DNA of 64,000 nucleotides from IMGVR_UViG_3300036770_006296:142618-206617; one strand, 5' to 3'. Shown: positions 1-64,000, counted from the first letter of the stretch. Made by a program: numbers and translations. The notes: generated by a model not told the origin, from the letters alone.

Positions 1-15
1 GTAAAAATAAATTAA

Positions 16-213
16 GTGAGAAAAATGAAATTACATCTGATAACCATTCTTGTAGTAGCAACAGTGCTTTCAATTTTGTACTTTTTGTTAATAAGTCCAA
101 CTATAATGTCTTTTATTCTTTTGGTAGGCATAATATCATTAGGCACGTGGGCTTTGATTAAATTTTATAAATTTGTCTACGCGACAGTTAAAAATCTAGT
201 TGGAAATGAATAA
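16..213 (+). CDS. small membrane protein
   Basis: ORF with two hydrophobic segments. Confidence 0.55.
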   Translation: MRKMKLHLITILVVATVLSILYFLLISPTIMSFILLVGIISLGTWALIKFYKFVYATVKNLVGNE

Positions 214-490
214 AGATAAAGCATTCGGCAAACTTATTACCTCAGATGGGATCGTTAAGGATTTGCAATTTTCTAAAAAAATGGTCACACTAAAAGAAAT
301 GCAGGATTGTGTTGGCGGATACATTGAATTCGTTTGGCTTAAGGATAATAAAATTCTCGTAGTTAATGAGGATGGAAAAATAACAGGATTACCAGATAAT
401 CTTACTGCCACTAAGTTAATAAGAGAACAGGGTATAAGCGACCACATAGTAGGCGATGCTCTTTTAATAGATCTTAAATACGTAGATTAA
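200..490 (+). CDS. DUF3846-like phage protein
   Basis: LKEMQDCVGGYIE...VNEDGK...N..AT...IVGDALL pattern. Confidence 0.65.
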   Translation: MEMNKDKAFGKLITSDGIVKDLQFSKKMVTLKEMQDCVGGYIEFVWLKDNKILVVNEDGKITGLPDNLTATKLIREQGISDHIVGDALLIDLKYVD

Positions 491-657
491 TGCACAAGAA
501 GGAAAAAAACAAACAATCTAATTCTTTTTACGCGTACAACAATTTAAAAAGACGAGTGATGGAAAATCCTAATCCAGAAGAAAAAGACTGGATAAGACTA
601 AAATATGAGGATAAAATGGATTGGATTAACAAACACGGAAAGATCCTAGAGTTCTAG
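490..657 (+). CDS. hypothetical protein (55 aa, not in ORF track)
   Basis: ATG overlaps upstream TAA; MHKKEKNKQS...GKILEF*. Confidence 0.5.
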   Translation: MHKKEKNKQSNSFYAYNNLKRRVMENPNPEEKDWIRLKYEDKMDWINKHGKILEF

Positions 658-658
658 A

Positions 659-1054
659 TTATCTTAATTCGTAGTAATCTATTCCATTCGTTATCACCCC
701 ATAGATGTTGTCATCTATTATAAAATTATACGCTCTTCCTATTATAGATTCGGGAAGTCTTGAAAGATCTCTTTTAGAGACAAGAACCGCTATAGGCTTT
801 TCCCTCACGTATCCACTAGGACTCATTACTATCTCTCTATTTAATATTTTAGAAAATTGATTAACTGAAGCCATCGAAACAGATCCTGGATATTTCCATT
901 CCTCTTGGGATATTAAATAGGGATCAATTAAATCATCAATAGCAAAAATAAAAGGAGTTTTACCGGTTTTTGTAATCAGGTATTCTAGCTCACTTCTTGT
1001 TATAGGAGCAGGATCTTTCGTAAAGAAATTTTCAAATAATATTAAATTTTTCAT
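659..1054 (-). CDS. hypothetical protein with shared N-terminal motif (MKNLILFENF)
   Basis: ORF; N-terminal motif shared with many late proteins. Confidence 0.7.
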   Translation of the reverse strand: MKNLILFENFFTKDPAPITRSELEYLITKTGKTPFIFAIDDLIDPYLISQEEWKYPGSVSMASVNQFSKILNREIVMSPSGYVREKPIAVLVSKRDLSRLPESIIGRAYNFIIDDNIYGVITNGIDYYELR

Positions 1055-1058
1055 TTTT

Positions 1059-2654
1059 TCATTTCTTTAATTTCCAGCTTATTGCTCCAGCCCATGAGTC
1101 TTCCAGAGTTCTGAGATCGAAAGGAATAGTAATCTTTCCTGTTGCACTACCAGAAGTTCCCATTACTCTGTACGTCCCCCTTTGTCTATCTAAGTCGTGG
1201 ATTACTCCTTCGGAATTTCCTGAACTTACTCTATCCCCTATTTTTATGTAATCTAAATGTGGGTATTTAGAAGAGATTTCTTTCTCTGGCTCTTCCTCTA
1301 CAACTAGTAAAATTTTATTTATTTTATTTTTTAATATTTTCTCTAGATCTGCTCTTATTTCCACTTCTGGATCCTGGGATATTTTTTTCAATTCATTTGT
1401 AGCATAGTCAAGTACTGAGTTCAATAATATTTTTTTCTCGCCAGCATTAATAATTATTGGGGTTGGTTCTTTTAATAAATAACCTCCTGGTCTCCACATT
1501 CTTCTCTCTATGCTTTCCGCTGATGTTCCCTGCATATCTGCTACTGCATCTAAGAAAGATTTTTTAAGGAGATTAACTTTATATCTTTCGTCCGGCTCGT
1601 ATTTTTTACCGCTTGGTCCAAAATTGTATAGGGCGTAACAAAATATATTTTCATTTATTTTTTTTATTGATTCTTTGGCGATTTTAGAGAAGATGTCAGA
1701 TCCTTTTAATCTTTCCTCAGTTATATTTTTTGTTATGTCTACAATGCCTGATAGAATTTCAACTATTTTATTGGAGATATCTCTTAGGTCTACTCCTTGA
1801 TTTATATTATCGTCTATGATGATCATTTTTCCGAAGTTGCCAGCATTATCCCCTAATCCACAATGGTGTACAGCGCTTATAAATGCTTCTGTTGCTGTGT
1901 TATATTTTGGTCTTAGCGAGCTTCTTATTCCTCCCATTTCCCCGGAGGATCTTATTTCAAAGCTAGGATCTTTCCCTTCTTGTGCTTGTATTGATAGATT
2001 AGCTATCATTCCATCTATCCATGGCTCTACCCTTCGCATAGTGGGTGAATATCTAGGTTTCTCGTCTCCTTTTCTGTGTATTACTTTGCCAGTCCTTTTA
2101 TTGATTACATCTTTCTCGTAGTATCCTCTGGGTATATCAAGCTCTGATTCTATTTTTCTGTTATATGAATCCCAGTCTACAGCCTGCATAACATCTGTAT
2201 ATTTTATTTTTGGTATACTGATTACTGTAGCATTTGGATAGATATTTAAAAAAGATCCCTCCATTTTCTTAACAAGATCCCTGCTACTTCCTATGGTTAC
2301 TATGTAGTCTATATTTCCCTCTATATTATTTGTGAAGGTGTATCTAAAAAAATCCTCCAAGGTTTCACCAGGAGCCATCGAAAAACGGTCATCTTTTAAA
2401 GGATCCATTATAAATTTCTTAGCATTATCACCTTCCTCTGTGTCAGCAACATATGGAGTTCTTGGATAAAGACCAAAATATATTTTTATATTTGCTATAC
2501 CTCTTTCCGAAAAATTAAGATTGTTTGGATTTATTGTTTTTAGTAGCTCATTGGGGTTACTTGGATCGTTTTTTACAGATAAATATGTTTTCCCCTCACT
2601 ATCGTACCAAGCACCCTCGTTTATAAACTGTAGGAAATTTTTAAGATGATTCAT
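1059..2654 (-). CDS. hypothetical protein with N-terminal motif and PRTase-like PRPP loop
   Basis: MNHLKNFLQFINE start; MIIIDDNINQGVDL resembles hhhhDDhhxxG. Confidence 0.6.
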   Translation of the reverse strand: MNHLKNFLQFINEGAWYDSEGKTYLSVKNDPSNPNELLKTINPNNLNFSERGIANIKIYFGLYPRTPYVADTEEGDNAKKFIMDPLKDDRFSMAPGETLEDFFRYTFTNNIEGNIDYIVTIGSSRDLVKKMEGSFLNIYPNATVISIPKIKYTDVMQAVDWDSYNRKIESELDIPRGYYEKDVINKRTGKVIHRKGDEKPRYSPTMRRVEPWIDGMIANLSIQAQEGKDPSFEIRSSGEMGGIRSSLRPKYNTATEAFISAVHHCGLGDNAGNFGKMIIIDDNINQGVDLRDISNKIVEILSGIVDITKNITEERLKGSDIFSKIAKESIKKINENIFCYALYNFGPSGKKYEPDERYKVNLLKKSFLDAVADMQGTSAESIERRMWRPGGYLLKEPTPIIINAGEKKILLNSVLDYATNELKKISQDPEVEIRADLEKILKNKINKILLVVEEEPEKEISSKYPHLDYIKIGDRVSSGNSEGVIHDLDRQRGTYRVMGTSGSATGKITIPFDLRTLEDSWAGAISWKLKK

Positions 2655-2657
2655 CGG

Positions 2658-2694
2658 AATCTTTTTTTTATTTACTTTATAATCTCTACCTTTA
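2658..2694 (+). promoter_or_regulatory. class I (host-type) promoter AATC-T-run-...-TAnnTTT(G/A)
   Basis: AATC at 2658, TACCTTTA at 2687; same 29-nt offset as other copies. Confidence 0.55.
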
Positions 2695-2707
2695 CAAAAA
2701 ATAGAAT

Positions 2708-3184
2708 ATGACTTATATATCCTTTACTAAAGTAGATCTACCTTATGGATGGCTAGGAAACATGTCACCTTATCCAGTAAAATACGATGGTAAGATCTGG
2801 AGGACAACAGAAGCTCTCTTTCAGGCTCTTCGGTTCAACGATGATTCTATAAAAGAAGCTATAAGAAACGAGAAAAGTCCAATGGGGGCTAAATTAAAAG
2901 CTAAGTCTCTTATGAAATTAGATCCATCTAAGGTTTGCGTTTCCCCTCTTTCTGATACTGATTTGGAAAATATGAGAATGTGTATTAGACTTAAATTGGA
3001 ACAGCACCCTCATTTACTTAGCGAGTTATTAAAGACTGGAGGCTCCAAAATATACGAGGATGTTACTTCACGTGGTAAAAGAGGTAGTAATCTATTCTGG
3101 GGAGCTCTAATGGAGAATGGGGCATGGATAGGAGAAAATCATTTGGGAAAAATATGGGAGGATATTAGAGAATCTTACAGATAA
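2708..3184 (+). CDS. NADAR family protein (YbiA/RibX-like)
   Basis: WLGNMSPYPV, TEALFQA, KLEQHP.L...L, FWG...GENHLGKI motifs. Confidence 0.85.
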   Translation: MTYISFTKVDLPYGWLGNMSPYPVKYDGKIWRTTEALFQALRFNDDSIKEAIRNEKSPMGAKLKAKSLMKLDPSKVCVSPLSDTDLENMRMCIRLKLEQHPHLLSELLKTGGSKIYEDVTSRGKRGSNLFWGALMENGAWIGENHLGKIWEDIRESYR

Positions 3185-3254
3185 TTTTCTCCCTCGTATT
3201 TTTATTTTTGTGTTTATTTTTGTATTATAATTAAAATCAATAAAAAGTTCAATT

Positions 3255-3596
3255 ATGGCTGTTAAAATGGAATCAGCAGATTTGCTGAAAGAGTACTTTA
3301 ATGGGGTTCTAAGTAGAGCCGATCATCACGCTCAGGGTGTTCAAGAAATTTCACTAGCTCTATTAGGTGCTGTCATCTGGAAAGCTGATGGCGACATAGA
3401 AGTTAAGTCTGTTAAAAACGAGGGGATGGGTAATATCCTTTGGTTCAACACTAGCGGTAGTAGGTATGCAATGTACTACAATCATGCTAATGTTAAGATA
3501 GAACTTCGTGAGAGAACTATGAATGGTGACACTCTCCATGAGTTCGACAACACTACGCCTATTTCTGAGGTGTTTACTGTTTTTAAGGATCTGTAA
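3255..3596 (+). CDS. VCH_CASS14-like integron-cassette family protein
   Basis: Y.NGV..RADHHA..V..I.LAL.GA.IW pattern (recognised from memory). Confidence 0.55.
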   Translation: MAVKMESADLLKEYFNGVLSRADHHAQGVQEISLALLGAVIWKADGDIEVKSVKNEGMGNILWFNTSGSRYAMYYNHANVKIELRERTMNGDTLHEFDNTTPISEVFTVFKDL

Positions 3597-3605
3597 AAGA
3601 TCTTT

Positions 3606-3731
3606 AGTCAGGTGGCGGAATTGGTAGACGCATAAATAAAGGTTAACAGTAAGGATAACGTAGAGTAACCTTGAAATACCCATAAGTATAGCTCATAAGT
3701 TATCATACAGGTTCGAATCCTGTCCTGACTA
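3606..3731 (+). ncRNA. tRNA-like RNA with Leu-type acceptor/D/T arms and an expanded non-canonical anticodon region
   Basis: AGTCAGG/CCTGACT-A acceptor, GGCGGAATTGGTAGACGC D region, ACAGG-TTCGAAT-CCTGT T arm; ~75 nt insert with no canonical anticodon loop. Confidence 0.65.
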
Positions 3732-3917
3732 CTAAATTAAATATTATGTGGGTAAGAAAAACACCAAACAAATGGCAAAATGTAGTTGAGATAATAATAA
3801 TTTTATTATTAATGATAACCTGGTCATTATTAGTCAAAAGTATAACAAATGAAATACTTCCAATAAAATAAGTATTTAATGAATCAGAAAAAAGTGTGAA
3901 TTTTTAAAACATTTAGT

Positions 3918-4256
3918 ATGAGATCAAGAGTTGAATACATTTTTCATAGGGAATTTAAAAACGATAAATCCTTTATGGATAAGCCATCCTTACTAGGGGC
4001 AATTTTCCCTAGAAAATATTCCGATACTGACATGCGAGAAACATTTCATAGGGGTGCTAGAATTGGCATTGAAATAGGATTAAACGAAGCATCCCCACAG
4101 GGGCAGAGAATACAATTGGACAATAATACTGATCTTAAACATAGAGAGTTTCTCGAAAAAATGTATGCACTTTGCGAAGAATACGAATGCTCCATTGAAT
4201 ATCATCCCGAAGTTGGTATGATCGTTTTAGATAAAATGAATAGTTATGAAAGATAA
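3918..4256 (+). CDS. hypothetical protein
   Basis: ORF in co-oriented run. Confidence 0.6.
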   Translation: MRSRVEYIFHREFKNDKSFMDKPSLLGAIFPRKYSDTDMRETFHRGARIGIEIGLNEASPQGQRIQLDNNTDLKHREFLEKMYALCEEYECSIEYHPEVGMIVLDKMNSYER

Positions 4257-4449
4257 TAAACAAAGTCCAGTAGAAAGAATATTTGAACAATTCAATCTAC
4301 TATCTGATGCTGAATTTAAATCCTGGATGTTAAACCAGCATGATAATTTACACGAAGCGGAAAGAAAAATTCTTGCAGAAGAATATATGAAAGGCAAAAA
4401 GAAGGGTAAAAGATTAACCACAACAAGCACTTTAGTAAGGGGAAAATGA
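4246..4449 (+). CDS. hypothetical protein
   Basis: overlapping start/stop with neighbours. Confidence 0.55.
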   Translation: MKDNKQSPVERIFEQFNLLSDAEFKSWMLNQHDNLHEAERKILAEEYMKGKKKGKRLTTTSTLVRGK

Positions 4450-4685
4450 ATAGATTAATTATAATTTTATTAGTAGCAATTTTTGCCTCTTGCTCAGAAA
4501 GAAGAGGATCTAAAGCTCCTGATTCAAAAAGAATGGAATTAGATTCTACATCCCAATACTACGACCAGAACTACAAAGTTTATACACTTGAAGGGTGTGA
4601 ATATATTGTAGTTGGATATGGAAATACTAGATGGGGATCTCATAAAGGTAATTGTAAAAATCCTATTCATAATGGAAACAAATAG
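4446..4685 (+). CDS. putative lipoprotein
   Basis: signal peptide with lipobox-like FASC. Confidence 0.6.
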   Translation: MNRLIIILLVAIFASCSERRGSKAPDSKRMELDSTSQYYDQNYKVYTLEGCEYIVVGYGNTRWGSHKGNCKNPIHNGNK

Positions 4686-4861
4686 AATAGTAACATTCAG
4701 CTGTAGTAATAAGATACACATCTACGAAAGAGGATGTGGAAAATTACCTAATCCCCCATATAAAAAACACGATAACATAGATTCAGCTGTTTTTTATATG
4801 TCCCAGGTTTTAGGTGTTAATGATATAGAGATAGTAATAGAAAAAAAATTAAAAAGAGAGA

Positions 4862-5074
4862 GTGATGAAATTAACTGATGATCAGAAGGAATTTATAATA
4901 AAAAAGTATGAATCAGCAGATATGGAAGGTTTTCCTTTCGAAGAAAAAGTTGAAATCATAGTAGATTACATGTTGGATGAGGATATTGAAGATATTTCGG
5001 ACGACGAGGACGGAGACGCGCATGAAGATCTATATAACACAGTTTGGGAATATCTAGAATCTCTTCCTGAATAA
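4862..5074 (+). CDS. small acidic hypothetical protein
   Basis: ORF, very D/E-rich. Confidence 0.6.
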   Translation: MMKLTDDQKEFIIKKYESADMEGFPFEEKVEIIVDYMLDEDIEDISDDEDGDAHEDLYNTVWEYLESLPE

Positions 5075-5130
5075 AATTAATAAATCCTTTTTTATAAATA
5101 TCATTTTTCTCTATCTTAGTAGAAAACAGA

Positions 5131-5424
5131 ATGATAGATTATCTAAAATCCCAGGGATACTACGAAATAAGAGAAATTAATTCCAGGGGAATCTGCGGAT
5201 TGATGGATTTTATGTTCACTACAGGACTTGTGATAGGAATGGACAGGATTGGCTATTTCGGAAGGTACTGTTATAAAACTAGGCAAGAGGCTCTAGATGC
5301 CCTTAATAAATGGGATGGATCAGGAGATCCTCCCGGAAATTGGATAAAATACAAAGGATCTGGCGGGGAAAGAGAGAATCCCAATAATACTAATGGATGT
5401 TTAAATTGTTCTAAAAATGGATAA
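5131..5424 (+). CDS. hypothetical protein
   Basis: downstream of class I promoter 5083-5119. Confidence 0.65.
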   Translation: MIDYLKSQGYYEIREINSRGICGLMDFMFTTGLVIGMDRIGYFGRYCYKTRQEALDALNKWDGSGDPPGNWIKYKGSGGERENPNNTNGCLNCSKNG

Positions 5425-6031
5425 GATTTTTTTACCCGAGGATCTAATTGATATGGTTTCTAAACAAAGAGATTCTTTTTCTCATCTTATGGCTTTAAGA
5501 GATAAAGGAATGGAGCTCTACAAAAGATACGATTCTAGAGAAAAATTTAGGAGCGGTGTTTCTTGGCATGTTCCAACTCAATCTCTTGTAGATTTACTTA
5601 AATTACATTCTCCTTTAGTTTCTGTGGGAAGTGGATTTGCATACACAGAAAGTATAGCCAAAGAACAAGGGGCAGATATTATAGCAACGGATTTAAAACC
5701 GAACAAAGAAAATGCGTGGTGTAGAGATGGCGAGTTCTTTTGTGATGTCGAAGAAATAGATGCAGTTTCTGCAGTCAAGAAATATAAAGAACGGAATGTA
5801 TTTATGGCTTGGCCTCCTTATGATACAGACATGGCTTATAATGTAGCTTTAAATATGATGCCCGGATCAGTCTTGATATATGTCGGAGAAGGATGGGGAG
5901 GATGCAACGGAGACGACGAATTTTTCCAATATCTTAGCGATCAATTTGAGGAGATTGATGATCTAGCGATTCCTAAATGGTTCGGATTGAATGATTATTG
6001 TTCAGTTTATCGAAAAAAAGACAAAAAATAA
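5417..6031 (+). CDS. putative SAM-dependent methyltransferase-fold protein
   Basis: VSVGSGFAY motif-I-like, ATD, MAWPPY, YVGE..GGCNGD. Confidence 0.55.
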   Translation: MDKIFLPEDLIDMVSKQRDSFSHLMALRDKGMELYKRYDSREKFRSGVSWHVPTQSLVDLLKLHSPLVSVGSGFAYTESIAKEQGADIIATDLKPNKENAWCRDGEFFCDVEEIDAVSAVKKYKERNVFMAWPPYDTDMAYNVALNMMPGSVLIYVGEGWGGCNGDDEFFQYLSDQFEEIDDLAIPKWFGLNDYCSVYRKKDKK

Positions 6032-6099
6032 AGAAATCCTTTTTTTATAAAGATCCAATATTCTAACTTAGCAGACAATTTAAATTAAAAATATAAAGA

Positions 6100-6960
6100 A
6101 TGAGACAACTTAAGATCACATCGAGTATTACAAGTAGGGAAGATAAAGCTTTAGAAAAATATTTACAAGATATTTCAAAGGAGGAAATGATTACTGCCGA
6201 CGAGGAAACACATTTAACCAGAAGAATAAAAGATGGGGACCAGGAGGCTTTAGATAAAATGGTTAGAGCAAACTTAAGATTCGTTGTGTCAGTTGCCAAG
6301 CAATATCAACATCAAGGTCTTCCCCTGGTTGATCTAATAAACGAGGGAAATGTTGGACTGATAAAAGCTGCTAAAAAATTCGATGAGACAAGGGGATTTA
6401 AGTTTATATCGTATGCTGTTTGGTGGATTAGACAAGCAATAATGGAAGCTCTTTCAGAGAAAGCGAGAGTTATAAGAATACCTTTAAATCAAGTTGGTGT
6501 TTTAAGTAAAATAAACAAGGCATATGCTAGATTAGAGCAGGATCTAGGTAGAGCTCCATCCTCTGAAGAGATAGCAGATGAACTGGATCTCCCAGAACAG
6601 AAAGTCAAAGACACTTTAAGCAGTTCGAGAAATCATGTATCCTACGACGCTCCAATGGGGGGTGACCAAGAAAACTCCTCAATGATAGAAGTACTAAGCA
6701 ACGATTTCCCCTCAACAGATTCTATAATGATAGAGGAATCCTTAAGGGTTGATATTGAAAGAAGTCTCTCCGCCTTAGATCCTAAATGTAGAGAGATAAT
6801 AAAATTAAACTACGGAATAGGATACACACATCCTAAATCATTAGATGAGATTGGTGAAAAATACTCTCTGACTAAGGAAAGAGTAAGACAGATTAGAGAA
6901 AAGGGTCTTAGAAAGCTAAGGGTTGAATCTAGAAGCAAAACACTAAAACAATATCTCTAG
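6100..6960 (+). CDS. rpoD: RNA polymerase sigma70 factor, RpoD/SigA family (short Bacteroidota type)
   Basis: ANLRFVVSVAKQY, DLINEGNVGL, FDETRGFKFISYAVWWIRQ, region 4 LTKERVRQIREK. Confidence 0.95.
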   Translation: MRQLKITSSITSREDKALEKYLQDISKEEMITADEETHLTRRIKDGDQEALDKMVRANLRFVVSVAKQYQHQGLPLVDLINEGNVGLIKAAKKFDETRGFKFISYAVWWIRQAIMEALSEKARVIRIPLNQVGVLSKINKAYARLEQDLGRAPSSEEIADELDLPEQKVKDTLSSSRNHVSYDAPMGGDQENSSMIEVLSNDFPSTDSIMIEESLRVDIERSLSALDPKCREIIKLNYGIGYTHPKSLDEIGEKYSLTKERVRQIREKGLRKLRVESRSKTLKQYL

Positions 6961-6972
6961 GATAAATAATAT

Positions 6973-7173
6973 GTGAAAGATTTTTTAAAATATCTAGTGG
7001 TGTGGATAAGTGAGAACTTATCCATTCCTTTTTGGATAGTTGGACATATACATCTTACCATGAACATTTACGGGGATCTCTATGAGGTCCTTTGTTCTTT
7101 AGGGATGAATATTATTGTTGGTGCTGGTTTTTACCTATCTTATAAAGAATGGAAAAAGAATAAAGATATATAG
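6973..7173 (+). CDS. small membrane protein
   Basis: hydrophobic ORF; GATAAATA upstream. Confidence 0.55.
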   Translation: MKDFLKYLVVWISENLSIPFWIVGHIHLTMNIYGDLYEVLCSLGMNIIVGAGFYLSYKEWKKNKDI

Positions 7174-7193
7174 AAAGAACAAAAAAAATAAAT

Positions 7194-8798
7194 ATGAATT
7201 ACATAGAAACTTTCGAATCCTTCTACAACTTTGCTCCTAATGATGGAGGTGCTAACATTAACGAATTATTCTCTTTAAATCAGAGCTGTATGCCTAAATA
7301 TACATGCGAAGAATTCAAGAATTTATTTTCTTCCTATCTAAACGAGTCAGAAGAATATATGGATGATGATTCTTTAAATGAAGCTCACGCATACTACGAA
7401 ATCGCAATGCTTTCTGAAGCTAGATCTTCGTGGGGAGAAACCGAAGGGGATATTCATTATGTAGACGCAGAAACACACGTTATACTAGTTAAAAATTCAG
7501 AGGCTTTTATTATAGAAAAGAAAACTTTAGACTATGTACAGAATAACAATCTTAATGAGTTTAAAATGTTTTCGTTTAGTGATCTTAAAAAAGCATATCA
7601 CAAATTAAAGGATAAAGCTGTTGATTATGCTAAGAAAAAAATAAGCAACGCTAAGGAATTTGTTGCTAAGTCTTGGGATAAAATGTCAGATGGTGCTAAA
7701 AAAGCATGGGAATGGATGAAAACAGCAGTATCGGCCAGCGCTAAATTTGTAGGAGATAACTTAGAAACAATAACGATTGTTCTTACTGTACTTGGTTCAG
7801 TTTTAGGAATAGCTGGAGGACTTTTAACAGCAGTAGGAATAGGACCTATACTTACAGCAATTGCTGGGGGTATTATGGCTATAAATGGTGGTATACACAT
7901 ATATGAAGGATTCCATAAAATTCATCACGCAACTGAGATATCTAAGGATGTACCGGTAGATCCTATTGCTAAATTTGCGGCAGGTATGATTAAAGCTGGT
8001 CCTGATCTTTTCCTAGGATTATTATTTCTTCCTCTTGGATTTTATGATATAAGCCACGGATTAACAGAAGCACTAGCAAATCCAGCAGCAGGATCTATTG
8101 CCGCAGGGGTTAAAGAAACTGCTAAAGCTGCTTCAAAATCTTGGTTAGGAAATCTGGGCCACACTATAGAAAAAGTATTAGGTGGATTTCTTAAAAATTT
8201 CTTTGCTAATCCTAAAGTTGGCGCAGCAGTTGGCGCGGGTGTAGTCGGGGGAATTACAATCCTTGGTGCTAAATTCTTTACCGATGTTTGTGGGTGGCTT
8301 TATGAATTTATGCTTAAAAGTAGTGATTCGATACTTAAAGGAATAAATTGGCTTCTCGACATACCTAAAAAATTAACGGATGCGATTGATAAATTTTCTA
8401 AAGTTGCAGATGGATTTTTATCGAAGATAATAGCTAAAGGGTTAAGTGCTATAGTTAAGCCTATGACATCTTATTTAGCTAAAATATGTGAAAAATATTT
8501 TAAACCATTAGTTGATAAATCACGAAAATTTATACAAAGACAGATTGCTGCTAAAAAACTCTTAGATGCAGAAATGGAAAAAGCACACGGGGGTCATGGA
8601 AAAGGGGCGGACAATAAAAAACACGGAGAAATTCCAAAATCTAAAGGCAAGCCCTTATTTAAAATGGGAACTGTAGAGATTGAAAAAAAGGATGCCAAAT
8701 ATGCTTCTAAGGTAAATAAAGGAATTAAAAAAGTTAAAGAATCACAAGTCTGGGAAAATAAATATATTGGTTCTTTTGATGATTTAGAATTCATCTAG
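7194..8798 (+). CDS. putative virion-internal/membrane-inserting protein
   Basis: MNYIETFESF motif, GATATATA at 7165, central Gly/Ala-rich hydrophobic helices. Confidence 0.6.
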   Translation: MNYIETFESFYNFAPNDGGANINELFSLNQSCMPKYTCEEFKNLFSSYLNESEEYMDDDSLNEAHAYYEIAMLSEARSSWGETEGDIHYVDAETHVILVKNSEAFIIEKKTLDYVQNNNLNEFKMFSFSDLKKAYHKLKDKAVDYAKKKISNAKEFVAKSWDKMSDGAKKAWEWMKTAVSASAKFVGDNLETITIVLTVLGSVLGIAGGLLTAVGIGPILTAIAGGIMAINGGIHIYEGFHKIHHATEISKDVPVDPIAKFAAGMIKAGPDLFLGLLFLPLGFYDISHGLTEALANPAAGSIAAGVKETAKAASKSWLGNLGHTIEKVLGGFLKNFFANPKVGAAVGAGVVGGITILGAKFFTDVCGWLYEFMLKSSDSILKGINWLLDIPKKLTDAIDKFSKVADGFLSKIIAKGLSAIVKPMTSYLAKICEKYFKPLVDKSRKFIQRQIAAKKLLDAEMEKAHGGHGKGADNKKHGEIPKSKGKPLFKMGTVEIEKKDAKYASKVNKGIKKVKESQVWENKYIGSFDDLEFI

Positions 8799-8870
8799 TC
8801 TAGCTTATCTATTATCCGCATTGTAATAGATAGCGATAACAAGATTATTAATGACCCCGTTTAATTATAT

Positions 8871-9077
8871 ATGATAGCATATACAATTTCTGTCATCTTA
8901 TTTACCCTTATAATAGCATCTGGAATTTTCTTTTGGGTAGTATCGATGTTTACTGGAAAGGTAGAAAAGCCAATTCTATCCCTAATAGGATATGTATTTT
9001 GGCCAATAAGTCTTGTTTTTATATGGATTTATGCCTATTTTTACAATAAATACCAGAAGGGAAGAAAGGATATATAA
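8871..9077 (+). CDS. small membrane protein
   Basis: two hydrophobic segments. Confidence 0.55.
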   Translation: MIAYTISVILFTLIIASGIFFWVVSMFTGKVEKPILSLIGYVFWPISLVFIWIYAYFYNKYQKGRKDI

Positions 9078-9081
9078 ATCT

Positions 9082-9765
9082 ATGAAGAGGATAAAACTTT
9101 TTGAAAATTTTGACAATGAAGGGAAGTACTTATGGCCTGAAGCGGCGCTGTGGATAGAAGAACTTCATCCAGAAGAAATATGTTTTTTAGCTCTTTATGT
9201 TTCAATTGTAGAATACAACAAAAATCTTCCCTATAACAGAAGTACAGAAGATCTGCTTTTTCCTATAAAAACCGATTATAAAAGTTATGAATTAGAACCG
9301 GATTCTTATGACGATGAAGATGGAATTTCTAATTTTGAACTCTATTATGAAATACCATCAAAGAACAAAGAAAATTGTATATTTTCTATTGATGTTACAG
9401 GCAAAGGACATTTCACCCAAATTAGAAGAGGTGGATATATGGAGCCAGACGAAGGGGGTGAACCTATCCTTGATTCAATAGAATTTGATTCTGCTTACTA
9501 TTTAGATTCCAAAGAGGAGACGGAAATAAATTTTTCTGATAACTCTTATATTTTTAAATCTGACATTCTAACAAAAAAAGATCTAACTAACATAATAGAG
9601 TATGCCGCAGCTCAAAGAATAGAAGCTGATGATAATACGGATACTCATAAGCCTTTTATTCCACAAAGATTAATGGACAAGTGTCAAGAAATTAGAAAGA
9701 ATCATCCGGATTCAGTAAAAGGTGGTAATTTGCTGAACAGATTTGGAATTTTGGGAACAAACTAG
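9082..9765 (+). CDS. hypothetical late protein (MKRIKLFENF...KGGNLLNRFGI)
   Basis: start reassigned to ATG 9082 just after GATATATA at 9069. Confidence 0.7.
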   Translation: MKRIKLFENFDNEGKYLWPEAALWIEELHPEEICFLALYVSIVEYNKNLPYNRSTEDLLFPIKTDYKSYELEPDSYDDEDGISNFELYYEIPSKNKENCIFSIDVTGKGHFTQIRRGGYMEPDEGGEPILDSIEFDSAYYLDSKEETEINFSDNSYIFKSDILTKKDLTNIIEYAAAQRIEADDNTDTHKPFIPQRLMDKCQEIRKNHPDSVKGGNLLNRFGILGTN

Positions 9766-9799
9766 AATTTATTAGTATAAGGATAGTTAAATCCTTAAA

Positions 9800-10057
9800 A
9801 TGAAAAATATATTTTTAGCTCTATCTTTATTTGTTTCTTTATTATCTTTTTCGCAAGATTATAAATTCAACAAATTATCTGTTGTTTCCCCTAATAGGGA
9901 TACTCTCTGGCTTCTAAATGACCCGTCGGGAAGGCTAATTGCTTATTCTTGGGAGCTAGAACAAAATCTACCTGAGAAAAAACCAGTAATTATTCTTGTT
10001 GAATCATTACCAACTATCGAGAAAAAAAAGAAAAAAGGATATATAGAAGGTAATTAA
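9800..10057 (+). CDS. secreted hypothetical protein
   Basis: signal peptide ending SFS-Q (Bacteroidota-style). Confidence 0.6.
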   Translation: MKNIFLALSLFVSLLSFSQDYKFNKLSVVSPNRDTLWLLNDPSGRLIAYSWELEQNLPEKKPVIILVESLPTIEKKKKKGYIEGN

Positions 10058-10065
10058 AAACCTTT

Positions 10066-10458
10066 ATGAGACATATACGATTATTTGAAAATTTCGACCA
10101 GGATAAAACAGTAGACTCATCTGGATTATTATTTGATTGGATTCCCTTTGATACGGAAGTTAATAATCCAATTAATTCTTCAGTCCCTACAGAAATAACT
10201 CCACAGAAACTTATAGAGTATTGCAACGCTAATCCGGAGATAGGTAAAGTAGGTTTGTATATTGCGCATAAAAAAAATCCTGCTGGGGGATTTACTAGAT
10301 ATGTAACCACTTCAACAAATCCTTTGTTATTAGAATCGGCAATGTTTGATAGCGAGTTTAACAAGATTAATGATGTGAAAGGAATAAGTGCAGCATCTCT
10401 TGATTCATTTGGGAAGGGAGCTTCAATGATGAACAGATTCGGATTATTCGACAAGTAA
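10066..10458 (+). CDS. hypothetical late protein (MRHIRLFENF...KGASMMNRFGL)
   Basis: GATATATA at 10038; shared N- and C-terminal motifs. Confidence 0.7.
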   Translation: MRHIRLFENFDQDKTVDSSGLLFDWIPFDTEVNNPINSSVPTEITPQKLIEYCNANPEIGKVGLYIAHKKNPAGGFTRYVTTSTNPLLLESAMFDSEFNKINDVKGISAASLDSFGKGASMMNRFGLFDK

Positions 10459-10486
10459 TTATAAGTTATACATATTAAAAAATATT

Positions 10487-10510
10487 AAAACCCGGTAACG
10501 GGTTTTTTTT
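10487..10510 (+). terminator. intrinsic terminator
   Basis: AAAACCCG-GTAA-CGGGTTTT plus T tract. Confidence 0.75.
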
Positions 10511-10608
10511 ATGAATTTTTTTTCCTATTTTTTCAAAAAAATATAAACTTTTTTAAAACCCCTGCATATAATATAAGTATAAAATAAAAACAATTTAAAT
10601 TTTTAATT

Positions 10609-11082
10609 ATGGAAAAAAGAGAAGCAAAAATTGAAGCACTTTTGGCTTTAAAGAATGACAAGTCAGTAAAAGCATGGATTGGTCCTAATCATGTTCTTTT
10701 CAAGGACAGTGACGAAAATAGGGACATGTTCCTTACTACTTATCGAATTAGAAATGCCTATGAGGAACTGCTATTAAAATTAGAAGTTAATGAGGAAGTT
10801 ACAGAAGAAAGAGATCTTCTATTAATCAAAAGGTTTTTTGAAATGATGTTTTATCCACCTAGAAAAATGAGCATCAGCGATTGGAAAAACGGAAGAGATC
10901 CTATTGTTAAAATAGTAAAGGCTTATAAGGATGTTAGATGGAAAGGTAACAGAAGAAGAAAACATGAAATAACTCTTTTATTAGATGACGGAAAAAAGAT
11001 ACAAATTAATCCAGGGGATGTTTTGAATAAGTTTTTCCATATATGGGGAAATTTCGATTCACTTATAAATTCTAAGTTATAA
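10609..11082 (+). CDS. hypothetical protein
   Basis: ORF flanked by promoter-like sequence and terminator. Confidence 0.65.
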   Translation: MEKREAKIEALLALKNDKSVKAWIGPNHVLFKDSDENRDMFLTTYRIRNAYEELLLKLEVNEEVTEERDLLLIKRFFEMMFYPPRKMSISDWKNGRDPIVKIVKAYKDVRWKGNRRRKHEITLLLDDGKKIQINPGDVLNKFFHIWGNFDSLINSKL

Positions 11083-11106
11083 GTATTTTCTTGTTAATAA
11101 AATATT

Positions 11107-11136
11107 AGCCGGCTTCACATTAAGCCGGCTTTTTTT
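11107..11136 (+). terminator. intrinsic terminator
   Basis: AGCCGGCTT-cacatt-AAGCCGGCT plus T tract. Confidence 0.75.
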
Positions 11137-11188
11137 GCGGGTTTTTTTAAGGCGGGGGGATATATAACCAGTAAATAATTACTAATTG

Positions 11189-11560
11189 ATGGAAGAATTT
11201 GGCCCTCACATAACTATTGATCTAAAAGGATGTCCTAAAGAAACATTATCTAACTACGAGTTACATTTTAATTATCTTAAGAATCTTCCGGAATTAATAA
11301 GTATGACACCAATAACACAGCCTTATGTGTTTCCTTATTCTGGATTGGTTCCAGAGGATAAAGGTATAACTGGAATAGTTATAATAGCCGAGAGCCATAT
11401 ATCTGTACATTCATTTGAAGAGAAAGGATATTGCTTTATTGATATTTTCTCTTGTAAAGATATGGATGTAGAAAGAGCTATACAAATAACATTGGATACT
11501 TTTAAACCTACTGACTCAGAAATTAATATAGTTAAAAGGGGAAAAGATTTTCCTAGATAG
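11189..11560 (+). CDS. speD: S-adenosylmethionine decarboxylase proenzyme (SpeD/SpeH class)
   Basis: GITGIVIIAESHISVHSF pyruvoyl self-cleavage motif, IDIFSC, RG. Confidence 0.88.
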   Translation: MEEFGPHITIDLKGCPKETLSNYELHFNYLKNLPELISMTPITQPYVFPYSGLVPEDKGITGIVIIAESHISVHSFEEKGYCFIDIFSCKDMDVERAIQITLDTFKPTDSEINIVKRGKDFPR

Positions 11561-12019
11561 TTATTTTTTAAATTTTCTTTTCATCTCTTCAATCTCGCTT
11601 ATGATATTTTTCATATCATTCTTAACTATCACTGTTGATGTGTTTCTTACCGAAGTGGAGGAGGAGTCAACTTTTTTCAATGTTTCCATATTCATTTGAC
11701 TTAATATCTTGTTATCCTCTTTTTTAGCTTTGTCCTTTAGATAGTCGAGCATTGTCACAAATTCTTTTTCCCTTTCTAATATTTCGTTGGTACAACTTTT
11801 TTGTTCTTCCCTTATCTTAGTATCTTTTTCGTTTAATTCAGTCTCTAATGACTTTATTTTATTTGTTTTTGCCTCTACTTCCTCCTTTAGTTCATCTTTA
11901 CTTTCTATTATAGAAGGACCTATCGTGATTACCACTATGGAGAATAAAATAAGTGAAAGAGCTATCACCTTTTGCGGGGTTGAAAACTGGGCTAAGATCT
12001 CTGCAATATATTTAAACAT
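11561..12019 (-). CDS. membrane-anchored coiled-coil protein
   Basis: N-terminal TM followed by coiled coil. Confidence 0.6.
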   Translation of the reverse strand: MFKYIAEILAQFSTPQKVIALSLILFSIVVITIGPSIIESKDELKEEVEAKTNKIKSLETELNEKDTKIREEQKSCTNEILEREKEFVTMLDYLKDKAKKEDNKILSQMNMETLKKVDSSSTSVRNTSTVIVKNDMKNIISEIEEMKRKFKK

Positions 12020-12059
12020 ATTTTTAGTTGTTATTTGCTGATTCTTAATATATACTCAT

Positions 12060-12368
12060 ATGGCCAATATAATTAAAGGAAATTTAGAAATAATGGGACA
12101 GGATCTTCCTGGTAAGATGTCATGGACCAGTGTTCCTGCTCAATTAGAGTTATTAGGGGGAAATGGATGGAGACTTCCTTATGAAAGTGAATTTTTAGAG
12201 ATCTTCCAGCTATATAAACTTGGTATTGGTGGATTTAAGCCATCACGATATTGGTCATACTCATCGTATCTTAATAAAGCTTGGTATTATGATCTTAGCG
12301 TGGGATATTCTCCACACATCATAGATAAAACTAACCTGTATTACGTTAGACTTGTTAGAGACATCTAG
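12060..12368 (+). CDS. DUF1566/Lcl-like domain protein
   Basis: GWRLP, YWS, AWYYD..G, YVRLVR motifs. Confidence 0.7.
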   Translation: MANIIKGNLEIMGQDLPGKMSWTSVPAQLELLGGNGWRLPYESEFLEIFQLYKLGIGGFKPSRYWSYSSYLNKAWYYDLSVGYSPHIIDKTNLYYVRLVRDI

Positions 12369-12385
12369 AAATAGATAACAGATCC

Positions 12386-12601
12386 TTAACTTGAATTCCT
12401 CATACGGAAAAGATTTTTTCTGACTGACTTATCTAAATCCTCAGAAGTTGTTCTTAATCCTTTATCGTATATGTTAGAAAGGGATCTTGCTACTTTGTTT
12501 TGATCGAGAATTATCTCCCATCTGGGATCTTTTTCCTTGTTGATGATTTCCTCTGCTATTTCTTTGCCTAGCTCTTCAACTTTTTTTTCGTATGCTCTCA
12601 T
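12386..12601 (-). CDS. hypothetical protein
   Basis: ORF in minus-strand run. Confidence 0.55.
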   Translation of the reverse strand: MRAYEKKVEELGKEIAEEIINKEKDPRWEIILDQNKVARSLSNIYDKGLRTTSEDLDKSVRKNLFRMRNSS

Positions 12602-12628
12602 AATATTTTATACCAGATGATTCTGGTT

Positions 12629-12943
12629 TTATTTCATCTGGTTGTATATTTTTTGCAAATCCCCAACAATCCAGTCTTCGGGGTATCCATCATCTTTAGA
12701 ATTTTCTATAGCATCACTTATTATTGAGATGTATTTATACTCCTCGCTTCTACGATTAAATTTAGGAGTGTTTTCTTGACCATTATAGTAGTTTAGTATA
12801 TCTTTGATTGTGGATTTTAAAACATAAAGATCCGCGCCAAGTTCTATAGCTTTATTTATTTTTTTAGAAATAGCTGTGTAAGGATCTTCTGATCCTGGAT
12901 GGAATTCGTATAATTTTAAAAATTCTTTGTATTTAGTTAGCAT
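12629..12943 (-). CDS. hypothetical protein, paralog of 12945-13301
   Basis: MLTKYKEFLKLYEFHPG. Confidence 0.65.
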   Translation of the reverse strand: MLTKYKEFLKLYEFHPGSEDPYTAISKKINKAIELGADLYVLKSTIKDILNYYNGQENTPKFNRRSEEYKYISIISDAIENSKDDGYPEDWIVGDLQKIYNQMK

Positions 12944-12944
12944 T

Positions 12945-13301
12945 TTAAAATGAGTATTCTTTTATAATATTCTCTATCTCCTTCATTATTAGATCCTCGT
13001 CGTACCAATCTTCCTCAGCTAATATAAATTTTTGTCTTAGTGAATTTATGGCGGAGTTTAAGTCCGTTCCTATAGAAATACCTTTTTTTTCTTTAAAATC
13101 CATAATGTCTCTGTCACTATAAGCTGTTGCTTTATTTATTTTATAAAAATCTAAATAGAAAGATAAAGCCTCCATAATAACTGGTATAGTAAATCCTCCA
13201 TCCATCAATTTTTTTATACCTTCTCGTATCATATCTTGGACAGGAATAGCACCGGGGTGATGTTCATTTATTGACAAGAAATCCTTGTATTTTTTTATCA
13301 T
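12945..13301 (-). CDS. hypothetical late protein, paralog of 12629-12943
   Basis: MIKKYKDFLSINEHHPG; GATATATA (-) at 13306-13313. Confidence 0.65.
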   Translation of the reverse strand: MIKKYKDFLSINEHHPGAIPVQDMIREGIKKLMDGGFTIPVIMEALSFYLDFYKINKATAYSDRDIMDFKEKKGISIGTDLNSAINSLRQKFILAEEDWYDEDLIMKEIENIIKEYSF

Positions 13302-13357
13302 AGATTATATATCAAGAAATAAAAACCAATTATTAACTATAATTAAATAAAAATAGA

Positions 13358-14338
13358 ATGGTAAAGAAAAAAGGACCTATCAGTATGTTTATAGAAAGAA
13401 ACTATAAACACTTTAATGCAGCAGCTCTAAAAGATGCTGCTATAGGATATGAAACACACATCGACGGTGGAGGAAAAATGCTGGTCTCTCTTGCTGGTGC
13501 AATGAGCACAGCAGAACTTGGTATTTCTCTTGCTGAAATGATTAGAGCTGGTAAAGTTGATATTATTTCTTGTACTGGTGCCAACCTAGAAGAAGATCTC
13601 ATGAATCTTGTAGCACATTCACATTACAAGAGAATACCTAATTACAGAGATCTTACCCCAAAAGAGGAGCGTGATTTATTAGACAATGGACTTAATAGAG
13701 TTACAGATACTTGCATTCCGGAGGAAGAAGCATTCAGAAGACTACAGAATCACATATATGATATATGGAAAAAAGCAGAAAGCAGAGGAGAAAGACACTT
13801 TCCACACAAATACATGTACGAATTAATAAATAGCGGAGTGTTAGAGCAGTACTATGAAATTGATCCTAAGGATTCATGGATGGTTGCAGCAGCAGAGGTG
13901 AATTTACCTATGGTTGTTCCAGGGTGGGAAGATTCCACCTTAGGAAACATCTTTGCTTCGTATGTAATAAAAGGTGACTTGAAGCACGACACTGTAAAAA
14001 ACGGGATAGAGTATATGGTTTCTTTAAGCCATTGGTACAGGGAAAATTGTCAAGAGCCAGGAATAGGATTCTTCCAGATAGGTGGGGGAATTGCCGGGGA
14101 TTTTCCTATCTGTGTTGTACCTATGATGTACCAAGATCTTGAATGGGAGGATGTACCATTTTGGTCTTATTTCTGTCAAATTTCGGATTCAACAACATCT
14201 TATGGTTCTTATTCAGGAGCAGTACCAAATGAAAAGATTACTTGGGGCAAATTGGACGCAGACACCCCTAAATTTATTGTAGAATCGGATGCCACAATAG
14301 TTGCTCCCCTGATTTTTTCATGGATATTAAATAAATAG
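13358..14338 (+). CDS. deoxyhypusine synthase-like protein (homospermidine-forming DHS family)
   Basis: LAGAMSTAELG, TGANLEED, GGGIAGDF, YSGAVPNEKITWGK, SDATIVAPL. Confidence 0.92.
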   Translation: MVKKKGPISMFIERNYKHFNAAALKDAAIGYETHIDGGGKMLVSLAGAMSTAELGISLAEMIRAGKVDIISCTGANLEEDLMNLVAHSHYKRIPNYRDLTPKEERDLLDNGLNRVTDTCIPEEEAFRRLQNHIYDIWKKAESRGERHFPHKYMYELINSGVLEQYYEIDPKDSWMVAAAEVNLPMVVPGWEDSTLGNIFASYVIKGDLKHDTVKNGIEYMVSLSHWYRENCQEPGIGFFQIGGGIAGDFPICVVPMMYQDLEWEDVPFWSYFCQISDSTTSYGSYSGAVPNEKITWGKLDADTPKFIVESDATIVAPLIFSWILNK

Positions 14339-14356
14339 AGTTTGAATATATATTAG

Positions 14357-15166
14357 ATGAAAGAGATATACGGCCTATTGATATTCTCTATAGTTATTTT
14401 ATTAGCAGGCTATATCAACATAAAAAAAGAAAAAATGAAGCATCTTAAAAGTATAGATGAATTTAAAATAGCAAATGAACAGCTTTTTTCTGACGCTAAT
14501 AAATTTTCTAAGCTCTTCGGATTAGATTCACCATCTAAAGACTCAAGTGATAATAAAGATTCATCTTCAGGAGGGACAGATTCTTCTGGAGCATCCTCAT
14601 CAATTTCTGCCAAAACAGAACTTGGTAATTATGGTAAATTTAGTGAAGCATCTAAGAAAAATGCTCCTCTAATTATGGTTTATGGAGGTATAGATGTAGG
14701 AGGCAAAAAGAGTGGAGAATATATGTATGACTATTTAGGAAAAATAGGAAGCTCCGCTAATATTTTTGTGGCAAAGGATCACAAAGTAGATGGCAAAGGA
14801 TCATACAAAGCAGTCAAAGATAAATTGTCTGAAAAATCGATATCGCCTTCTAAAAAAATATTATATCTTTTTTCTGGAGGATATAAACCAGGAATGGAAT
14901 TATTAAATAGTGTTTCGGCTTCAGAGTTCGACTTAATATATCTAGTTGATATTTGGATGGGTAATTCAAAAGTTGCTTCCTTTTATAAAAATTTAGCAGA
15001 GAATAATAGAGGTAAGGTTAGGTATTTTTATAGCGGAGACGGAGCTCAAAATGCAGATGCAAAAAACAGTTTAATTAAAACTCTGAACTTCTACAAGTCA
15101 AATGATCAAAACAATCATATGGCAACAAACACAGATGCCGTCTCTGATCTATCAAATAAATTATAA
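14357..15166 (+). CDS. putative hydrolase with NEQLF leader (alternative start 14435)
   Basis: MKHLKSIDEFKIANEQLF at 14435; LYLFSGG nucleophile-elbow-like motif. Confidence 0.55.
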   Translation: MKEIYGLLIFSIVILLAGYINIKKEKMKHLKSIDEFKIANEQLFSDANKFSKLFGLDSPSKDSSDNKDSSSGGTDSSGASSSISAKTELGNYGKFSEASKKNAPLIMVYGGIDVGGKKSGEYMYDYLGKIGSSANIFVAKDHKVDGKGSYKAVKDKLSEKSISPSKKILYLFSGGYKPGMELLNSVSASEFDLIYLVDIWMGNSKVASFYKNLAENNRGKVRYFYSGDGAQNADAKNSLIKTLNFYKSNDQNNHMATNTDAVSDLSNKL

Positions 15167-15167
15167 A

Positions 15168-15944
15168 ATGAAACACATAAAGAACATACAAGAATTTAAT
15201 CACCTTTATGAACAGTTATTTGCTGCTGATATTGCAAAATTTAACAAATTGATGGGTATATCAGTGGAAGAAACCGGTATGGAGGAACCAAATATATCTC
15301 CTGCTGAAAATCCTTCTGGTTCAGGGTCAGCCTTTGCTTCTGTTGTTAAACTTAACACCAGTCAGTTAGATGAATATGGATCAACTGTTGGGATTAGTGA
15401 AAAAGGAGATAATGCTCCATTACAGCAGCCAGCAAGAGGGCCTTTAGGAAATATAGTAAATTCAGCTTATGCTAACTTAAATGTTTCAACTAGAAAAATA
15501 CCAGGGACTCTCGGAGGTAATTTAGGTTGTGCAGCAGCAGTTTCCATTATATTTTATAGAGCTACTGGATACGCAATAGCTGGTTCTGGAGCTATCACAC
15601 TAGGCACCGCTCACATGTGGAACCATTTTGAAAAAGAAAGCAGAAATCCCAGCGGAGTTTGGCAGAAAATAACTAATTGGAAGACTGACTCACAGCCTGG
15701 AGATATAATATTAACATCTAGAGGGTCTAAAGCAGGACACGTGGGTGTTGTTGTAGAGGGAGGTAACATTATATCAAATTCTTCTGGAGGATTCCAAGGA
15801 GATAAAAAAGGACAGATCGAGCTAAACTATAATCTAAACACATGGCAAAGTGTTGCTAATAGAAATCCACAGCAAACTGCTTCTTTTAGATATAAAGGAC
15901 CCTATAAAAACACCTGGGGTAAAACGGAAAAACCAGTAGCATAG
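15168..15944 (+). CDS. NlpC/P60-CHAP-like peptidoglycan amidase
   Basis: LGCAAAVS catalytic Cys, QPGDII, GHVGVV His; MKHIKNIQEF leader. Confidence 0.7.
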   Translation: MKHIKNIQEFNHLYEQLFAADIAKFNKLMGISVEETGMEEPNISPAENPSGSGSAFASVVKLNTSQLDEYGSTVGISEKGDNAPLQQPARGPLGNIVNSAYANLNVSTRKIPGTLGGNLGCAAAVSIIFYRATGYAIAGSGAITLGTAHMWNHFEKESRNPSGVWQKITNWKTDSQPGDIILTSRGSKAGHVGVVVEGGNIISNSSGGFQGDKKGQIELNYNLNTWQSVANRNPQQTASFRYKGPYKNTWGKTEKPVA

Positions 15945-15995
15945 AATCATTTTTTTATTGGTGCTTTAATCTCTATATTTGGACAAAAATCATTT

Positions 15996-16220
15996 ATGGG
16001 AGAAAAAGTAATCAAGGTAAAAGACAATTACCGAACGAATCCGGAAAGCCACATTCCTGGCGGATCCGTAGTGGAAACCTTTAACGATAAAGGTATAAGA
16101 TTAGTTTACGATAAGATTAAAAATCCGGGCGCATATATCAGGAGAATTACTAAGGATGAATCTATAATCAGGGTATATGTAGACGGGGAACTTAAATTCG
16201 ATAGGAATGGAGAACAGTAA
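15996..16220 (+). CDS. hypothetical protein
   Basis: after class I promoter 15945-15981. Confidence 0.65.
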   Translation: MGEKVIKVKDNYRTNPESHIPGGSVVETFNDKGIRLVYDKIKNPGAYIRRITKDESIIRVYVDGELKFDRNGEQ

Positions 16221-16554
16221 ATTTACGGATCTGGTCTACTTTGGACATGATCACTATGGGGAAAAAGCAAACAATGCACAGAAGGAGGAAAAAGAATTTA
16301 TAGAAACCCTTAGAGAAAGATTTCCTTCCGTTCAATTTAAGGATGCTTACGATGAGATCAAAGGATTTAGGCAAGAAGTCATTTTAGAGAAGTCTTTTCA
16401 GGACGAATATTATTCGTGGGTATTTGCATTCGGATGGATGGACTACTCACTTAGTACTTGTTTAATGGTTGCAAATATAGACGGGAAAGATGATGCGAAA
16501 AAATACATCAATTTAGCAAAGGCCGAATATCCAGAAAATTTTAAAACCCAATAA
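16207..16554 (+). CDS. hypothetical protein
   Basis: ORF in operon. Confidence 0.6.
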   Translation: MENSKFTDLVYFGHDHYGEKANNAQKEEKEFIETLRERFPSVQFKDAYDEIKGFRQEVILEKSFQDEYYSWVFAFGWMDYSLSTCLMVANIDGKDDAKKYINLAKAEYPENFKTQ

Positions 16555-16561
16555 AATTAAA

Positions 16562-17068
16562 ATGAAATATCTAGATTATAAAGTAACAGAGCTACCAGAT
16601 AGCATAGAGAATCTTTTTTGTAAGCCTCTGGATGAAAGAGGAGAAAGAGTTGGATTAGATGATATACAAATCCAGATTATAACTCTAGCAATGGTTTCGT
16701 CTAAAGAGAAAACCGACTACATGTACGAGAAGCTAAAGAGCGATAACTATCTCTCACTTATACTGGAGGACCGTCTAAAATCTATTAACTGCAAAACTGA
16801 TAATGGGGTTAAGATATTAATTACATACTCATGTAAATCCCCAGGAGAAGTTGTGATGTACACTTACTACTTAGCATACAAAATGAAGGAATTAGGAATA
16901 GAATTTTTAGATATGGAGGCACTGTGCTTAGAAGTTTTTCCTAAGGGATTTTTTTCTAGTGAGACATTAGAAAAATATTGGTACACACAAAAAGTGGATA
17001 CAGGGGGTAAAAAGGGCGGAGACAATTTGTTGGACTATAATAAAGCAGCCGAAAGTCTCGTGAAATAA
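16562..17068 (+). CDS. hypothetical protein
   Basis: ORF in operon. Confidence 0.65.
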   Translation: MKYLDYKVTELPDSIENLFCKPLDERGERVGLDDIQIQIITLAMVSSKEKTDYMYEKLKSDNYLSLILEDRLKSINCKTDNGVKILITYSCKSPGEVVMYTYYLAYKMKELGIEFLDMEALCLEVFPKGFFSSETLEKYWYTQKVDTGGKKGGDNLLDYNKAAESLVK

Positions 17069-17103
17069 ATTCTAACTCCTACTCTATAATAAGTAAAGTC
17101 TAT

Positions 17104-17244
17104 ATGGAAAAAGATAAAGACGTTATTAAAGATATTACCAATCTTATTAAGAAGTATCCAAACGATTACGAGCTTGGTAAGAAAATAAGGGAGATGTTTA
17201 GTTCTGTAGTAAAAGACGGGGAAAATAATGAACATCGTAAATGA
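17104..17244 (+). CDS. small hypothetical protein (YPNDYELGKKIR), not in ORF track
   Basis: 46 aa ORF after GAAAT-N18-TATAA promoter; stop overlaps next ATG. Confidence 0.55.
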   Translation: MEKDKDVIKDITNLIKKYPNDYELGKKIREMFSSVVKDGENNEHRK

Positions 17245-17753
17245 TTAAATATTATGCTGGGATAGGCTCAAGAGAAACCCCTCCGGGTATTGAACCTATG
17301 ATAGAGGAAATAGTTAAGATCCTTACTAAATTTGGATATGTTCTCCGCTCTGGTGGAGCAGATGGATCTGATTTTATGTTCGAAAAATATTGTGAGGGTG
17401 AAAAAGAAATATATCTTCCCTGGAAAGGATTTAATAAAAACACCTCAGATCTTTATTTAGATAATATGGATCCTGGAATTATAGAGAGATCCAAAGAGAT
17501 CGCAAAGAAATTTCATCCCTCTTGGAACTTTTTATCCGATGGAGGAAGAAAACTTATGATCAGGAACACTTTTCAGATTCTAGGTAAAGATCTAGAAAGT
17601 CCAGCTTCTTTTGTTGTGTGTTGGACACCAGGAGGAAAGATATCAGGGGGCACAGGACAAGCTTTAAGGATCGCAAAAAGCTTATCCATACCTATATTTA
17701 ACTTATATGAAAAAGACTGCTTATACAAGCTAAAAATACAAATAAATAAATAA
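17241..17753 (+). CDS. SLOG/DprA-Smf-like protein
   Basis: YAGIGSRETP, LRSGGADGSD, IYLPW, GGTGQALRIA...IPIFNL. Confidence 0.8.
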   Translation: MIKYYAGIGSRETPPGIEPMIEEIVKILTKFGYVLRSGGADGSDFMFEKYCEGEKEIYLPWKGFNKNTSDLYLDNMDPGIIERSKEIAKKFHPSWNFLSDGGRKLMIRNTFQILGKDLESPASFVVCWTPGGKISGGTGQALRIAKSLSIPIFNLYEKDCLYKLKIQINK

Positions 17754-18326
17754 ATGGCAGACACAATTAACTTACCAAACCCTAAAGAAAGAAACCTTTT
17801 CTTTGACAAACAGGTCTCACAAAGTTCTGTAAATACCCTTTCGAAAGATATCATAGAAATTAACGAGCATGACGAATACATTAAAAAAATCTATGATGCT
17901 CACGACTTAAACTATACTCCTAAACCAATTAAGATCTATATCGATTCTTATGGAGGATATGTTTACCAGTGTCTAGGTTTAGTTGGTATAATGAGATCCT
18001 CTAAAACTCCTATTCATACAATAGTTACTGGGTGTGCAATGTCTTCGGGATTTTTGATAGCTATATCGGGACACAAAAGATTTGGACATCTTAGATCTAC
18101 ATATTTATATCACCAAGTTGCAGGAGGTGCTTTTGGAAAGGTGAAGGACATGGAAGAAGAACTTGCTGAGATTTTAAGATTACAGCAAGCAGTGGAGGAG
18201 ATAACACTAGAAAGTACTGCTATAACAAAAAAGATGCTAGAGAAAGCATATAGAGGGAAAAAAGACTGGTATATTACATCAGAACAAGCAATTAAATTAA
18301 AAATAATAGATGAAATAATATCTTAA
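17754..18326 (+). CDS. clpP: ClpP-like protease subunit
   Basis: IYIDSYGG, GCAMSSG (Ser), LYHQ (His), DWY...A...IIDEI. Confidence 0.85.
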   Translation: MADTINLPNPKERNLFFDKQVSQSSVNTLSKDIIEINEHDEYIKKIYDAHDLNYTPKPIKIYIDSYGGYVYQCLGLVGIMRSSKTPIHTIVTGCAMSSGFLIAISGHKRFGHLRSTYLYHQVAGGAFGKVKDMEEELAEILRLQQAVEEITLESTAITKKMLEKAYRGKKDWYITSEQAIKLKIIDEIIS

Positions 18327-19753
18327 TGGAAGAACCTAAAATAATTCCTAAGCCTATTATAGATCTTTCGTCTTTAAATAAAGATCAGAAAGAAGCTTTT
18401 GATAAGCTTAAGAATTTTATATACAATAGAAAAGATGATGATATTTATGTCCTAAAAGGTTGGGCAGGAACGGGAAAGACCTATTGTGTTAGTGTACTTG
18501 TTAGATATGTTCTTGATGTTATTTATCCCGATAAAAATTGGTATAAGATAGCAGTTACTGGGCCAACTAATAAGTCTGTTAGGGTAATTAAGAAAACAAC
18601 TGGGATAAAAAATCCTAGAGTTATTTTCCAGACTGTTCATAAAATGCTCGGTCTAACAGAAAGAATAACACAGGACGGGCAACAGGAATTTGTTAATCAA
18701 GGGGATTTTGTTCCTCAAATAGAAAAAGTCAAACTTCTTATTATAGATGAAGTGTCTATGCTTAATGATGACTTGTTTCATGAAATATTAAGATATAGAG
18801 ACAGAGTCAAGATTATATGTATGGGTGATCCCGCACAAATCCCTCCAGTCGGAAAACCTGATTGTATTCCCTTTAGAGACGAATTTGCTGAAATGTATGG
18901 AATAAAAACTATAGAGCTTAAAACAATAATGAGGCAAAAAGGAGATAATCCTATTATAGACACTTCAGTTAATATAAGAAATGATTTAGAAAATCCCTAT
19001 GTTGACACAGGTAACACATCTAAATTAAATGATAGGGGGGAAGGAATAGAGATAATAAATATAAACTCTAGCGATCGAAGGGTTACTTTCTCGGATATAC
19101 TTTCTAGCTATTTTAAAACTGAAGAGTTTAAGGAGGATTCCGAATACTCTAAAATAATAGCTTGGAGGAATAAAACAGTAGAAACTATGAATAATCTTGT
19201 TAGGAAGGTTATTTACGGAGAAGAAAATATCGGATCTAAAATATTAATAGGAGAAAAGCTTATAGCCAATAATCCTATTATGGATATGAATCAGATACTT
19301 TTTAATACCAATGACGAGTTTAGTGTGGAGAACTTCGAAATAAAAAAAGAAAAAGTTAAGGTAGATGGCGAGGAAGGCACTTTGAAGTATTATGAAACTA
19401 GAGTTACCTATTTAAATGATGACGACAAGAAAGTTTGTTATTATATAGACATACTACACGAAGACAGCGAATCATATTTTAATGTTTTAGCGAGTAAGCT
19501 TAAAAAGATAGCTATAGAAAAAAGAGGCAAAGAAAAATCGTGGATAAAATATTATGATTTTCTTAGAAGGTTCGCAGATGTTAGTTATGCCTATGCTATA
19601 ACTGCCCATAAATCTCAAGGGAGTACGTATAACACTGCTTTCGTTCTCGAAGATGATATAGATGTCAACACTAATATCGTGGAGAGAAATAGAATAAAAT
19701 ACACAGCATACACAAGATCAAGTAAAAAATTATATGTACTTAAACGATTCTAA
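18326..19753 (+). CDS. SF1B DNA helicase (Dda/RecD2-like)
   Basis: GWAGTGKT, IIDEVSM, GDPAQIPPV, YAITAHKSQGSTY, YTAYTR. Confidence 0.9.
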   Translation: MEEPKIIPKPIIDLSSLNKDQKEAFDKLKNFIYNRKDDDIYVLKGWAGTGKTYCVSVLVRYVLDVIYPDKNWYKIAVTGPTNKSVRVIKKTTGIKNPRVIFQTVHKMLGLTERITQDGQQEFVNQGDFVPQIEKVKLLIIDEVSMLNDDLFHEILRYRDRVKIICMGDPAQIPPVGKPDCIPFRDEFAEMYGIKTIELKTIMRQKGDNPIIDTSVNIRNDLENPYVDTGNTSKLNDRGEGIEIININSSDRRVTFSDILSSYFKTEEFKEDSEYSKIIAWRNKTVETMNNLVRKVIYGEENIGSKILIGEKLIANNPIMDMNQILFNTNDEFSVENFEIKKEKVKVDGEEGTLKYYETRVTYLNDDDKKVCYYIDILHEDSESYFNVLASKLKKIAIEKRGKEKSWIKYYDFLRRFADVSYAYAITAHKSQGSTYNTAFVLEDDIDVNTNIVERNRIKYTAYTRSSKKLYVLKRF

Positions 19754-20078
19754 AATAAAACACCTATTAGCAATATTTTTTGCGATAGGCATATCTCACG
19801 AACTGGTTGTTTTATTGAGATTTTCTATACCTGAATTATCCTTAATTTATACGGTGGGTTTATTGATATTAATATTTAATTTTTCCGCAGTAAAAAGATA
19901 TGTCTGGCCTCCTGGATTGGGCATCATAGGTATTTTTTCTTTACTCTATTTTGTATTTCTTTTGATAGGATATGGAGCTGAATTTTTTAGAGATTTATCA
20001 TCTGTCATATCTATAGCAGTCTGGCTTAAATGTATATCATGTCTAAATAATGAAATAGATATGGATGATTATGAATAA
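19734..20078 (+). CDS. membrane protein
   Basis: multiple TM segments. Confidence 0.55.
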   Translation: MYLNDSKIKHLLAIFFAIGISHELVVLLRFSIPELSLIYTVGLLILIFNFSAVKRYVWPPGLGIIGIFSLLYFVFLLIGYGAEFFRDLSSVISIAVWLKCISCLNNEIDMDDYE

Positions 20079-20532
20079 TGTAAAAATAAAAAAGAGGATG
20101 AAGACATCGGAAAAATATAGACATATAGGGTATTCGTATCCTGGAGTACCTAGCGGATGGAAGCCTATAGTTGAGAAGACAATAGTAGAGATAGAAAGAA
20201 AAATGTGGCCTAGATGGATTCCATTGTTTGTTAAAAGATGGATACACTATCTAGCTACAGGAAACAGTGTGGTTAGGGTTAGAAGTAGATTTTGGTATAA
20301 GATAAGAACTAAGCTAACAAGGGGTCAAATGGTAACTGATATTAAAGACAAGTTTGCTACTCTTAGAATATATGGACATTTTCATGAGGAGATAGAAAAG
20401 ATAATAGAGAAAGCAGAGGATAACTGTTACCGCACTTGTGAAAAATGTGGGGGAAAAGAAAAAGTTAGAAGCGTAGGGAAAGGATGGATATACAATCTTT
20501 GTAAACCTTGTAGATTTTCTAAATCTAAATAA
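20065..20532 (+). CDS. hypothetical protein with C-terminal CxxC...CxxC
   Basis: IKDKFATLRIY, TCEKCG, LCKPC. Confidence 0.65.
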   Translation: MIMNNVKIKKRMKTSEKYRHIGYSYPGVPSGWKPIVEKTIVEIERKMWPRWIPLFVKRWIHYLATGNSVVRVRSRFWYKIRTKLTRGQMVTDIKDKFATLRIYGHFHEEIEKIIEKAEDNCYRTCEKCGGKEKVRSVGKGWIYNLCKPCRFSKSK

Positions 20533-20572
20533 ATCCTTTTTTATTCTTTAGTAGAATTTCTATTTTTATATC

Positions 20573-21391
20573 ATGAAAGTATTGACGTTGGGAGATGTGC
20601 ACGGAAGAGATAGATGGATGTTTCACACCCATGGAAGCCCTTATGAGTTTAATAATTGGATGACTATGATTGGAAAAGGGGTCCCCGCGGATGATGTAGA
20701 ATTCTGGAAAGAAATGCCATATTTACAATATGACAAAATTGTTTTTATTGGAGACTATGTTGACAGCTTTGATATTAGCAATGTTACAATCCTAGACAAT
20801 CTTAAAAAGATATTGTTTTTTAAAAAAGCATTACCAGATAAAGTAGTTCTTTTATTGGGAAATCATGATATTCAATATTTTGTTCCTAATGAAATATGCA
20901 GCGGATATAGAGCAGAAATGAAACCGGATCTTTATCAGTTATTTACAGAGAATAAAGAATGTTTTAAAGTTGCTCATTTAGAAAAAGATAATACCGGTAT
21001 TAAGTATCTTTGGACACATGCAGGTGTTACTAATGGATGGCTAAAAGATGTTTGTAAGGATATTAATAATCCAAGATATAGGCACTATGAAATAGCTAAA
21101 GACTTTGATCCTAATGATCTGGAGAAATTTATAAACGATCTATTTGAACTCAGAGTTGATAATATATTTAATGTAGATGCACATAGTGGTGGTTATAGCT
21201 TGTGGGCTGGTCCTTTTTGGGTTAGACCAACAATTCTAAATAATTATCCTCTAGAAGGTATTAATCAGATAGTTGGACACACACCGCAAAAAACTGTCGA
21301 GCATATTAAGTGTGGAGATGTTACTCATTATTTAGTAGACTGCCTTTTTGACGATTGTGATGATGTTTTAGTTCTAGATATAGAAAAATGA
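20573..21391 (+). CDS. calcineurin-like metallophosphoesterase
   Basis: GDVHG, GDYVD, GNHD, THAG, GHT. Confidence 0.88.
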   Translation: MKVLTLGDVHGRDRWMFHTHGSPYEFNNWMTMIGKGVPADDVEFWKEMPYLQYDKIVFIGDYVDSFDISNVTILDNLKKILFFKKALPDKVVLLLGNHDIQYFVPNEICSGYRAEMKPDLYQLFTENKECFKVAHLEKDNTGIKYLWTHAGVTNGWLKDVCKDINNPRYRHYEIAKDFDPNDLEKFINDLFELRVDNIFNVDAHSGGYSLWAGPFWVRPTILNNYPLEGINQIVGHTPQKTVEHIKCGDVTHYLVDCLFDDCDDVLVLDIEK

Positions 21392-21708
21392 CAAGAAAGT
21401 TTAAGTTCGATAAGGAAGACAATAGATGGTTTGTAGAATTACCCGAGTGGGAGGGGGAAAAAGAAGATCTTGAAATGGTAATGGGTGCAGACATTCTATT
21501 AGACATTCTTTCTGGAGGTTCTGACTATTGCTATGTTACTTTTAGTGACGAGCCATTTGACGAAGCTAAGATTCTTTCTTATGACTATAACGAATCTACT
21601 GCGGGCTATTACAACAATGACGCTTGGCACGGGCCATCAACGGTTTGGCTTTGTTATGTTACTGAATTTGTTTTTGGTAAATATCCAGAAAAAATATATT
21701 ACAAATGA
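21388..21708 (+). CDS. DUF6717-like phage protein
   Basis: WFVELPEW...LEMVMGAD.LLD.L, WLC.V...FG.YP. Confidence 0.55.
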   Translation: MTRKFKFDKEDNRWFVELPEWEGEKEDLEMVMGADILLDILSGGSDYCYVTFSDEPFDEAKILSYDYNESTAGYYNNDAWHGPSTVWLCYVTEFVFGKYPEKIYYK

Positions 21709-21776
21709 AAGCCGGGGTGGTTGCGATTTCCCCGGCTTTCGATGATACTTGCGTAACATCACGGTCCTAAGCCGTG
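21707..21776 (-). ncRNA. candidate small structured RNA (three adjacent hairpins)
   Basis: on minus strand CACGG-cttagga-CCGTG, GATGTTAC-GCAA-GTATCATC, 11-bp GAAAGCCGGGG/CCCCGGCTTTC. Confidence 0.4.
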
Positions 21777-21828
21777 TAATATTTTTGAAATTTTTGTTTT
21801 TAGTTAGCCTATAATATATTTATTCGCT

Positions 21829-22035
21829 ATGAAAAAAAAACAAGAAATCATCAGGGAAAAAGAGATAGATATTCCTACCTTAGCTGGTAAAAGAAAACAG
21901 CTTTTCGATAATATGAGAATTCTATATCCTAAAGGAAAAAAAGAGGCACAAATGGATCTTTGTCAAGAATTACATGAAAGTAGGATCGATTATTATCTTG
22001 AAAGTATCTTTAGCTTAAAAATTAAAAACAAATGA
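21829..22035 (+). CDS. hypothetical protein
   Basis: after GAAAT-N18-TATAA (21787/21810). Confidence 0.55.
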   Translation: MKKKQEIIREKEIDIPTLAGKRKQLFDNMRILYPKGKKEAQMDLCQELHESRIDYYLESIFSLKIKNK

Positions 22036-22274
22036 GAAAAACATTATTTATTCCTGCTATCGTATCTGTTCTTTGTTCGTGTGCTATTAAAAACGGAACT
22101 AAGGAGATAGATTGCGTTGTCACTAAATCTGAGGCGATACCAAAGAAATCTATTCATGACGAGATGAATCCTACTAAATATATGATCGAAACAGATTGTG
22201 GAAAATTTTTTAGCTCTAGAGAAAATTATCAAGTTGGTGACACAGTTAAAATGACTATAGTCTATTACAAGTAA
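22032..22274 (+). CDS. putative lipoprotein
   Basis: signal peptide with LCSC lipobox. Confidence 0.55.
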   Translation: MRKTLFIPAIVSVLCSCAIKNGTKEIDCVVTKSEAIPKKSIHDEMNPTKYMIETDCGKFFSSRENYQVGDTVKMTIVYYK

Positions 22275-22320
22275 AATTTAGGTTTTTATTTTGGGATATA
22301 TAATGTAAAAATTATATCCC

Positions 22321-23133
22321 ATGATACTTAAATTAGGCTCCAAAGGTACAGCGGTAGAAAAACTACAGAATTTTTTAGGTGTACCGATCAATGGAAATTT
22401 CGACGAAAGCGTAGATAAAGCTTTAAAAACTTGGCAAAAATCAAACGGATTAAAAGATGATGGTATAGCAGGACCAATCACTCTTAAAAAAATGGGTATA
22501 ATCCTAGAATCCGATATCCCTGTTCCTACTTCTTCTTTTAAACTTGATAAGTTAAAAGGACATATTCCCGATTCTGTTATAGCTCAAATACCAGATACCG
22601 CAGCTAAATTTGGAATAACAAACGTGCTTAGACTTTCGCATTTTCTTGCACAGTGTGGGCACGAGTCTGGAGGTTTTAAGGCAGTATCAGAAAATCTTAA
22701 CTATTCAGCCGATGGTTTAAAAAAGATATTTGGAAAATATTTCCCTGGTAATCTTAATGAGTCATATGCTAGACAACCAGAAAAAATTGCTGCTAGAGTT
22801 TACGGAAGTAGAATGGGAAATGGCGATGAAGCTTCCAAAGACGGATGGAAATTTAGAGGAAGAGGATACATCCAATTAACAGGAAAATCTAATTACGAAG
22901 CATTCGACAAATTTGTAGATGATGACATATTAGGTAATCCAGATTTAGTTGCAACCAAATACCCTCTAATGTCAGCAGCTTGGTTTTTCAATAAAAATGG
23001 TCTATGGACTATTTGTGATAAGGGCGCGGATGATGCAACGGTTACTGCTGTTACAAAAAGAGTAAACGGAGGAACTATAGGATTATCTGATAGGATTAAA
23101 CATTTTAAAGAGTATTATTCTTTGCTTAAATAA
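22321..23133 (+). CDS. endolysin, PG-binding domain + glycoside hydrolase family 19
   Basis: DGIAGPIT PG-binding repeat; FLAQCGHESGG, FRGRGYIQLTG, VNGG..GL.DR. Confidence 0.9.
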   Translation: MILKLGSKGTAVEKLQNFLGVPINGNFDESVDKALKTWQKSNGLKDDGIAGPITLKKMGIILESDIPVPTSSFKLDKLKGHIPDSVIAQIPDTAAKFGITNVLRLSHFLAQCGHESGGFKAVSENLNYSADGLKKIFGKYFPGNLNESYARQPEKIAARVYGSRMGNGDEASKDGWKFRGRGYIQLTGKSNYEAFDKFVDDDILGNPDLVATKYPLMSAAWFFNKNGLWTICDKGADDATVTAVTKRVNGGTIGLSDRIKHFKEYYSLLK

Positions 23134-23158
23134 TATATACAGTAAAATAATTTATAAT

Positions 23159-23767
23159 ATGTGTTATACTAGAGAACAAATAGAAAAGGCTGTTAAAGCA
23201 AAAGGATATGTTTGGTTCGCGGATGATGCAAACAAAACATACGACGTAAACATAGTTGGTGTTAGAAATAATGCACCAAGTGTTGCTGATAAGGTAACTA
23301 ATGTTTTTGATGACTGTTTAACAATCTCTTATAAAGACGAAGCTGCTGCATGGCAATTCTTCTGCTGGATGGGAACTTGTGACCCGGGTAAAAAAGGGGT
23401 TATGGAGTTTCATAACAATAAAGGAGTTGCTAGATTAGTACCCGGTCAATATAGAGGGGTTTGGAAAATAGACAAACACCAGGGCAAATACGATGCTCTT
23501 TGTCAAAGAAACGGAAACGTAACTGTTTGGAGAGATGCTAATAGAGATTTGCTTTTTGAAGAAAAAGTAACAGACACTGGTATGTTTGGTATTAACATAC
23601 ACAAAGCAGGACAAGATTCTACATGGGTAGAAAATTGGTCAGAGGGGTGTCAAGTATTTAAAAGAGTTAAGGATTTTGATGCTTTTATGGCTATTTGTAG
23701 AAAAGCTTCTAAAATTCACGGGAATAAGTTCTCTTATACTCTATTAGAATCTACGGATATAGTTTAA
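23159..23767 (+). CDS. L,D-transpeptidase/carboxypeptidase-like protein
   Basis: GINIH...WSEGCQV resembles YkuD H-x(n)-S-x-G-C motif. Confidence 0.55.
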   Translation: MCYTREQIEKAVKAKGYVWFADDANKTYDVNIVGVRNNAPSVADKVTNVFDDCLTISYKDEAAAWQFFCWMGTCDPGKKGVMEFHNNKGVARLVPGQYRGVWKIDKHQGKYDALCQRNGNVTVWRDANRDLLFEEKVTDTGMFGINIHKAGQDSTWVENWSEGCQVFKRVKDFDAFMAICRKASKIHGNKFSYTLLESTDIV

Positions 23768-23768
23768 T

Positions 23769-24035
23769 CTATATTCTTTTTATCAATATTTTAAGATCTT
23801 TAGATCCTTTTATGAGGCGATGATATTCGCCTCTTTTTATTTGTATAGGCCCTTTTAGTTCGATCGGGAGAAGATTATCAAATTGAAATTTCCAATCAGT
23901 TTCTCCTATAGCTTCTATTATCCTGTCCTCTTCATCGAAGTGCCATTTAAGCTCCTCGTCAAATAAAGATTCTTTAAATATCCTGATGGATTCTTTCTCT
24001 GAAATCCATTCCTCTCCGAAGGGTAAATCTTCCAT
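23769..24035 (-). CDS. small cupin-like late protein
   Basis: WHFDEEDR...YHRLIKG; GATATATA (-) at 24040. Confidence 0.5.
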   Translation of the reverse strand: MEDLPFGEEWISEKESIRIFKESLFDEELKWHFDEEDRIIEAIGETDWKFQFDNLLPIELKGPIQIKRGEYHRLIKGSKDLKILIKRI

Positions 24036-24088
24036 AATTTATATATCTTTTTTAAGGCCACGAAGGAATATATAATACAACTAACACT

Positions 24089-25855
24089 ATGTCTACTCTA
24101 TCTAAAATCTCTCTGGTATTATCTGCTTTAATAATGTCTATTTATTTTAGTATACAATCTCTATTAGTTTTCAATTATATCGATTATACGGAATCTTTGG
24201 GTAGATTTGAATATGGATGTTTCGTTTTATTTGTCCCACTTTTTTCGATAGTTGTTAGAGAGTTTATAATAAAAAATAAGAGGAGTATTAAATTAAATAT
24301 CTATGGTAAAAAATTAAATGACGTTCTTGTGAAGCAGTCGCATAATAGATTATTCTATAATGGAAATCTATCAGAGGCTGCTAAAGAATTAACTAAAGAG
24401 GTCACACAATCCATTAATGTTGAGAGATGCTCAGTTTGGCTATACAATAGGGATAAAACATCAATAGTTTGCCAACAGCTTTATATTAAGTCAGAGTACA
24501 CTTGGTATCAGGGATCTGAATTACTCGAGAAAGACTTTAGGCCCTATTTTGATGCTTTGAAAAATAATCCTGTCATTGTAGCAAATAATGCAGAGAAACA
24601 TCCCTCTACATCTTGCTTTAGTGAAGTTTATTTAAAACCATTGGGCATAAAATCGATGTTAGATGTACCTATCCTGTTTAAAGGTGATGTAATAGGAGTA
24701 ATATGTATAGAGAGCTTAGTAAAAAAAGAATGGTGTGAATTCGAGATTAATTTTTCCAAGTTGCTCTCTTCCTTATATACTTTTTCTTATTCAGTAAAAG
24801 AAAACAAAAAACAAGATCAAAAAATAGATGACATTAATAATTTTATAGATGAAGCTGCCCTTGTTTCTAAAACAGACGCAAAGGGAAAAATTGTATATGT
24901 GAATAAAAAATTCGAGGAGGTATCAGGATGGAGTCTGAAAGAAGTAATAGGTAAGGACCACAATATAGTTAATTCAGGTGAACATCCCAAGGAAATGTGG
25001 GCAGAAATGTATAAGAGTGTTTTAGTAGATAAAAATATTTGGAATAGGGTTATTACAAACAAAGCAAAAGATGGACATTTATACCATGTGGACACTTATA
25101 TAAAAGCGGAATTCGACACGGAGACTGGAGATCTAATAGGATTTATTTCTATCAGGCAGGATGTAAGTAAAATAGTATATACATTACAAGAGATAGACAA
25201 GAAAAATACTTATTTAGAACATGCTGCTAAAATAATTAGACATGACATGCACTCGGGAATAAACACCTATATTCCAAGGGGGATTAGCTCACTAGAAAGA
25301 AGACTTTCCGACGAAGATATAAAAAATCTTAAAATAGAAGCTCCATTAAAAATGATTAAAGAAGGGCTTAGACATACTCAAAAGGTATATAAAGGAGTTT
25401 ATGAGTTTACTAATCTTGTTAAAAAGGACGCAGCCCTTAACAAGGATGAAATAGATCTAAAGTATATCCTCGACGATTATCTTTCTTCGACTGCTTATAA
25501 AAGCCAGGTTGATATATCAAACTTAGGAAAGTTTAGTGTCAATGAGGCTCTTTTTTGCACTGCAATTGATAATTTAATAAGGAACGGACTTAAATATAAT
25601 GATAGTAACAACAAATCTGTAAAAATATCAAGAATAGGAAATATTATTTATGTTGAAGACAATGGTAGAGGCTTAACATCTGAAGAATTTAAGACTCTTT
25701 CTAAACCATATACTAGGAAGGAGGGTCAAAAAGAAACCGGTACTGGCTTAGGATTAAATATATGTATATCAATACTCAAAGAACACGGATTTTCAGTCGA
25801 TTGTGAAAAAAAGGTTGAAGGCGGATCTAGAATAAAAATAAAGTTAGATAAATGA
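24089..25855 (+). CDS. sensor histidine kinase (2TM-GAF-PAS-HisKA-HATPase)
   Basis: GAF (SMLDVPI..G.VIGVICIE), PAS (YVNKKFEEVSGW), H-box RHDMHSGIN, N-box NLIRNGLKYN, EDNGRG, GTGLGL. Confidence 0.92.
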   Translation: MSTLSKISLVLSALIMSIYFSIQSLLVFNYIDYTESLGRFEYGCFVLFVPLFSIVVREFIIKNKRSIKLNIYGKKLNDVLVKQSHNRLFYNGNLSEAAKELTKEVTQSINVERCSVWLYNRDKTSIVCQQLYIKSEYTWYQGSELLEKDFRPYFDALKNNPVIVANNAEKHPSTSCFSEVYLKPLGIKSMLDVPILFKGDVIGVICIESLVKKEWCEFEINFSKLLSSLYTFSYSVKENKKQDQKIDDINNFIDEAALVSKTDAKGKIVYVNKKFEEVSGWSLKEVIGKDHNIVNSGEHPKEMWAEMYKSVLVDKNIWNRVITNKAKDGHLYHVDTYIKAEFDTETGDLIGFISIRQDVSKIVYTLQEIDKKNTYLEHAAKIIRHDMHSGINTYIPRGISSLERRLSDEDIKNLKIEAPLKMIKEGLRHTQKVYKGVYEFTNLVKKDAALNKDEIDLKYILDDYLSSTAYKSQVDISNLGKFSVNEALFCTAIDNLIRNGLKYNDSNNKSVKISRIGNIIYVEDNGRGLTSEEFKTLSKPYTRKEGQKETGTGLGLNICISILKEHGFSVDCEKKVEGGSRIKIKLDK

Positions 25856-26457
25856 AAAAAATATTTTTAATTATTATCCTATTGGGGATAAGGGGATTTT
25901 GCTTTTCTCAAAACTTTTATCCGATACAAACAATTTTAAAAGGAGATTCTGTTGTTATATACACGCTAGAACAGTCTCAAGATATAAATCTAATGATACA
26001 GAATCAAAAATCATTAAATGTAAGCTATAAGAGCAAATATGAGCACTATCTAGGAAAAACAGACAGTTTAGAAAAAATAGTAGCTGCGCAACTGTACTTG
26101 ATTGATAGCTTAAGATTAGTTCAAAAAAATCAAGATAGCTTGGAAAAAAAATTACACACAATAGAAAGTTGGTTAGTAAAAGCATCAATCGATAACTCTT
26201 ACCTCTATATGTCATGGCAGGATTCTAAAATTAAATCGGTGGACCTAACATTATATACTGTTCATTGCAGTATGCAAACAGGAACGATAAGAATGGTTAG
26301 GAGAGGTCCTAATGATGAATTTTATACCTGGAAAGGAATAAACCACACAAGAAGAGAAAGCCCCTCCATTAACTGGGAATTAAAATATCCAGAGGAAGAT
26401 AGGCCGATAGTTAATAATTTACCAGTAGATATCAAAATAAGTCAATATGTAAGATGA
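25852..26457 (+). CDS. secreted coiled-coil protein in two-component operon
   Basis: signal peptide, coupled start/stop with both kinases. Confidence 0.65.
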   Translation: MKKIFLIIILLGIRGFCFSQNFYPIQTILKGDSVVIYTLEQSQDINLMIQNQKSLNVSYKSKYEHYLGKTDSLEKIVAAQLYLIDSLRLVQKNQDSLEKKLHTIESWLVKASIDNSYLYMSWQDSKIKSVDLTLYTVHCSMQTGTIRMVRRGPNDEFYTWKGINHTRRESPSINWELKYPEEDRPIVNNLPVDIKISQYVR

Positions 26458-27893
26458 AAAAAATAGTGCTTTTAGTAGTAATACTATTCTCTTTCCAGAG
26501 CTTTTCTACCGCTCAAGGAATAACCCCGAATAAAAAATCTATAGTTGAAGCTGTTTGGGATCAAGGAATACCAGTTTGTCCTGATGACAAATACATATCT
26601 TCACTTATCGACAAAGTTGGATTTGATAATCTAAGAAATAATAAAAAACCTATTGATAAGAATGAAGCTAAATTGTGTAGGGAGATAGGGATTGCTTTTT
26701 ACAATAGGGGAATGTATGAAGCTGCTGACTGGTATTTAGAAAGAGTCAGAGGATACGTTGAGGTTGTAGAACTCGAGCCGGAGGTGGTTTTTGAAACACC
26801 CAAGCAGGAAGAGGAAGAGGAGGATGTTTCTATAGATGATATAAAAAGTCTAGAAGCGGACAAGGAATTTTTACAAAATCTTCCTAAAAGTTACGACAAC
26901 GTTTCTCCCGGTGACATGAAAAAGTTAGCGGACCAAATTGAAGACCAAATAAAAAAGCTCATTGCAGAAAAAGAAGCTTTATTAAAAAGAAATGCTCCTA
27001 AATCTGTTATAGATGCTAAGGATGCTGCTATAGGATCTTTAGGAAAAGAAAAAGAAATCATAGACCTATCTATAGAAAAAGAAGATTTAGAGGTAGAAGT
27101 AGTTGACTTAGAAGACGATAAAAAAGTATTAAGGAAATATTTAATAGGATCCGTTATAGGAATTATTATAGCTATTTTAGCAATAATAGCTCTACTACAA
27201 AGGAAAACAATAAGAGTAAAAGACGTAGAGCTAGAAAAGCAGTTAGATGATATCAATAAGAAAAATACTTATCTTGAATATGCTGCTAGAATTATTAGAC
27301 ATGATATGCACAGTGGTATTAATACTTATATGCCTAGAGGCCTTTCCTCTCTACAGAAAAGAATGGATCAGGAAAAAATCGATGAACTAAAGATCGGTCC
27401 TTCTTTAAAGATGATTTCAGAGGGATTAGCACACACCCAAAAGGTATATAAAAATGTATATGAATTTACAAATCTCGTAAAAGTTAAGGCAGATTTTAGT
27501 ACTAAAGAAATAGATCTAAAGGAGGCTTTGGAGAAATATCTAGCTAACACCTCATACAGAAATCAAGTTGTAATAGATGATCTTGGTTTGGTAAATGCTA
27601 ATGAGCAATTGTTTTGTAATGCAATAGATAATCTGATTAAAAATGGCCTCAAATACAACGAGAAAAACGACAAATGTGTTAAGATATATAAGGAAGTAGA
27701 TGTAATAGTTGTTGAAGATAATGGTATAGGATTAACGTCTAAAAAATTCGAAGAATTAATCAAAAAAGGCATTGATACAGAATCTGATACCGGTATTGGA
27801 TTAAGTATTACAAAAGCAATTATTGAAGAACATGGCTATTCCATCTTTTGTGAGAAAGTTGAGAATGGCACAAAAATGAAAATAAAAATATAA
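26454..27893 (+). CDS. sensor histidine kinase (signal peptide, TPR-like extracytoplasmic region, TM, HisKA-HATPase)
   Basis: IGIAFYNRGMYEAADWYL TPR-like; RHDMHSGIN, NLIKNGLKYN, EDNGIG, TGIGL. Confidence 0.9.
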   Translation: MKKIVLLVVILFSFQSFSTAQGITPNKKSIVEAVWDQGIPVCPDDKYISSLIDKVGFDNLRNNKKPIDKNEAKLCREIGIAFYNRGMYEAADWYLERVRGYVEVVELEPEVVFETPKQEEEEEDVSIDDIKSLEADKEFLQNLPKSYDNVSPGDMKKLADQIEDQIKKLIAEKEALLKRNAPKSVIDAKDAAIGSLGKEKEIIDLSIEKEDLEVEVVDLEDDKKVLRKYLIGSVIGIIIAILAIIALLQRKTIRVKDVELEKQLDDINKKNTYLEYAARIIRHDMHSGINTYMPRGLSSLQKRMDQEKIDELKIGPSLKMISEGLAHTQKVYKNVYEFTNLVKVKADFSTKEIDLKEALEKYLANTSYRNQVVIDDLGLVNANEQLFCNAIDNLIKNGLKYNEKNDKCVKIYKEVDVIVVEDNGIGLTSKKFEELIKKGIDTESDTGIGLSITKAIIEEHGYSIFCEKVENGTKMKIKI

Positions 27894-27894
27894 A

Positions 27895-28326
27895 ATGATT
27901 AATTCTATACTATTAGTTGATGATGAGGATTTATTCCACTTAGTTTTTGAAGATGCCTGCAGTCTTTTGGATATAACACTTTCTCTTGAAAGTCTAACTT
28001 CTGCTGATGAAGCAGAGAAACTGTTTAAAGCATGGCACAAAGAAGCCGATGGAAAACCTGAGTGTGTGTTTGTAGATCTTAATATAATAGGTTCTTCTTT
28101 CGATGGCATAGAGCTAATAAGAAAAATAAATTTTGAATACGGTAATCATGTTGTTATCGGTATTATCTCCTCATCAAACGAACCAGAGGAACAATCAAAA
28201 GCTTTACAGGCCGGAGCTCAGTTTTGGATAATAAAATCCGACGACATAGAACCTAGGTTAGAGGATTTTAAAAAAGATTATGAGGGATATAAAAACAGAA
28301 CAAATTCGTTCAAGGTTTATAAATAG
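27895..28326 (+). CDS. single-domain response regulator (receiver only)
   Basis: ILLVDDED, VFVDLNI phospho-Asp, IISSS, IIK. Confidence 0.9.
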   Translation: MINSILLVDDEDLFHLVFEDACSLLDITLSLESLTSADEAEKLFKAWHKEADGKPECVFVDLNIIGSSFDGIELIRKINFEYGNHVVIGIISSSNEPEEQSKALQAGAQFWIIKSDDIEPRLEDFKKDYEGYKNRTNSFKVYK

Positions 28327-28331
28327 AATAT

Positions 28332-29009
28332 ATGAAGCTAAACAAAGAAACTAGGGGACAGCTTCTAGATTTATGGAAGAAAAGAAAAATAAGTCTAAGT
28401 GGTAATATCCTAAAGGTTATAGATGCTGATGGTGACGAGGAGCTGAAAAAATATTTAGACGAATCTATCCAAAGAGACAACGAAGTTAGAAGAAAAAGAC
28501 TGGATGTTACTAAGAAGGTGCAATCACAAAATGATGAGCTAATAGTTTGGAAAGAAGAGAATGAAAAGATACAAAAAGAACTTCTAGATTCTCTTAAAAA
28601 AACTGAGGAGTCAATGCAGGAGTCAGAAAGACTCAGAGAAGAAGCAGAAAAAGCCAAAGAAGAAGCAGAAGCTTCAATGTTAGAAGCTCAATCTGCTAAA
28701 GAAGAAGCTGAAATAGCTAGAGAAGAAGCAGAAAATGCTAAAAACGCTGCAGAAAATGATCTAGATCTGATACAGAAAAAAACGCAGTTTGAATTAATAG
28801 GAACTATTATTAGAGTTGCTCTTTGGGTAATTCTTGGAGTAGGTGTTGTAACAACTATGGTTTATCTTATAGCTCTTTTTACTGGAGTTGATACTGCAGT
28901 TATTGGATCAACTTGGTCAAATATAGTTGGTATACTATTGACCAACTCATTTAGCATAGTTGGTACTATAATGGGTGTAAAATACGCATCTGAAAAGGAA
29001 AGTAAATAG
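28332..29009 (+). CDS. coiled-coil protein with two C-terminal TM helices
   Basis: EEA/EKA heptad run then two hydrophobic segments; last gene of the operon. Confidence 0.7.
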   Translation: MKLNKETRGQLLDLWKKRKISLSGNILKVIDADGDEELKKYLDESIQRDNEVRRKRLDVTKKVQSQNDELIVWKEENEKIQKELLDSLKKTEESMQESERLREEAEKAKEEAEASMLEAQSAKEEAEIAREEAENAKNAAENDLDLIQKKTQFELIGTIIRVALWVILGVGVVTTMVYLIALFTGVDTAVIGSTWSNIVGILLTNSFSIVGTIMGVKYASEKESK

Positions 29010-29579
29010 TTATTCAAATCTTTTTTCTTCCGCTATAGAATTTAAATATTCGTTCAGTTCTAGTTCTTTTCCTCCTTTACTTACAAACAGAGTATATTTA
29101 TTATTATCCGCTTCCTCATCGGTCGTTCTATCTATGACATCGTCAGCTCCTAGTTTGAATTTTATTCTATTTGCTAAATCTGATCTTGTTTTTTCGTCAT
29201 TGAATTCCCATTGATATTCAGAAATAATGTTTGTTATTTCCTCTCTAATTATATCCGATTCAACACTAGAGGGAAGCAAATTATTAAGATATACTACATT
29301 TGATAAATGCGATGCAATAGTAGGAACTAGATACATTTTCATCATAAGAACCGGGGTCATAGAAACTTCATCTATCCAAGACTCAAATTCAAAATCCATG
29401 ATCTTGTCTTTGTGTGTATGTATGTAATCCTCGATAACTTCGATACATCCCTCATAGTCCTCTATAAGATCCTCTATAGTAAAAGGAAAAAACTTTTTAA
29501 TTGTTTTTGGTCCTCTCTGAAGAGATTCTATTTTTTCAAATATTGAATCTCTAATATCAACTTTTATATTTTTTTCCAT
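29010..29579 (-). CDS. hypothetical protein (weak tail-sheath C-terminal-like motif)
   Basis: YQWEFNDEKTR. Confidence 0.5.
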   Translation of the reverse strand: MEKNIKVDIRDSIFEKIESLQRGPKTIKKFFPFTIEDLIEDYEGCIEVIEDYIHTHKDKIMDFEFESWIDEVSMTPVLMMKMYLVPTIASHLSNVVYLNNLLPSSVESDIIREEITNIISEYQWEFNDEKTRSDLANRIKFKLGADDVIDRTTDEEADNNKYTLFVSKGGKELELNEYLNSIAEEKRFE

Positions 29580-29641
29580 ATTATTTCTAGATATTTATTG
29601 TAAAAAAATTTCGTTCTCAATAGGATAAATAAAGATAAAAT

Positions 29642-29842
29642 ATGGACTATAGAGAATACCTTGAAAACATAAAAAAGAAACTAGACTCTTTAAATAAAGT
29701 TGCTGGAGTTAACCCAGAAGCAGACAGGGAGCTTAAAAAACAAATGCAACAATCTCAGATGCCATCCGATGAGATATTCGATATGTTAGGGCACGGTGCT
29801 AAAATGTGGATGGATAAGAATAAAAATCAAAATCCTTTGTAA
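29642..29842 (+). CDS. hypothetical protein
   Basis: GATAAATA upstream. Confidence 0.55.
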   Translation: MDYREYLENIKKKLDSLNKVAGVNPEADRELKKQMQQSQMPSDEIFDMLGHGAKMWMDKNKNQNPL

Positions 29843-29893
29843 CTAATCTGGCTTTAGACCGTAAGAAGTTTATAATCCATTAAAAATGTATTA

Positions 29894-30775
29894 ATGCGGG
29901 ATTTTAAAATAATTAACCGGATAACAAATACCTCTGATAATCTAAACCGATACTTCAATGAAATATCAAAATATGAATTATTAAGTGCTGAGAAAGAGGC
30001 TGAACTTGCTTTTAAAGCTAAGGCTGGTGACGAAAAAGCTAAAGAAGCAATATTAAAATCTAATCTAAGATTTGTTATTTCTGTTGCAAAATCGTATGTT
30101 TCTGGCAACTCCCCACTGGAAGATCTTATATCTGAAGGAAACAAAGGATTAGTAGAAGCAGTCGAAAATTTCGATCCGACTACCGGATTCAAATTTATTA
30201 GTTATGCTGTTTGGCATATTAGGAAAAACATACTTGTATATCTTAATAATCACACAAGATCCATAAGAATCCCTTCTAACGTAAATAATGAGATGCGAAA
30301 ATATCATGCTATAGAGGAATCTTTTATCTCTTATAATGGTAGGGAACCTTCAATAGATGAGATGCTAGAGATAATAGAAAATCCTGAATATGGGATCCAG
30401 ATTTCTAACGCCACAATAGATACAATTAAAAACACCCCGTTATCTATTCCTCTCGAAAATTACGGAAAAGAAAATGACGAGATTGGCTCTCCTCTAAGTT
30501 GGTTGCAATCATCTGAAAATAGTGATGGTATAACATTGAGTGACGATATCAGGAATATTATCTTGCGAGTTCTTTCAGAGTTAAAGCCTATGGAAAGGGA
30601 AGTTACTATTTTAAAATACGGACTTGGAGACTCAAAAGAACCTATGAGCTATAAAGCTATAGGGGAGAAGCTAGAAAAAACAACAGAATGGGCTAGGATT
30701 ATTTCTAAGAAAGCTGAAATGAGGATGAAGGCTATTATTAGGAGAAGAAAAATAAAAGAATTATTCTTCGATTAA
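29894..30775 (+). CDS. second sigma70-family RNA polymerase sigma factor (divergent RpoD-like)
   Basis: SNLRFVISVAKSY, DLISEGNKGL, FDPTTGFKFISYAVWHIRK; diverged region 4 (KTTEWARII). Confidence 0.92.
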   Translation: MRDFKIINRITNTSDNLNRYFNEISKYELLSAEKEAELAFKAKAGDEKAKEAILKSNLRFVISVAKSYVSGNSPLEDLISEGNKGLVEAVENFDPTTGFKFISYAVWHIRKNILVYLNNHTRSIRIPSNVNNEMRKYHAIEESFISYNGREPSIDEMLEIIENPEYGIQISNATIDTIKNTPLSIPLENYGKENDEIGSPLSWLQSSENSDGITLSDDIRNIILRVLSELKPMEREVTILKYGLGDSKEPMSYKAIGEKLEKTTEWARIISKKAEMRMKAIIRRRKIKELFFD

Positions 30776-31089
30776 GCTAGTTCCATTTCCTCTATTCTAA
30801 AAGGCAATTTAGTTCCGTATCTGTACATACAAAAATGATCAAATTCTTCTTCGTTCATTTTGTCAGTGTGGAACTCCATTTCATCCCACAGAACTTTATT
30901 ATTCTTGTCTTTTAAATAGAGATCGAAAACATCTTTGCCTTTCTCTATCTTTTTTACGAGAGAGTTATTTAGATCTTTTTTTATTTTTTCCGCTCTTTCT
31001 TTAGAGATTGTTATTTTTTCAATCCACTCTTTTCTAGACCCTTCTTCAATTACAGATCCTCTTATTATGTAAGCTTTCTTATTATTCAT
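30772..31089 (-). CDS. hypothetical protein
   Basis: start reassigned to MNNKK. Confidence 0.55.
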   Translation of the reverse strand: MNNKKAYIIRGSVIEEGSRKEWIEKITISKERAEKIKKDLNNSLVKKIEKGKDVFDLYLKDKNNKVLWDEMEFHTDKMNEEEFDHFCMYRYGTKLPFRIEEMELA

Positions 31090-31151
31090 ATCTGCTAATT
31101 TAATAAATAAATTAAAAAGCAAAAGGATATATAAAGATAATAGAGACAAAA

Positions 31152-31979
31152 ATGAGACATCTTAAATCATTAGAAGAGTTTAGAATAGTTAATGAGCAGC
31201 TATTTAAAGATGGCGAAGCATTAATGAAACTCTTAAGCGGAGGTAAACTTCAGGATTCTCCTGTAGAAGGATCAGTAACAATAAAAGGAGGAGCTATATC
31301 AGGGGATAAAGCCAAAAATGCACAAGCAGTGATAAATTCTATGAATAAGCATGGAATAACAAACCCTTACACACAAAAAGCAATACTAGGTGTAATTGGT
31401 AAAGAGTGCGGGTTCATACCTCAAAATGAGACATCATACTCTACCACTTCTTCTGCTAGAATAAGAAGTATATTTGGTGAAAGAGTTAGTAAAATGACTG
31501 ATGCACAGATTGATCAGTTAAAAAAGAACGATGAAGCTTTCTATAATTACCTGTACGGCGGAAGATACGGAAATGCTCCTAATGAGGGATACAAATATAG
31601 AGGTAGAGGATTTAATGGTATAACATTCAAAGGGGTTTACCAAAAAATGAATGATCTCATGAATCGGATTGGAAAGCTGGATAGAAAGGTTGATCTAGTG
31701 GCTAATCCAGATGTCATTAATGATATAGATGTTGCTGCAGAATCTGCAGTGCTTTATTTTATAGACAGGGCTTCTTCCCCAGAAATGAACAAGAAATATG
31801 GTGTTAAGGATCTAAACGGATTCAAAGACGAGGAAACAGCAGTTAAAGCTATGGTTCATGCAAATGCTGGATGGGGATCTAATATGAATTCTCCGTTTCT
31901 AGCAACTAGCTTAAATAAGGCTAAGGATATGGCTAAGCAATTTAGTATTGCAGATTTAGGTCAAAATAATTTAGCTTAA
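31152..31979 (+). CDS. GH19/lysozyme-like muralytic enzyme with NEQLF leader (putative virion-associated lysin)
   Basis: ILGVIGKECGF, GYKYRGRGFNGIT, DLVANPD; GATATATA at 31126. Confidence 0.75.
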   Translation: MRHLKSLEEFRIVNEQLFKDGEALMKLLSGGKLQDSPVEGSVTIKGGAISGDKAKNAQAVINSMNKHGITNPYTQKAILGVIGKECGFIPQNETSYSTTSSARIRSIFGERVSKMTDAQIDQLKKNDEAFYNYLYGGRYGNAPNEGYKYRGRGFNGITFKGVYQKMNDLMNRIGKLDRKVDLVANPDVINDIDVAAESAVLYFIDRASSPEMNKKYGVKDLNGFKDEETAVKAMVHANAGWGSNMNSPFLATSLNKAKDMAKQFSIADLGQNNLA

Positions 31980-31980
31980 A

Positions 31981-32322
31981 TTATCTTCTAAATTTATTAG
32001 GAAACATTCTTCTCCACTCGTGACCTTGTGGAATGTCCTTTGCTCTTACACCGAATATCTTTTCTTCTGGGCATGGATCCATTTCTCTAACCATTCGATT
32101 GTTCATCCAGGTCTCTATTTTAACAAAGTTATTATTACAAGCCCAAGATTCTATTGATCTGTTCCATGATGAACCTGTCATAAACGGAAAATTTGTATTT
32201 GAGTTATTAACGACATCCGTTATTTGACTTCCTTGAAGTTCAACTTTTATCTCACCAAAATTCCTATGCTTAAGAATCATAGTCCTTTGGTTGAAATTTT
32301 CGTATAGTTCTATATAATTCAT
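31981..32322 (-). CDS. hypothetical protein (MNYIELYENF)
   Basis: start reassigned to motif Met. Confidence 0.65.
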   Translation of the reverse strand: MNYIELYENFNQRTMILKHRNFGEIKVELQGSQITDVVNNSNTNFPFMTGSSWNRSIESWACNNNFVKIETWMNNRMVREMDPCPEEKIFGVRAKDIPQGHEWRRMFPNKFRR

Positions 32323-32323
32323 T

Positions 32324-32998
32324 TTATTTTTTACATCTTCCTGTTTTAAAACCATCTGGTATTTTTTCCCCCTCGGGTATTCTTTTGTTTTCTAGCAATA
32401 CAGGATTGTAATACCATTTATAATTCTTTTTTCTCATTGGATTATTATCGCCTGAAAATCTTTCCCTATATCCATTTATTATACTTTCGTAATTTTCACC
32501 GAATCTTTGTCTTTCGTTTTTATATTTGGATCTTGATTTTTTTAAATTTATTTTTATATTTTCTGCTTTTTCTAAACCGTATATTTCTTCTAAAGATTTT
32601 CCTTTTTTCCTTTTTGTGCTGTCGTGATTCTTTGATAATTTTTCCTTGTGGTCTAAAGAGAATTCCCTATTTTTAAGTGCTTTACTAATTTTATTTTTTA
32701 TTTCATCCAATTTAGGATTATTGCTCATTGTATCTCCTCCGTCGCCGCCTTTAGATATATTATATCCTATATTCCTATCATTAGATTTATAAAATTCTAT
32801 CCAATATTTTTCAGAATTAGATAGATCCTCGTAATTATCTGTTTCGTATATTATTTCTTTTTGAAAATATTCTATTCCATATTTTTTTATAGCTCTTTTA
32901 ATTAATACACCCGAACCCATATAATTTTTATTAGAAAGTGTATCTTTACCTATGTATATTTTGCCGTCTAATATATTAGTTATTATATAAACCTGCAT
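32324..32998 (-). mobile_element. free-standing GIY-YIG homing endonuclease (Seg-like, NUMOD3)
   Basis: VYIITN...IYIG, YMGSG, E.YWI, GYNI..GGDGG, HKEKLS. Confidence 0.88.
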
Positions 32999-33009
32999 AT
33001 TTTATATTT

Positions 33010-33582
33010 TTACCAAGGATTGCTAGATTTAATACCTATCAATTTACGATAACGTGAGATATTGCACGACCAGTATTTAGCTTTCCATTTAGGCCCAGGT
33101 TGATCACAGCGCATTCTTTTTTGAAACGATCTTGCTTTTTTAGGATCTGCATTATTAACTCTCATTCCTGGTTCACCGAATCCAACCTTAACAATGTTAC
33201 CGCTTTGATTTTTTGTGTATACACCAAATTTCCTAGGACCTGAAGGTGTTCTGAAAGGTCTATTGAGGTTTACTTTTCTACCCCTATATTCTGCCTCATG
33301 TAGCTCTTCTACATCTTCAAAAGGTATGTCGAGAAAAACCTCTCTTCCCTCATATATTCCCCTTTTGCCAGCATCAGTACCAACCAACCAGATTTCATCT
33401 TCAGTTAGTCCAATATTTCCTTCATTAAATAATATTCTAGCTTCGTTAACAAGATCTAACCACGCTTCTGATTCCACCCTAAAAACGCTTTCTAGTAAGC
33501 CTATACCGTTGTTAAAGTGATAAGATAAGTTCTCAGATAAGGAATTATTATTAAATGCGTTAAAATCGCTTATATGCTTCAT
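33010..33582 (-). CDS. conserved myophage late protein (DUF6321-like C-terminus)
   Basis: KFGVY.K...KVGFG...RSF..R..C...KYWSC; GATATATA (-) at 33589. Confidence 0.6.
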   Translation of the reverse strand: MKHISDFNAFNNNSLSENLSYHFNNGIGLLESVFRVESEAWLDLVNEARILFNEGNIGLTEDEIWLVGTDAGKRGIYEGREVFLDIPFEDVEELHEAEYRGRKVNLNRPFRTPSGPRKFGVYTKNQSGNIVKVGFGEPGMRVNNADPKKARSFQKRMRCDQPGPKWKAKYWSCNISRYRKLIGIKSSNPW

Positions 33583-33597
33583 ATAAATTATATATCC

Positions 33598-34320
33598 TTA
33601 TTTGATTAGATCATTCTGAAACATAATATCACATATGTATCTTGAGATTTTTGTATCCGATGGATAGTGGATGCCAACCACCTCCCTGCTTCTTGCAATT
33701 TTTTCTCCTACTTCTCTAACCTCGGACGCAATTTCAGGATGTTTTCTTGCATAATGCTCTGCCATTGTAAATGCAGTGAGTGCGTGCCCGCTCGGGTAAG
33801 CTGCGGTCATGGCATCAGTTCTTATTAATGGATACAATGGAATGTCATAAGCTTTAGCTAACTGATATGGCCTAGGCCTATTAATGACGTCCTTCAAATA
33901 ATTAAGAATCGCGTCCGTTTGGTTGTCTATCCTAAAATATCCATCCATAGTCTCTTCGTATCCTTTTGAATTTAAAAAATCTATAAAAATGTTTGGTAGA
34001 TTGCTCTGGTCATCAGCGTATCTAGCAAATGTAACATCATCTCCCGTTGCATTTGATGTTAATTCTAGTAATTCTTCTAGGTCTTTTCTTGTAGTTTCGC
34101 TGTCGTTCAAAGGAGCTTCTTTTATGATCTTTTCTATTAGCCCCTCTTTTTCGAACCATTTTCTTATGGGATCATTCTTATCTTCTATGATCTCCTTGAA
34201 TTCAATCGGTGCATTTCCATAAACTATTTGATTAATATCAACGGTTTTTTCTGACTTATTTAAAGATTGCTCAAGAATTATAGAATTATTTAATTCTTTA
34301 AAATAGCTTATATACTTCAT
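33598..34320 (-). CDS. PAP2-family phosphatase
   Basis: K...NRPRP, YPSGH, SR...GIHYPSD; GATATATA (-) at 34326. Confidence 0.85.
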   Translation of the reverse strand: MKYISYFKELNNSIILEQSLNKSEKTVDINQIVYGNAPIEFKEIIEDKNDPIRKWFEKEGLIEKIIKEAPLNDSETTRKDLEELLELTSNATGDDVTFARYADDQSNLPNIFIDFLNSKGYEETMDGYFRIDNQTDAILNYLKDVINRPRPYQLAKAYDIPLYPLIRTDAMTAAYPSGHALTAFTMAEHYARKHPEIASEVREVGEKIARSREVVGIHYPSDTKISRYICDIMFQNDLIK

Positions 34321-34347
34321 ATAGCTATATATCGATCCTAGATATTC

Positions 34348-35124
34348 TTAATCTCTAAACCACCAAATCATTCCGTCCCAAAGAGCATCCCCGTGATTGA
34401 TCCAAGGAGCACGTTCTTCTTCGAAATATTCTTTATCTAATATATCATCCTCGTCTTTTCTATAATCGCTAGGAGTTATTCTTTCTTTTTTCTTTTTTAA
34501 TTCTTTCCACCAATCTTTTTTATCAATATAAGAGTAATCAGGAACTATTCCTATTTCTCCAGGATATGAATCATTGAGTCTAACTGTTGCAGGTAGTCCA
34601 TAATACCAGATCTTTCTACCGTTTTCCTTTTCTTGGTTTAAGAAATCGAATGGGTGTTCTAATAGTATAGTTTCTAAAGATTGAGCGCGGGAGAGAGCAT
34701 ATCCGATTTCTCTAGAAAAGAATGAGTATACCAATTTTCCGTTTGCATACATCTCACATTTTCCACCATTTCTCATATCCCACTCATCCCATTTATATTT
34801 CATGGTGTTGTATTGACGATATCTGATTTCCCAGCATATTCTATGAGCTCCTTTATCTATATAAGGAATTAGCTCTCTTATACAAGGCTCGTGAATATCT
34901 CCATCCTCGTCAGAAATAGCTTCGTAGTCTGACCAATCTAACCACCATGTATCTGGACATCCATTGGATTTACCAAGTTCGTGTTCGTATCCAGGGATGG
35001 AATATACTGGATATAGTTTTCCGTCTATCGCTACATCAAATATTTTGTGTAGTCTTTGAAATGGTGCTCCTTCGGATTTTCCGTATTTCTCCTGAGCTTG
35101 AGCTAATGTTAATGTTTCTTTCAT
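34348..35124 (-). CDS. hypothetical protein
   Basis: long ORF. Confidence 0.7.
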   Translation of the reverse strand: MKETLTLAQAQEKYGKSEGAPFQRLHKIFDVAIDGKLYPVYSIPGYEHELGKSNGCPDTWWLDWSDYEAISDEDGDIHEPCIRELIPYIDKGAHRICWEIRYRQYNTMKYKWDEWDMRNGGKCEMYANGKLVYSFFSREIGYALSRAQSLETILLEHPFDFLNQEKENGRKIWYYGLPATVRLNDSYPGEIGIVPDYSYIDKKDWWKELKKKKERITPSDYRKDEDDILDKEYFEEERAPWINHGDALWDGMIWWFRD

Positions 35125-35356
35125 TTATTTTTATTTTTATAAATCCCAAATACTTTTTCTCTTCTTTTTTGGAAATTTAAAAGAAATCCAGAGTAAAAAT
35201 TTTTGGATTATTCTTCCCATGTTTCTTCTTTGTCCATCTCTTTTAATTCAGATTGAATTTTCTTATCATTGATAAATTTAGCATCTTCCCATGCTTCTTT
35301 TCTGTCTCTCCATTTAATCCAGAGTCTAAAGAAATCGTATATTAATTTTATCTTGC

Positions 35357-35605
35357 TCATTTTTTAAATACGATATCCCAGTTTTTATCAAACATTTTAT
35401 CAATAGTTTCCTTATGATTTGGATCATCTTCTAACAATCCCATTAGATCCTTATACATAAGATAAGCAAATTTTAGATCCTTTAGATATCCCTCGCAATA
35501 ATCCCCATTTGGACTTTGCTTACAAGAAATTGCTGAACAGCATCCGTCTTCTCCACAAGCATCACAAACTGAACAATATGGAGATTTATATTTCTCTGGA
35601 TTCAT
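35357..35605 (-). CDS. Cys-rich hypothetical protein
   Basis: CSVCDACGEDGCC...C...C. Confidence 0.6.
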   Translation of the reverse strand: MNPEKYKSPYCSVCDACGEDGCCSAISCKQSPNGDYCEGYLKDLKFAYLMYKDLMGLLEDDPNHKETIDKMFDKNWDIVFKK

Positions 35606-35611
35606 AATTTA

Positions 35612-35968
35612 TTAATAAAGATCCTCACTATATAAAGTTCTACTTCCACCTCTTGATCTGTCATTCAGTTGACCCGCGGATTCAGCAATATTATATCCTT
35701 CTTCTCTATCAACAAAACGATTTTTATTAGTTAGAAATCCTTGGATTGATTCTCCAACTTCACCTGGTATGTCTCTTAACCCTGTAATTGCAACCATTTG
35801 ATATATGCAATTGCCGTGTCTCCACCCGGATACAACAACACCCCTATCGACATTGTATGGTCTAAAACCTCTATGTTCTAAAATATCTGGTTTCTTTAAG
35901 GGAAGATCCTTGTACCAAACAGCAGCACATAAAATATACTCGTCCATTATTTTATCTTTAAAAGCCAA
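35612..35968 (-). CDS. conserved phage protein
   Basis: ILCAA, G.RH, QGFLT...FVDREE...A...Q, LYSEDLY. Confidence 0.65.
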   Translation of the reverse strand: MAFKDKIMDEYILCAAVWYKDLPLKKPDILEHRGFRPYNVDRGVVVSGWRHGNCIYQMVAITGLRDIPGEVGESIQGFLTNKNRFVDREEGYNIAESAGQLNDRSRGGSRTLYSEDLY

Positions 35969-36222
35969 TTAGCTAAATGTTCATCAATAGTTAATTCGTC
36001 CCACTCATAATCAGTGAAACCTTTCCTGCAATATTCACCAAAGTTTATAAGATCTACTGCAGTAAAACCCGGAGTTCTTTTTAAAACATCCTCGACAACT
36101 TCGGGAGATGCCTCCTCACCTTTTGCCTCTATATCTTTCCATTCTTTTTCTATAGATTCAGAATCCATAGAGTTAAATTTCTCTGCTAACATAGCAGTTA
36201 GCTTCATTTCATTTAGGTTCAT
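35947..36222 (-). CDS. hypothetical protein
   Basis: ORF in operon. Confidence 0.55.
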   Translation of the reverse strand: MNLNEMKLTAMLAEKFNSMDSESIEKEWKDIEAKGEEASPEVVEDVLKRTPGFTAVDLINFGEYCRKGFTDYEWDELTIDEHLANWLLKIK

Positions 36223-36688
36223 ATTCTTTTATTTGTTTTATGTATGCTTCGTATACTGTTGTTCTAGTTGATCCGGTGTTTTCGTATTTGTCTACAGGAA
36301 TCCATCTTGTCTCCATAGTGTCTCCTTCTTTTCTTTCACATGGAAATGCTACTATATTCGTGTCTTCTATGTCAGGTCCTTGACAAAAAAGCTCTTTCCA
36401 AGTTGATTTCTCTAGATAATTTCTTAGAGCGCTCCATGCTTCCATATCGTGTGAGAGCCACATGTTGTCGTCGTGATTCATCGCATAATCAATCTGTCTT
36501 TGTATCTCCTCTGCTAGAGATTTCCCTTGTTGTTCTGAAAGTCTTTTACCAAAGTTTCTAACTAGATCCGACGGGTACATTGCAGATGCTATTGTGTATC
36601 TTCCGCAGAAGTATCTCAGAGAAGACCAAGTAAGATCCCATTCCCAGTCGCTCAATGGTTTAATCTTTTGCTTTTCCTTTGTTTTCAT
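36209..36688 (-). CDS. hypothetical protein
   Basis: GAAAC-N18-TATAA promoter (-) 36694-36721. Confidence 0.65.
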   Translation of the reverse strand: MKTKEKQKIKPLSDWEWDLTWSSLRYFCGRYTIASAMYPSDLVRNFGKRLSEQQGKSLAEEIQRQIDYAMNHDDNMWLSHDMEAWSALRNYLEKSTWKELFCQGPDIEDTNIVAFPCERKEGDTMETRWIPVDKYENTGSTRTTVYEAYIKQIKEYEPK

Positions 36689-36749
36689 AAAATTTATACT
36701 AAAAATGAAGGTTTAAGTTTCTTCTGTAAAAATAAGAGATAAATATAAG

Positions 36750-37076
36750 ATGGAAGGATATGTTTATCTGATTGTTGAGGGTGATCATAATGGGGAAGAG
36801 AAGTACAAGATAGGAGTAACTAAGAACGACCCCCAGAAAAGACTTAAGAAATTAAAAACGGGTAATTCAAATCAGCTAGATATCCTTAAACTTTATAAGA
36901 GCAAGCACTATAAAAAGGTGGAAAAAATTCTACACCGAAAATTTATAAGTCAAAGGACATTATCAGGGAACGAGTTTTTTTATCTAAGTGACGAACAGGT
37001 GTTTGGATTTATAAAGTATTGTGAAGAAGCAGAACACATTATAGAGTCGCTTCAGGATAATCCATTTTTTAAGTAG
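36750..37076 (+). CDS. GIY-YIG (T5orf172-like) nuclease domain protein
   Basis: GYVYLI, YKIGVT, RLKKLKTGN, EKILH, NEFF. Confidence 0.8.
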   Translation: MEGYVYLIVEGDHNGEEKYKIGVTKNDPQKRLKKLKTGNSNQLDILKLYKSKHYKKVEKILHRKFISQRTLSGNEFFYLSDEQVFGFIKYCEEAEHIIESLQDNPFFK

Positions 37077-37536
37077 AGCTAAGTCCAAAACGGTTAAGTA
37101 AAGCCGCACCTTTACATCTTAGTGCTTCTAATATTTTTTCGTCTAGCACTTTATCTAGTTCTTCCCTCGGATTTTCCCTATATAGCCTAGCCATTTCTAA
37201 AGGATATTCATTAAACGATTTTATAAGATCACATAGGCGATCATATATTTCTGTGCTTCTGCCATCATTTCTATCTGCTATGATTTCTCTCCAATTTTCT
37301 AGGCAGTCTAGTAATTCTGCCCTTTCATATAGATTAGAGTTTTCCTCCTCTAGGTCTTCAAATTTTGATTTTAGATTATCGAGGTCTCGCTCTAAATACT
37401 CAATCCTCTCCTTTGCTTCCAAAAGTTCAGATAGGTAGTCTTCTTTTGTTTGATTTAATTCTTGATTCTCGTCTTCGAGGCCCTCTATATAAAGAATAAG
37501 CTCCTCAACCTTTTTTTCTTCTAATTTATTAGTCAT
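37069..37536 (-). CDS. coiled-coil protein ending KGAALLNRFGL
   Basis: class I promoter (-) 37550-37586. Confidence 0.65.
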   Translation of the reverse strand: MTNKLEEKKVEELILYIEGLEDENQELNQTKEDYLSELLEAKERIEYLERDLDNLKSKFEDLEEENSNLYERAELLDCLENWREIIADRNDGRSTEIYDRLCDLIKSFNEYPLEMARLYRENPREELDKVLDEKILEALRCKGAALLNRFGLSST

Positions 37537-37585
37537 AAAGAATTTTATGCAAATTTAGAAAAAATTTAGAGGAATAAAAAAAGAT

Positions 37586-38170
37586 TTATTTTCTTTTCTT
37601 TCTATTAGCTTTAGCTTGTTGGTAGAGTTTTTTGTCGTGCATTTTTGTAGTCTTTCCTCCAGTTACGAAAGAGTTTACTCTAGCCATTGCCCATTGCTGT
37701 GGATTTGTTCCTGGAATGTGACCAGTTTTCCAAGCAGCATATCCTCTCTTCCAAACTTGTGTGAGTATTCCCTGTGGGAATCCTGTTTTATCTGACTTCT
37801 TTTTAAGTGCTTTTCTGACAGGACTAGTTGGAGAAGATACCCCTTCATTTAAAAAGCCCTCGAATTCTAATAGTTCTGATTCTGTTAAATGATCGAGGAA
37901 CTCTATAAATTCATTTTCTAGATCCTCTAATATACTCATGAATTCGTAAGGATCTGTAATTAGGTTTTCTCCAAACATTTGTTTGTATTTTTTTGTGTAT
38001 TTGCTGGTTTTAGTCCCCACCTTCTTACCCACGCCCGCTTTGCGCGATTTATAATCTGCATCCCATGGGCCATAAGCGGAAGAATCATCGTCTCTTTTAT
38101 GAGCGTGTTTTTTTATTTCCCTCCGCATCACGTTAGGATTTTTAGTAAGATACTTCTTGGGTAATTTCAT
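37586..38170 (-). CDS. basic late protein (DUF5824-like C-terminus)
   Basis: RGYAAW.TGH.PG..PQQWAMARVNSF; GATAAATA (-) at 38175. Confidence 0.6.
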   Translation of the reverse strand: MKLPKKYLTKNPNVMRREIKKHAHKRDDDSSAYGPWDADYKSRKAGVGKKVGTKTSKYTKKYKQMFGENLITDPYEFMSILEDLENEFIEFLDHLTESELLEFEGFLNEGVSSPTSPVRKALKKKSDKTGFPQGILTQVWKRGYAAWKTGHIPGTNPQQWAMARVNSFVTGGKTTKMHDKKLYQQAKANRKKRK

Positions 38171-38231
38171 AATGTATTTATCCAACTCTATAAAAACATT
38201 TTTTTTAAACAAATGAATTTTCTAGGTTTGC

Positions 38232-38789
38232 ATGACTATAAAAAATATGAAAAGAAAAAAAGATTATCCAACTCTAATTCATGGCTCTATCTTTAGCCCT
38301 TGCTTTATGACAGAGGAAGAATTCGAGAATGGATATAAGTCTTCAATATTTTATATAGAAAAAGATTTCCGCGAGGAATACGAAAAACACATAGCAGCAA
38401 TGTCTCACATTTCAAATATAGCAAAGAGCTACATTTTTAATAACTGGGAAAAGGTTAAGGATTGGAGTGATTTAGAAGTGGTTGTTAAACATGGGCCAAC
38501 TGGAGAAAAAACATACTATTACTCTTACAAAGAAAAAATAAGAAAGAAAGAATACGGCAGAGGTATGATTTCGGAGCTACTTATGAAGTCCGATAAAAAA
38601 AAGAAAAGAAACCAAAACCCTGTTTTAACTATAAATAATGTGGTACTAGATCCAACCGATGGCGATTTTTCAATCACTATAAACGGAAAAGAACATTGGT
38701 GGATACAAGACGAGGCTGTTATAATTATAGCAGACTATATAGAAAAAAGATTAAAAAAAGAAAATAGCCCTGATGAAAAGGAGATATAA
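38232..38789 (+). CDS. hypothetical protein
   Basis: ORF in operon. Confidence 0.6.
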   Translation: MTIKNMKRKKDYPTLIHGSIFSPCFMTEEEFENGYKSSIFYIEKDFREEYEKHIAAMSHISNIAKSYIFNNWEKVKDWSDLEVVVKHGPTGEKTYYYSYKEKIRKKEYGRGMISELLMKSDKKKKRNQNPVLTINNVVLDPTDGDFSITINGKEHWWIQDEAVIIIADYIEKRLKKENSPDEKEI

Positions 38790-39270
38790 AATGTATGGAA
38801 TTGTTTGTAACAATATAAGTTCTTTACAGAAGGGTATCCAATTTGGTAAATCTATTGTTGAATATGCAACTAAGTATGGCAGCAATGACCAGTATAAAAA
38901 ATGGGCTAGCGGGGATAAACAAGTAATGCTCTATGATGGTGGAAGTACTAATTCAAGAAGATTCGATGGAAAATATATTGGATCAATGAACAGATACTTA
39001 GATGAGTTAGATAAACATAAAATAGAATTGGTTTCTTTTTATGAGAAAGATTTAGGAGACCAACTAACTTGTATTTGTTTATTACTAGATGAAAGGATAT
39101 GGGACACCGAAAAATTTAATGACTACGACGGGCCATTTATAGACAAGCATGGAAAAGAGCCTTCTCAGATTCCCTATAATTACTGGAGATCAAAATTTGG
39201 TAACAGTGAAGAAGAAATAAATAAAATATTTTTTCTTAGAAAATTTTTTAAAGAATTAAAAATCTTATAG
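38773..39270 (+). CDS. peptidyl-tRNA hydrolase 2-like protein
   Basis: MY..V...IS.LQKGIQ.G, W...K..MLY.GG, FYE.DL.DQLT.IC. Confidence 0.55.
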   Translation: MKRRYKMYGIVCNNISSLQKGIQFGKSIVEYATKYGSNDQYKKWASGDKQVMLYDGGSTNSRRFDGKYIGSMNRYLDELDKHKIELVSFYEKDLGDQLTCICLLLDERIWDTEKFNDYDGPFIDKHGKEPSQIPYNYWRSKFGNSEEEINKIFFLRKFFKELKIL

Positions 39271-39273
39271 TTT

Positions 39274-40293
39274 ATGTCAGAAAAATCCAATTCGGATGTT
39301 AGGAAAAGAATAAAAAATTTAATTAATATATCAAATAGAATGATGAAAAGAAACGAGAACAGATACGTTGACATGACAGATGACGATGATGATTTAGGAT
39401 TAGTTGATACGCATAAACATACCCAATGGTCAGTTCTTCAAAACGATCAATTTGCGCCATCATATGTTTCAGTTTCTAGAGTTCCTAGTGGTTTATATGA
39501 GATGAAATGGAACTCTCCTATGCAAACTTGGGTTTTAGCAAAGCAAGCTCTAAATATAGACGAGCTATATGAACTACCATCCCCTGAAATAGAAAGTATA
39601 CTTAACGATATTAGGCTTTTTTGGAAAAAGAGAGGAGTTTATAGGGATTACAATTTTGTTCATAAGAGGGGTATACTTCTTTACGGAGATCCAGGATGTG
39701 GAAAATCCGGAATCATACAGCTTTGTGTTAAAAGCTTAATAGAGGAAGAATCCGGAATCGTAATAAACATAAAAGAGGATGAGGATTTTAAAGCCTTCTT
39801 AGAATTTGTTCCTACTATAAGAACAATAGAGCCAGAAAGACCTCTTATTGTTATATTAGAGGATATCGACTCCCTAGCTGGAGAGGACCGGTACTCAACA
39901 ACTAAACTCTTAAACATACTAGACGGTGTTAAACAGATAGAGAATGTTGTTTATATAGCAACAACAAATTACCCTGAAAAATTACAGGAAAGAATTACCA
40001 ACAGACCTTCCAGATTTGATAGAAGGTATGAGGTTCAAATGCCATCGAGAGAAATTAGAGAAGCATACATCAAAAACAAGCTAACTGATGATGACTTAAA
40101 GACAATTAACATGGAGGAATGGCTAGACGCATCAGAGAACATGTCATTATCACATTTAAAAGAGATGGTGATTTCTGTTATTGTGATGGGAAAAGACTTT
40201 GATGAATCACTATCTGCTTTAGATGCACTCTCGGAGAGACCTAAAATTAAAGGAGGGAAAAGAAAATCTGGAATAGGTTTCGGAAAATCATAA
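39274..40293 (+). CDS. AAA+ ATPase
   Basis: GDPGCGKS, ILEDID, ATTNY, NRPSRFD. Confidence 0.9.
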   Translation: MSEKSNSDVRKRIKNLINISNRMMKRNENRYVDMTDDDDDLGLVDTHKHTQWSVLQNDQFAPSYVSVSRVPSGLYEMKWNSPMQTWVLAKQALNIDELYELPSPEIESILNDIRLFWKKRGVYRDYNFVHKRGILLYGDPGCGKSGIIQLCVKSLIEEESGIVINIKEDEDFKAFLEFVPTIRTIEPERPLIVILEDIDSLAGEDRYSTTKLLNILDGVKQIENVVYIATTNYPEKLQERITNRPSRFDRRYEVQMPSREIREAYIKNKLTDDDLKTINMEEWLDASENMSLSHLKEMVISVIVMGKDFDESLSALDALSERPKIKGGKRKSGIGFGKS

Positions 40294-40321
40294 TGCGGGA
40301 TATATAATCTAAGACTAACAA

Positions 40322-41386
40322 ATGAAGAGTTTTAGAGATAAATTTCCAGGGCTTACTGAAGAACAGATAAGAATCAAGTATAAAATCTGGGAGAAAGAGA
40401 AAGAGAGAGAAAAACAACTCAGGGAGTCTATCGAGAGAAGAAGACGAAATCCTTTTAAAGAGGATGATGAGGGAGACGAGGGGGCATCTTATTCGGGTAG
40501 CTTAGATATAGATGGAACGCATGGGATAGTTTCCGACGCCGCTTTAATTGGCTCCAATGTCACATTTTTTTACCAAAACGGAAATAAAACATTTACTAAA
40601 ACTGATTCGAAGGGAGCATTTAATGTTCCGAGAAGTTTCGGAGATGGTTATATTATTGTTGACGGAGGTATAGATTCGGTCAACGGTCTTCCTTATATGG
40701 GACAATACAGAATAGACTCCGCATTTTTTCATAAGTATAGAGCAATAACCCCAATCACACACATTGCCAGTCATATTTGGGACTGCACACCTACCAGAAC
40801 TCCAGAAGAAGCGATGGATCTAGTTATCGATAATATATCGCACCTTACAAATATAAGTATACCTAATATAGACAAGGGATTTTTATTTAATAGCGATCAT
40901 GTTAGGATCACATTGGACGACGTAGAAGGAGCTAAGGAGGTCCAAGCAATAAATACCATTATAGAAATATATTCTGATCTTATAGGGGCTTTAAAATCAA
41001 ATATGGAGGGGGAAATAATACCTAATAAAACCCAAACATATAAGGAAATAGCAAATTATCTTCTCACTAAAGTGAATGGGCAGGAATCAATAAATTACAC
41101 AGATGATTTCTTTAAATTTCACGTGACTAATCAGCAAAAAAACCATGAGACTTGCTGTTCTTATTTAATAAACAAAGCCATAAAAAGTATAAACAAAGCT
41201 TTAGTAAAAGATTCAATACAAGCAACTAAAGAAATACAGGCTTTAAATTTTATAGTTAAGAGCGAATGGTGTGATAAATCTCTATATATGACTAATGATT
41301 CTAGCGCAAGCCCACAAAAAATATGGGATAGCATTGAAAGAAAAAATCCAGTTAACCTGATAGATTCTATAAACCTAGAGATTTAA
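40322..41386 (+). CDS. hypothetical late protein
   Basis: GATATATA at 40299. Confidence 0.65.
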   Translation: MKSFRDKFPGLTEEQIRIKYKIWEKEKEREKQLRESIERRRRNPFKEDDEGDEGASYSGSLDIDGTHGIVSDAALIGSNVTFFYQNGNKTFTKTDSKGAFNVPRSFGDGYIIVDGGIDSVNGLPYMGQYRIDSAFFHKYRAITPITHIASHIWDCTPTRTPEEAMDLVIDNISHLTNISIPNIDKGFLFNSDHVRITLDDVEGAKEVQAINTIIEIYSDLIGALKSNMEGEIIPNKTQTYKEIANYLLTKVNGQESINYTDDFFKFHVTNQQKNHETCCSYLINKAIKSINKALVKDSIQATKEIQALNFIVKSEWCDKSLYMTNDSSASPQKIWDSIERKNPVNLIDSINLEI

Positions 41387-41980
41387 TTATTTGTGGTGAT
41401 CAAGGTCAGTCGGATAGTCTTTTAGCTTTTCCATTATTCTCTTAAGATCTTCATAAGAATATGGCTTATAATTATTGGTGTCTACACCTACATCCATAGT
41501 TCTTCTTCTTTTTGATTTAGTCCACCATTCATCATCTTTAAGATTGTTGTGACAGTGTCCGTGCAATTGCCAGGTTCCTTTATGGTAGTTGTTCCATATT
41601 TTCATTGGCCAATGACTAAGTACAATATGGTCGTCATCTATTTTTATTTCTAAATAAGAGCTCACGCTCTCAAAAACCTCGTGGCATCCGTCCCTATTTT
41701 TATAGATATTCTCGTCGTGATTTCCCAGTATAATATGAACATTCTGACATATGATTCTCTCCCTGAATCTAAAAATGTTTTCAGCCCCCCCAAAACTCCA
41801 ATCTCCTAAATGGTATAAAGTGTCCTCTTGTCCAACTACTGAGTTTATTGAATCAACAATTTTATTATTGTGATCTTCTAGATTTTTAAAATCTCTACAT
41901 CTGGATTTATCATCCCATTTGCTTATTCCCGAAACTATGTTTTTATGCCCATAGTGGGTATCTGAAGTAAAATATATCAT
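41387..41980 (-). CDS. metallophosphoesterase
   Basis: FTSDTHYGH, HLGD, GNHD, LSHWP, LHGHCH, DVGVD; start reassigned. Confidence 0.88.
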   Translation of the reverse strand: MIYFTSDTHYGHKNIVSGISKWDDKSRCRDFKNLEDHNNKIVDSINSVVGQEDTLYHLGDWSFGGAENIFRFRERIICQNVHIILGNHDENIYKNRDGCHEVFESVSSYLEIKIDDDHIVLSHWPMKIWNNYHKGTWQLHGHCHNNLKDDEWWTKSKRRRTMDVGVDTNNYKPYSYEDLKRIMEKLKDYPTDLDHHK

Positions 41981-42026
41981 AATGCTTATATTACGGAACT
42001 TTTGTAAGATTTCATGTAAAATTAAT

Positions 42027-42347
42027 ATGGTTTTCCACAAATTTAAAGAGTGCATAGATATTTTAATATCAATACACAATAAAAATATGGAAGCATATAA
42101 GTTGGGTATAGACATATTAGACTATCATGATTCTTACGATAAAGCTATTAATATTTTATTTGAAGAGATATTGACTGAAGAGGGAATGGATTGGTTAGGC
42201 TGGTATCTTTATGAAAAAGATGGCATATCGGGAAACCCAAAAAAAGATATGAAAGCGTGGGACAATAAAAAAGAGATTTGTAAAAATTTAAAGGATCTTC
42301 ATGTTTATCTCACTAAAAATAACTATTTTAAGCGGAATGAAAGATAA
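42027..42347 (+). CDS. hypothetical protein
   Basis: ORF, start reassigned. Confidence 0.55.
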   Translation: MVFHKFKECIDILISIHNKNMEAYKLGIDILDYHDSYDKAINILFEEILTEEGMDWLGWYLYEKDGISGNPKKDMKAWDNKKEICKNLKDLHVYLTKNNYFKRNER

Positions 42348-42514
42348 AACAAATTCTATAATTAATTGGGAACTGCACCAAAAGCTTTCTCCTAAAAGAA
42401 AAATAGATACCGAATACAAATATAAAAAGCCTAATGGAAAAAAACCAGGATGGTTCAAAAGATTTGTGTCCTACATAAAGAAGACTCTACAAGGATTAAA
42501 TGAAATGTTAAGAA

Positions 42515-42718
42515 ATGGGTACTCATCTAGAAGCTAAACCTAGCCCTAAAATAGTTATCGATGGCGAAATCTATAGGGTTGAAAAATTTTATATATCGGA
42601 GCTTGGCTATCTTATGATGAGATTATACTCAGAAGATAGAAAAGTCTACACCACACATAATCTGGGAACCCACAACCCCGAAGAAAATATATTTAAAGAT
42701 GCAATCGAAAAAAGATAA
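42515..42718 (+). CDS. hypothetical protein
   Basis: ORF in operon. Confidence 0.55.
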   Translation: MGTHLEAKPSPKIVIDGEIYRVEKFYISELGYLMMRLYSEDRKVYTTHNLGTHNPEENIFKDAIEKR

Positions 42719-43208
42719 AGATCTGGTTCTCATAAATGTAGAAGGCCCAATACTGAAGGTTAAAAGAGCTGATGAGGGTGACTATGTTTTATATGACAAC
42801 GAAGATTCAATAGTAGATATACTGAATCCCAAAAAATTTGTAGACTTCATATTTAATGATTATCCCCTGGTCTATACAGATGGAAAGGAAATTAAATATA
42901 AAAACTATGCTCCTAAAGACAGGGCAAACAGAGGGGAGTTAGCTAGGTTTATGTTTGGTGGAGGGGTAAGTAAAGGATTTTTAGAATTTAGTAAAATTGA
43001 TGGACAATGGCTATCACCAATTCCAGAGGAAAGGGAATGGCAGGAGGATGTTTTAAAAGAGATATTTCCGAGCTATCCAGAAGCCGCTCCCAAATGGCAG
43101 TATATGAATGGTCTATTACAGATAGCATTGAGATATAAAGAACAAATGGAGGTAGATCATGGCATTAGCTCTGGTGAAGAAGAACTAGAAGACGATGAAA
43201 ATGGGTAA
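42699..43208 (+). CDS. hypothetical protein
   Basis: ORF in operon. Confidence 0.6.
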   Translation: MQSKKDKDLVLINVEGPILKVKRADEGDYVLYDNEDSIVDILNPKKFVDFIFNDYPLVYTDGKEIKYKNYAPKDRANRGELARFMFGGGVSKGFLEFSKIDGQWLSPIPEEREWQEDVLKEIFPSYPEAAPKWQYMNGLLQIALRYKEQMEVDHGISSGEEELEDDENG

Positions 43209-43545
43209 AAAATTAATTTATATTGCATCCCCCTATACCAATCCGGATGAGAGGGTGAGACACGAGAACTATTTAATAGTTACTAAAATTGCAGGAGATC
43301 TAGTATCCAGAGGAGCTGTTGCAATATCGCCTATAACTTATGGACACATATTAGCTGAGCACACTAAAATGTCAACAGATTGGGATTTCTGGATGGATTT
43401 CTGTCTTGTGCTTCTAGCTAAATGCGACGAGATTCTGGTCTGTAATACTATGGTTGGTTGGGAAGAATCTAAAGGAGTTACTGCAGAAATTGAATTTGCT
43501 AAGAAGAATGGAATAGAGATAAAATATTTAAATCCCATAAAATAA
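43195..43545 (+). CDS. DUF1937 / nucleoside deoxyribosyltransferase-like protein
   Basis: IYIASPY, SPI..H, W...C...L.KCD, GWEESKGV.AEI.FA. Confidence 0.75.
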   Translation: MKMGKKLIYIASPYTNPDERVRHENYLIVTKIAGDLVSRGAVAISPITYGHILAEHTKMSTDWDFWMDFCLVLLAKCDEILVCNTMVGWEESKGVTAEIEFAKKNGIEIKYLNPIK

Positions 43546-43553
43546 AGGGAAAT

Positions 43554-43910
43554 ATGACAAATACAATTGCTTTAATAATCGGTATTTTATTTGGATTCAT
43601 TGCACAGGTTATGACTTTTTTTCAACTACAGGGACCGATTAAATATGATTGGTTTAAAAATCACTACTGGTTAACTGTTTTAATGGGAATTCCGATATCA
43701 ATGTTATTCATGTATTCAGTAAAGAATATGATTATAGCATTTGATGGACAGATGTGGCCATCCAGATTAATAGGATTTAGCATAGGAGCAATGGTTTTTA
43801 CTTGGCTTAGCTGGAAGGTATTTAATGAACCAATAACTTTAAAAACTCTAGTGTGTCTTTTGTTATCTGCTGGTATATTAATAATACAACTTGTATGGAA
43901 AACACCTTAG
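43554..43910 (+). CDS. 4-TM small membrane protein (SMR/DMT-like)
   Basis: four TM segments, FNEPIT.K motif. Confidence 0.6.
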   Translation: MTNTIALIIGILFGFIAQVMTFFQLQGPIKYDWFKNHYWLTVLMGIPISMLFMYSVKNMIIAFDGQMWPSRLIGFSIGAMVFTWLSWKVFNEPITLKTLVCLLLSAGILIIQLVWKTP

Positions 43911-44202
43911 ATATCATAATAGAAAGCATGACTGATGCTGAATGGGAGAAAGTAAAGCATAAAGCTGAAACTAACAGAGCTCATAGAGCAGCAAAAACAT
44001 TTAGGGATAAGAGAGAATCCGCTATTAAGTTTGGTGATTGGATACTAAAAAAGAATCTAGTAAATGGATATGACACGGATGGATCTTCTTGTTGGGTAGT
44101 TCCTGACGGAAAGGGAAATACCTATACAACGGTTGAGATTTATAATATTTATTTAAGAGGAGATTGGGAAGAAATAGAGGATGACGATATAGAAGATGAA
44201 AT

Positions 44203-44466
44203 ATGACGGAAAGAGAACTACAACTTTTAGGATTTGAGCAAAAAGTCCAAAATGACCCAGATTGGGGAATTTATCACTATTACACCTATGAAGTAACTAA
44301 AGGATTAGATTTTATATCTAATGCTAGTGATGAAATTAAGGAAGGTGAAGAATGGTACGTAGAATTTTTTGAATCCACACCAGCTATCAGATTTTATGGC
44401 TTTGGTGAGGTTCAAGCATTAATAAATCTTTTAGAAAAACATAAAATAAATGAACAACCTGGATAA
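44203..44466 (+). CDS. hypothetical protein
   Basis: ORF in operon. Confidence 0.55.
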   Translation: MTERELQLLGFEQKVQNDPDWGIYHYYTYEVTKGLDFISNASDEIKEGEEWYVEFFESTPAIRFYGFGEVQALINLLEKHKINEQPG

Positions 44467-45664
44467 AGATTATCAGGATCTACTAAGAGACATAATTAGT
44501 AGTGGAGTTGTAAAACAGGATCGTACCGGCACTGGAACATTATCTGTTTTTGGTAGACAAATAAGACATAAAATGTCAGACGGATTTCCGTTACTCACCA
44601 CAAAGAAAATGTATTGGAAGGGAATTGTAACCGAACTACTATGGTTCTTACGGGGAGATACGAACATTAAGTTTCTAGTTGACAATGACTGTCATATTTG
44701 GAATGGTGATGCGTATAAAAGATTTACGTACTATACGGACGAGGAAACCTCAATGGAAAGATTTATAGAACTTATTAAAACAGATGATGAGTTTGCTAAG
44801 AAGTGGGGTGATTTAGGCCCCGTGTATGGTAAGCAATGGAGAGATTGGGGTGGTAAAGAAATAAAGGTAATAGATGGAAAAGTAATGACAGTAATAAACG
44901 ATCAAATCCAAAACCTAATCAATGACCTTAAAACAAACCCAGACTCAAGACGATTAATGGTTTCAGCTTGGAATGTAGGTGAATTAGACCAAATGGTTCT
45001 TCCACCTTGTCATTATGGATTTCAAGTTTACACAAGAGATTTAACTTTAGAAGAAAGAAGAAAACTCGTTAGCCCTGATATGTTTAATCAGATTTATAAC
45101 GGAGGCGGACCTGAATCGTTATCTAATTCTGAAATAAATCAATGGAATGTTCCAACTAAAGCGATATCTCTGATGTGGAACCAGCGTTCTGTTGACGTTT
45201 TTTTAGGACTTCCTTTTAATATAGCTTCCTATGGATTACTTCTGGAAATCATTGCTAAGGAGGTTAATATGATTCCTGATGAGTTGATTGGTAACTTAGG
45301 TGATACGCATTTGTATTTTAATCACATTGATCAGGCGAAAGAGCAGATCGGTAAAAAATACACACCACAGGAAAGAGAATCAATGCTCAAGGATGCAATG
45401 AGCTGGCGTAAATATAATAAAGCATTAAATGAGTTAGCTCCTTTTGGTGGAGGTATGAGCGAATATTACGAGACACATAAGATTCCAAAAACTACAAGGG
45501 ATCCTTATCCTCTCCCTAAGTTAAATTTCAATATGGAATGGTGGGATGAGCCTTTTATGCAAGCAGTTATGTCTGAAGCTTTCTGTAAGTGTTTGATAGA
45601 AGAAGATATACAGCTTGCTGGGTATCAATCACATCCAACTATTAAAGCACCACTAAATAATTAA
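44450..45664 (+). CDS. thyA: thymidylate synthase
   Basis: DRTGTGT, FPLLTTKK, ELLWFL.G, LGPVYG.QWR, LPPCH, QRSVD.FLGLPFNIASY, GDTHLY. Confidence 0.96.
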   Translation: MNNLDKDYQDLLRDIISSGVVKQDRTGTGTLSVFGRQIRHKMSDGFPLLTTKKMYWKGIVTELLWFLRGDTNIKFLVDNDCHIWNGDAYKRFTYYTDEETSMERFIELIKTDDEFAKKWGDLGPVYGKQWRDWGGKEIKVIDGKVMTVINDQIQNLINDLKTNPDSRRLMVSAWNVGELDQMVLPPCHYGFQVYTRDLTLEERRKLVSPDMFNQIYNGGGPESLSNSEINQWNVPTKAISLMWNQRSVDVFLGLPFNIASYGLLLEIIAKEVNMIPDELIGNLGDTHLYFNHIDQAKEQIGKKYTPQERESMLKDAMSWRKYNKALNELAPFGGGMSEYYETHKIPKTTRDPYPLPKLNFNMEWWDEPFMQAVMSEAFCKCLIEEDIQLAGYQSHPTIKAPLNN

Positions 45665-45912
45665 TGAAGAAGTACATTATAATATCTCTATCCGCATTCA
45701 TATTAGAAACTGCTTCTACGATGTATATAGCTACTGTGGCAAGTAGAAGTATGTATATGATATTTTGGGCTTTTATAGGGCCATTTTTAGGGCTTCCTTT
45801 TGTTGGTTATATGGTTGAATCTAAAACTTGGGGCGAGAGATTAAAAATGGCTCTTGCTTCCTCCGTTGGTTATAGTGTGGGAGCACTTTTAATTTATATA
45901 ATAGACATTTAA
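45664..45912 (+). CDS. small membrane protein
   Basis: hydrophobic ORF. Confidence 0.55.
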   Translation: MKKYIIISLSAFILETASTMYIATVASRSMYMIFWAFIGPFLGLPFVGYMVESKTWGERLKMALASSVGYSVGALLIYIIDI

Positions 45913-45977
45913 TTAATAGAATCTTTAAGTTTCGAAAAAATAGCAAAAGCAATAATACATAAAAAGAGATCAATATT

Positions 45978-46361
45978 TTGAGCAAAAAAAAACCAGATAA
46001 CGTTTCAGATAATCCTGGGATATTACCCTACGGGAGTAATGTTGGCGCACCGGCGATAACTCCTACAGATGTTCAACATTGGAAAGGACCTAGAGTAATT
46101 TCAGTTAATCAGCAATTTGAGGATAAGTTTTTAGAGCTTAAAAAAGAATATGAAAAGCTTATTGAAGAATATAGATGGAACGATCTTGTCTATAAAGCAA
46201 AATTTAATTTTGAGCCAGTGATAGGAAAAACATACCACCTTTATTACAATAAGGAGGGTAAAGTATTTTTATCACTAGTTTCACCTAATGAATGGACTTA
46301 TGAATTCATTGGTTCTTTTAAATATAATCACGATAATAAGTGGATAAAAGTCGATCAATAA
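45978..46361 (+). CDS. DUF2452-like protein
   Basis: LPYGSNVGAPAI, AKFNFEPVIGKTYHLY, LSL.SP.EW. Confidence 0.7.
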   Translation: MSKKKPDNVSDNPGILPYGSNVGAPAITPTDVQHWKGPRVISVNQQFEDKFLELKKEYEKLIEEYRWNDLVYKAKFNFEPVIGKTYHLYYNKEGKVFLSLVSPNEWTYEFIGSFKYNHDNKWIKVDQ

Positions 46362-46373
46362 AATTTATTAAAT

Positions 46374-46622
46374 ATGAAAAGTGGAAGATTAATTATTTGT
46401 GGTTTACTTTTAATAATAACTGGAGCTTTACTATTTTTTACCTCCTATAGGAAAATTAGTAACGAAAAAGAAAAAGAAATTCTAACCAACGAACTGGAAG
46501 AAAAACAGCTAAGAATAGATGAACTTGAATCGGAGGTAGAAACACTAGAAGATGAAATTTCAAATCGTGAAATAGAAATAAAGTTCTGGGGAATGAAATA
46601 TGATTCAATAAAACAAAAATAA
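46374..46622 (+). CDS. membrane-anchored coiled-coil protein
   Basis: TM then coiled coil. Confidence 0.55.
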   Translation: MKSGRLIICGLLLIITGALLFFTSYRKISNEKEKEILTNELEEKQLRIDELESEVETLEDEISNREIEIKFWGMKYDSIKQK

Positions 46623-46623
46623 A

Positions 46624-46935
46624 ATGGAAAAACCAAAAATTTCTCCAGTTATTAGATCTGGAATTAAAATTATTGAAAACATAATCGAAGGGGTTACTAT
46701 TAAAATCTTAGATGATGAAATGTCTAGAACAGACCCCACAGAATTTTTACCACTTGGCGCACTGGGTGTTAAAGTTAATGTAAATTGGGAAGATGTAGGA
46801 TCTAAAGATATTTTTCTTACTGCAGATCTTTGTGAACAAATGCACAGTCCATACGGTGATAAGATAGCGGAAGAATTTATTTTTCCTATGTTTAGAGATG
46901 AAATGGAAAAATTAAAGGAAGAAACTTATGAATAA
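46624..46935 (+). CDS. hypothetical protein
   Basis: ORF in operon. Confidence 0.55.
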   Translation: MEKPKISPVIRSGIKIIENIIEGVTIKILDDEMSRTDPTEFLPLGALGVKVNVNWEDVGSKDIFLTADLCEQMHSPYGDKIAEEFIFPMFRDEMEKLKEETYE

Positions 46936-47321
46936 AATATCATTTAAGATAAGCAGGGAAATGCTTATGGAAATGTCATCTTTAAAAACACCAGAGGACG
47001 GGTTTGAATATATTGAAGATTGCTTTGCTATAGATAAGAATAGAATTGAAAAAATAACAACTATATTCGAGCCCTCTATGGAGCCTCAATTAACTATAAC
47101 TATCAAACCAAAATTATAATGGATCATAAAAAATATCCTCCTATTACTCCAGAGAAAAGCACTTCAAAACCTATGGGTGCTCTTGCGAGAAGAGCAGAGG
47201 ACGAAAGAATAAGGAAAGAGGAGGAGATTAAAAAATCAATGAAAGTCGATATTCCACTAGATCCAAATATAGATTGGGTTATAAAAAATATAAACGGAAA
47301 AAATTATCTATCAGTAAAATA

Positions 47322-47741
47322 ATGGAACTATTAAACACACATCCAATTAAAAAATCCGATCTTGGGTTCCACGGAAATCTTTTCGGAGGAAAACTTCTCG
47401 CATGGATAGATGCTGCCGCGGCTGGGTATTGCATGCAACTTTGTGATAGTCCCAGAGTAGTTACAGTTTCTATAGATAAGTGTAATTTTGAAAAACCTGC
47501 TAGGGAGAGCCAGCTTCTAAAAATATATGGAAATCCAACTAAAGTTGGGAATTGCTCTGTTACACTTTATATGGAAGCTAGAGCTCATAACGTTTATACT
47601 GGTAAACAAGTTTTAGTTTTAAAAACACATATAACTTTCGTTCATATAGATGAGGAGGGTAATCCTATTCCGATAGGTGAAAAGGGTAGAAATAGAATAA
47701 ATAGGATCATAGGCGAACAACCTGATCCGAATGATAAATAA
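47322..47741 (+). CDS. acyl-CoA thioesterase (hotdog fold, YciA-like)
   Basis: HGNLFGGKLLAWIDAAA, VVTVSID, FVHIDEEG.P. Confidence 0.85.
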   Translation: MELLNTHPIKKSDLGFHGNLFGGKLLAWIDAAAAGYCMQLCDSPRVVTVSIDKCNFEKPARESQLLKIYGNPTKVGNCSVTLYMEARAHNVYTGKQVLVLKTHITFVHIDEEGNPIPIGEKGRNRINRIIGEQPDPNDK

Positions 47742-47747
47742 AATATT

Positions 47748-48161
47748 ATGGAAAAAGTAAGAGTGTATTTAGACGACGTTAGAACCCCTATAGAAGAGGA
47801 TTGGATCGTTTGTAGGGATTACGATGAATTTGTTGATAAAGTCAATGAAATAGGCTTAAATAACATCTATATGATATCACTAGATCATGACCTAGGAGAA
47901 ACTGCCATAAGGGAATATTTTAAGAATGTAAAAACAAATTACATTTTAGATTATGATAATATTCACGAAAAAACTGGATATGACTGTGCAAAATGGATAG
48001 TAGAAGAAAGTATGAATAAAGGGATAGATCTACCTTTGATAATGGTACACAGTGCAAATCCTATAGGATCGTCTAATATAATGGGTTATATAAACAACTA
48101 CCTTAAAAACAAGAGGCTCCCACAAAATTGCACAAGACATAAAATACCCCACACGGTTTAA
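47748..48161 (+). CDS. cyclic-phosphate-processing receiver-like domain protein
   Basis: YLDDVRTP, ISLDHDLG, TGYD, VHSANP.G. Confidence 0.75.
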   Translation: MEKVRVYLDDVRTPIEEDWIVCRDYDEFVDKVNEIGLNNIYMISLDHDLGETAIREYFKNVKTNYILDYDNIHEKTGYDCAKWIVEESMNKGIDLPLIMVHSANPIGSSNIMGYINNYLKNKRLPQNCTRHKIPHTV

Positions 48162-48171
48162 TATATAGTAT

Positions 48172-48501
48172 ATGGAATTTATAAAAAAATTATTTTCAGC
48201 AATTGCTCTTTCACTGATAGTATCTCTTCCATTATCGATGTTAGAAGCTTTGACTGTATATTCTATTATAAATCTTTACGAAATACCATATCTAATAAAA
48301 TTTCAATACTATCAGATTTTAGGTATAAGCTTTATTATAATGATAACAAGAAATCGTATTAGAATAGGATCTGAAGACGAAAAAGATAAAGAAAAAGATC
48401 TTGTTTCATCTATAATATCCCTAAGTGTTAATAGGTTATTTAGAATAGTATTTGTTTGGTCTGTTTCTTTTGCAGTTCATTATATTTTCTTTAATAGCTA
48501 A
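48172..48501 (+). CDS. membrane protein
   Basis: three hydrophobic segments. Confidence 0.55.
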   Translation: MEFIKKLFSAIALSLIVSLPLSMLEALTVYSIINLYEIPYLIKFQYYQILGISFIIMITRNRIRIGSEDEKDKEKDLVSSIISLSVNRLFRIVFVWSVSFAVHYIFFNS

Positions 48502-48513
48502 TAAAATAGATAA

Positions 48514-49056
48514 ATGATAAGCACTCTTTTAACAATAATTATACCCTGTAAAAACTCAGTAATCGAACTTAAAAAAACGATTAACGATATAGCCAAAAAA
48601 ACAAAAATAAAGGACACGAGAGTTTTAGTCCTAGATTTTGGTTCTATAGACGGGTCATATCAATATGCTGCACAAGCATCAAATGAAATGATAAGAATTA
48701 TCAGAATAGAGTCTATAAAAATGGAGGAGGGAGAAACGGTAAAAGATGCCTATAATCTAGTACACACTCCTTATGTATTAGTTATGGTACCCGGATCAAC
48801 TTTTAGTGATCCTGATCTATTTTTTACCTCACTAAACGAGATGTCTAAAATAAATTATCCAGTAGCTTATCTAAAAAAAGAGGACTTTATAAACGACTTA
48901 ATGTCTAGATTCTTAAAAAATAAAAGGAAGATAAACGCTATATTTGCTGATAAAGAATCCTTAAATATTTTAGTCCACAACCCCGAAGGTCCAGATTCTG
49001 ATATATCCTTAGAAAATATGTCTAAGGGAATAAAAGTTGGGGGTTTTACTAACTAG
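48514..49056 (+). CDS. degenerate glycosyltransferase family 2-like protein
   Basis: LTIIIPCKN, VLDFGSIDGS; lacks DxD. Confidence 0.55.
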   Translation: MISTLLTIIIPCKNSVIELKKTINDIAKKTKIKDTRVLVLDFGSIDGSYQYAAQASNEMIRIIRIESIKMEEGETVKDAYNLVHTPYVLVMVPGSTFSDPDLFFTSLNEMSKINYPVAYLKKEDFINDLMSRFLKNKRKINAIFADKESLNILVHNPEGPDSDISLENMSKGIKVGGFTN

Positions 49057-49379
49057 CTATGATTGATACATTTTTCTCTTTCTACTAGATCTTTCATCTA
49101 GCAAATCAAATTCTTCTTTTACGCTATTCCAAAGAATCTCCAGTGGCTTACTAATATTCCCGCCATCTTTCTGGATAGATGCTATGAATTTAACCCAAAG
49201 TTTAAATTCTTTTTCGTCTCTTACGTTAATCCCCTCTTTTCTAGAGGAACCTTTTGATAACATCTTTTTAAAATTTTAGTTAAACTTAATAACTTTTAAT
49301 ACTGCTAAATTAACATCTTATTGTTAATAAAAAAAATATAAACAGTGTTTTTTATACTATTTCATTAAAAAAAAGCGAG

Positions 49380-49691
49380 TTATGGGTGGTTTTGGAAGTG
49401 TTCTTTTGCTTCTTTAGCCATCTGAGCATACTCATATAGCTCCATATTGACAAAATATTCTATAGCTTTCTCCATTGCTTTAGGAATATCACTTCTTTTC
49501 ATATATATTTTAGAGTAAACCTCATCTTCCCACGAGAACTCCATAAAAGATTCTTCTATAAGATCTTTATTTTTAGCTAAATAAAGAGCAGTTTCAACGG
49601 ATCTTTTATAAACTTTACCAGGATTTCTTGTTAACCATTCTTCCAAATGATCCGGATCAACTTCATTTATCATTTCTATTTCTTCAATCAT
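49380..49691 (-). CDS. hypothetical protein
   Basis: ORF. Confidence 0.55.
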   Translation of the reverse strand: MIEEIEMINEVDPDHLEEWLTRNPGKVYKRSVETALYLAKNKDLIEESFMEFSWEDEVYSKIYMKRSDIPKAMEKAIEYFVNMELYEYAQMAKEAKEHFQNHP

Positions 49692-49935
49692 ATAAAGTTC
49701 ATACCATACAAAAGAGATTTTGTTCCGAAACTAAATTTAATACCTACAATAAAAATAGTATAAATAAGACTATGGAAAATTCAATAATTTTACCTTCATG
49801 TATTTCCCACTTAAATGAGATCAAAATAGAAACATTAGAAGAAGCAATGAAGTTTGAGCTTCTAATGGAAGTCTACAAGAAAAAAACGTATCTTGAAATA
49901 TCTAATATATTAGAGCAAGAAGATAAAAAATAATT

Positions 49936-50598
49936 ATGAAGTTAGTATTTATATCCGATACTCATACCCTACATGACCGGTTTAATATACCAGATGGTGA
50001 TTTTATCATACACTGTGGTGACGTTTCAAGCAGAGGATATAGAAGTGAGGTCGAAAAATTTTTAGATTGGTATTGTGCTTTACCACATAAGCACAAGATT
50101 ATGATACCAGGAAATCATGATTTTTTCTTTGAAGAATACTACGAAGCTTCATCAAATTACTGCGAATCCAGAAACATACATTTACTGGTAGACAGTGGAA
50201 TAGAGTTAGAAGGCATTAAATTCTGGGGATCTCCTATAACACCATATTTTCATAATTGGGCTTTTAATAGATTCCGTGGATCATCCATTCAGCCACATTG
50301 GGATAAAATACCAGAGGGAGTTGATGTTCTTATTACACATGGTCCTCCTGCATATATGGAAAACGGATTATCTATGGTTCTTGAGGGTGAAGATGTTGGA
50401 TGTGAGGACCTTTATAAAGCAATTAAGAGGGTAAATCCTAAGATTAATGCTTTTGGACACATACATGAGGGATATGGTACGTACGATGATGGACAAACAA
50501 TTTTTATGAATTGTAGTTTACTAAACAGGAGATATTCGCCAGTTAATAAACCGATAGAAGTTTTATACGAGGATGGAAAATTTTCTCTCTATAAATAA
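49936..50598 (+). CDS. metallophosphoesterase (MPPED-like)
   Basis: ISDTH, HCGD, PGNHD, LITHGPP, FGHIHEG. Confidence 0.9.
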   Translation: MKLVFISDTHTLHDRFNIPDGDFIIHCGDVSSRGYRSEVEKFLDWYCALPHKHKIMIPGNHDFFFEEYYEASSNYCESRNIHLLVDSGIELEGIKFWGSPITPYFHNWAFNRFRGSSIQPHWDKIPEGVDVLITHGPPAYMENGLSMVLEGEDVGCEDLYKAIKRVNPKINAFGHIHEGYGTYDDGQTIFMNCSLLNRRYSPVNKPIEVLYEDGKFSLYK

Positions 50599-50971
50599 TA
50601 TGCAGAAAGGGACACCAGTCTCAGATTCTTTTAGAAAAAAACTAGTAGAATTGGGATACCATAAATTCGATGGTAAGCCTATTAAGGGTCAGATTTGCTA
50701 TGATGCCTACTTTAAAGATTTTGAATCAGAGGGTTCTTCTAATTATACAATATATTGCTATTGCTATGACCTAAATGATATAGTTCCGAATCCGGAGATG
50801 TTTGAATTCTCTTTCGAAGTTCAGATAAATGCAGGATTAGGTATTATAGGATTAGAAGCTATCCAATGGGATTTCAAAACTGAAGAGAGCGCAGAATTTA
50901 ATATAGGTTTCTTTGAGAAAAAAGTTGAGGTAGTATGGAAAGCTTTAGGAGGATTAAAATTTCCTTCTTAG
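50573..50971 (+). CDS. hypothetical protein
   Basis: ORF in operon. Confidence 0.55.
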   Translation: MENFLSINNMQKGTPVSDSFRKKLVELGYHKFDGKPIKGQICYDAYFKDFESEGSSNYTIYCYCYDLNDIVPNPEMFEFSFEVQINAGLGIIGLEAIQWDFKTEESAEFNIGFFEKKVEVVWKALGGLKFPS

Positions 50972-51726
50972 AAATCCATTAATCTCTTTAGATTTTTAAA
51001 TCTCCTATTCAAGGATTCTTTAAGCTTCGTTATAGATATTTCAAATTCTCTACCAAAAACTTTAGGAGCTTCTTTATACGATTCTTGTGTTTCGTCATTT
51101 GAATCCTGAGTGAACTGCCAATATAATGACATTTCATCTGGTACATTAAACCCATAGAATTCGTATACTTGTTTTTGAGTTTCTAATACCTGCTCACCGT
51201 TCCAGTTTTGTCCTATTATAACACATCCTGCATCGATACCAGATACTATATTATCCTCACCTAGAGTTGTGTGTCTGTTTTCTATCCAATTTAGTCTTTC
51301 TATAAGTTTTTGATAGAAAGCATTTGCTTGACCCCATCTTACGCTTATAAAGAAAACAACTGCATCTGATTCGAAAAGCTCTTTGGTTACTTTCCATAAT
51401 TCATCGTCCTCATTGTTTAATGAAGCCCAGCATCTATGATTTCCTGAGGGATCTTTTTCTGTGTCTTTTAGAAGAGAATCTTTTATTCCACAATTGTTTC
51501 CTTCTACTCCGGATACGTTTCCTTCACATGGGTATATTTTTAATTTTGGTATTTCTAAAAGATTAACCTCTGTTGTCTCTTCAAGCCTAGATTTAATATC
51601 CATAGCCAATAGTGTGGACTTGGGGATTTCTTTGCTACCTTCCCATCTATTAGATGTGGTTAAAAAAAGGACCTTGTTTTTATTAGAAAGATATTCTACT
51701 AATTCTTGTATTTGCTCAGAAACCAT
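50968..51726 (-). CDS. flavodoxin-fold NAD(P)H-dependent FMN reductase-like protein
   Basis: VLFLTTSNR, IYPCEG..C...C, SDAVVF...VRWG, KLIERL; GATATATA (-) at 51731. Confidence 0.7.
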   Translation of the reverse strand: MVSEQIQELVEYLSNKNKVLFLTTSNRWEGSKEIPKSTLLAMDIKSRLEETTEVNLLEIPKLKIYPCEGNVSGVEGNNCGIKDSLLKDTEKDPSGNHRCWASLNNEDDELWKVTKELFESDAVVFFISVRWGQANAFYQKLIERLNWIENRHTTLGEDNIVSGIDAGCVIIGQNWNGEQVLETQKQVYEFYGFNVPDEMSLYWQFTQDSNDETQESYKEAPKVFGREFEISITKLKESLNRRFKNLKRLMDF

Positions 51727-51762
51727 AATTTATATATCTACGGATTTGGAATATATACTTTA

Positions 51763-52020
51763 ATGAAACACATTAAGATCTACGAAAATTTTAGTTCATC
51801 TGCGGATAGAAAATATTTTACTGACGCAGAAATCCAATACTACCAAAAATTATGGGATTGGCTTCCGGAGAGATACAGATACAATCAGTTTTTCTTAAAG
51901 CTTTGGACACAAGCAACAACTAAGAAGTATCTTTCTAATAAACAGTGGATCCAACTGGAGTATTTACTAAAAAATGGTAAATCCCAATATGAGGCGGGAA
52001 TTCTTCCTAGTAATTATTGA
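51763..52020 (+). CDS. hypothetical late protein (MKHIKIYENF)
   Basis: GAATATATA at 51749; start reassigned. Confidence 0.65.
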   Translation: MKHIKIYENFSSSADRKYFTDAEIQYYQKLWDWLPERYRYNQFFLKLWTQATTKKYLSNKQWIQLEYLLKNGKSQYEAGILPSNY

Positions 52021-52066
52021 AACAATCATTAATTTTACTTGTATTATCTATACAATAAAAATTTAG

Positions 52067-52672
52067 ATGTCTAAAAAAAGAAAATGGGGAATATCTAATC
52101 CCTTCTCCGAAGGCCATAGAGAATATCTACCATCAAATTATTGTCTTTTTGATGTTGACGGGATATTGTTAGATCTCAGCGGTGATCCTGAATTTTTATA
52201 TGAGAGTAAATACAAAATGTCTTATGATGGCTCAGATTTTATAGAAAGTTTCTATAATCCTAAAAACACGCAAGCTTTCTTCTTAAGACATGTATCTCAA
52301 AAAATAGGAGTATACATTCACGAAGAAAAGACTGATCGATGGTGGTTTTTAAAAGACAGGGATCTAAATATTTCATTAAATCCTAGGCTGGATCTAATAA
52401 AGACAGAGAACAGAATTTATGTGGAAGATATAATTTCAAATTACTCCCATAATCTTTCCGGTGTATTTGTTAGAACTGAAGGTGAGAAGCCTTCGTATAT
52501 GGAGAGATATGGAGCCTTTATAGCACAAAAAATGGGTATACCTAATATATTGGTTAACGACGTGTTTGAAAGTGCTTATATACACTTCAAAAAAGAAAAT
52601 AACACATATAAATGTGATTCAAAATCCAATTGGGAATTGGTGTGGGATGATCTAGATATAGTTGGAAATTAA
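52067..52672 (+). CDS. hypothetical protein
   Basis: after GAAAC-N18-TATTA. Confidence 0.6.
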   Translation: MSKKRKWGISNPFSEGHREYLPSNYCLFDVDGILLDLSGDPEFLYESKYKMSYDGSDFIESFYNPKNTQAFFLRHVSQKIGVYIHEEKTDRWWFLKDRDLNISLNPRLDLIKTENRIYVEDIISNYSHNLSGVFVRTEGEKPSYMERYGAFIAQKMGIPNILVNDVFESAYIHFKKENNTYKCDSKSNWELVWDDLDIVGN

Positions 52673-52713
52673 GAAACTATATTTGGAGATTTCTCTATAA
52701 ATAAATAAAAAAT

Positions 52714-53064
52714 ATGCCTACTAAAAGTCGCGTAAGAAAAAAGAATGGTAAACCAGTAAAGTACAAACCGAAACCAAAAGGTTTATCAAAAACTCAGATG
52801 AAAAAGCTTTTAAAGATGATTGAGGATCAGCAGAAAGCTTCACAAGAAAATTCTGGGGAAGTATCAGAAACTAGAGAGGGAGGTGAATTATTAATTTCTC
52901 CGGAGTTTATAAAAAAACTAAATGTCAATCCCTCTGATAGTATAGAAGAGGGTCCATCTTTATACGAAGAAGATAAAACGGAGGAACCTGTTAATGAATC
53001 TGAGACTCTTGAAGAAAAAGAGGATGAAAACTTAAATCCTGGTCCTATTTCTTCCGAGATTTAA
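52714..53064 (+). CDS. protein with basic N-terminus and acidic C-terminus
   Basis: after GAAAC-N18-TATAA (52673/52696). Confidence 0.6.
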   Translation: MPTKSRVRKKNGKPVKYKPKPKGLSKTQMKKLLKMIEDQQKASQENSGEVSETREGGELLISPEFIKKLNVNPSDSIEEGPSLYEEDKTEEPVNESETLEEKEDENLNPGPISSEI

Positions 53065-53083
53065 TATAAATAAATATAAAAAC

Positions 53084-53111
53084 AAAGTCCCGTCTTAAGG
53101 CGGGATTCTTT
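53084..53111 (+). terminator. putative intrinsic terminator
   Basis: AGTCCCGTC-TTAA-GGCGGGATT hairpin. Confidence 0.55.
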
Positions 53112-53154
53112 GTGCCTTGGTGGTTATATACCATACAAAAAATAATTAAATCAT

Positions 53155-53475
53155 ATGAAAATTATTAATGATGAACAGCTAAACGAATCAATCAAAAGCG
53201 GAGAAAAAACTCTAGTTCTCTTTTCTGCAGACTGGTGTGGGCCATGTAAGATAATTAAACCAGCACTTGAAAAAGTAGAGGAGGAATTATCTAATTCTAT
53301 AAAAATAGTAAAAGCTGATGTGGGGGAGGCGGGAGAATCCGCAAAGAAATTTAACATAAAAAATATTCCTACTTGTGTACTTATAGAAGGCGAAACGGAG
53401 ATCGCTAGATTTTCTGGTGTAAAAAATGGGGATCAGATTAAAAAATTTCTAGAGGAACATCAGGTTTTAAATTGA
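53155..53475 (+). CDS. trxA: thioredoxin
   Basis: WCGPC active site, IPT. Confidence 0.93.
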   Translation: MKIINDEQLNESIKSGEKTLVLFSADWCGPCKIIKPALEKVEEELSNSIKIVKADVGEAGESAKKFNIKNIPTCVLIEGETEIARFSGVKNGDQIKKFLEEHQVLN

Positions 53476-53484
53476 AACTTTACC

Positions 53485-53524
53485 TATATTTGCGATATAT
53501 TTTAATAAAACGTTCTTTAACATA
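53485..53524 (+). promoter_or_regulatory. TATATTTG -7 box and boxA-like site upstream of ncRNA array
   Basis: TATATTTG 53485-53492; GTTCTTTAACATA 53512-53524. Confidence 0.6.
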
Positions 53525-53528
53525 CATA

Positions 53529-53745
53529 TTTTTCTTGAAGCGGTTTAAAGGGTTACTTCAAAATTTATAAACAGCGATCGATAAACAGCTCCGGCTGTTT
53601 ATTTCTAAAGACTTAGTACTTCTACAGAAGAGCGCTTCCTTAGGGGAGAAAATTACAGTAGATTGGTTTAATTCACTGACTAGAAATAAGGGAACGATTA
53701 CCTCACGTAATGAGGGACCACTCTTTAAAGATTTCTCAAGAAAAA
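53529..53745 (+). ncRNA. Y-RNA-like element 1 (long)
   Basis: ends pair (TTCTTGA/TCAAGAA; TTTAAAGGGT/ACTCTTTAAA); shared GAAGCGG...TACTTCA...TTCTC; upstream of Ro60. Confidence 0.6.
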
Positions 53746-53763
53746 AATTATATAAAAATAAAC

Positions 53764-53833
53764 TCCGAAGCGGTGAGAAGAGATACTTCAATAAGAAATC
53801 AAAAGAAAAAACCTCTTCCCTAATATTCTCGGA
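53764..53833 (+). ncRNA. Y-RNA-like element 2
   Basis: TCCGA/TCGGA closing stem, GAAGCGG, GAAGAG/CTCTTC, GATACTTCA. Confidence 0.6.
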
Positions 53834-53843
53834 TTTTTAGAAA

Positions 53844-53918
53844 TGTTCTGAAGCGGGATTTTGAGATACTTCATATATTGTTAGACTCGAAACCCTCGAA
53901 ATCAATTTTCTCAGAACA
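53844..53918 (+). ncRNA. Y-RNA-like element 3
   Basis: TGTTCTGA/TCAGAACA, GAAGCGG, GATTTTGAG/CTCGAAATC, GATACTTCA. Confidence 0.6.
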
Positions 53919-53924
53919 ACCACT

Positions 53925-53960
53925 AAGGGGTTTGGACGCTAAGCGACTGAACCCTTTTTT
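53925..53960 (+). terminator. terminator-like hairpin between ncRNA array and Ro60
   Basis: AAGGGGTTTGG...CTGAACCCTTT plus T tract. Confidence 0.5.
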
Positions 53961-53987
53961 ATTTTAGTAACTTTTTAAAACAACTAT

Positions 53988-55613
53988 ATGTCAAAGTTGA
54001 GTAATTACGCAGATAAAAAAGTAGCAATGCAAATTGCACATAATTCACTCTATGGAGCTTTTGCAGTGGAGAACTTTATGGGAGGAACATCCTATGAGAT
54101 CAATCCATTAGACACATTAAGGATTGTAGCGGCTTCCTCTATATTCGGAGAACCCCAATATTACCGTGACGGTTTAAAAGCACCTAGTAATCTTAGCACT
54201 CTTTCTAGATACTCTATATTTTCCTCGATGTATAAATCGGATTTAACATCGGTTGAAATTTTCGAAAATGCGATAGACTCTGCCCTTGACTATGACTTTA
54301 AAGGTACCCTAGATCTTGCTTTAGAATTAAGAAATAAATTCTTCATGAGACTTAATCCTGCGGTTATCTTCATAAGAGCATCGCAGCACAGTAACAGAAC
54401 AGAGTTTAATGAAGCTAACCCTGGATACATGAAAAATGTGGGTAAGTCTATCTCACTTAGACCTGATGATTTAACAAATCAATTTGAGTACTATATGTAC
54501 AAGAATGGGGGTAAAAAAGGCCTTTCGTCTTTAGTTAAAAGAACATGGGCAGAAAAACTTGGTGAATTTAGCAGATATCAATTAAATAAGTACAAAGGAA
54601 AAAGACTAATAGATCTTGTACGTATATCTCACGCAAAAGGAGAGGACATTAATGAGTTAATGTCCACCGGTACATTAAAAGTAAAAGAGACCGAAAAAAC
54701 CTGGGAAACTCTAAGATCTGAAGGAAAAACATGGAAGGAAATAGCGGATACAATTCTTATCCCTCATATGGCTTTATTAAGAAACCTTAGAGGTATATTT
54801 ACTGAGGTAGAAGATCGTACAATCACAGCGAGAATCTTAACTCAATTAAAATCTGGGGTTGAAAGTGGAAAACAATTTCCGTTTAGATATTGGTCAGCTT
54901 TTAAGGCGGTACAAAATTCAGATATACATCACAAGCAACTCGTTCTTGATACTCTAGAGGAGTGCTTAGATATTTCGGTAGCTAATATGCCTAAATTAAA
55001 GGGGAAAACTGCCTGTCTATCCGATAACTCAGGATCAGCATGGGGTTCTTTCAATAGCGAATATGGATCGGTAACTGTTGCAGAAATAGCTAACCTTTCA
55101 TCATTGACAACTGCTTTACAATCCGATGAAGGTATTGTAGGAGTATTTGGCGATAATCTTTCATTAAAAGAAGTCTCTAAAAGAAACGGTATACTCACTC
55201 AATTAGAAGAGACCTCTGAAAGAGGAAGATCTCAAGGAGGTGGAACGGAAAATGGGATATGGGTATTCTGGGACGAAGCTATAAAAAATAAAGTCCATTA
55301 CGATAACGTTTTTATCTACTCGGATATGCAGGCTGGACACGGCGGACTATATGGCCACAGCAATACAGTAGGAAGTTCTCCTTATGGACATAGCGGTAAA
55401 GGTGATGTCCATGTAGATGTACTGGCAATGGTACAAGAATACAGAAGAACTGTTAATCCCAAGGTTAATGTTTTTACTGTTCAAGTTGCAGGATACAACA
55501 ACACGGTTTTACCCGAAAATCTTTATAGAGGTGCTATATTAGCCGGATGGACAGGAAAAGAGCCACTATTTGCTAAAGCCATAATCGAAGCTTGGGATTC
55601 TATAGAATCTTAA
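53988..55613 (+). CDS. TROVE/Ro60 ribonucleoprotein (TROVE + vWA)
   Basis: NFMGG.SY, YQLNKYK, DLVRISH, TWE, MALLRNLR, QFPFRY..A, vWA DNSGS...YSDMQ. Confidence 0.92.
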   Translation: MSKLSNYADKKVAMQIAHNSLYGAFAVENFMGGTSYEINPLDTLRIVAASSIFGEPQYYRDGLKAPSNLSTLSRYSIFSSMYKSDLTSVEIFENAIDSALDYDFKGTLDLALELRNKFFMRLNPAVIFIRASQHSNRTEFNEANPGYMKNVGKSISLRPDDLTNQFEYYMYKNGGKKGLSSLVKRTWAEKLGEFSRYQLNKYKGKRLIDLVRISHAKGEDINELMSTGTLKVKETEKTWETLRSEGKTWKEIADTILIPHMALLRNLRGIFTEVEDRTITARILTQLKSGVESGKQFPFRYWSAFKAVQNSDIHHKQLVLDTLEECLDISVANMPKLKGKTACLSDNSGSAWGSFNSEYGSVTVAEIANLSSLTTALQSDEGIVGVFGDNLSLKEVSKRNGILTQLEETSERGRSQGGGTENGIWVFWDEAIKNKVHYDNVFIYSDMQAGHGGLYGHSNTVGSSPYGHSGKGDVHVDVLAMVQEYRRTVNPKVNVFTVQVAGYNNTVLPENLYRGAILAGWTGKEPLFAKAIIEAWDSIES

Positions 55614-55632
55614 TTTTTTTGCTATCTTTTTT

Positions 55633-55659
55633 AAAATCCCTAGCGATAGGGATTTTTTT
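55633..55659 (+). terminator. intrinsic terminator
   Basis: AAAATCCCTA-GCGA-TAGGGATTTT plus T tract. Confidence 0.8.
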
Positions 55660-55693
55660 GTGGTTTTTTTCTACAAATAGGATAAATACTTAT

Positions 55694-55945
55694 ATGAAAA
55701 TAATAAAAACATACGAGAACTATAATGTTATAGACATGGGAAGGAACGAACCAGTAAAAAAATACGGCGAGCCTTATCCACTAACTAATCTTAAGAAGGG
55801 TGATAAAGTAACATACTTAGGTACTCCTTTTATCGTAGACAAAGTAGACGAGTATACATTATTATTAAAATCTGCGGAAGATGGATCTGCTTTAAGAGTA
55901 AATCAAAACATGTTTAATCAGAGAGGATTTATTGGACCTATTTAA
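55694..55945 (+). CDS. hypothetical late protein (MKIIKTYENY)
   Basis: GATAAATA at 55681; start reassigned. Confidence 0.65.
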   Translation: MKIIKTYENYNVIDMGRNEPVKKYGEPYPLTNLKKGDKVTYLGTPFIVDKVDEYTLLLKSAEDGSALRVNQNMFNQRGFIGPI

Positions 55946-55956
55946 TATTTAAAATC

Positions 55957-56139
55957 ATGGAAGAAGAAATTAAGATATTAAATATTCTATCAGAAAAAAC
56001 AAAAAACGATATAAAGATGTTTGTTACCAATTGCTCTATATCAGAAGATCCTGAAAGAAAAAAGAAATTTTACGATATTATCCAAAGGGTAATAGTTGAA
56101 TCCTCATTGGGGACAAAAGATAAAATAAACTTTCAATAA
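55957..56139 (+). CDS. hypothetical protein
   Basis: ORF in operon. Confidence 0.5.
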   Translation: MEEEIKILNILSEKTKNDIKMFVTNCSISEDPERKKKFYDIIQRVIVESSLGTKDKINFQ

Positions 56140-56285
56140 TGGCAAAAATTAAATCTCTAGACTCTTCAAAAAATCACATAAGAAAACCTAGAAAAAAAAG
56201 ACCGGGCATACATTCTAAATGTAAAACAAGTGTTAGTAAGAATGCTAAACACTATAAAAAGCCTTATAGATCTCAAGGTAGATAG
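56139..56285 (+). CDS. small very basic protein ending YKKPYRSQGR (48 aa, not in ORF track)
   Basis: TAATG coupling; K/R-rich. Confidence 0.6.
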   Translation: MAKIKSLDSSKNHIRKPRKKRPGIHSKCKTSVSKNAKHYKKPYRSQGR

Positions 56286-56308
56286 AAAGGATATATAAAA
56301 TAAAAAAA

Positions 56309-56701
56309 ATGAAACACCTTAGAATATACGAAAGCTTCGCTAGAGAAGTAGAAATGGATCAGGTCATGCCAGACACTGATATGGATCCAATGTCAAGTGA
56401 TATGGGAATGGAAATGGAAAATGGTAGCTTCGAAGCAGAATCTACAGATTTCGTTTCAACTCCAGAAGGACAAGAAGGTGATTATATAGTAAAATTTATT
56501 AATCCAGAGGGAGAGGAAGTAACAGTTACAGTAGGGCACGCAATAGACCCTGAGTACATGGGGAAGAAAATGATTAGTGCTATAGAAATGATACCAGATT
56601 CAAGCTCAGACGGTAGACAATATTCATTTATAGGATACTATGACGAAATCCCTGGATCCGCTGGAGCTTATGAACTTAAGAGGGTTTTAATTGAGGGATA
56701 A
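56309..56701 (+). CDS. acidic late protein (MKHLRIYESF)
   Basis: GATATATA at 56290. Confidence 0.65.
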   Translation: MKHLRIYESFAREVEMDQVMPDTDMDPMSSDMGMEMENGSFEAESTDFVSTPEGQEGDYIVKFINPEGEEVTVTVGHAIDPEYMGKKMISAIEMIPDSSSDGRQYSFIGYYDEIPGSAGAYELKRVLIEG

Positions 56702-56703
56702 TA

Positions 56704-56994
56704 ATGTCTATAAAAATATATTCAGGCTATGATGAATTTAAATATGAAGAGCCTGAATTGTGTGATTGTATAGATATAGAAGAACGTGATTCTTACGAAG
56801 ATGAACAGGAGGAAGAATCAAATGATGTTTTTTTCTATGCTACTAAAACCTCCGATTTTATAGATTCCTCAACTTTTTATGTTGTATCAGATCTAGAGGA
56901 CGAAGAAAATGCAGAAGACATATCTGGATATTTAGGAAAATTTAAAAAAATGTACATACCAGATTTCCACAAGGTTCTGTTTTGTGTAAATTAA
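56704..56994 (+). CDS. acidic hypothetical protein
   Basis: ORF in operon. Confidence 0.55.
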   Translation: MSIKIYSGYDEFKYEEPELCDCIDIEERDSYEDEQEEESNDVFFYATKTSDFIDSSTFYVVSDLEDEENAEDISGYLGKFKKMYIPDFHKVLFCVN

Positions 56995-57000
56995 CATAAA

Positions 57001-57930
57001 ATGAAAAAAATACTAGATTTCAAAGAATTTTCTTTATTCGAAAATGAAATTTCGGATGGTAAATCAAACATCTTTGATTTCAATAATAAATTAATTTATA
57101 GGACACTAAAAGATATAAAGACAACAACCATAGGGGGAAGAGAATATAACTTTCTATGCGTTGGTAGCGGAATGAAAACCTATGCAGATTCTGTTGCCAA
57201 GTCCAATAAAAAAATAGGAGACGTTCTACTAAAAATCGCTGAAAAGAAAGATAAATCTTTAGTTTTTACCCCTGATGGAATATACGTAGTTTCTGAGGCA
57301 GTTTCAGACGGATTAATGTCTTTAACATCATCTATTTTTTCGTATGTAAAAGAGGGTGAGATAACAGCGGGATTAAGTGTTATTTATACTTTTAAAAGAA
57401 TCAATACATATTATACAGATAAGGGAGAAGAGGCTTTTAGTAATATGAAAGAAGACCCTGCTGCTTTGTTTAAAATGATCATCAAAGATCTTTATAAACT
57501 AGCAGATAAATCACCAAATGCTTCAGAAGCAGTATCTATATTAACTGTTGGCGCATATAAAGCATCAACATCATCCTTTAAAACAATCCCGGAATTTTTA
57601 AATTCGTGTCTATATGAAACAGCTAAAGAATTAGGAATAAAATCTGTAAACATAGGACAAAACATAGAAGATTTCTATAAGGTTTGCCAAAACACGCTAG
57701 ACAATTTAAAAGTACCAGTTAACAAAACTATAGAGGAGGGAGTAGAGAAAATGTCTCAGATGATAGATAAGGGTATAAGAAAAGGAAGAATATTCGGAGC
57801 TAGATTAGAAAAAGAAACACAGGATGCTCTCAAAGCAGTACAAGATAGAATAGCACCAACAGGAAAAGCGATAGCTACAAAAAGCAAAAATATCTGGAAT
57901 TCAATTTCCGGAAAAAAAGTAACTAATTAA
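57001..57930 (+). CDS. hypothetical protein (MKKILDFKEFSLFENE)
   Basis: N-terminal motif. Confidence 0.65.
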   Translation: MKKILDFKEFSLFENEISDGKSNIFDFNNKLIYRTLKDIKTTTIGGREYNFLCVGSGMKTYADSVAKSNKKIGDVLLKIAEKKDKSLVFTPDGIYVVSEAVSDGLMSLTSSIFSYVKEGEITAGLSVIYTFKRINTYYTDKGEEAFSNMKEDPAALFKMIIKDLYKLADKSPNASEAVSILTVGAYKASTSSFKTIPEFLNSCLYETAKELGIKSVNIGQNIEDFYKVCQNTLDNLKVPVNKTIEEGVEKMSQMIDKGIRKGRIFGARLEKETQDALKAVQDRIAPTGKAIATKSKNIWNSISGKKVTN

Positions 57931-57935
57931 TACTA

Positions 57936-58001
57936 AATCATTTTTTTTATTAATAGAAATAGTCTATATTTGTGAAACAAAACAAAGGAAACAATATATA
58001 A
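57936..58001 (+). promoter_or_regulatory. stacked promoters of tRNA cluster 1
   Basis: AATCA-T8 (57936) + TATATTTG (57965); GAAAC (57974) + TATAA (57997); AATATATA. Confidence 0.65.
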
Positions 58002-58008
58002 TACTTAA

Positions 58009-58083
58009 ATGAACAAATTAATTAACATATTACCTTCCATATTAAGACCGTCGATAAGACGATCTCGAAAGGTCCTGTGTTAG
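58009..58083 (+). CDS. attenuator leader peptide 1 MNKLINILPSILRPSIRRSRKVLC
   Basis: 24 codons; codons 7-20 only Ile/Leu/Pro/Ser/Arg; 3' end complementary to terminator arm. Confidence 0.75.
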   Translation: MNKLINILPSILRPSIRRSRKVLC

Positions 58084-58104
58084 TTTTAACTATAACTATA
58101 AACT

Positions 58105-58138
58105 AAAAACCGGGACCTTTAAAAGTCCCGGTTTTTTT
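58105..58138 (+). terminator. attenuator terminator 1
   Basis: AAAAACCGGGAC-ctttaaaa-GTCCCGGTTTTTTT; 5' arm alternatively pairs with 58068-58077. Confidence 0.85.
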
Positions 58139-58140
58139 AT

Positions 58141-58153
58141 GTTCTTTGAAATA
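58141..58153 (+). promoter_or_regulatory. boxA-like antitermination site
   Basis: GTTCTTTGAAATA. Confidence 0.6.
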
Positions 58154-58156
58154 ATT

Positions 58157-58246
58157 GGAGAGGTGGCAGAGCCCGGTTTAATGCACCAGTCTTGAAAACT
58201 GACGTAGTGAAAGCTACCGGGGGTTCGAATCCCTCCCTCTCCGCCA
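58157..58246 (+). tRNA. tRNA-Ser(TGA)
   Basis: cloverleaf, long variable arm, CT-TGA-AA loop, encoded CCA. Confidence 0.95.
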
Positions 58247-58249
58247 TTT

Positions 58250-58323
58250 GGTCCGATAGCTCAGCTGGATAGAGCAACTGCCTTCTAAGCAGTAGGTCGC
58301 AGGTTCGAATCCTGCTCGGATCA
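58250..58323 (+). tRNA. tRNA-Arg(TCT)
   Basis: cloverleaf, CT-TCT-AA. Confidence 0.95.
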
Positions 58324-58329
58324 CTATAT

Positions 58330-58402
58330 CGGGATGTAGATCAGTTGGTAGATCGCCTGGTTTGGGACCGGGAGGTCCCAGGTTCGAGTCCTGATATCCC
58401 GA
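58330..58402 (+). tRNA. tRNA-Pro(TGG)
   Basis: cloverleaf, TT-TGG-GA. Confidence 0.93.
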
Positions 58403-58410
58403 CAGCTCTT

Positions 58411-58484
58411 AGAGGCGTAGCTCAATTGGTTAGAGCACATGCCTTATACGCATGCGGTCATGGGTTCGACTCCCATCGTCTCTA
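58411..58484 (+). tRNA. tRNA-Ile(TAT)
   Basis: CATGC-CT-TAT-AC-GCATG anticodon arm. Confidence 0.88.
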
Positions 58485-58488
58485 CTTA

Positions 58489-58562
58489 GGTCCCTTAGCT
58501 CAGTAGGTTAGAGCAACTGACTCATAATCAGTAGGTCCACGGTTCGAGCCCGTGAGGGACCA
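58489..58562 (+). tRNA. tRNA-Ile2(CAT) (lysidine type; elongator Met not excluded)
   Basis: GGTCCCTTAGCTCAG...CTCATAA; resembles ileX-type tRNAs. Confidence 0.85.
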
Positions 58563-58653
58563 CAAAGATACGGATGAGATTTCTAAATCTCCTACTTACT
58601 TATGAAAAGAAGGATTCCGTAACTAATACCATATAGTAGTGATGGTATTGCCT

Positions 58654-58737
58654 GCCCGGGTGATGGAATGGTAGACATGAGGGACTTAAAATCCCTTGGC
58701 CCTAAAGGCCGTGCGGGTTCGACTCCCGCCTCGGGTA
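58654..58737 (+). tRNA. tRNA-Leu(TAA)
   Basis: AGGGA-CT-TAA-AA-TCCCT, long variable arm. Confidence 0.95.
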
Positions 58738-58751
58738 CTGAATTAAAATAT

Positions 58752-59444
58752 ATGATAAAAGAATTAGAAGGATTTCAATGGGGCTGGATGGATCGGGGAA
58801 CAGATTCAGGAAACTACCACAAAGAAACCATGATAGGAGAAATATTCCTACAAAGAGCTTACGAAAGAATATTCGAAGTGGAACAAGGAGATATAGTTTT
58901 GGATGTCGGAGCTAGTGTAGGACCTTTTACAAGATCAATCTTAAGTAAAAACCCCAAACATGTTTTTTGTTTAGAGCCAAGTGTTTCTGAATTCAAATGC
59001 CTAGTTAAAAACACAATTGGATATCCAGTAACTCAAATAAACAAGGGAATTTGGGATTTTAATGGATCGGTAAATAGCGACCAACTATTCGGAGGGGAAG
59101 CACAAATGGAAACAATGACCTTTAGGACTTTCTTAGATCTTTTTGGTATTGATAGAATAGATTTTCTAAAAACTGATTGTGAAGGAGGTGAATATGAGAT
59201 ATTTAACTCAGAAAATCTGGATTTTATAAAATCAAATGTTCGTAAGGTGGTAGGTGAATGGCACTTGAGATCGCCAGGGAATAAAGATAAATTTAGAAAT
59301 TTCAGAGATACAGTTCTTCCATTATTTCAAAAGTACGAGGTTTATTCAATAGACGGGATTGATATAAAATGGGATCTATGGAATGAGCACTTCTTAGAAT
59401 ATTACGACGAGGTGATTCTTTATATAGATAACAGGAATATGTGA
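58752..59444 (+). CDS. FkbM family methyltransferase
   Basis: VLDVGASVG, LEP, IDFLKTDCEGGE; start moved out of tRNA-Leu. Confidence 0.85.
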   Translation: MIKELEGFQWGWMDRGTDSGNYHKETMIGEIFLQRAYERIFEVEQGDIVLDVGASVGPFTRSILSKNPKHVFCLEPSVSEFKCLVKNTIGYPVTQINKGIWDFNGSVNSDQLFGGEAQMETMTFRTFLDLFGIDRIDFLKTDCEGGEYEIFNSENLDFIKSNVRKVVGEWHLRSPGNKDKFRNFRDTVLPLFQKYEVYSIDGIDIKWDLWNEHFLEYYDEVILYIDNRNM

Positions 59445-59560
59445 CCTATAAAGGTGTAGAAACTATAACATGGACGGAAGAAAATGCAGATACTATTTGT
59501 AATTTTCTAAAACATAATAGACTTGTATCATTTTATGGATATATAGAATAAAGTCAAAAA

Positions 59561-60946
59561 ATGAGACCAAGCAGAGTACTAAACTTTGATAGTTATACCA
59601 AATTATTTGAGCAGGAGTCTTCTACACCAGTTAAAACAATCAGCGAGATAATATCTCTCTTTTTTAAATGTTACATGTTTGTAGCTACTAAAGCAGTAGA
59701 TTATAAAGATGTACTTGCCGATTTGATATCTGTATCAGAAGAAAAAGATCCAGCTAAAAGATCCGAAACAATGGAATCTGTTATTAAAAAAGTAGCAGAG
59801 AAAATAGATCCAAAATATGCTACAATAAAAGAAGATGCTATTAAAGCAGCAACTTCTATCAAAGAAATCTATGCTCAAGTTGCTTCAGCAGAAGATGCTA
59901 AAAAGAACGCAGATGCAATTAATAAAATGGTTACTAGTAAAATAGTAAACTATCAAGATATTCTTAAAAATGAGCCTTTAAAAGAGCACGCAAATGTATA
60001 TGGGTTTGATCAATATTCATTCCCTTTACTTTACGAGAAAAATACATTCGATGACGAAAGAGCAGCTCTTACAGATAAAATGAAATCTTTGTATTCTGAA
60101 ATGATTTCACAGAAAAAAAATCCTAGCAGTGCAACATTAAAAGCTAAAGCCGATGAGGTTGTATCTAAGTTTGATGAGTATCAAAAATTACTCTCTGATA
60201 AAGGGGCTTGGGAAAAAATGAAGAGGAAGGAAAGGAAGGAAAAATTAGAGACGATGAATGCTGAGATTGATGATATGATTCAAAAAGCCAATCAGCTTCA
60301 AAAATCTGAATTAGCCAAGATCGGGGTAGACAAGAAAATAGCAGATACTATGTCAAATATTATCACTAGTATAAATTCTATGTCTGATAAAGCTAAAGCT
60401 ATTGACGATAAAGCAATTGCTGACGCTAAGGATGCCGAAGAAAAAAAGAATCAAGAAAAGGTAGAGTATAAAGCTGGTGACATTGTTAAATATAAGAAGG
60501 ATAACGGTGAAGAAGCACAGAGCGAGATAGTTAAAATAGAGGGGGACAAAGTTTACTTTAAAGATAAGGACGGAAAAGAATTTTCTAAGGACAAAAAAGA
60601 CCTTACGGGAAAAGTAGAAGGGAAAGAAGAAGATAAAGACAAAGGTAAGGATATTAGCAGTGGTAATGTAGACAAGAAAAATCTAAAAAAAGATGGTCCT
60701 AATGTTGAAGCAATTAAGAAATTCCAAGAAGACTATAACAATTTAGGAATAGGAAAAAAATTAACGGCTGACGGATTATACGGAAAAAATACAGAAATCG
60801 CTGTTGATAAAGTTGCTAAGATGATTAAAAACATATCTGGAAAAGATATTAATACCGACGGAGGTAAAAAACTTACTGGAGATCTTCAGGATAATCTTAA
60901 AAAATTACTAGCTAATAAGGATAAGATTAAAGAAATCCTCGGATAA
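59561..60946 (+). CDS. late helical protein with C-terminal PG-binding-like motif
   Basis: GATATATA at 59538; FDSYTKLFEQE motif; LTADGLYGKNT. Confidence 0.6.
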   Translation: MRPSRVLNFDSYTKLFEQESSTPVKTISEIISLFFKCYMFVATKAVDYKDVLADLISVSEEKDPAKRSETMESVIKKVAEKIDPKYATIKEDAIKAATSIKEIYAQVASAEDAKKNADAINKMVTSKIVNYQDILKNEPLKEHANVYGFDQYSFPLLYEKNTFDDERAALTDKMKSLYSEMISQKKNPSSATLKAKADEVVSKFDEYQKLLSDKGAWEKMKRKERKEKLETMNAEIDDMIQKANQLQKSELAKIGVDKKIADTMSNIITSINSMSDKAKAIDDKAIADAKDAEEKKNQEKVEYKAGDIVKYKKDNGEEAQSEIVKIEGDKVYFKDKDGKEFSKDKKDLTGKVEGKEEDKDKGKDISSGNVDKKNLKKDGPNVEAIKKFQEDYNNLGIGKKLTADGLYGKNTEIAVDKVAKMIKNISGKDINTDGGKKLTGDLQDNLKKLLANKDKIKEILG

Positions 60947-60999
60947 AAAAATTAACAGTTCTAATACAATAGGAGCTGGAATTTTAAAAAAATGAAAAA

Positions 61000-61284
61000 A
61001 TGAAACATATATTCGAATTTGAATCATTCTCAGAAAAAGTAAATGAGGGATTCTGGAATTCTCTTTTTGGTGGACCAACAGTTGATGACGCAGCTCATGA
61101 TTCTATGAGAGGACAAGGATTTAGCCACAGAGGTAAAGATAAGGATGAACAAAACTACATCGTGTTCCAAGGACAAAAATTCTATCCTGATCAAATTCAA
61201 TATGATGATGTTTATTCAACTAAACCTATCCCAAGAATAGAAAATGGAATTCTTATAGTTGCTAATCCGGCTTGGAATTTATAA
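61000..61284 (+). CDS. hypothetical protein (MKHIFEFESFSEKVNE)
   Basis: N-terminal motif. Confidence 0.65.
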   Translation: MKHIFEFESFSEKVNEGFWNSLFGGPTVDDAAHDSMRGQGFSHRGKDKDEQNYIVFQGQKFYPDQIQYDDVYSTKPIPRIENGILIVANPAWNL

Positions 61285-61295
61285 AAAAAATCAAA

Positions 61296-61345
61296 AATCA
61301 TTTTTTTTATTGGAAACTTTTAGCTACTTTTGAGGTATATAAATA
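61296..61345 (+). promoter_or_regulatory. stacked promoters of tRNA cluster 2
   Basis: AATCA-T8 (61296) + TACTTTTG (61325); GAAAC (61313); GTATATAAATA. Confidence 0.6.
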
Positions 61346-61362
61346 AAAGAACAAAAAATTCA

Positions 61363-61437
61363 ATGCAACAATTTCTAAATATCGTACAAGTTCAGCTCGA
61401 TCTTCTTGAGGATATTGGAAAGTGTCAGAGGAATTAA
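61363..61437 (+). CDS. attenuator leader peptide 2 MQQFLNIVQVQLDLLEDIGKCQRN
   Basis: 24 codons; CTC GAT CTT CTT GAG GAT run; 3' end complementary to terminator arm. Confidence 0.7.
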   Translation: MQQFLNIVQVQLDLLEDIGKCQRN

Positions 61438-61457
61438 TTGATATAACGATACAATTT

Positions 61458-61486
61458 AAACCTCTGATAACCTCAGAGGTTTTTTT
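61458..61486 (+). terminator. attenuator terminator 2
   Basis: AAACCTCTGA-taacc-TCAGAGGTTTTTTT; 5' arm alternatively pairs with 61423-61431. Confidence 0.85.
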
Positions 61487-61495
61487 GTTTTATAT

Positions 61496-61508
61496 GGTCT
61501 TTGAAATA
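61496..61508 (+). promoter_or_regulatory. boxA-like site
   Basis: GGTCTTTGAAATA. Confidence 0.55.
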
Positions 61509-61516
61509 TTGAAATT

Positions 61517-61601
61517 AGGAATAAGGTAACCACAAACCCACTGGTATTAGGCAGCTCTTGAGATGGAATGCAAGACAGAGCGTAGGTCCTGCCTTATTCC
61601 T
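61517..61601 (+). ncRNA. unclassified structured RNA heading tRNA cluster 2
   Basis: 12-bp terminal stem AGGAATAAGGTA/TGCCTTATTCCT enclosing two hairpins. Confidence 0.5.
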
Positions 61602-61608
61602 TTTTTAT

Positions 61609-61680
61609 GGTCGGTTCATCTAGGGGTCAGGATACAAGGTTTTCATCCTTGTCACACGGGTTCGAATCCCGTACCGACTA
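61609..61680 (+). tRNA. tRNA-Glu(TTC)
   Basis: CAAGG-TT-TTC-AT-CCTTG. Confidence 0.93.
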
Positions 61681-61766
61681 CTACAGCCTGTACCCTTGAG
61701 AAACTCGTATTTAAAGATAAGCAGGTTGGTTACGAAATAAAAGGGTAAGAGAATAAGTAACAAATT

Positions 61767-61840
61767 GGTCCTACAGTCCAGTTGGAGTGGACGCCGCCCT
61801 GTCACGGCGGAGATCGCGGGTTCGAGTCCCGCTAGGACCG
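61767..61840 (+). tRNA. tRNA-Asp(GTC)
   Basis: CCGCC-CT-GTC-AC-GGCGG. Confidence 0.93.
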
Positions 61841-61846
61841 CAATAT

Positions 61847-61919
<73 letters not shown>

Positions 61920-61990
61920 CTAAGCCCCCATTTCGTACCGTTACTGGATAATATAAATCTAAGTAACGTACGAAATGGAAATAATTTAAA

Positions 61991-62003
61991 GTTCTTTGAT
62001 ATA
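61991..62003 (+). promoter_or_regulatory. boxA-like site within cluster 2
   Basis: GTTCTTTGATATA after long hairpin 61928-61978. Confidence 0.5.
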
Positions 62004-62067
62004 CTTTATTACATCAATTTCAGATTTGGTAGTCTTTCTTGGATATATATACTAAAACGATTGTTTT

Positions 62068-62523
62068 ATGTATAGCAAAAATAAAATATCAGATATAATG
62101 ATAATAGAGGAGATAAAAACAGGAAATACGATGAATACCTGCGCTATTAATCTAGGTATTAAATTTTCGACGTTTAAAAGAAGAGCAATTTTACTTGGTG
62201 TTTATACTCCAAATCAAGGAAGAAAAGGAATTAAAAGAAATCCTAGTGAATTTAATAAAATTACAATATCTTTAGACGATATAATATCGGGGAAACATGA
62301 AGGACATTATACATCTTCAAGATTAAGAAAAAGATTAATTAAAGAAGGATATAAGAAAAATCAATGTGAAGAATGTAATATAAAAGAATGGAACGGGAAA
62401 GAGATAACATGTGAGCTACATCACATTGACGGAAATAGGGGTAATAACAGGTTGGAAAATTTATTAATACTCTGCCCTAATTGTCACTCTCAAACCCCTA
62501 ACCACTCAAAAAGAAATACCTAG
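62068..62523 (+). mobile_element. HNH endonuclease inserted in tRNA cluster
   Basis: CEEC...ELHHIDGNRGNNRLENLLILCPNCH; GATATATA at 62042. Confidence 0.88.
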
Positions 62524-62591
62524 GTACCCCAATTGGCAGAGGGAATAGATTTAGGATCTATAAAGTGAGGGTTCGAGTCCCTCCCTGGGTA
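62518..62591 (+). tRNA. tRNA-Leu(TAG) with short variable loop
   Basis: ACCTAGG/CCTGGGT-A, ATAGA-TT-TAG-GA-TCTAT, 5-nt variable loop. Confidence 0.85.
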
Positions 62592-62599
62592 CACCAAAA

Positions 62600-62673
62600 G
62601 GTCCCTTAGCTCAGTAGGTTAGAGCAACTGACTCATAATCAGTAGGTCCACGGTTCGAGCCCGTGAGGGACCA
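62600..62673 (+). tRNA. tRNA-Ile2(CAT), identical copy of 58489-58562
   Basis: exact duplicate sequence. Confidence 0.85.
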
Positions 62674-62674
62674 C

Positions 62675-63193
62675 ATGAAAGTTTTATTTTTAGATCATGA
62701 TGGAGTAATTTGTCTTTCTTCACAATGGGGAGGGAGATACAAGAAGAAAGGATACGATAGTAATCCCGAAACTCCGCTGGATCTTAGAATGGACAGCTTT
62801 GATAAAAAGGCGGTTAAGGTTCTAAACGAGATTATAGAATTAACTGGATGCGAAATCGTTGTTTCTTCAGATTGGAAAAACTGGGGAGATTTAGAACAGA
62901 TGCAAAAAATGTATATTACTCGGGGGATCAAACCTCCTATCGATCTTACTCCTAACATGAAAGATTTCGACGAGAATGGATTTGCTCTTTTTGAATGGAA
63001 AGAGTTATATGGAGCTATACGTGTTACAGAAATTAGGGAATGGCTTAAAAATCACCCAGAAGTAACACATTGGGTTGCTGTTGATGATATGGATCTTTCT
63101 AAGTTAGATAACTTTGTAATGACTACTAAACCTTACAATGAGGGGATAAAACAATCAGGAATTAAGGATAAAATCGTTAAATTTTTGATTTAA
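62675..63193 (+). CDS. HAD-superfamily protein (Swiss-army-knife RNA-repair HAD-like)
   Basis: VLFLDHDGV, IVVSSDW, EI.EWL..HP, WVAVDD; start moved out of tRNA. Confidence 0.75.
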   Translation: MKVLFLDHDGVICLSSQWGGRYKKKGYDSNPETPLDLRMDSFDKKAVKVLNEIIELTGCEIVVSSDWKNWGDLEQMQKMYITRGIKPPIDLTPNMKDFDENGFALFEWKELYGAIRVTEIREWLKNHPEVTHWVAVDDMDLSKLDNFVMTTKPYNEGIKQSGIKDKIVKFLI

Positions 63194-63278
63194 TTAATAA
63201 AATCTTTTTTTAGGGCCGTTATATTTCGCTAATTTTGTGATATAATGTATGTATAAGTTTAACATTAAAAATTTTATT

Positions 63279-63671
63279 ATGGAAAAACAAATTTTAAAAA
63301 GATTTACTATGAATGTGGATCACACAAACCCAGATGCTAAGATGTCATTCACTACTGTTGGTACTGGTAAAACAGAAAGGGAAGCAGCAGTATTTGCTCT
63401 TGGTATGTTTTATAAAATCATGGATGGTGACGAGGGTGACCAAGGAATTCAAAGATATGAGGATGCTTTGGAAATTGTTAATGAGAAATTGGAGGAAGTG
63501 GAAATTGATCAGGTGATAGACTCTTTAATAATGGGAGAGGTAGAAAAAGATTCAGATATTTTCTATAATGCTTATGAGTCCACTAAAGTTGAATATAGCT
63601 GGAGCGAGGTTAAAGAAGTGTCGGAGTGTGGATATACGGCCAGTATGGAAGTAATCGAAACTTATTACTAA
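63279..63671 (+). CDS. hypothetical acidic protein
   Basis: class I promoter 63201-63237. Confidence 0.6.
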   Translation: MEKQILKRFTMNVDHTNPDAKMSFTTVGTGKTEREAAVFALGMFYKIMDGDEGDQGIQRYEDALEIVNEKLEEVEIDQVIDSLIMGEVEKDSDIFYNAYESTKVEYSWSEVKEVSECGYTASMEVIETYY

Positions 63672-63689
63672 TTAATCCAAAAATATCAG

Positions 63690-63755
63690 AAACCATTTTT
63701 TATTCAAAATAATTGTTATACTTTTGTGAAACAGTATCGGAATAAAGATATATAA
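63690..63755 (+). promoter_or_regulatory. stacked promoters of tRNA cluster 3
   Basis: AAACCA-T6 + TACTTTTG (63719); GAAAC (63728) + TATAA (63751); GATATATA (63747). Confidence 0.65.
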
Positions 63756-63765
63756 GAAAGAAACA

Positions 63766-63873
63766 ATGAAAAACTGTAGTAAACATAACATCATTCGCAT
63801 GAACAGTCAGATTAATGGCTGCTATCAAACGGTGGCGTTTTGGGCTAAGGGGAAAGAACCCGATCGGAGCTAG
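63766..63873 (+). CDS. attenuator leader peptide 3 MKNCSKHNIIRMNSQINGCYQTVAFWAKGKEPDRS
   Basis: 35 codons, 19 amino acids, no Leu; 3' end complementary to terminator arm. Confidence 0.72.
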   Translation: MKNCSKHNIIRMNSQINGCYQTVAFWAKGKEPDRS

Positions 63874-63902
63874 ATACAGGAAATCATAAATAGATATTTT
63901 GG

Positions 63903-63932
63903 AAAAGGCTTCGATTATTCGAAGCCTTTTTT
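63903..63932 (+). terminator. attenuator terminator 3
   Basis: AAAAGGCTTCGA-ttat-TCGAAGCCTTTTTT; 5' arm alternatively pairs with 63862-63871. Confidence 0.85.
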
Positions 63933-63936
63933 ATTT

Positions 63937-63949
63937 GTTCTTTGACATA
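63937..63949 (+). promoter_or_regulatory. boxA-like site
   Basis: GTTCTTTGACATA. Confidence 0.6.
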
Positions 63950-63959
63950 CTGGAAAATT

Positions 63960-64000
63960 GGGTTGGTAGCAAAGTTGGTCAATGCACTAGACTGAAAATC
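63960..64000 (+). tRNA. tRNA-Phe(GAA), truncated by window end
   Basis: GGGTTGG TA GCAAAGTTGGTCAATGC A CTAGA-CT-GAA-AA-TC. Confidence 0.75.

Follow-up and report, generated by a model that had tools for sequence, protein, structure and literature searches.

Candidate codon-sampling leaders, with features of transcription attenuators, in front of the tRNA gene blocks of a large freshwater phage

In a large freshwater phage, each block of tRNA genes is preceded by a short open reading frame (ORF) and a predicted transcription terminator, and the codons found in each of these ORFs correspond to those read by the tRNAs located behind it. This arrangement looks like a previously undescribed feedback switch on tRNA supply, in which the short ORFs would act as ribosome-mediated attenuators, although all the evidence is computational, and the arrangement has not been tested experimentally. 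The window analyzed here is the whole stretch of 64,000 nucleotides of IMGVR_UViG_3300036770_006296:142618-206617, which forms the last 64 kb of a metagenomic viral contig of 206,617 bp, is AT-rich (33% GC), and encodes a Dda-like helicase, a thymidylate synthase, a TROVE/Ro60-like protein, and many tRNAs.

The leader ORF and the tRNA array behind it

The leader in front of the third tRNA cluster is found on the plus strand at 63766-63873, with the ATG at 63766, a TAG stop at 63871-63873, and 35 sense codons that encode the peptide MKNCSKHNIIRMNSQINGCYQTVAFWAKGKEPDRS. This peptide contains 19 different amino acids and no Leu, while Glu (GAA), Pro (CCC), and Asp (GAT) occur only at codons 31-33, Ser is encoded by AGT, AGT, and AGC, Ile by ATC, ATT, and ATT, Arg by CGC and CGG, and Phe by TTT. 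A terminator-like hairpin follows at 63900-63933, together with the first 41 nt of a tRNA with the anticodon GAA at 63960-64000, which was recovered as a truncated hit to the Rfam tRNA model. Everything that the first-pass annotation had described from the sequence alone, i.e., the amino acid content of the leader, its choice of Ser, Ile, and Arg codons, and the Phe tRNA that follows, was confirmed.

The first-pass annotation had also predicted that the array beyond position 64000 would contain tRNAs for Lys, Asn, Cys, Ser(GCT), His, Ile(GAT), Arg(ACG), Met, Gln, Gly, Tyr, Thr, Val, Ala, Phe, and Trp. The source contig ends at 64000, and no overlap with its own start, which might have indicated a circular genome, was found, but two other assemblies cover the junction. 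One of these contigs, L047, is 99.96% identical to the window over 58479-64000 (2 mismatches in 5,522 nt) and runs 5.7 kb further, while the other, L027, is 99.7% identical over 62675-64000. In L047, the array is composed of Phe(GAA), Lys(TTT), Trp(CCA), Arg(ACG), Cys(GCA), Ser(GCT), Ile(GAT), Thr(TGT), and Gln(TTG), followed by an HNH endonuclease gene and an IMPDH-like gene, and the full tRNA-Phe gene, at 5482-5555, maps to 63960-64033 of the window. A small array, or one dominated by Leu, Asp, Glu, or Pro tRNAs and lacking the predicted isoacceptors, had been named in advance as the outcome that would overturn this prediction, and neither condition was observed when the anticodons of L047 were compared with the leader codons, given that all nine tRNAs are on the predicted list, and there is no Leu, Asp, Glu, or Pro tRNA. 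Taken literally, however, seven of the 16 predicted tRNAs (Val, Asn, Tyr, Gly, Ala, Met, and His) are absent from this strain, in which a deletion removes everything between Ile(GAT) and Thr. These seven lie between Ile(GAT) and Thr in the related phages L001, L004, L020/L036, and L042, whose arrays are exactly the predicted 16, and none of the relatives has a Leu, Asp, Glu, or Pro tRNA in cluster 3. The interpretation offered by the first-pass annotation is thus supported in part.

The predicted Ser(GCT) gene is not called by ARAGORN, although a gene of 87-89 nt, with the anticodon loop CUGCUAA and a long variable arm, lies between Cys and Ile(GAT) in every related array, including L047 (6219-6307) and L042 (7200-7286), where it scores 38 bits (E=2e-6) on the Rfam tRNA-Sec model. 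While this score lies below the Rfam gathering threshold, the gene is conserved, with paired, compensatory changes in the variable and T arms, and it is a class II tRNA-Ser(GCU). When this gene is counted, cluster 3 varies widely in size between close strains, with 16, 13, 9, 7, 5 (in L006), 1, or 0 tRNAs, and HNH endonuclease genes are found inside and next to the tRNA blocks, such as at 62068-62523 in the window, at 6584-7072 in L047, and in the arrays of L027/L047, L002, L035/L040, L006, L028, and L032. A further tRNA-like gene that ARAGORN does not call (Rfam tRNA, 40.6 bits) lies at 3606-3731 (plus strand) of the window, with a 64-nt insertion where the anticodon arm should be, and may be an intron-containing or disrupted tRNA. 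The TROVE (Ro60-like) domain is found in a 541-aa protein (53988-55613, plus strand), which also matches the PHROG family "RNA-binding protein" and lies 2.5 kb upstream of the tRNA region, and a phage Ro60 homologue next to tRNA arrays suggests that a Y-RNA-like partner may be encoded nearby.

The correspondence between the leader and the array was evaluated under the codon usage of the phage itself. The probability of 19 or more amino acids in 35 codons is 0.013, and that of no Leu, Glu, Asp, or Pro in the first 30 codons is 1.6e-4. All the codons from 1 to 30 (63766-63855) are readable by the 16 cluster-3 tRNAs (p about 4e-7 for the 29 codons that follow the ATG), and all 16 tRNA families are also represented (conditional p=1.4e-3), which gives a joint probability of about 5e-10. 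These statistics were chosen after the pattern had been seen, and should be treated as orders of magnitude, although the margin is large and the pattern is repeated in the two sister units. Among the 243 ATG-initiated ORFs of 30 or more codons in the six frames of the window, only this one reaches 30 of 30 codons and 16 families, while the next best has 25 of 30 codons and 12 families. No collinearity was found between the order of the codons in the leader and the order of the tRNAs in the array.

Three units with alternative RNA pairings

The same cassette precedes each of the tRNA blocks, in the order of an A/T tract, TTTGTGAAAC, ATATATAA, a short ORF, a terminator, the motif G[GT]TCTTTGA[AC]ATA, and the tRNAs. 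In unit 3, the promoter-like region (63694-63755, plus strand) contains the A/T tract CATTTTTTATT (63694-63704), TTTGTGAAAC (63723-63732), and ATATATAA (63748-63755), which would give a 5' UTR of about 0-10 nt. The same three elements precede unit 1 in the same order (57937-58001), exact copies of TTTGTGAAAC occur only at these two units in the window, and the elements are conserved in the relatives, although their function as a promoter is inferred.

The sister leader ORF 1 (58009-58083, plus strand; MNKLINILPSILRPSIRRSRKVLC) has its antiterminator at 58069-58082 and its terminator at 58105-58136, and is followed by cluster 1 (58157-58738), which is composed of Ser(TGA), Arg(TCT), Pro(TGG), Ile(TAT), Met, and Leu(TAA). 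Of its codons, 13 of 23 are cluster-1 codons, against a background share of 0.23, and codons 7-17 are 11 consecutive codons readable by the cluster-1 tRNAs (ATA, TTA, CCN, TCN, and AGA; p about 1e-6). The sister leader ORF 2 (61363-61437, plus strand; MQQFLNIVQVQLDLLEDIGKCQRN) has its antiterminator at 61423-61432 and its terminator at 61458-61482, and is followed by cluster 2, with Glu, Asp, and Met at 61609-61920 and Leu(TAG) and Met at 62518-62674. This leader contains the run of six cluster-2 codons CTC GAT CTT CTT GAG GAT (p about 1.5e-3). An insert of about 110 nt (61497-61608) lies between the terminator of unit 2 and tRNA-Glu, and ends in a second long hairpin with a U-tract, although its fold is not better than that of shuffled sequences (z = -0.3). 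It is present in the window, in L001, and in L028, but absent at this site in L019, L037, and L042, with a related copy elsewhere in L042 (3743-3832).

The terminator of unit 3 (63903-63932) has a 12-bp stem, a 4-nt loop, and a U-tract, and its 5' arm (63907-63916) can pair with an antiterminator strand (63862-63871) that is formed by the last sense codons and the first base of the stop codon of the ORF. When the transcript of each unit was folded with the 3' arm of the terminator withheld, the minimum-energy structure paired the 5' arm with the last codons of the ORF, with a gain of 16-18 kcal/mol, which is a 10-bp helix in unit 3, whereas declaring the footprint of a ribosome at the stop codon to be unpaired removed this helix and left the terminator free to form. 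In comparison with 2,000 dinucleotide shuffles of the upstream sequence, the duplexes are significant in the three units (p=0.0005, 0.003, and 0.008), with an energy of -14.3 kcal/mol in unit 3 against -8.7±1.8 in the shuffles (p=0.008), and the best site lies at the stop codon in all three units (58069-58082, 61423-61432, and 63861-63872). The codons that overlap the antiterminator are those that do not belong to the downstream cluster (Glu, Pro, and Asp in leader 3), as expected, given that a ribosome stalled there could not free the strand.

Across 15 variants, 99.4% of the cells of the terminator are paired, and one pair is compensatory (CG in eight sequences and UA in seven). In the case of the antiterminator, 98.7% of the cells are paired, although only one-sided changes, tolerated as G·U, were observed, with no compensatory pair, and the analysis of covariation was uninformative because the sequences are too conserved. 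A 1:2 (anti-antiterminator) helix or pause hairpin, which would ensure termination in the absence of translation, was also sought. In unit 1, the minimum-energy fold pairs codons 4-10 with the antiterminator region, and a small hairpin (CGUC/GACG) is conserved, whereas only weak pairings of the 5' end appear in unit 3, where no clear helix of this type was found, none of these pairings is supported by covariation, and the evidence points neither way on this component. In the region 63650-64000, no hit to an Rfam family reached the gathering score, with the exception of the fragment of the tRNA-Phe gene, and the sub-threshold hits (Phe_leader, with 26 bits against a cutoff of 55, STnc230, and rimP) align only the terminator hairpin, so that neither the T-box riboswitch nor any other curated leader family is matched.

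A conserved motif, GTTCTTTGACATA, lies at 63937-63949, between the terminator and the first tRNA of cluster 3, and exact or near-exact copies follow all three terminators (58141-58153 and 61496-61508 in the other two units), with one more at 61992 (61991-62003). In the extended form G[GT]TCTTTGA[AC]ATA(TTGG), this motif lies 9-19 nt 5' of tRNA genes, follows the terminators but also occurs between adjacent tRNAs, and is shared by distant tRNA-rich phages. Its role is unknown, and it may be either a phage-specific promoter or an RNA-processing signal, which leaves undecided whether the tRNAs depend on the promoter upstream of the leader; if it is a promoter, the attenuator would at most modulate expression. 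On the other hand, a sigma-70 -35 box is an unlikely identity for this motif, given that a -10 element at the right spacing from its TTGACA would lie inside the tRNA, although a different kind of promoter is not excluded.

Conservation in related and distant phages

A total of 18 distinct variants of unit 3 were collected from IMG/VR and JGI metagenomes. INPHARED contains no close relative, with only the tRNAs matching, and a distant blastn search with the unit found nothing. The ORF is kept in all 18 variants, and in every phage that keeps an array, it differs at only 1-6 of its 108 positions, while the promoter region differs by 5-28% and the spacer/terminator region by 5-15%, and the flanking protein, p140 (63249-63671), is only 41-90% identical. 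The ORF is thus the most conserved part of the unit in these phages, where its substitutions are 7 synonymous, 6 non-synonymous, and 1 nonsense, and both the synonymous and the non-synonymous changes stay within the decoding set. For example, one lineage swaps Ile10 to Asn and Asn13 to Ile, which preserves the composition, while one variant (L033) has a stop two codons early, which is still next to the antiterminator. The synonymous sites in the GC-rich 3' half are almost invariant, however, which suggests additional constraints at the RNA level that were not resolved here.

The sister leaders behave in a similar way. In leader 1, positions 8, 10, 11, and 16 exchange Leu-TTA, Ile-ATA, and Ser-TCN freely, and 22 of the 25 codon states in codons 7-19 remain in the cluster-1 set, while the indels found in leader 2 are of 3 and 12 nt, so that the frame is kept. 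In one relative, L006 (2570-2650), the start codon of leader 1 is ATA, in a phage that has also lost tRNA-Ser, Pro, Met, and Leu from cluster 1, and this may represent the decay of the unit following the shrinkage of the array.

The most telling case is that of L032, whose p140 is a close relative (82% identity), but whose array has been deleted down to a 27-nt stub of tRNA-Phe. The ORF of L032 is still open and has an in-frame 3-nt deletion, but presents 29 differences in 108 nt, while its promoter and terminator diverge normally, and the constraint on the ORF therefore depends on the presence of the tRNAs. On short time scales, however, the leader and the array do not co-vary, given that the strains that lost seven or more tRNAs (this phage, L027, L002, and L035) keep the leader unchanged.

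The context of the start codons also matches that of the real genes of this phage, which lack Shine-Dalgarno sequences (2 of 61) and have A-rich upstream regions, often with GATATATAA 5-20 nt before the ATG. Many genes (e.g., at 22296, 24068, 31127, 40300, and 56291) have (G)ATATATAA 5-20 nt before the ATG, which is probably a phage promoter element. Together with the best named relatives of the helicase, which are Flavobacterium and crAss-like phages, this suggests a Bacteroidota host, although this is an inference. Public RNA runs contained only about 5% of the sampled words, and the contigs obtained from them were mostly tRNA-like pieces of other organisms. One 196-nt contig spans 63757-63948 exactly, but it comes from a run flagged as probably DNA, and its ends coincide with the edges of the conserved block, so it is not evidence of a transcript; no ribosome profiling data were available, neither the translation of the leader nor the response of read-through to charged tRNA was measured, and nothing here shows transcription, translation, or regulated termination.

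A scan for the post-terminator motif found at least five distant contigs of tRNA-rich phages (L054, L088, L102, L155, and L159), each with an unrelated short ORF, a terminator, the motif, and then tRNAs. The codon matches are modest (p=0.4, 0.03, 0.09, 0.014, and 0.011, respectively), which is supportive, but does not constitute a systematic survey. In L088, the leader covers 14 of the 14 downstream amino acids (p=0.002), while six Asp codons precede two tRNA-Asp genes in L159, and four TTR codons precede tRNA-Leu(TAA) in L155.

Attenuation as the favored reading and its implications

The reading that best accounts for these data, with a probability of roughly 0.7, is that unit 3 (63694-63949) is one of three paralogous leader-peptide transcription attenuators, each located in front of a block of phage tRNA genes. 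In this view, a promoter a few nucleotides upstream would give a nearly leaderless transcript, and a ribosome would translate the 35-codon ORF close behind the RNA polymerase. If every codon family is decoded promptly, the ribosome would reach the stop codon and cover 63862-63871, which would allow the terminator hairpin (63903-63930) to form, and transcription would stop before tRNA-Phe. If, on the other hand, any of the 16 sampled tRNAs is scarce or uncharged, the ribosome would stall within codons 2-30, and the antiterminator strand would stay free to pair with the 5' arm of the terminator, so that the polymerase would read through into the array, and the new tRNAs, once processed and charged, would shut the switch again. 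This would be a negative feedback on tRNA supply, with leader 3 acting as an "any of 16" sensor, and leaders 1 and 2 sensing the codon sets of their own clusters, although one codon per tRNA gives less stalling leverage than the codon runs of the classical leaders. The architecture satisfies the in-silico criteria for a ribosome-mediated attenuator in having a short leader ORF that is maintained in relatives, codons that correspond to the genes behind it, an intrinsic terminator between the ORF and these genes, and a mutually exclusive antiterminator whose upstream strand would be occluded by a ribosome at the stop codon. The anatomy of the units, the correspondence between codons and tRNAs, the alternative pairings, and the pattern of conservation are demonstrated by the sequences analyzed, whereas the promoter, the translation of the ORF, the coupling of transcription to translation, and the direction of the regulation are inferred from them.

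Other explanations are less probable. Each cassette may be a stand-alone small gene that produces a micropeptide or a small RNA, with the tRNA blocks being transcribed independently from the GTTCTTTGA(A/C)ATA element just downstream, in which case the terminators would act as insulators rather than switches. This is unlikely, although the position of the motif behind every terminator, its occurrence between tRNAs without any terminator in L054 and L155, its conservation in distant phages, and the unchanged leader of the strains with reduced arrays all favor it. However, it does not explain why the codons of each ORF match the tRNAs behind it, why the end of each ORF is complementary to the 5' arm of the terminator, why the peptide sequence drifts while membership of the codon set is kept, or why the ORF diverged only where the array was deleted.

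A structured non-coding RNA, such as a riboswitch-like or tRNA-binding leader, a processing platform, or a partner of the Ro60-like protein, in which the ORF would be incidental, is more doubtful still. This possibility draws on the extreme nucleotide conservation, which includes third codon positions, the GC-rich 3' half in a genome of 33% GC, the fold z-score of -4.3, and the nearby TROVE/Ro60-like gene. The absence of an Rfam match, the frame kept through indels of 3 and 12 nt and through 29 substitutions in L032, the synonymous nature of about half of the changes, the lack of covariation inside the ORF, and the fact that the three units share their architecture but not their sequence, apart from the codon logic, all weigh against this explanation. 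Finally, short ORFs are common in AT-rich DNA, and many genes end with terminators, but a chance ORF next to an ordinary terminator of p140 is very unlikely, given the joint probability of the codon pattern, the three parallel cases, and the greater conservation of the ORF in comparison with the neighboring protein genes.

The closest known systems are the ribosome-mediated attenuators of the amino-acid operons (trpL, hisL, pheL, leuL, thrL, and ilvL) and of pheST (pheM) in Proteobacteria, in which a short leader ORF carries codons tied to the regulated product and is followed by an intrinsic terminator, with an alternative antiterminator that is masked by a ribosome that reaches the stop codon. 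In these systems, thrL and ilvL already sample two or three amino acids, and pheM regulates a component of the translation machinery. In the present case, the regulated genes would be tRNAs, rather than enzymes or synthetases, so that the sensed molecule would be the product itself, and leader 3 samples 16 codon families, mostly once or twice each, rather than using runs of one codon. The element is also found in a phage, with near-leaderless mRNAs that lack Shine-Dalgarno sequences, and has no sequence or Rfam similarity to these leaders. The leaderless polycysteine short ORFs that act as attenuators in mycobacteria (bioRxiv 10.1101/834739) also make downstream expression depend on the supply of an aminoacyl-tRNA through the codon content of a leaderless or near-leaderless short ORF, but sense one amino acid (Cys), lie upstream of protein genes, and belong to the host, whereas many codons would be sensed here, the downstream genes are tRNAs, and an explicit terminator/antiterminator pair is present. 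The T-box riboswitches also sense tRNA status through codon-anticodon recognition and switch between a terminator and an antiterminator, but bind one uncharged tRNA directly, without a ribosome, have a conserved T-box sequence and specifier loop, nothing of which was detected here, and control synthetase, biosynthesis, and transporter genes.

The tRNA gene clusters of other phages (T4, cyanophages, vibriophages, and mycobacteriophages) are also dense arrays interspersed with homing-endonuclease genes, with contents that vary between strains, and the T4 cluster includes small stable RNAs of unknown function. The literature searches found no report of leader ORFs or attenuators in front of such arrays, and no leader-peptide attenuator in front of tRNA genes. 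A Phe-rich leader of the E. coli tRNA-Phe genes was considered as a possible precedent, but the region upstream of pheV in K-12 shows no such ORF or terminator, and this precedent was discarded. Leader-peptide attenuation is a textbook mechanism, known for amino-acid biosynthesis operons and a few synthetase genes, while the kind of target and the sensing logic would be new here, and in the literature searched, attenuation of this type has not been described for tRNA genes, for phages, or with a leader that samples sixteen codon families one-to-one.

A broader hypothesis, which is only somewhat more likely than not, is that tRNA-rich phages carry translational codon samplers, i.e., short, near-leaderless ORFs that poll the decoding capacity of the infected cell, one codon family per phage tRNA, and open the transcription of the matching tRNA block only when a polled tRNA is limiting. 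This would be a self-regulating tRNA homeostat, which could also act as a sensor of the depletion or cleavage of host tRNAs, for example by anticodon nucleases, and it may be widespread among the phages of hosts that do not use Shine-Dalgarno sequences, since distant phages show the same architecture with different ORFs.

If the attenuator reading is real, phages would regulate their tRNA supply by feedback rather than expressing it constitutively, and the content of a tRNA array could be read from a leader of 100 nt, as was done successfully in the first-pass annotation. The leader would also provide a compact natural part for sensing decoding capacity, and would give a direct way to test why phages carry tRNAs, whether for the compensation of codon usage or for the replacement of host tRNAs that are degraded or cleaved during infection.
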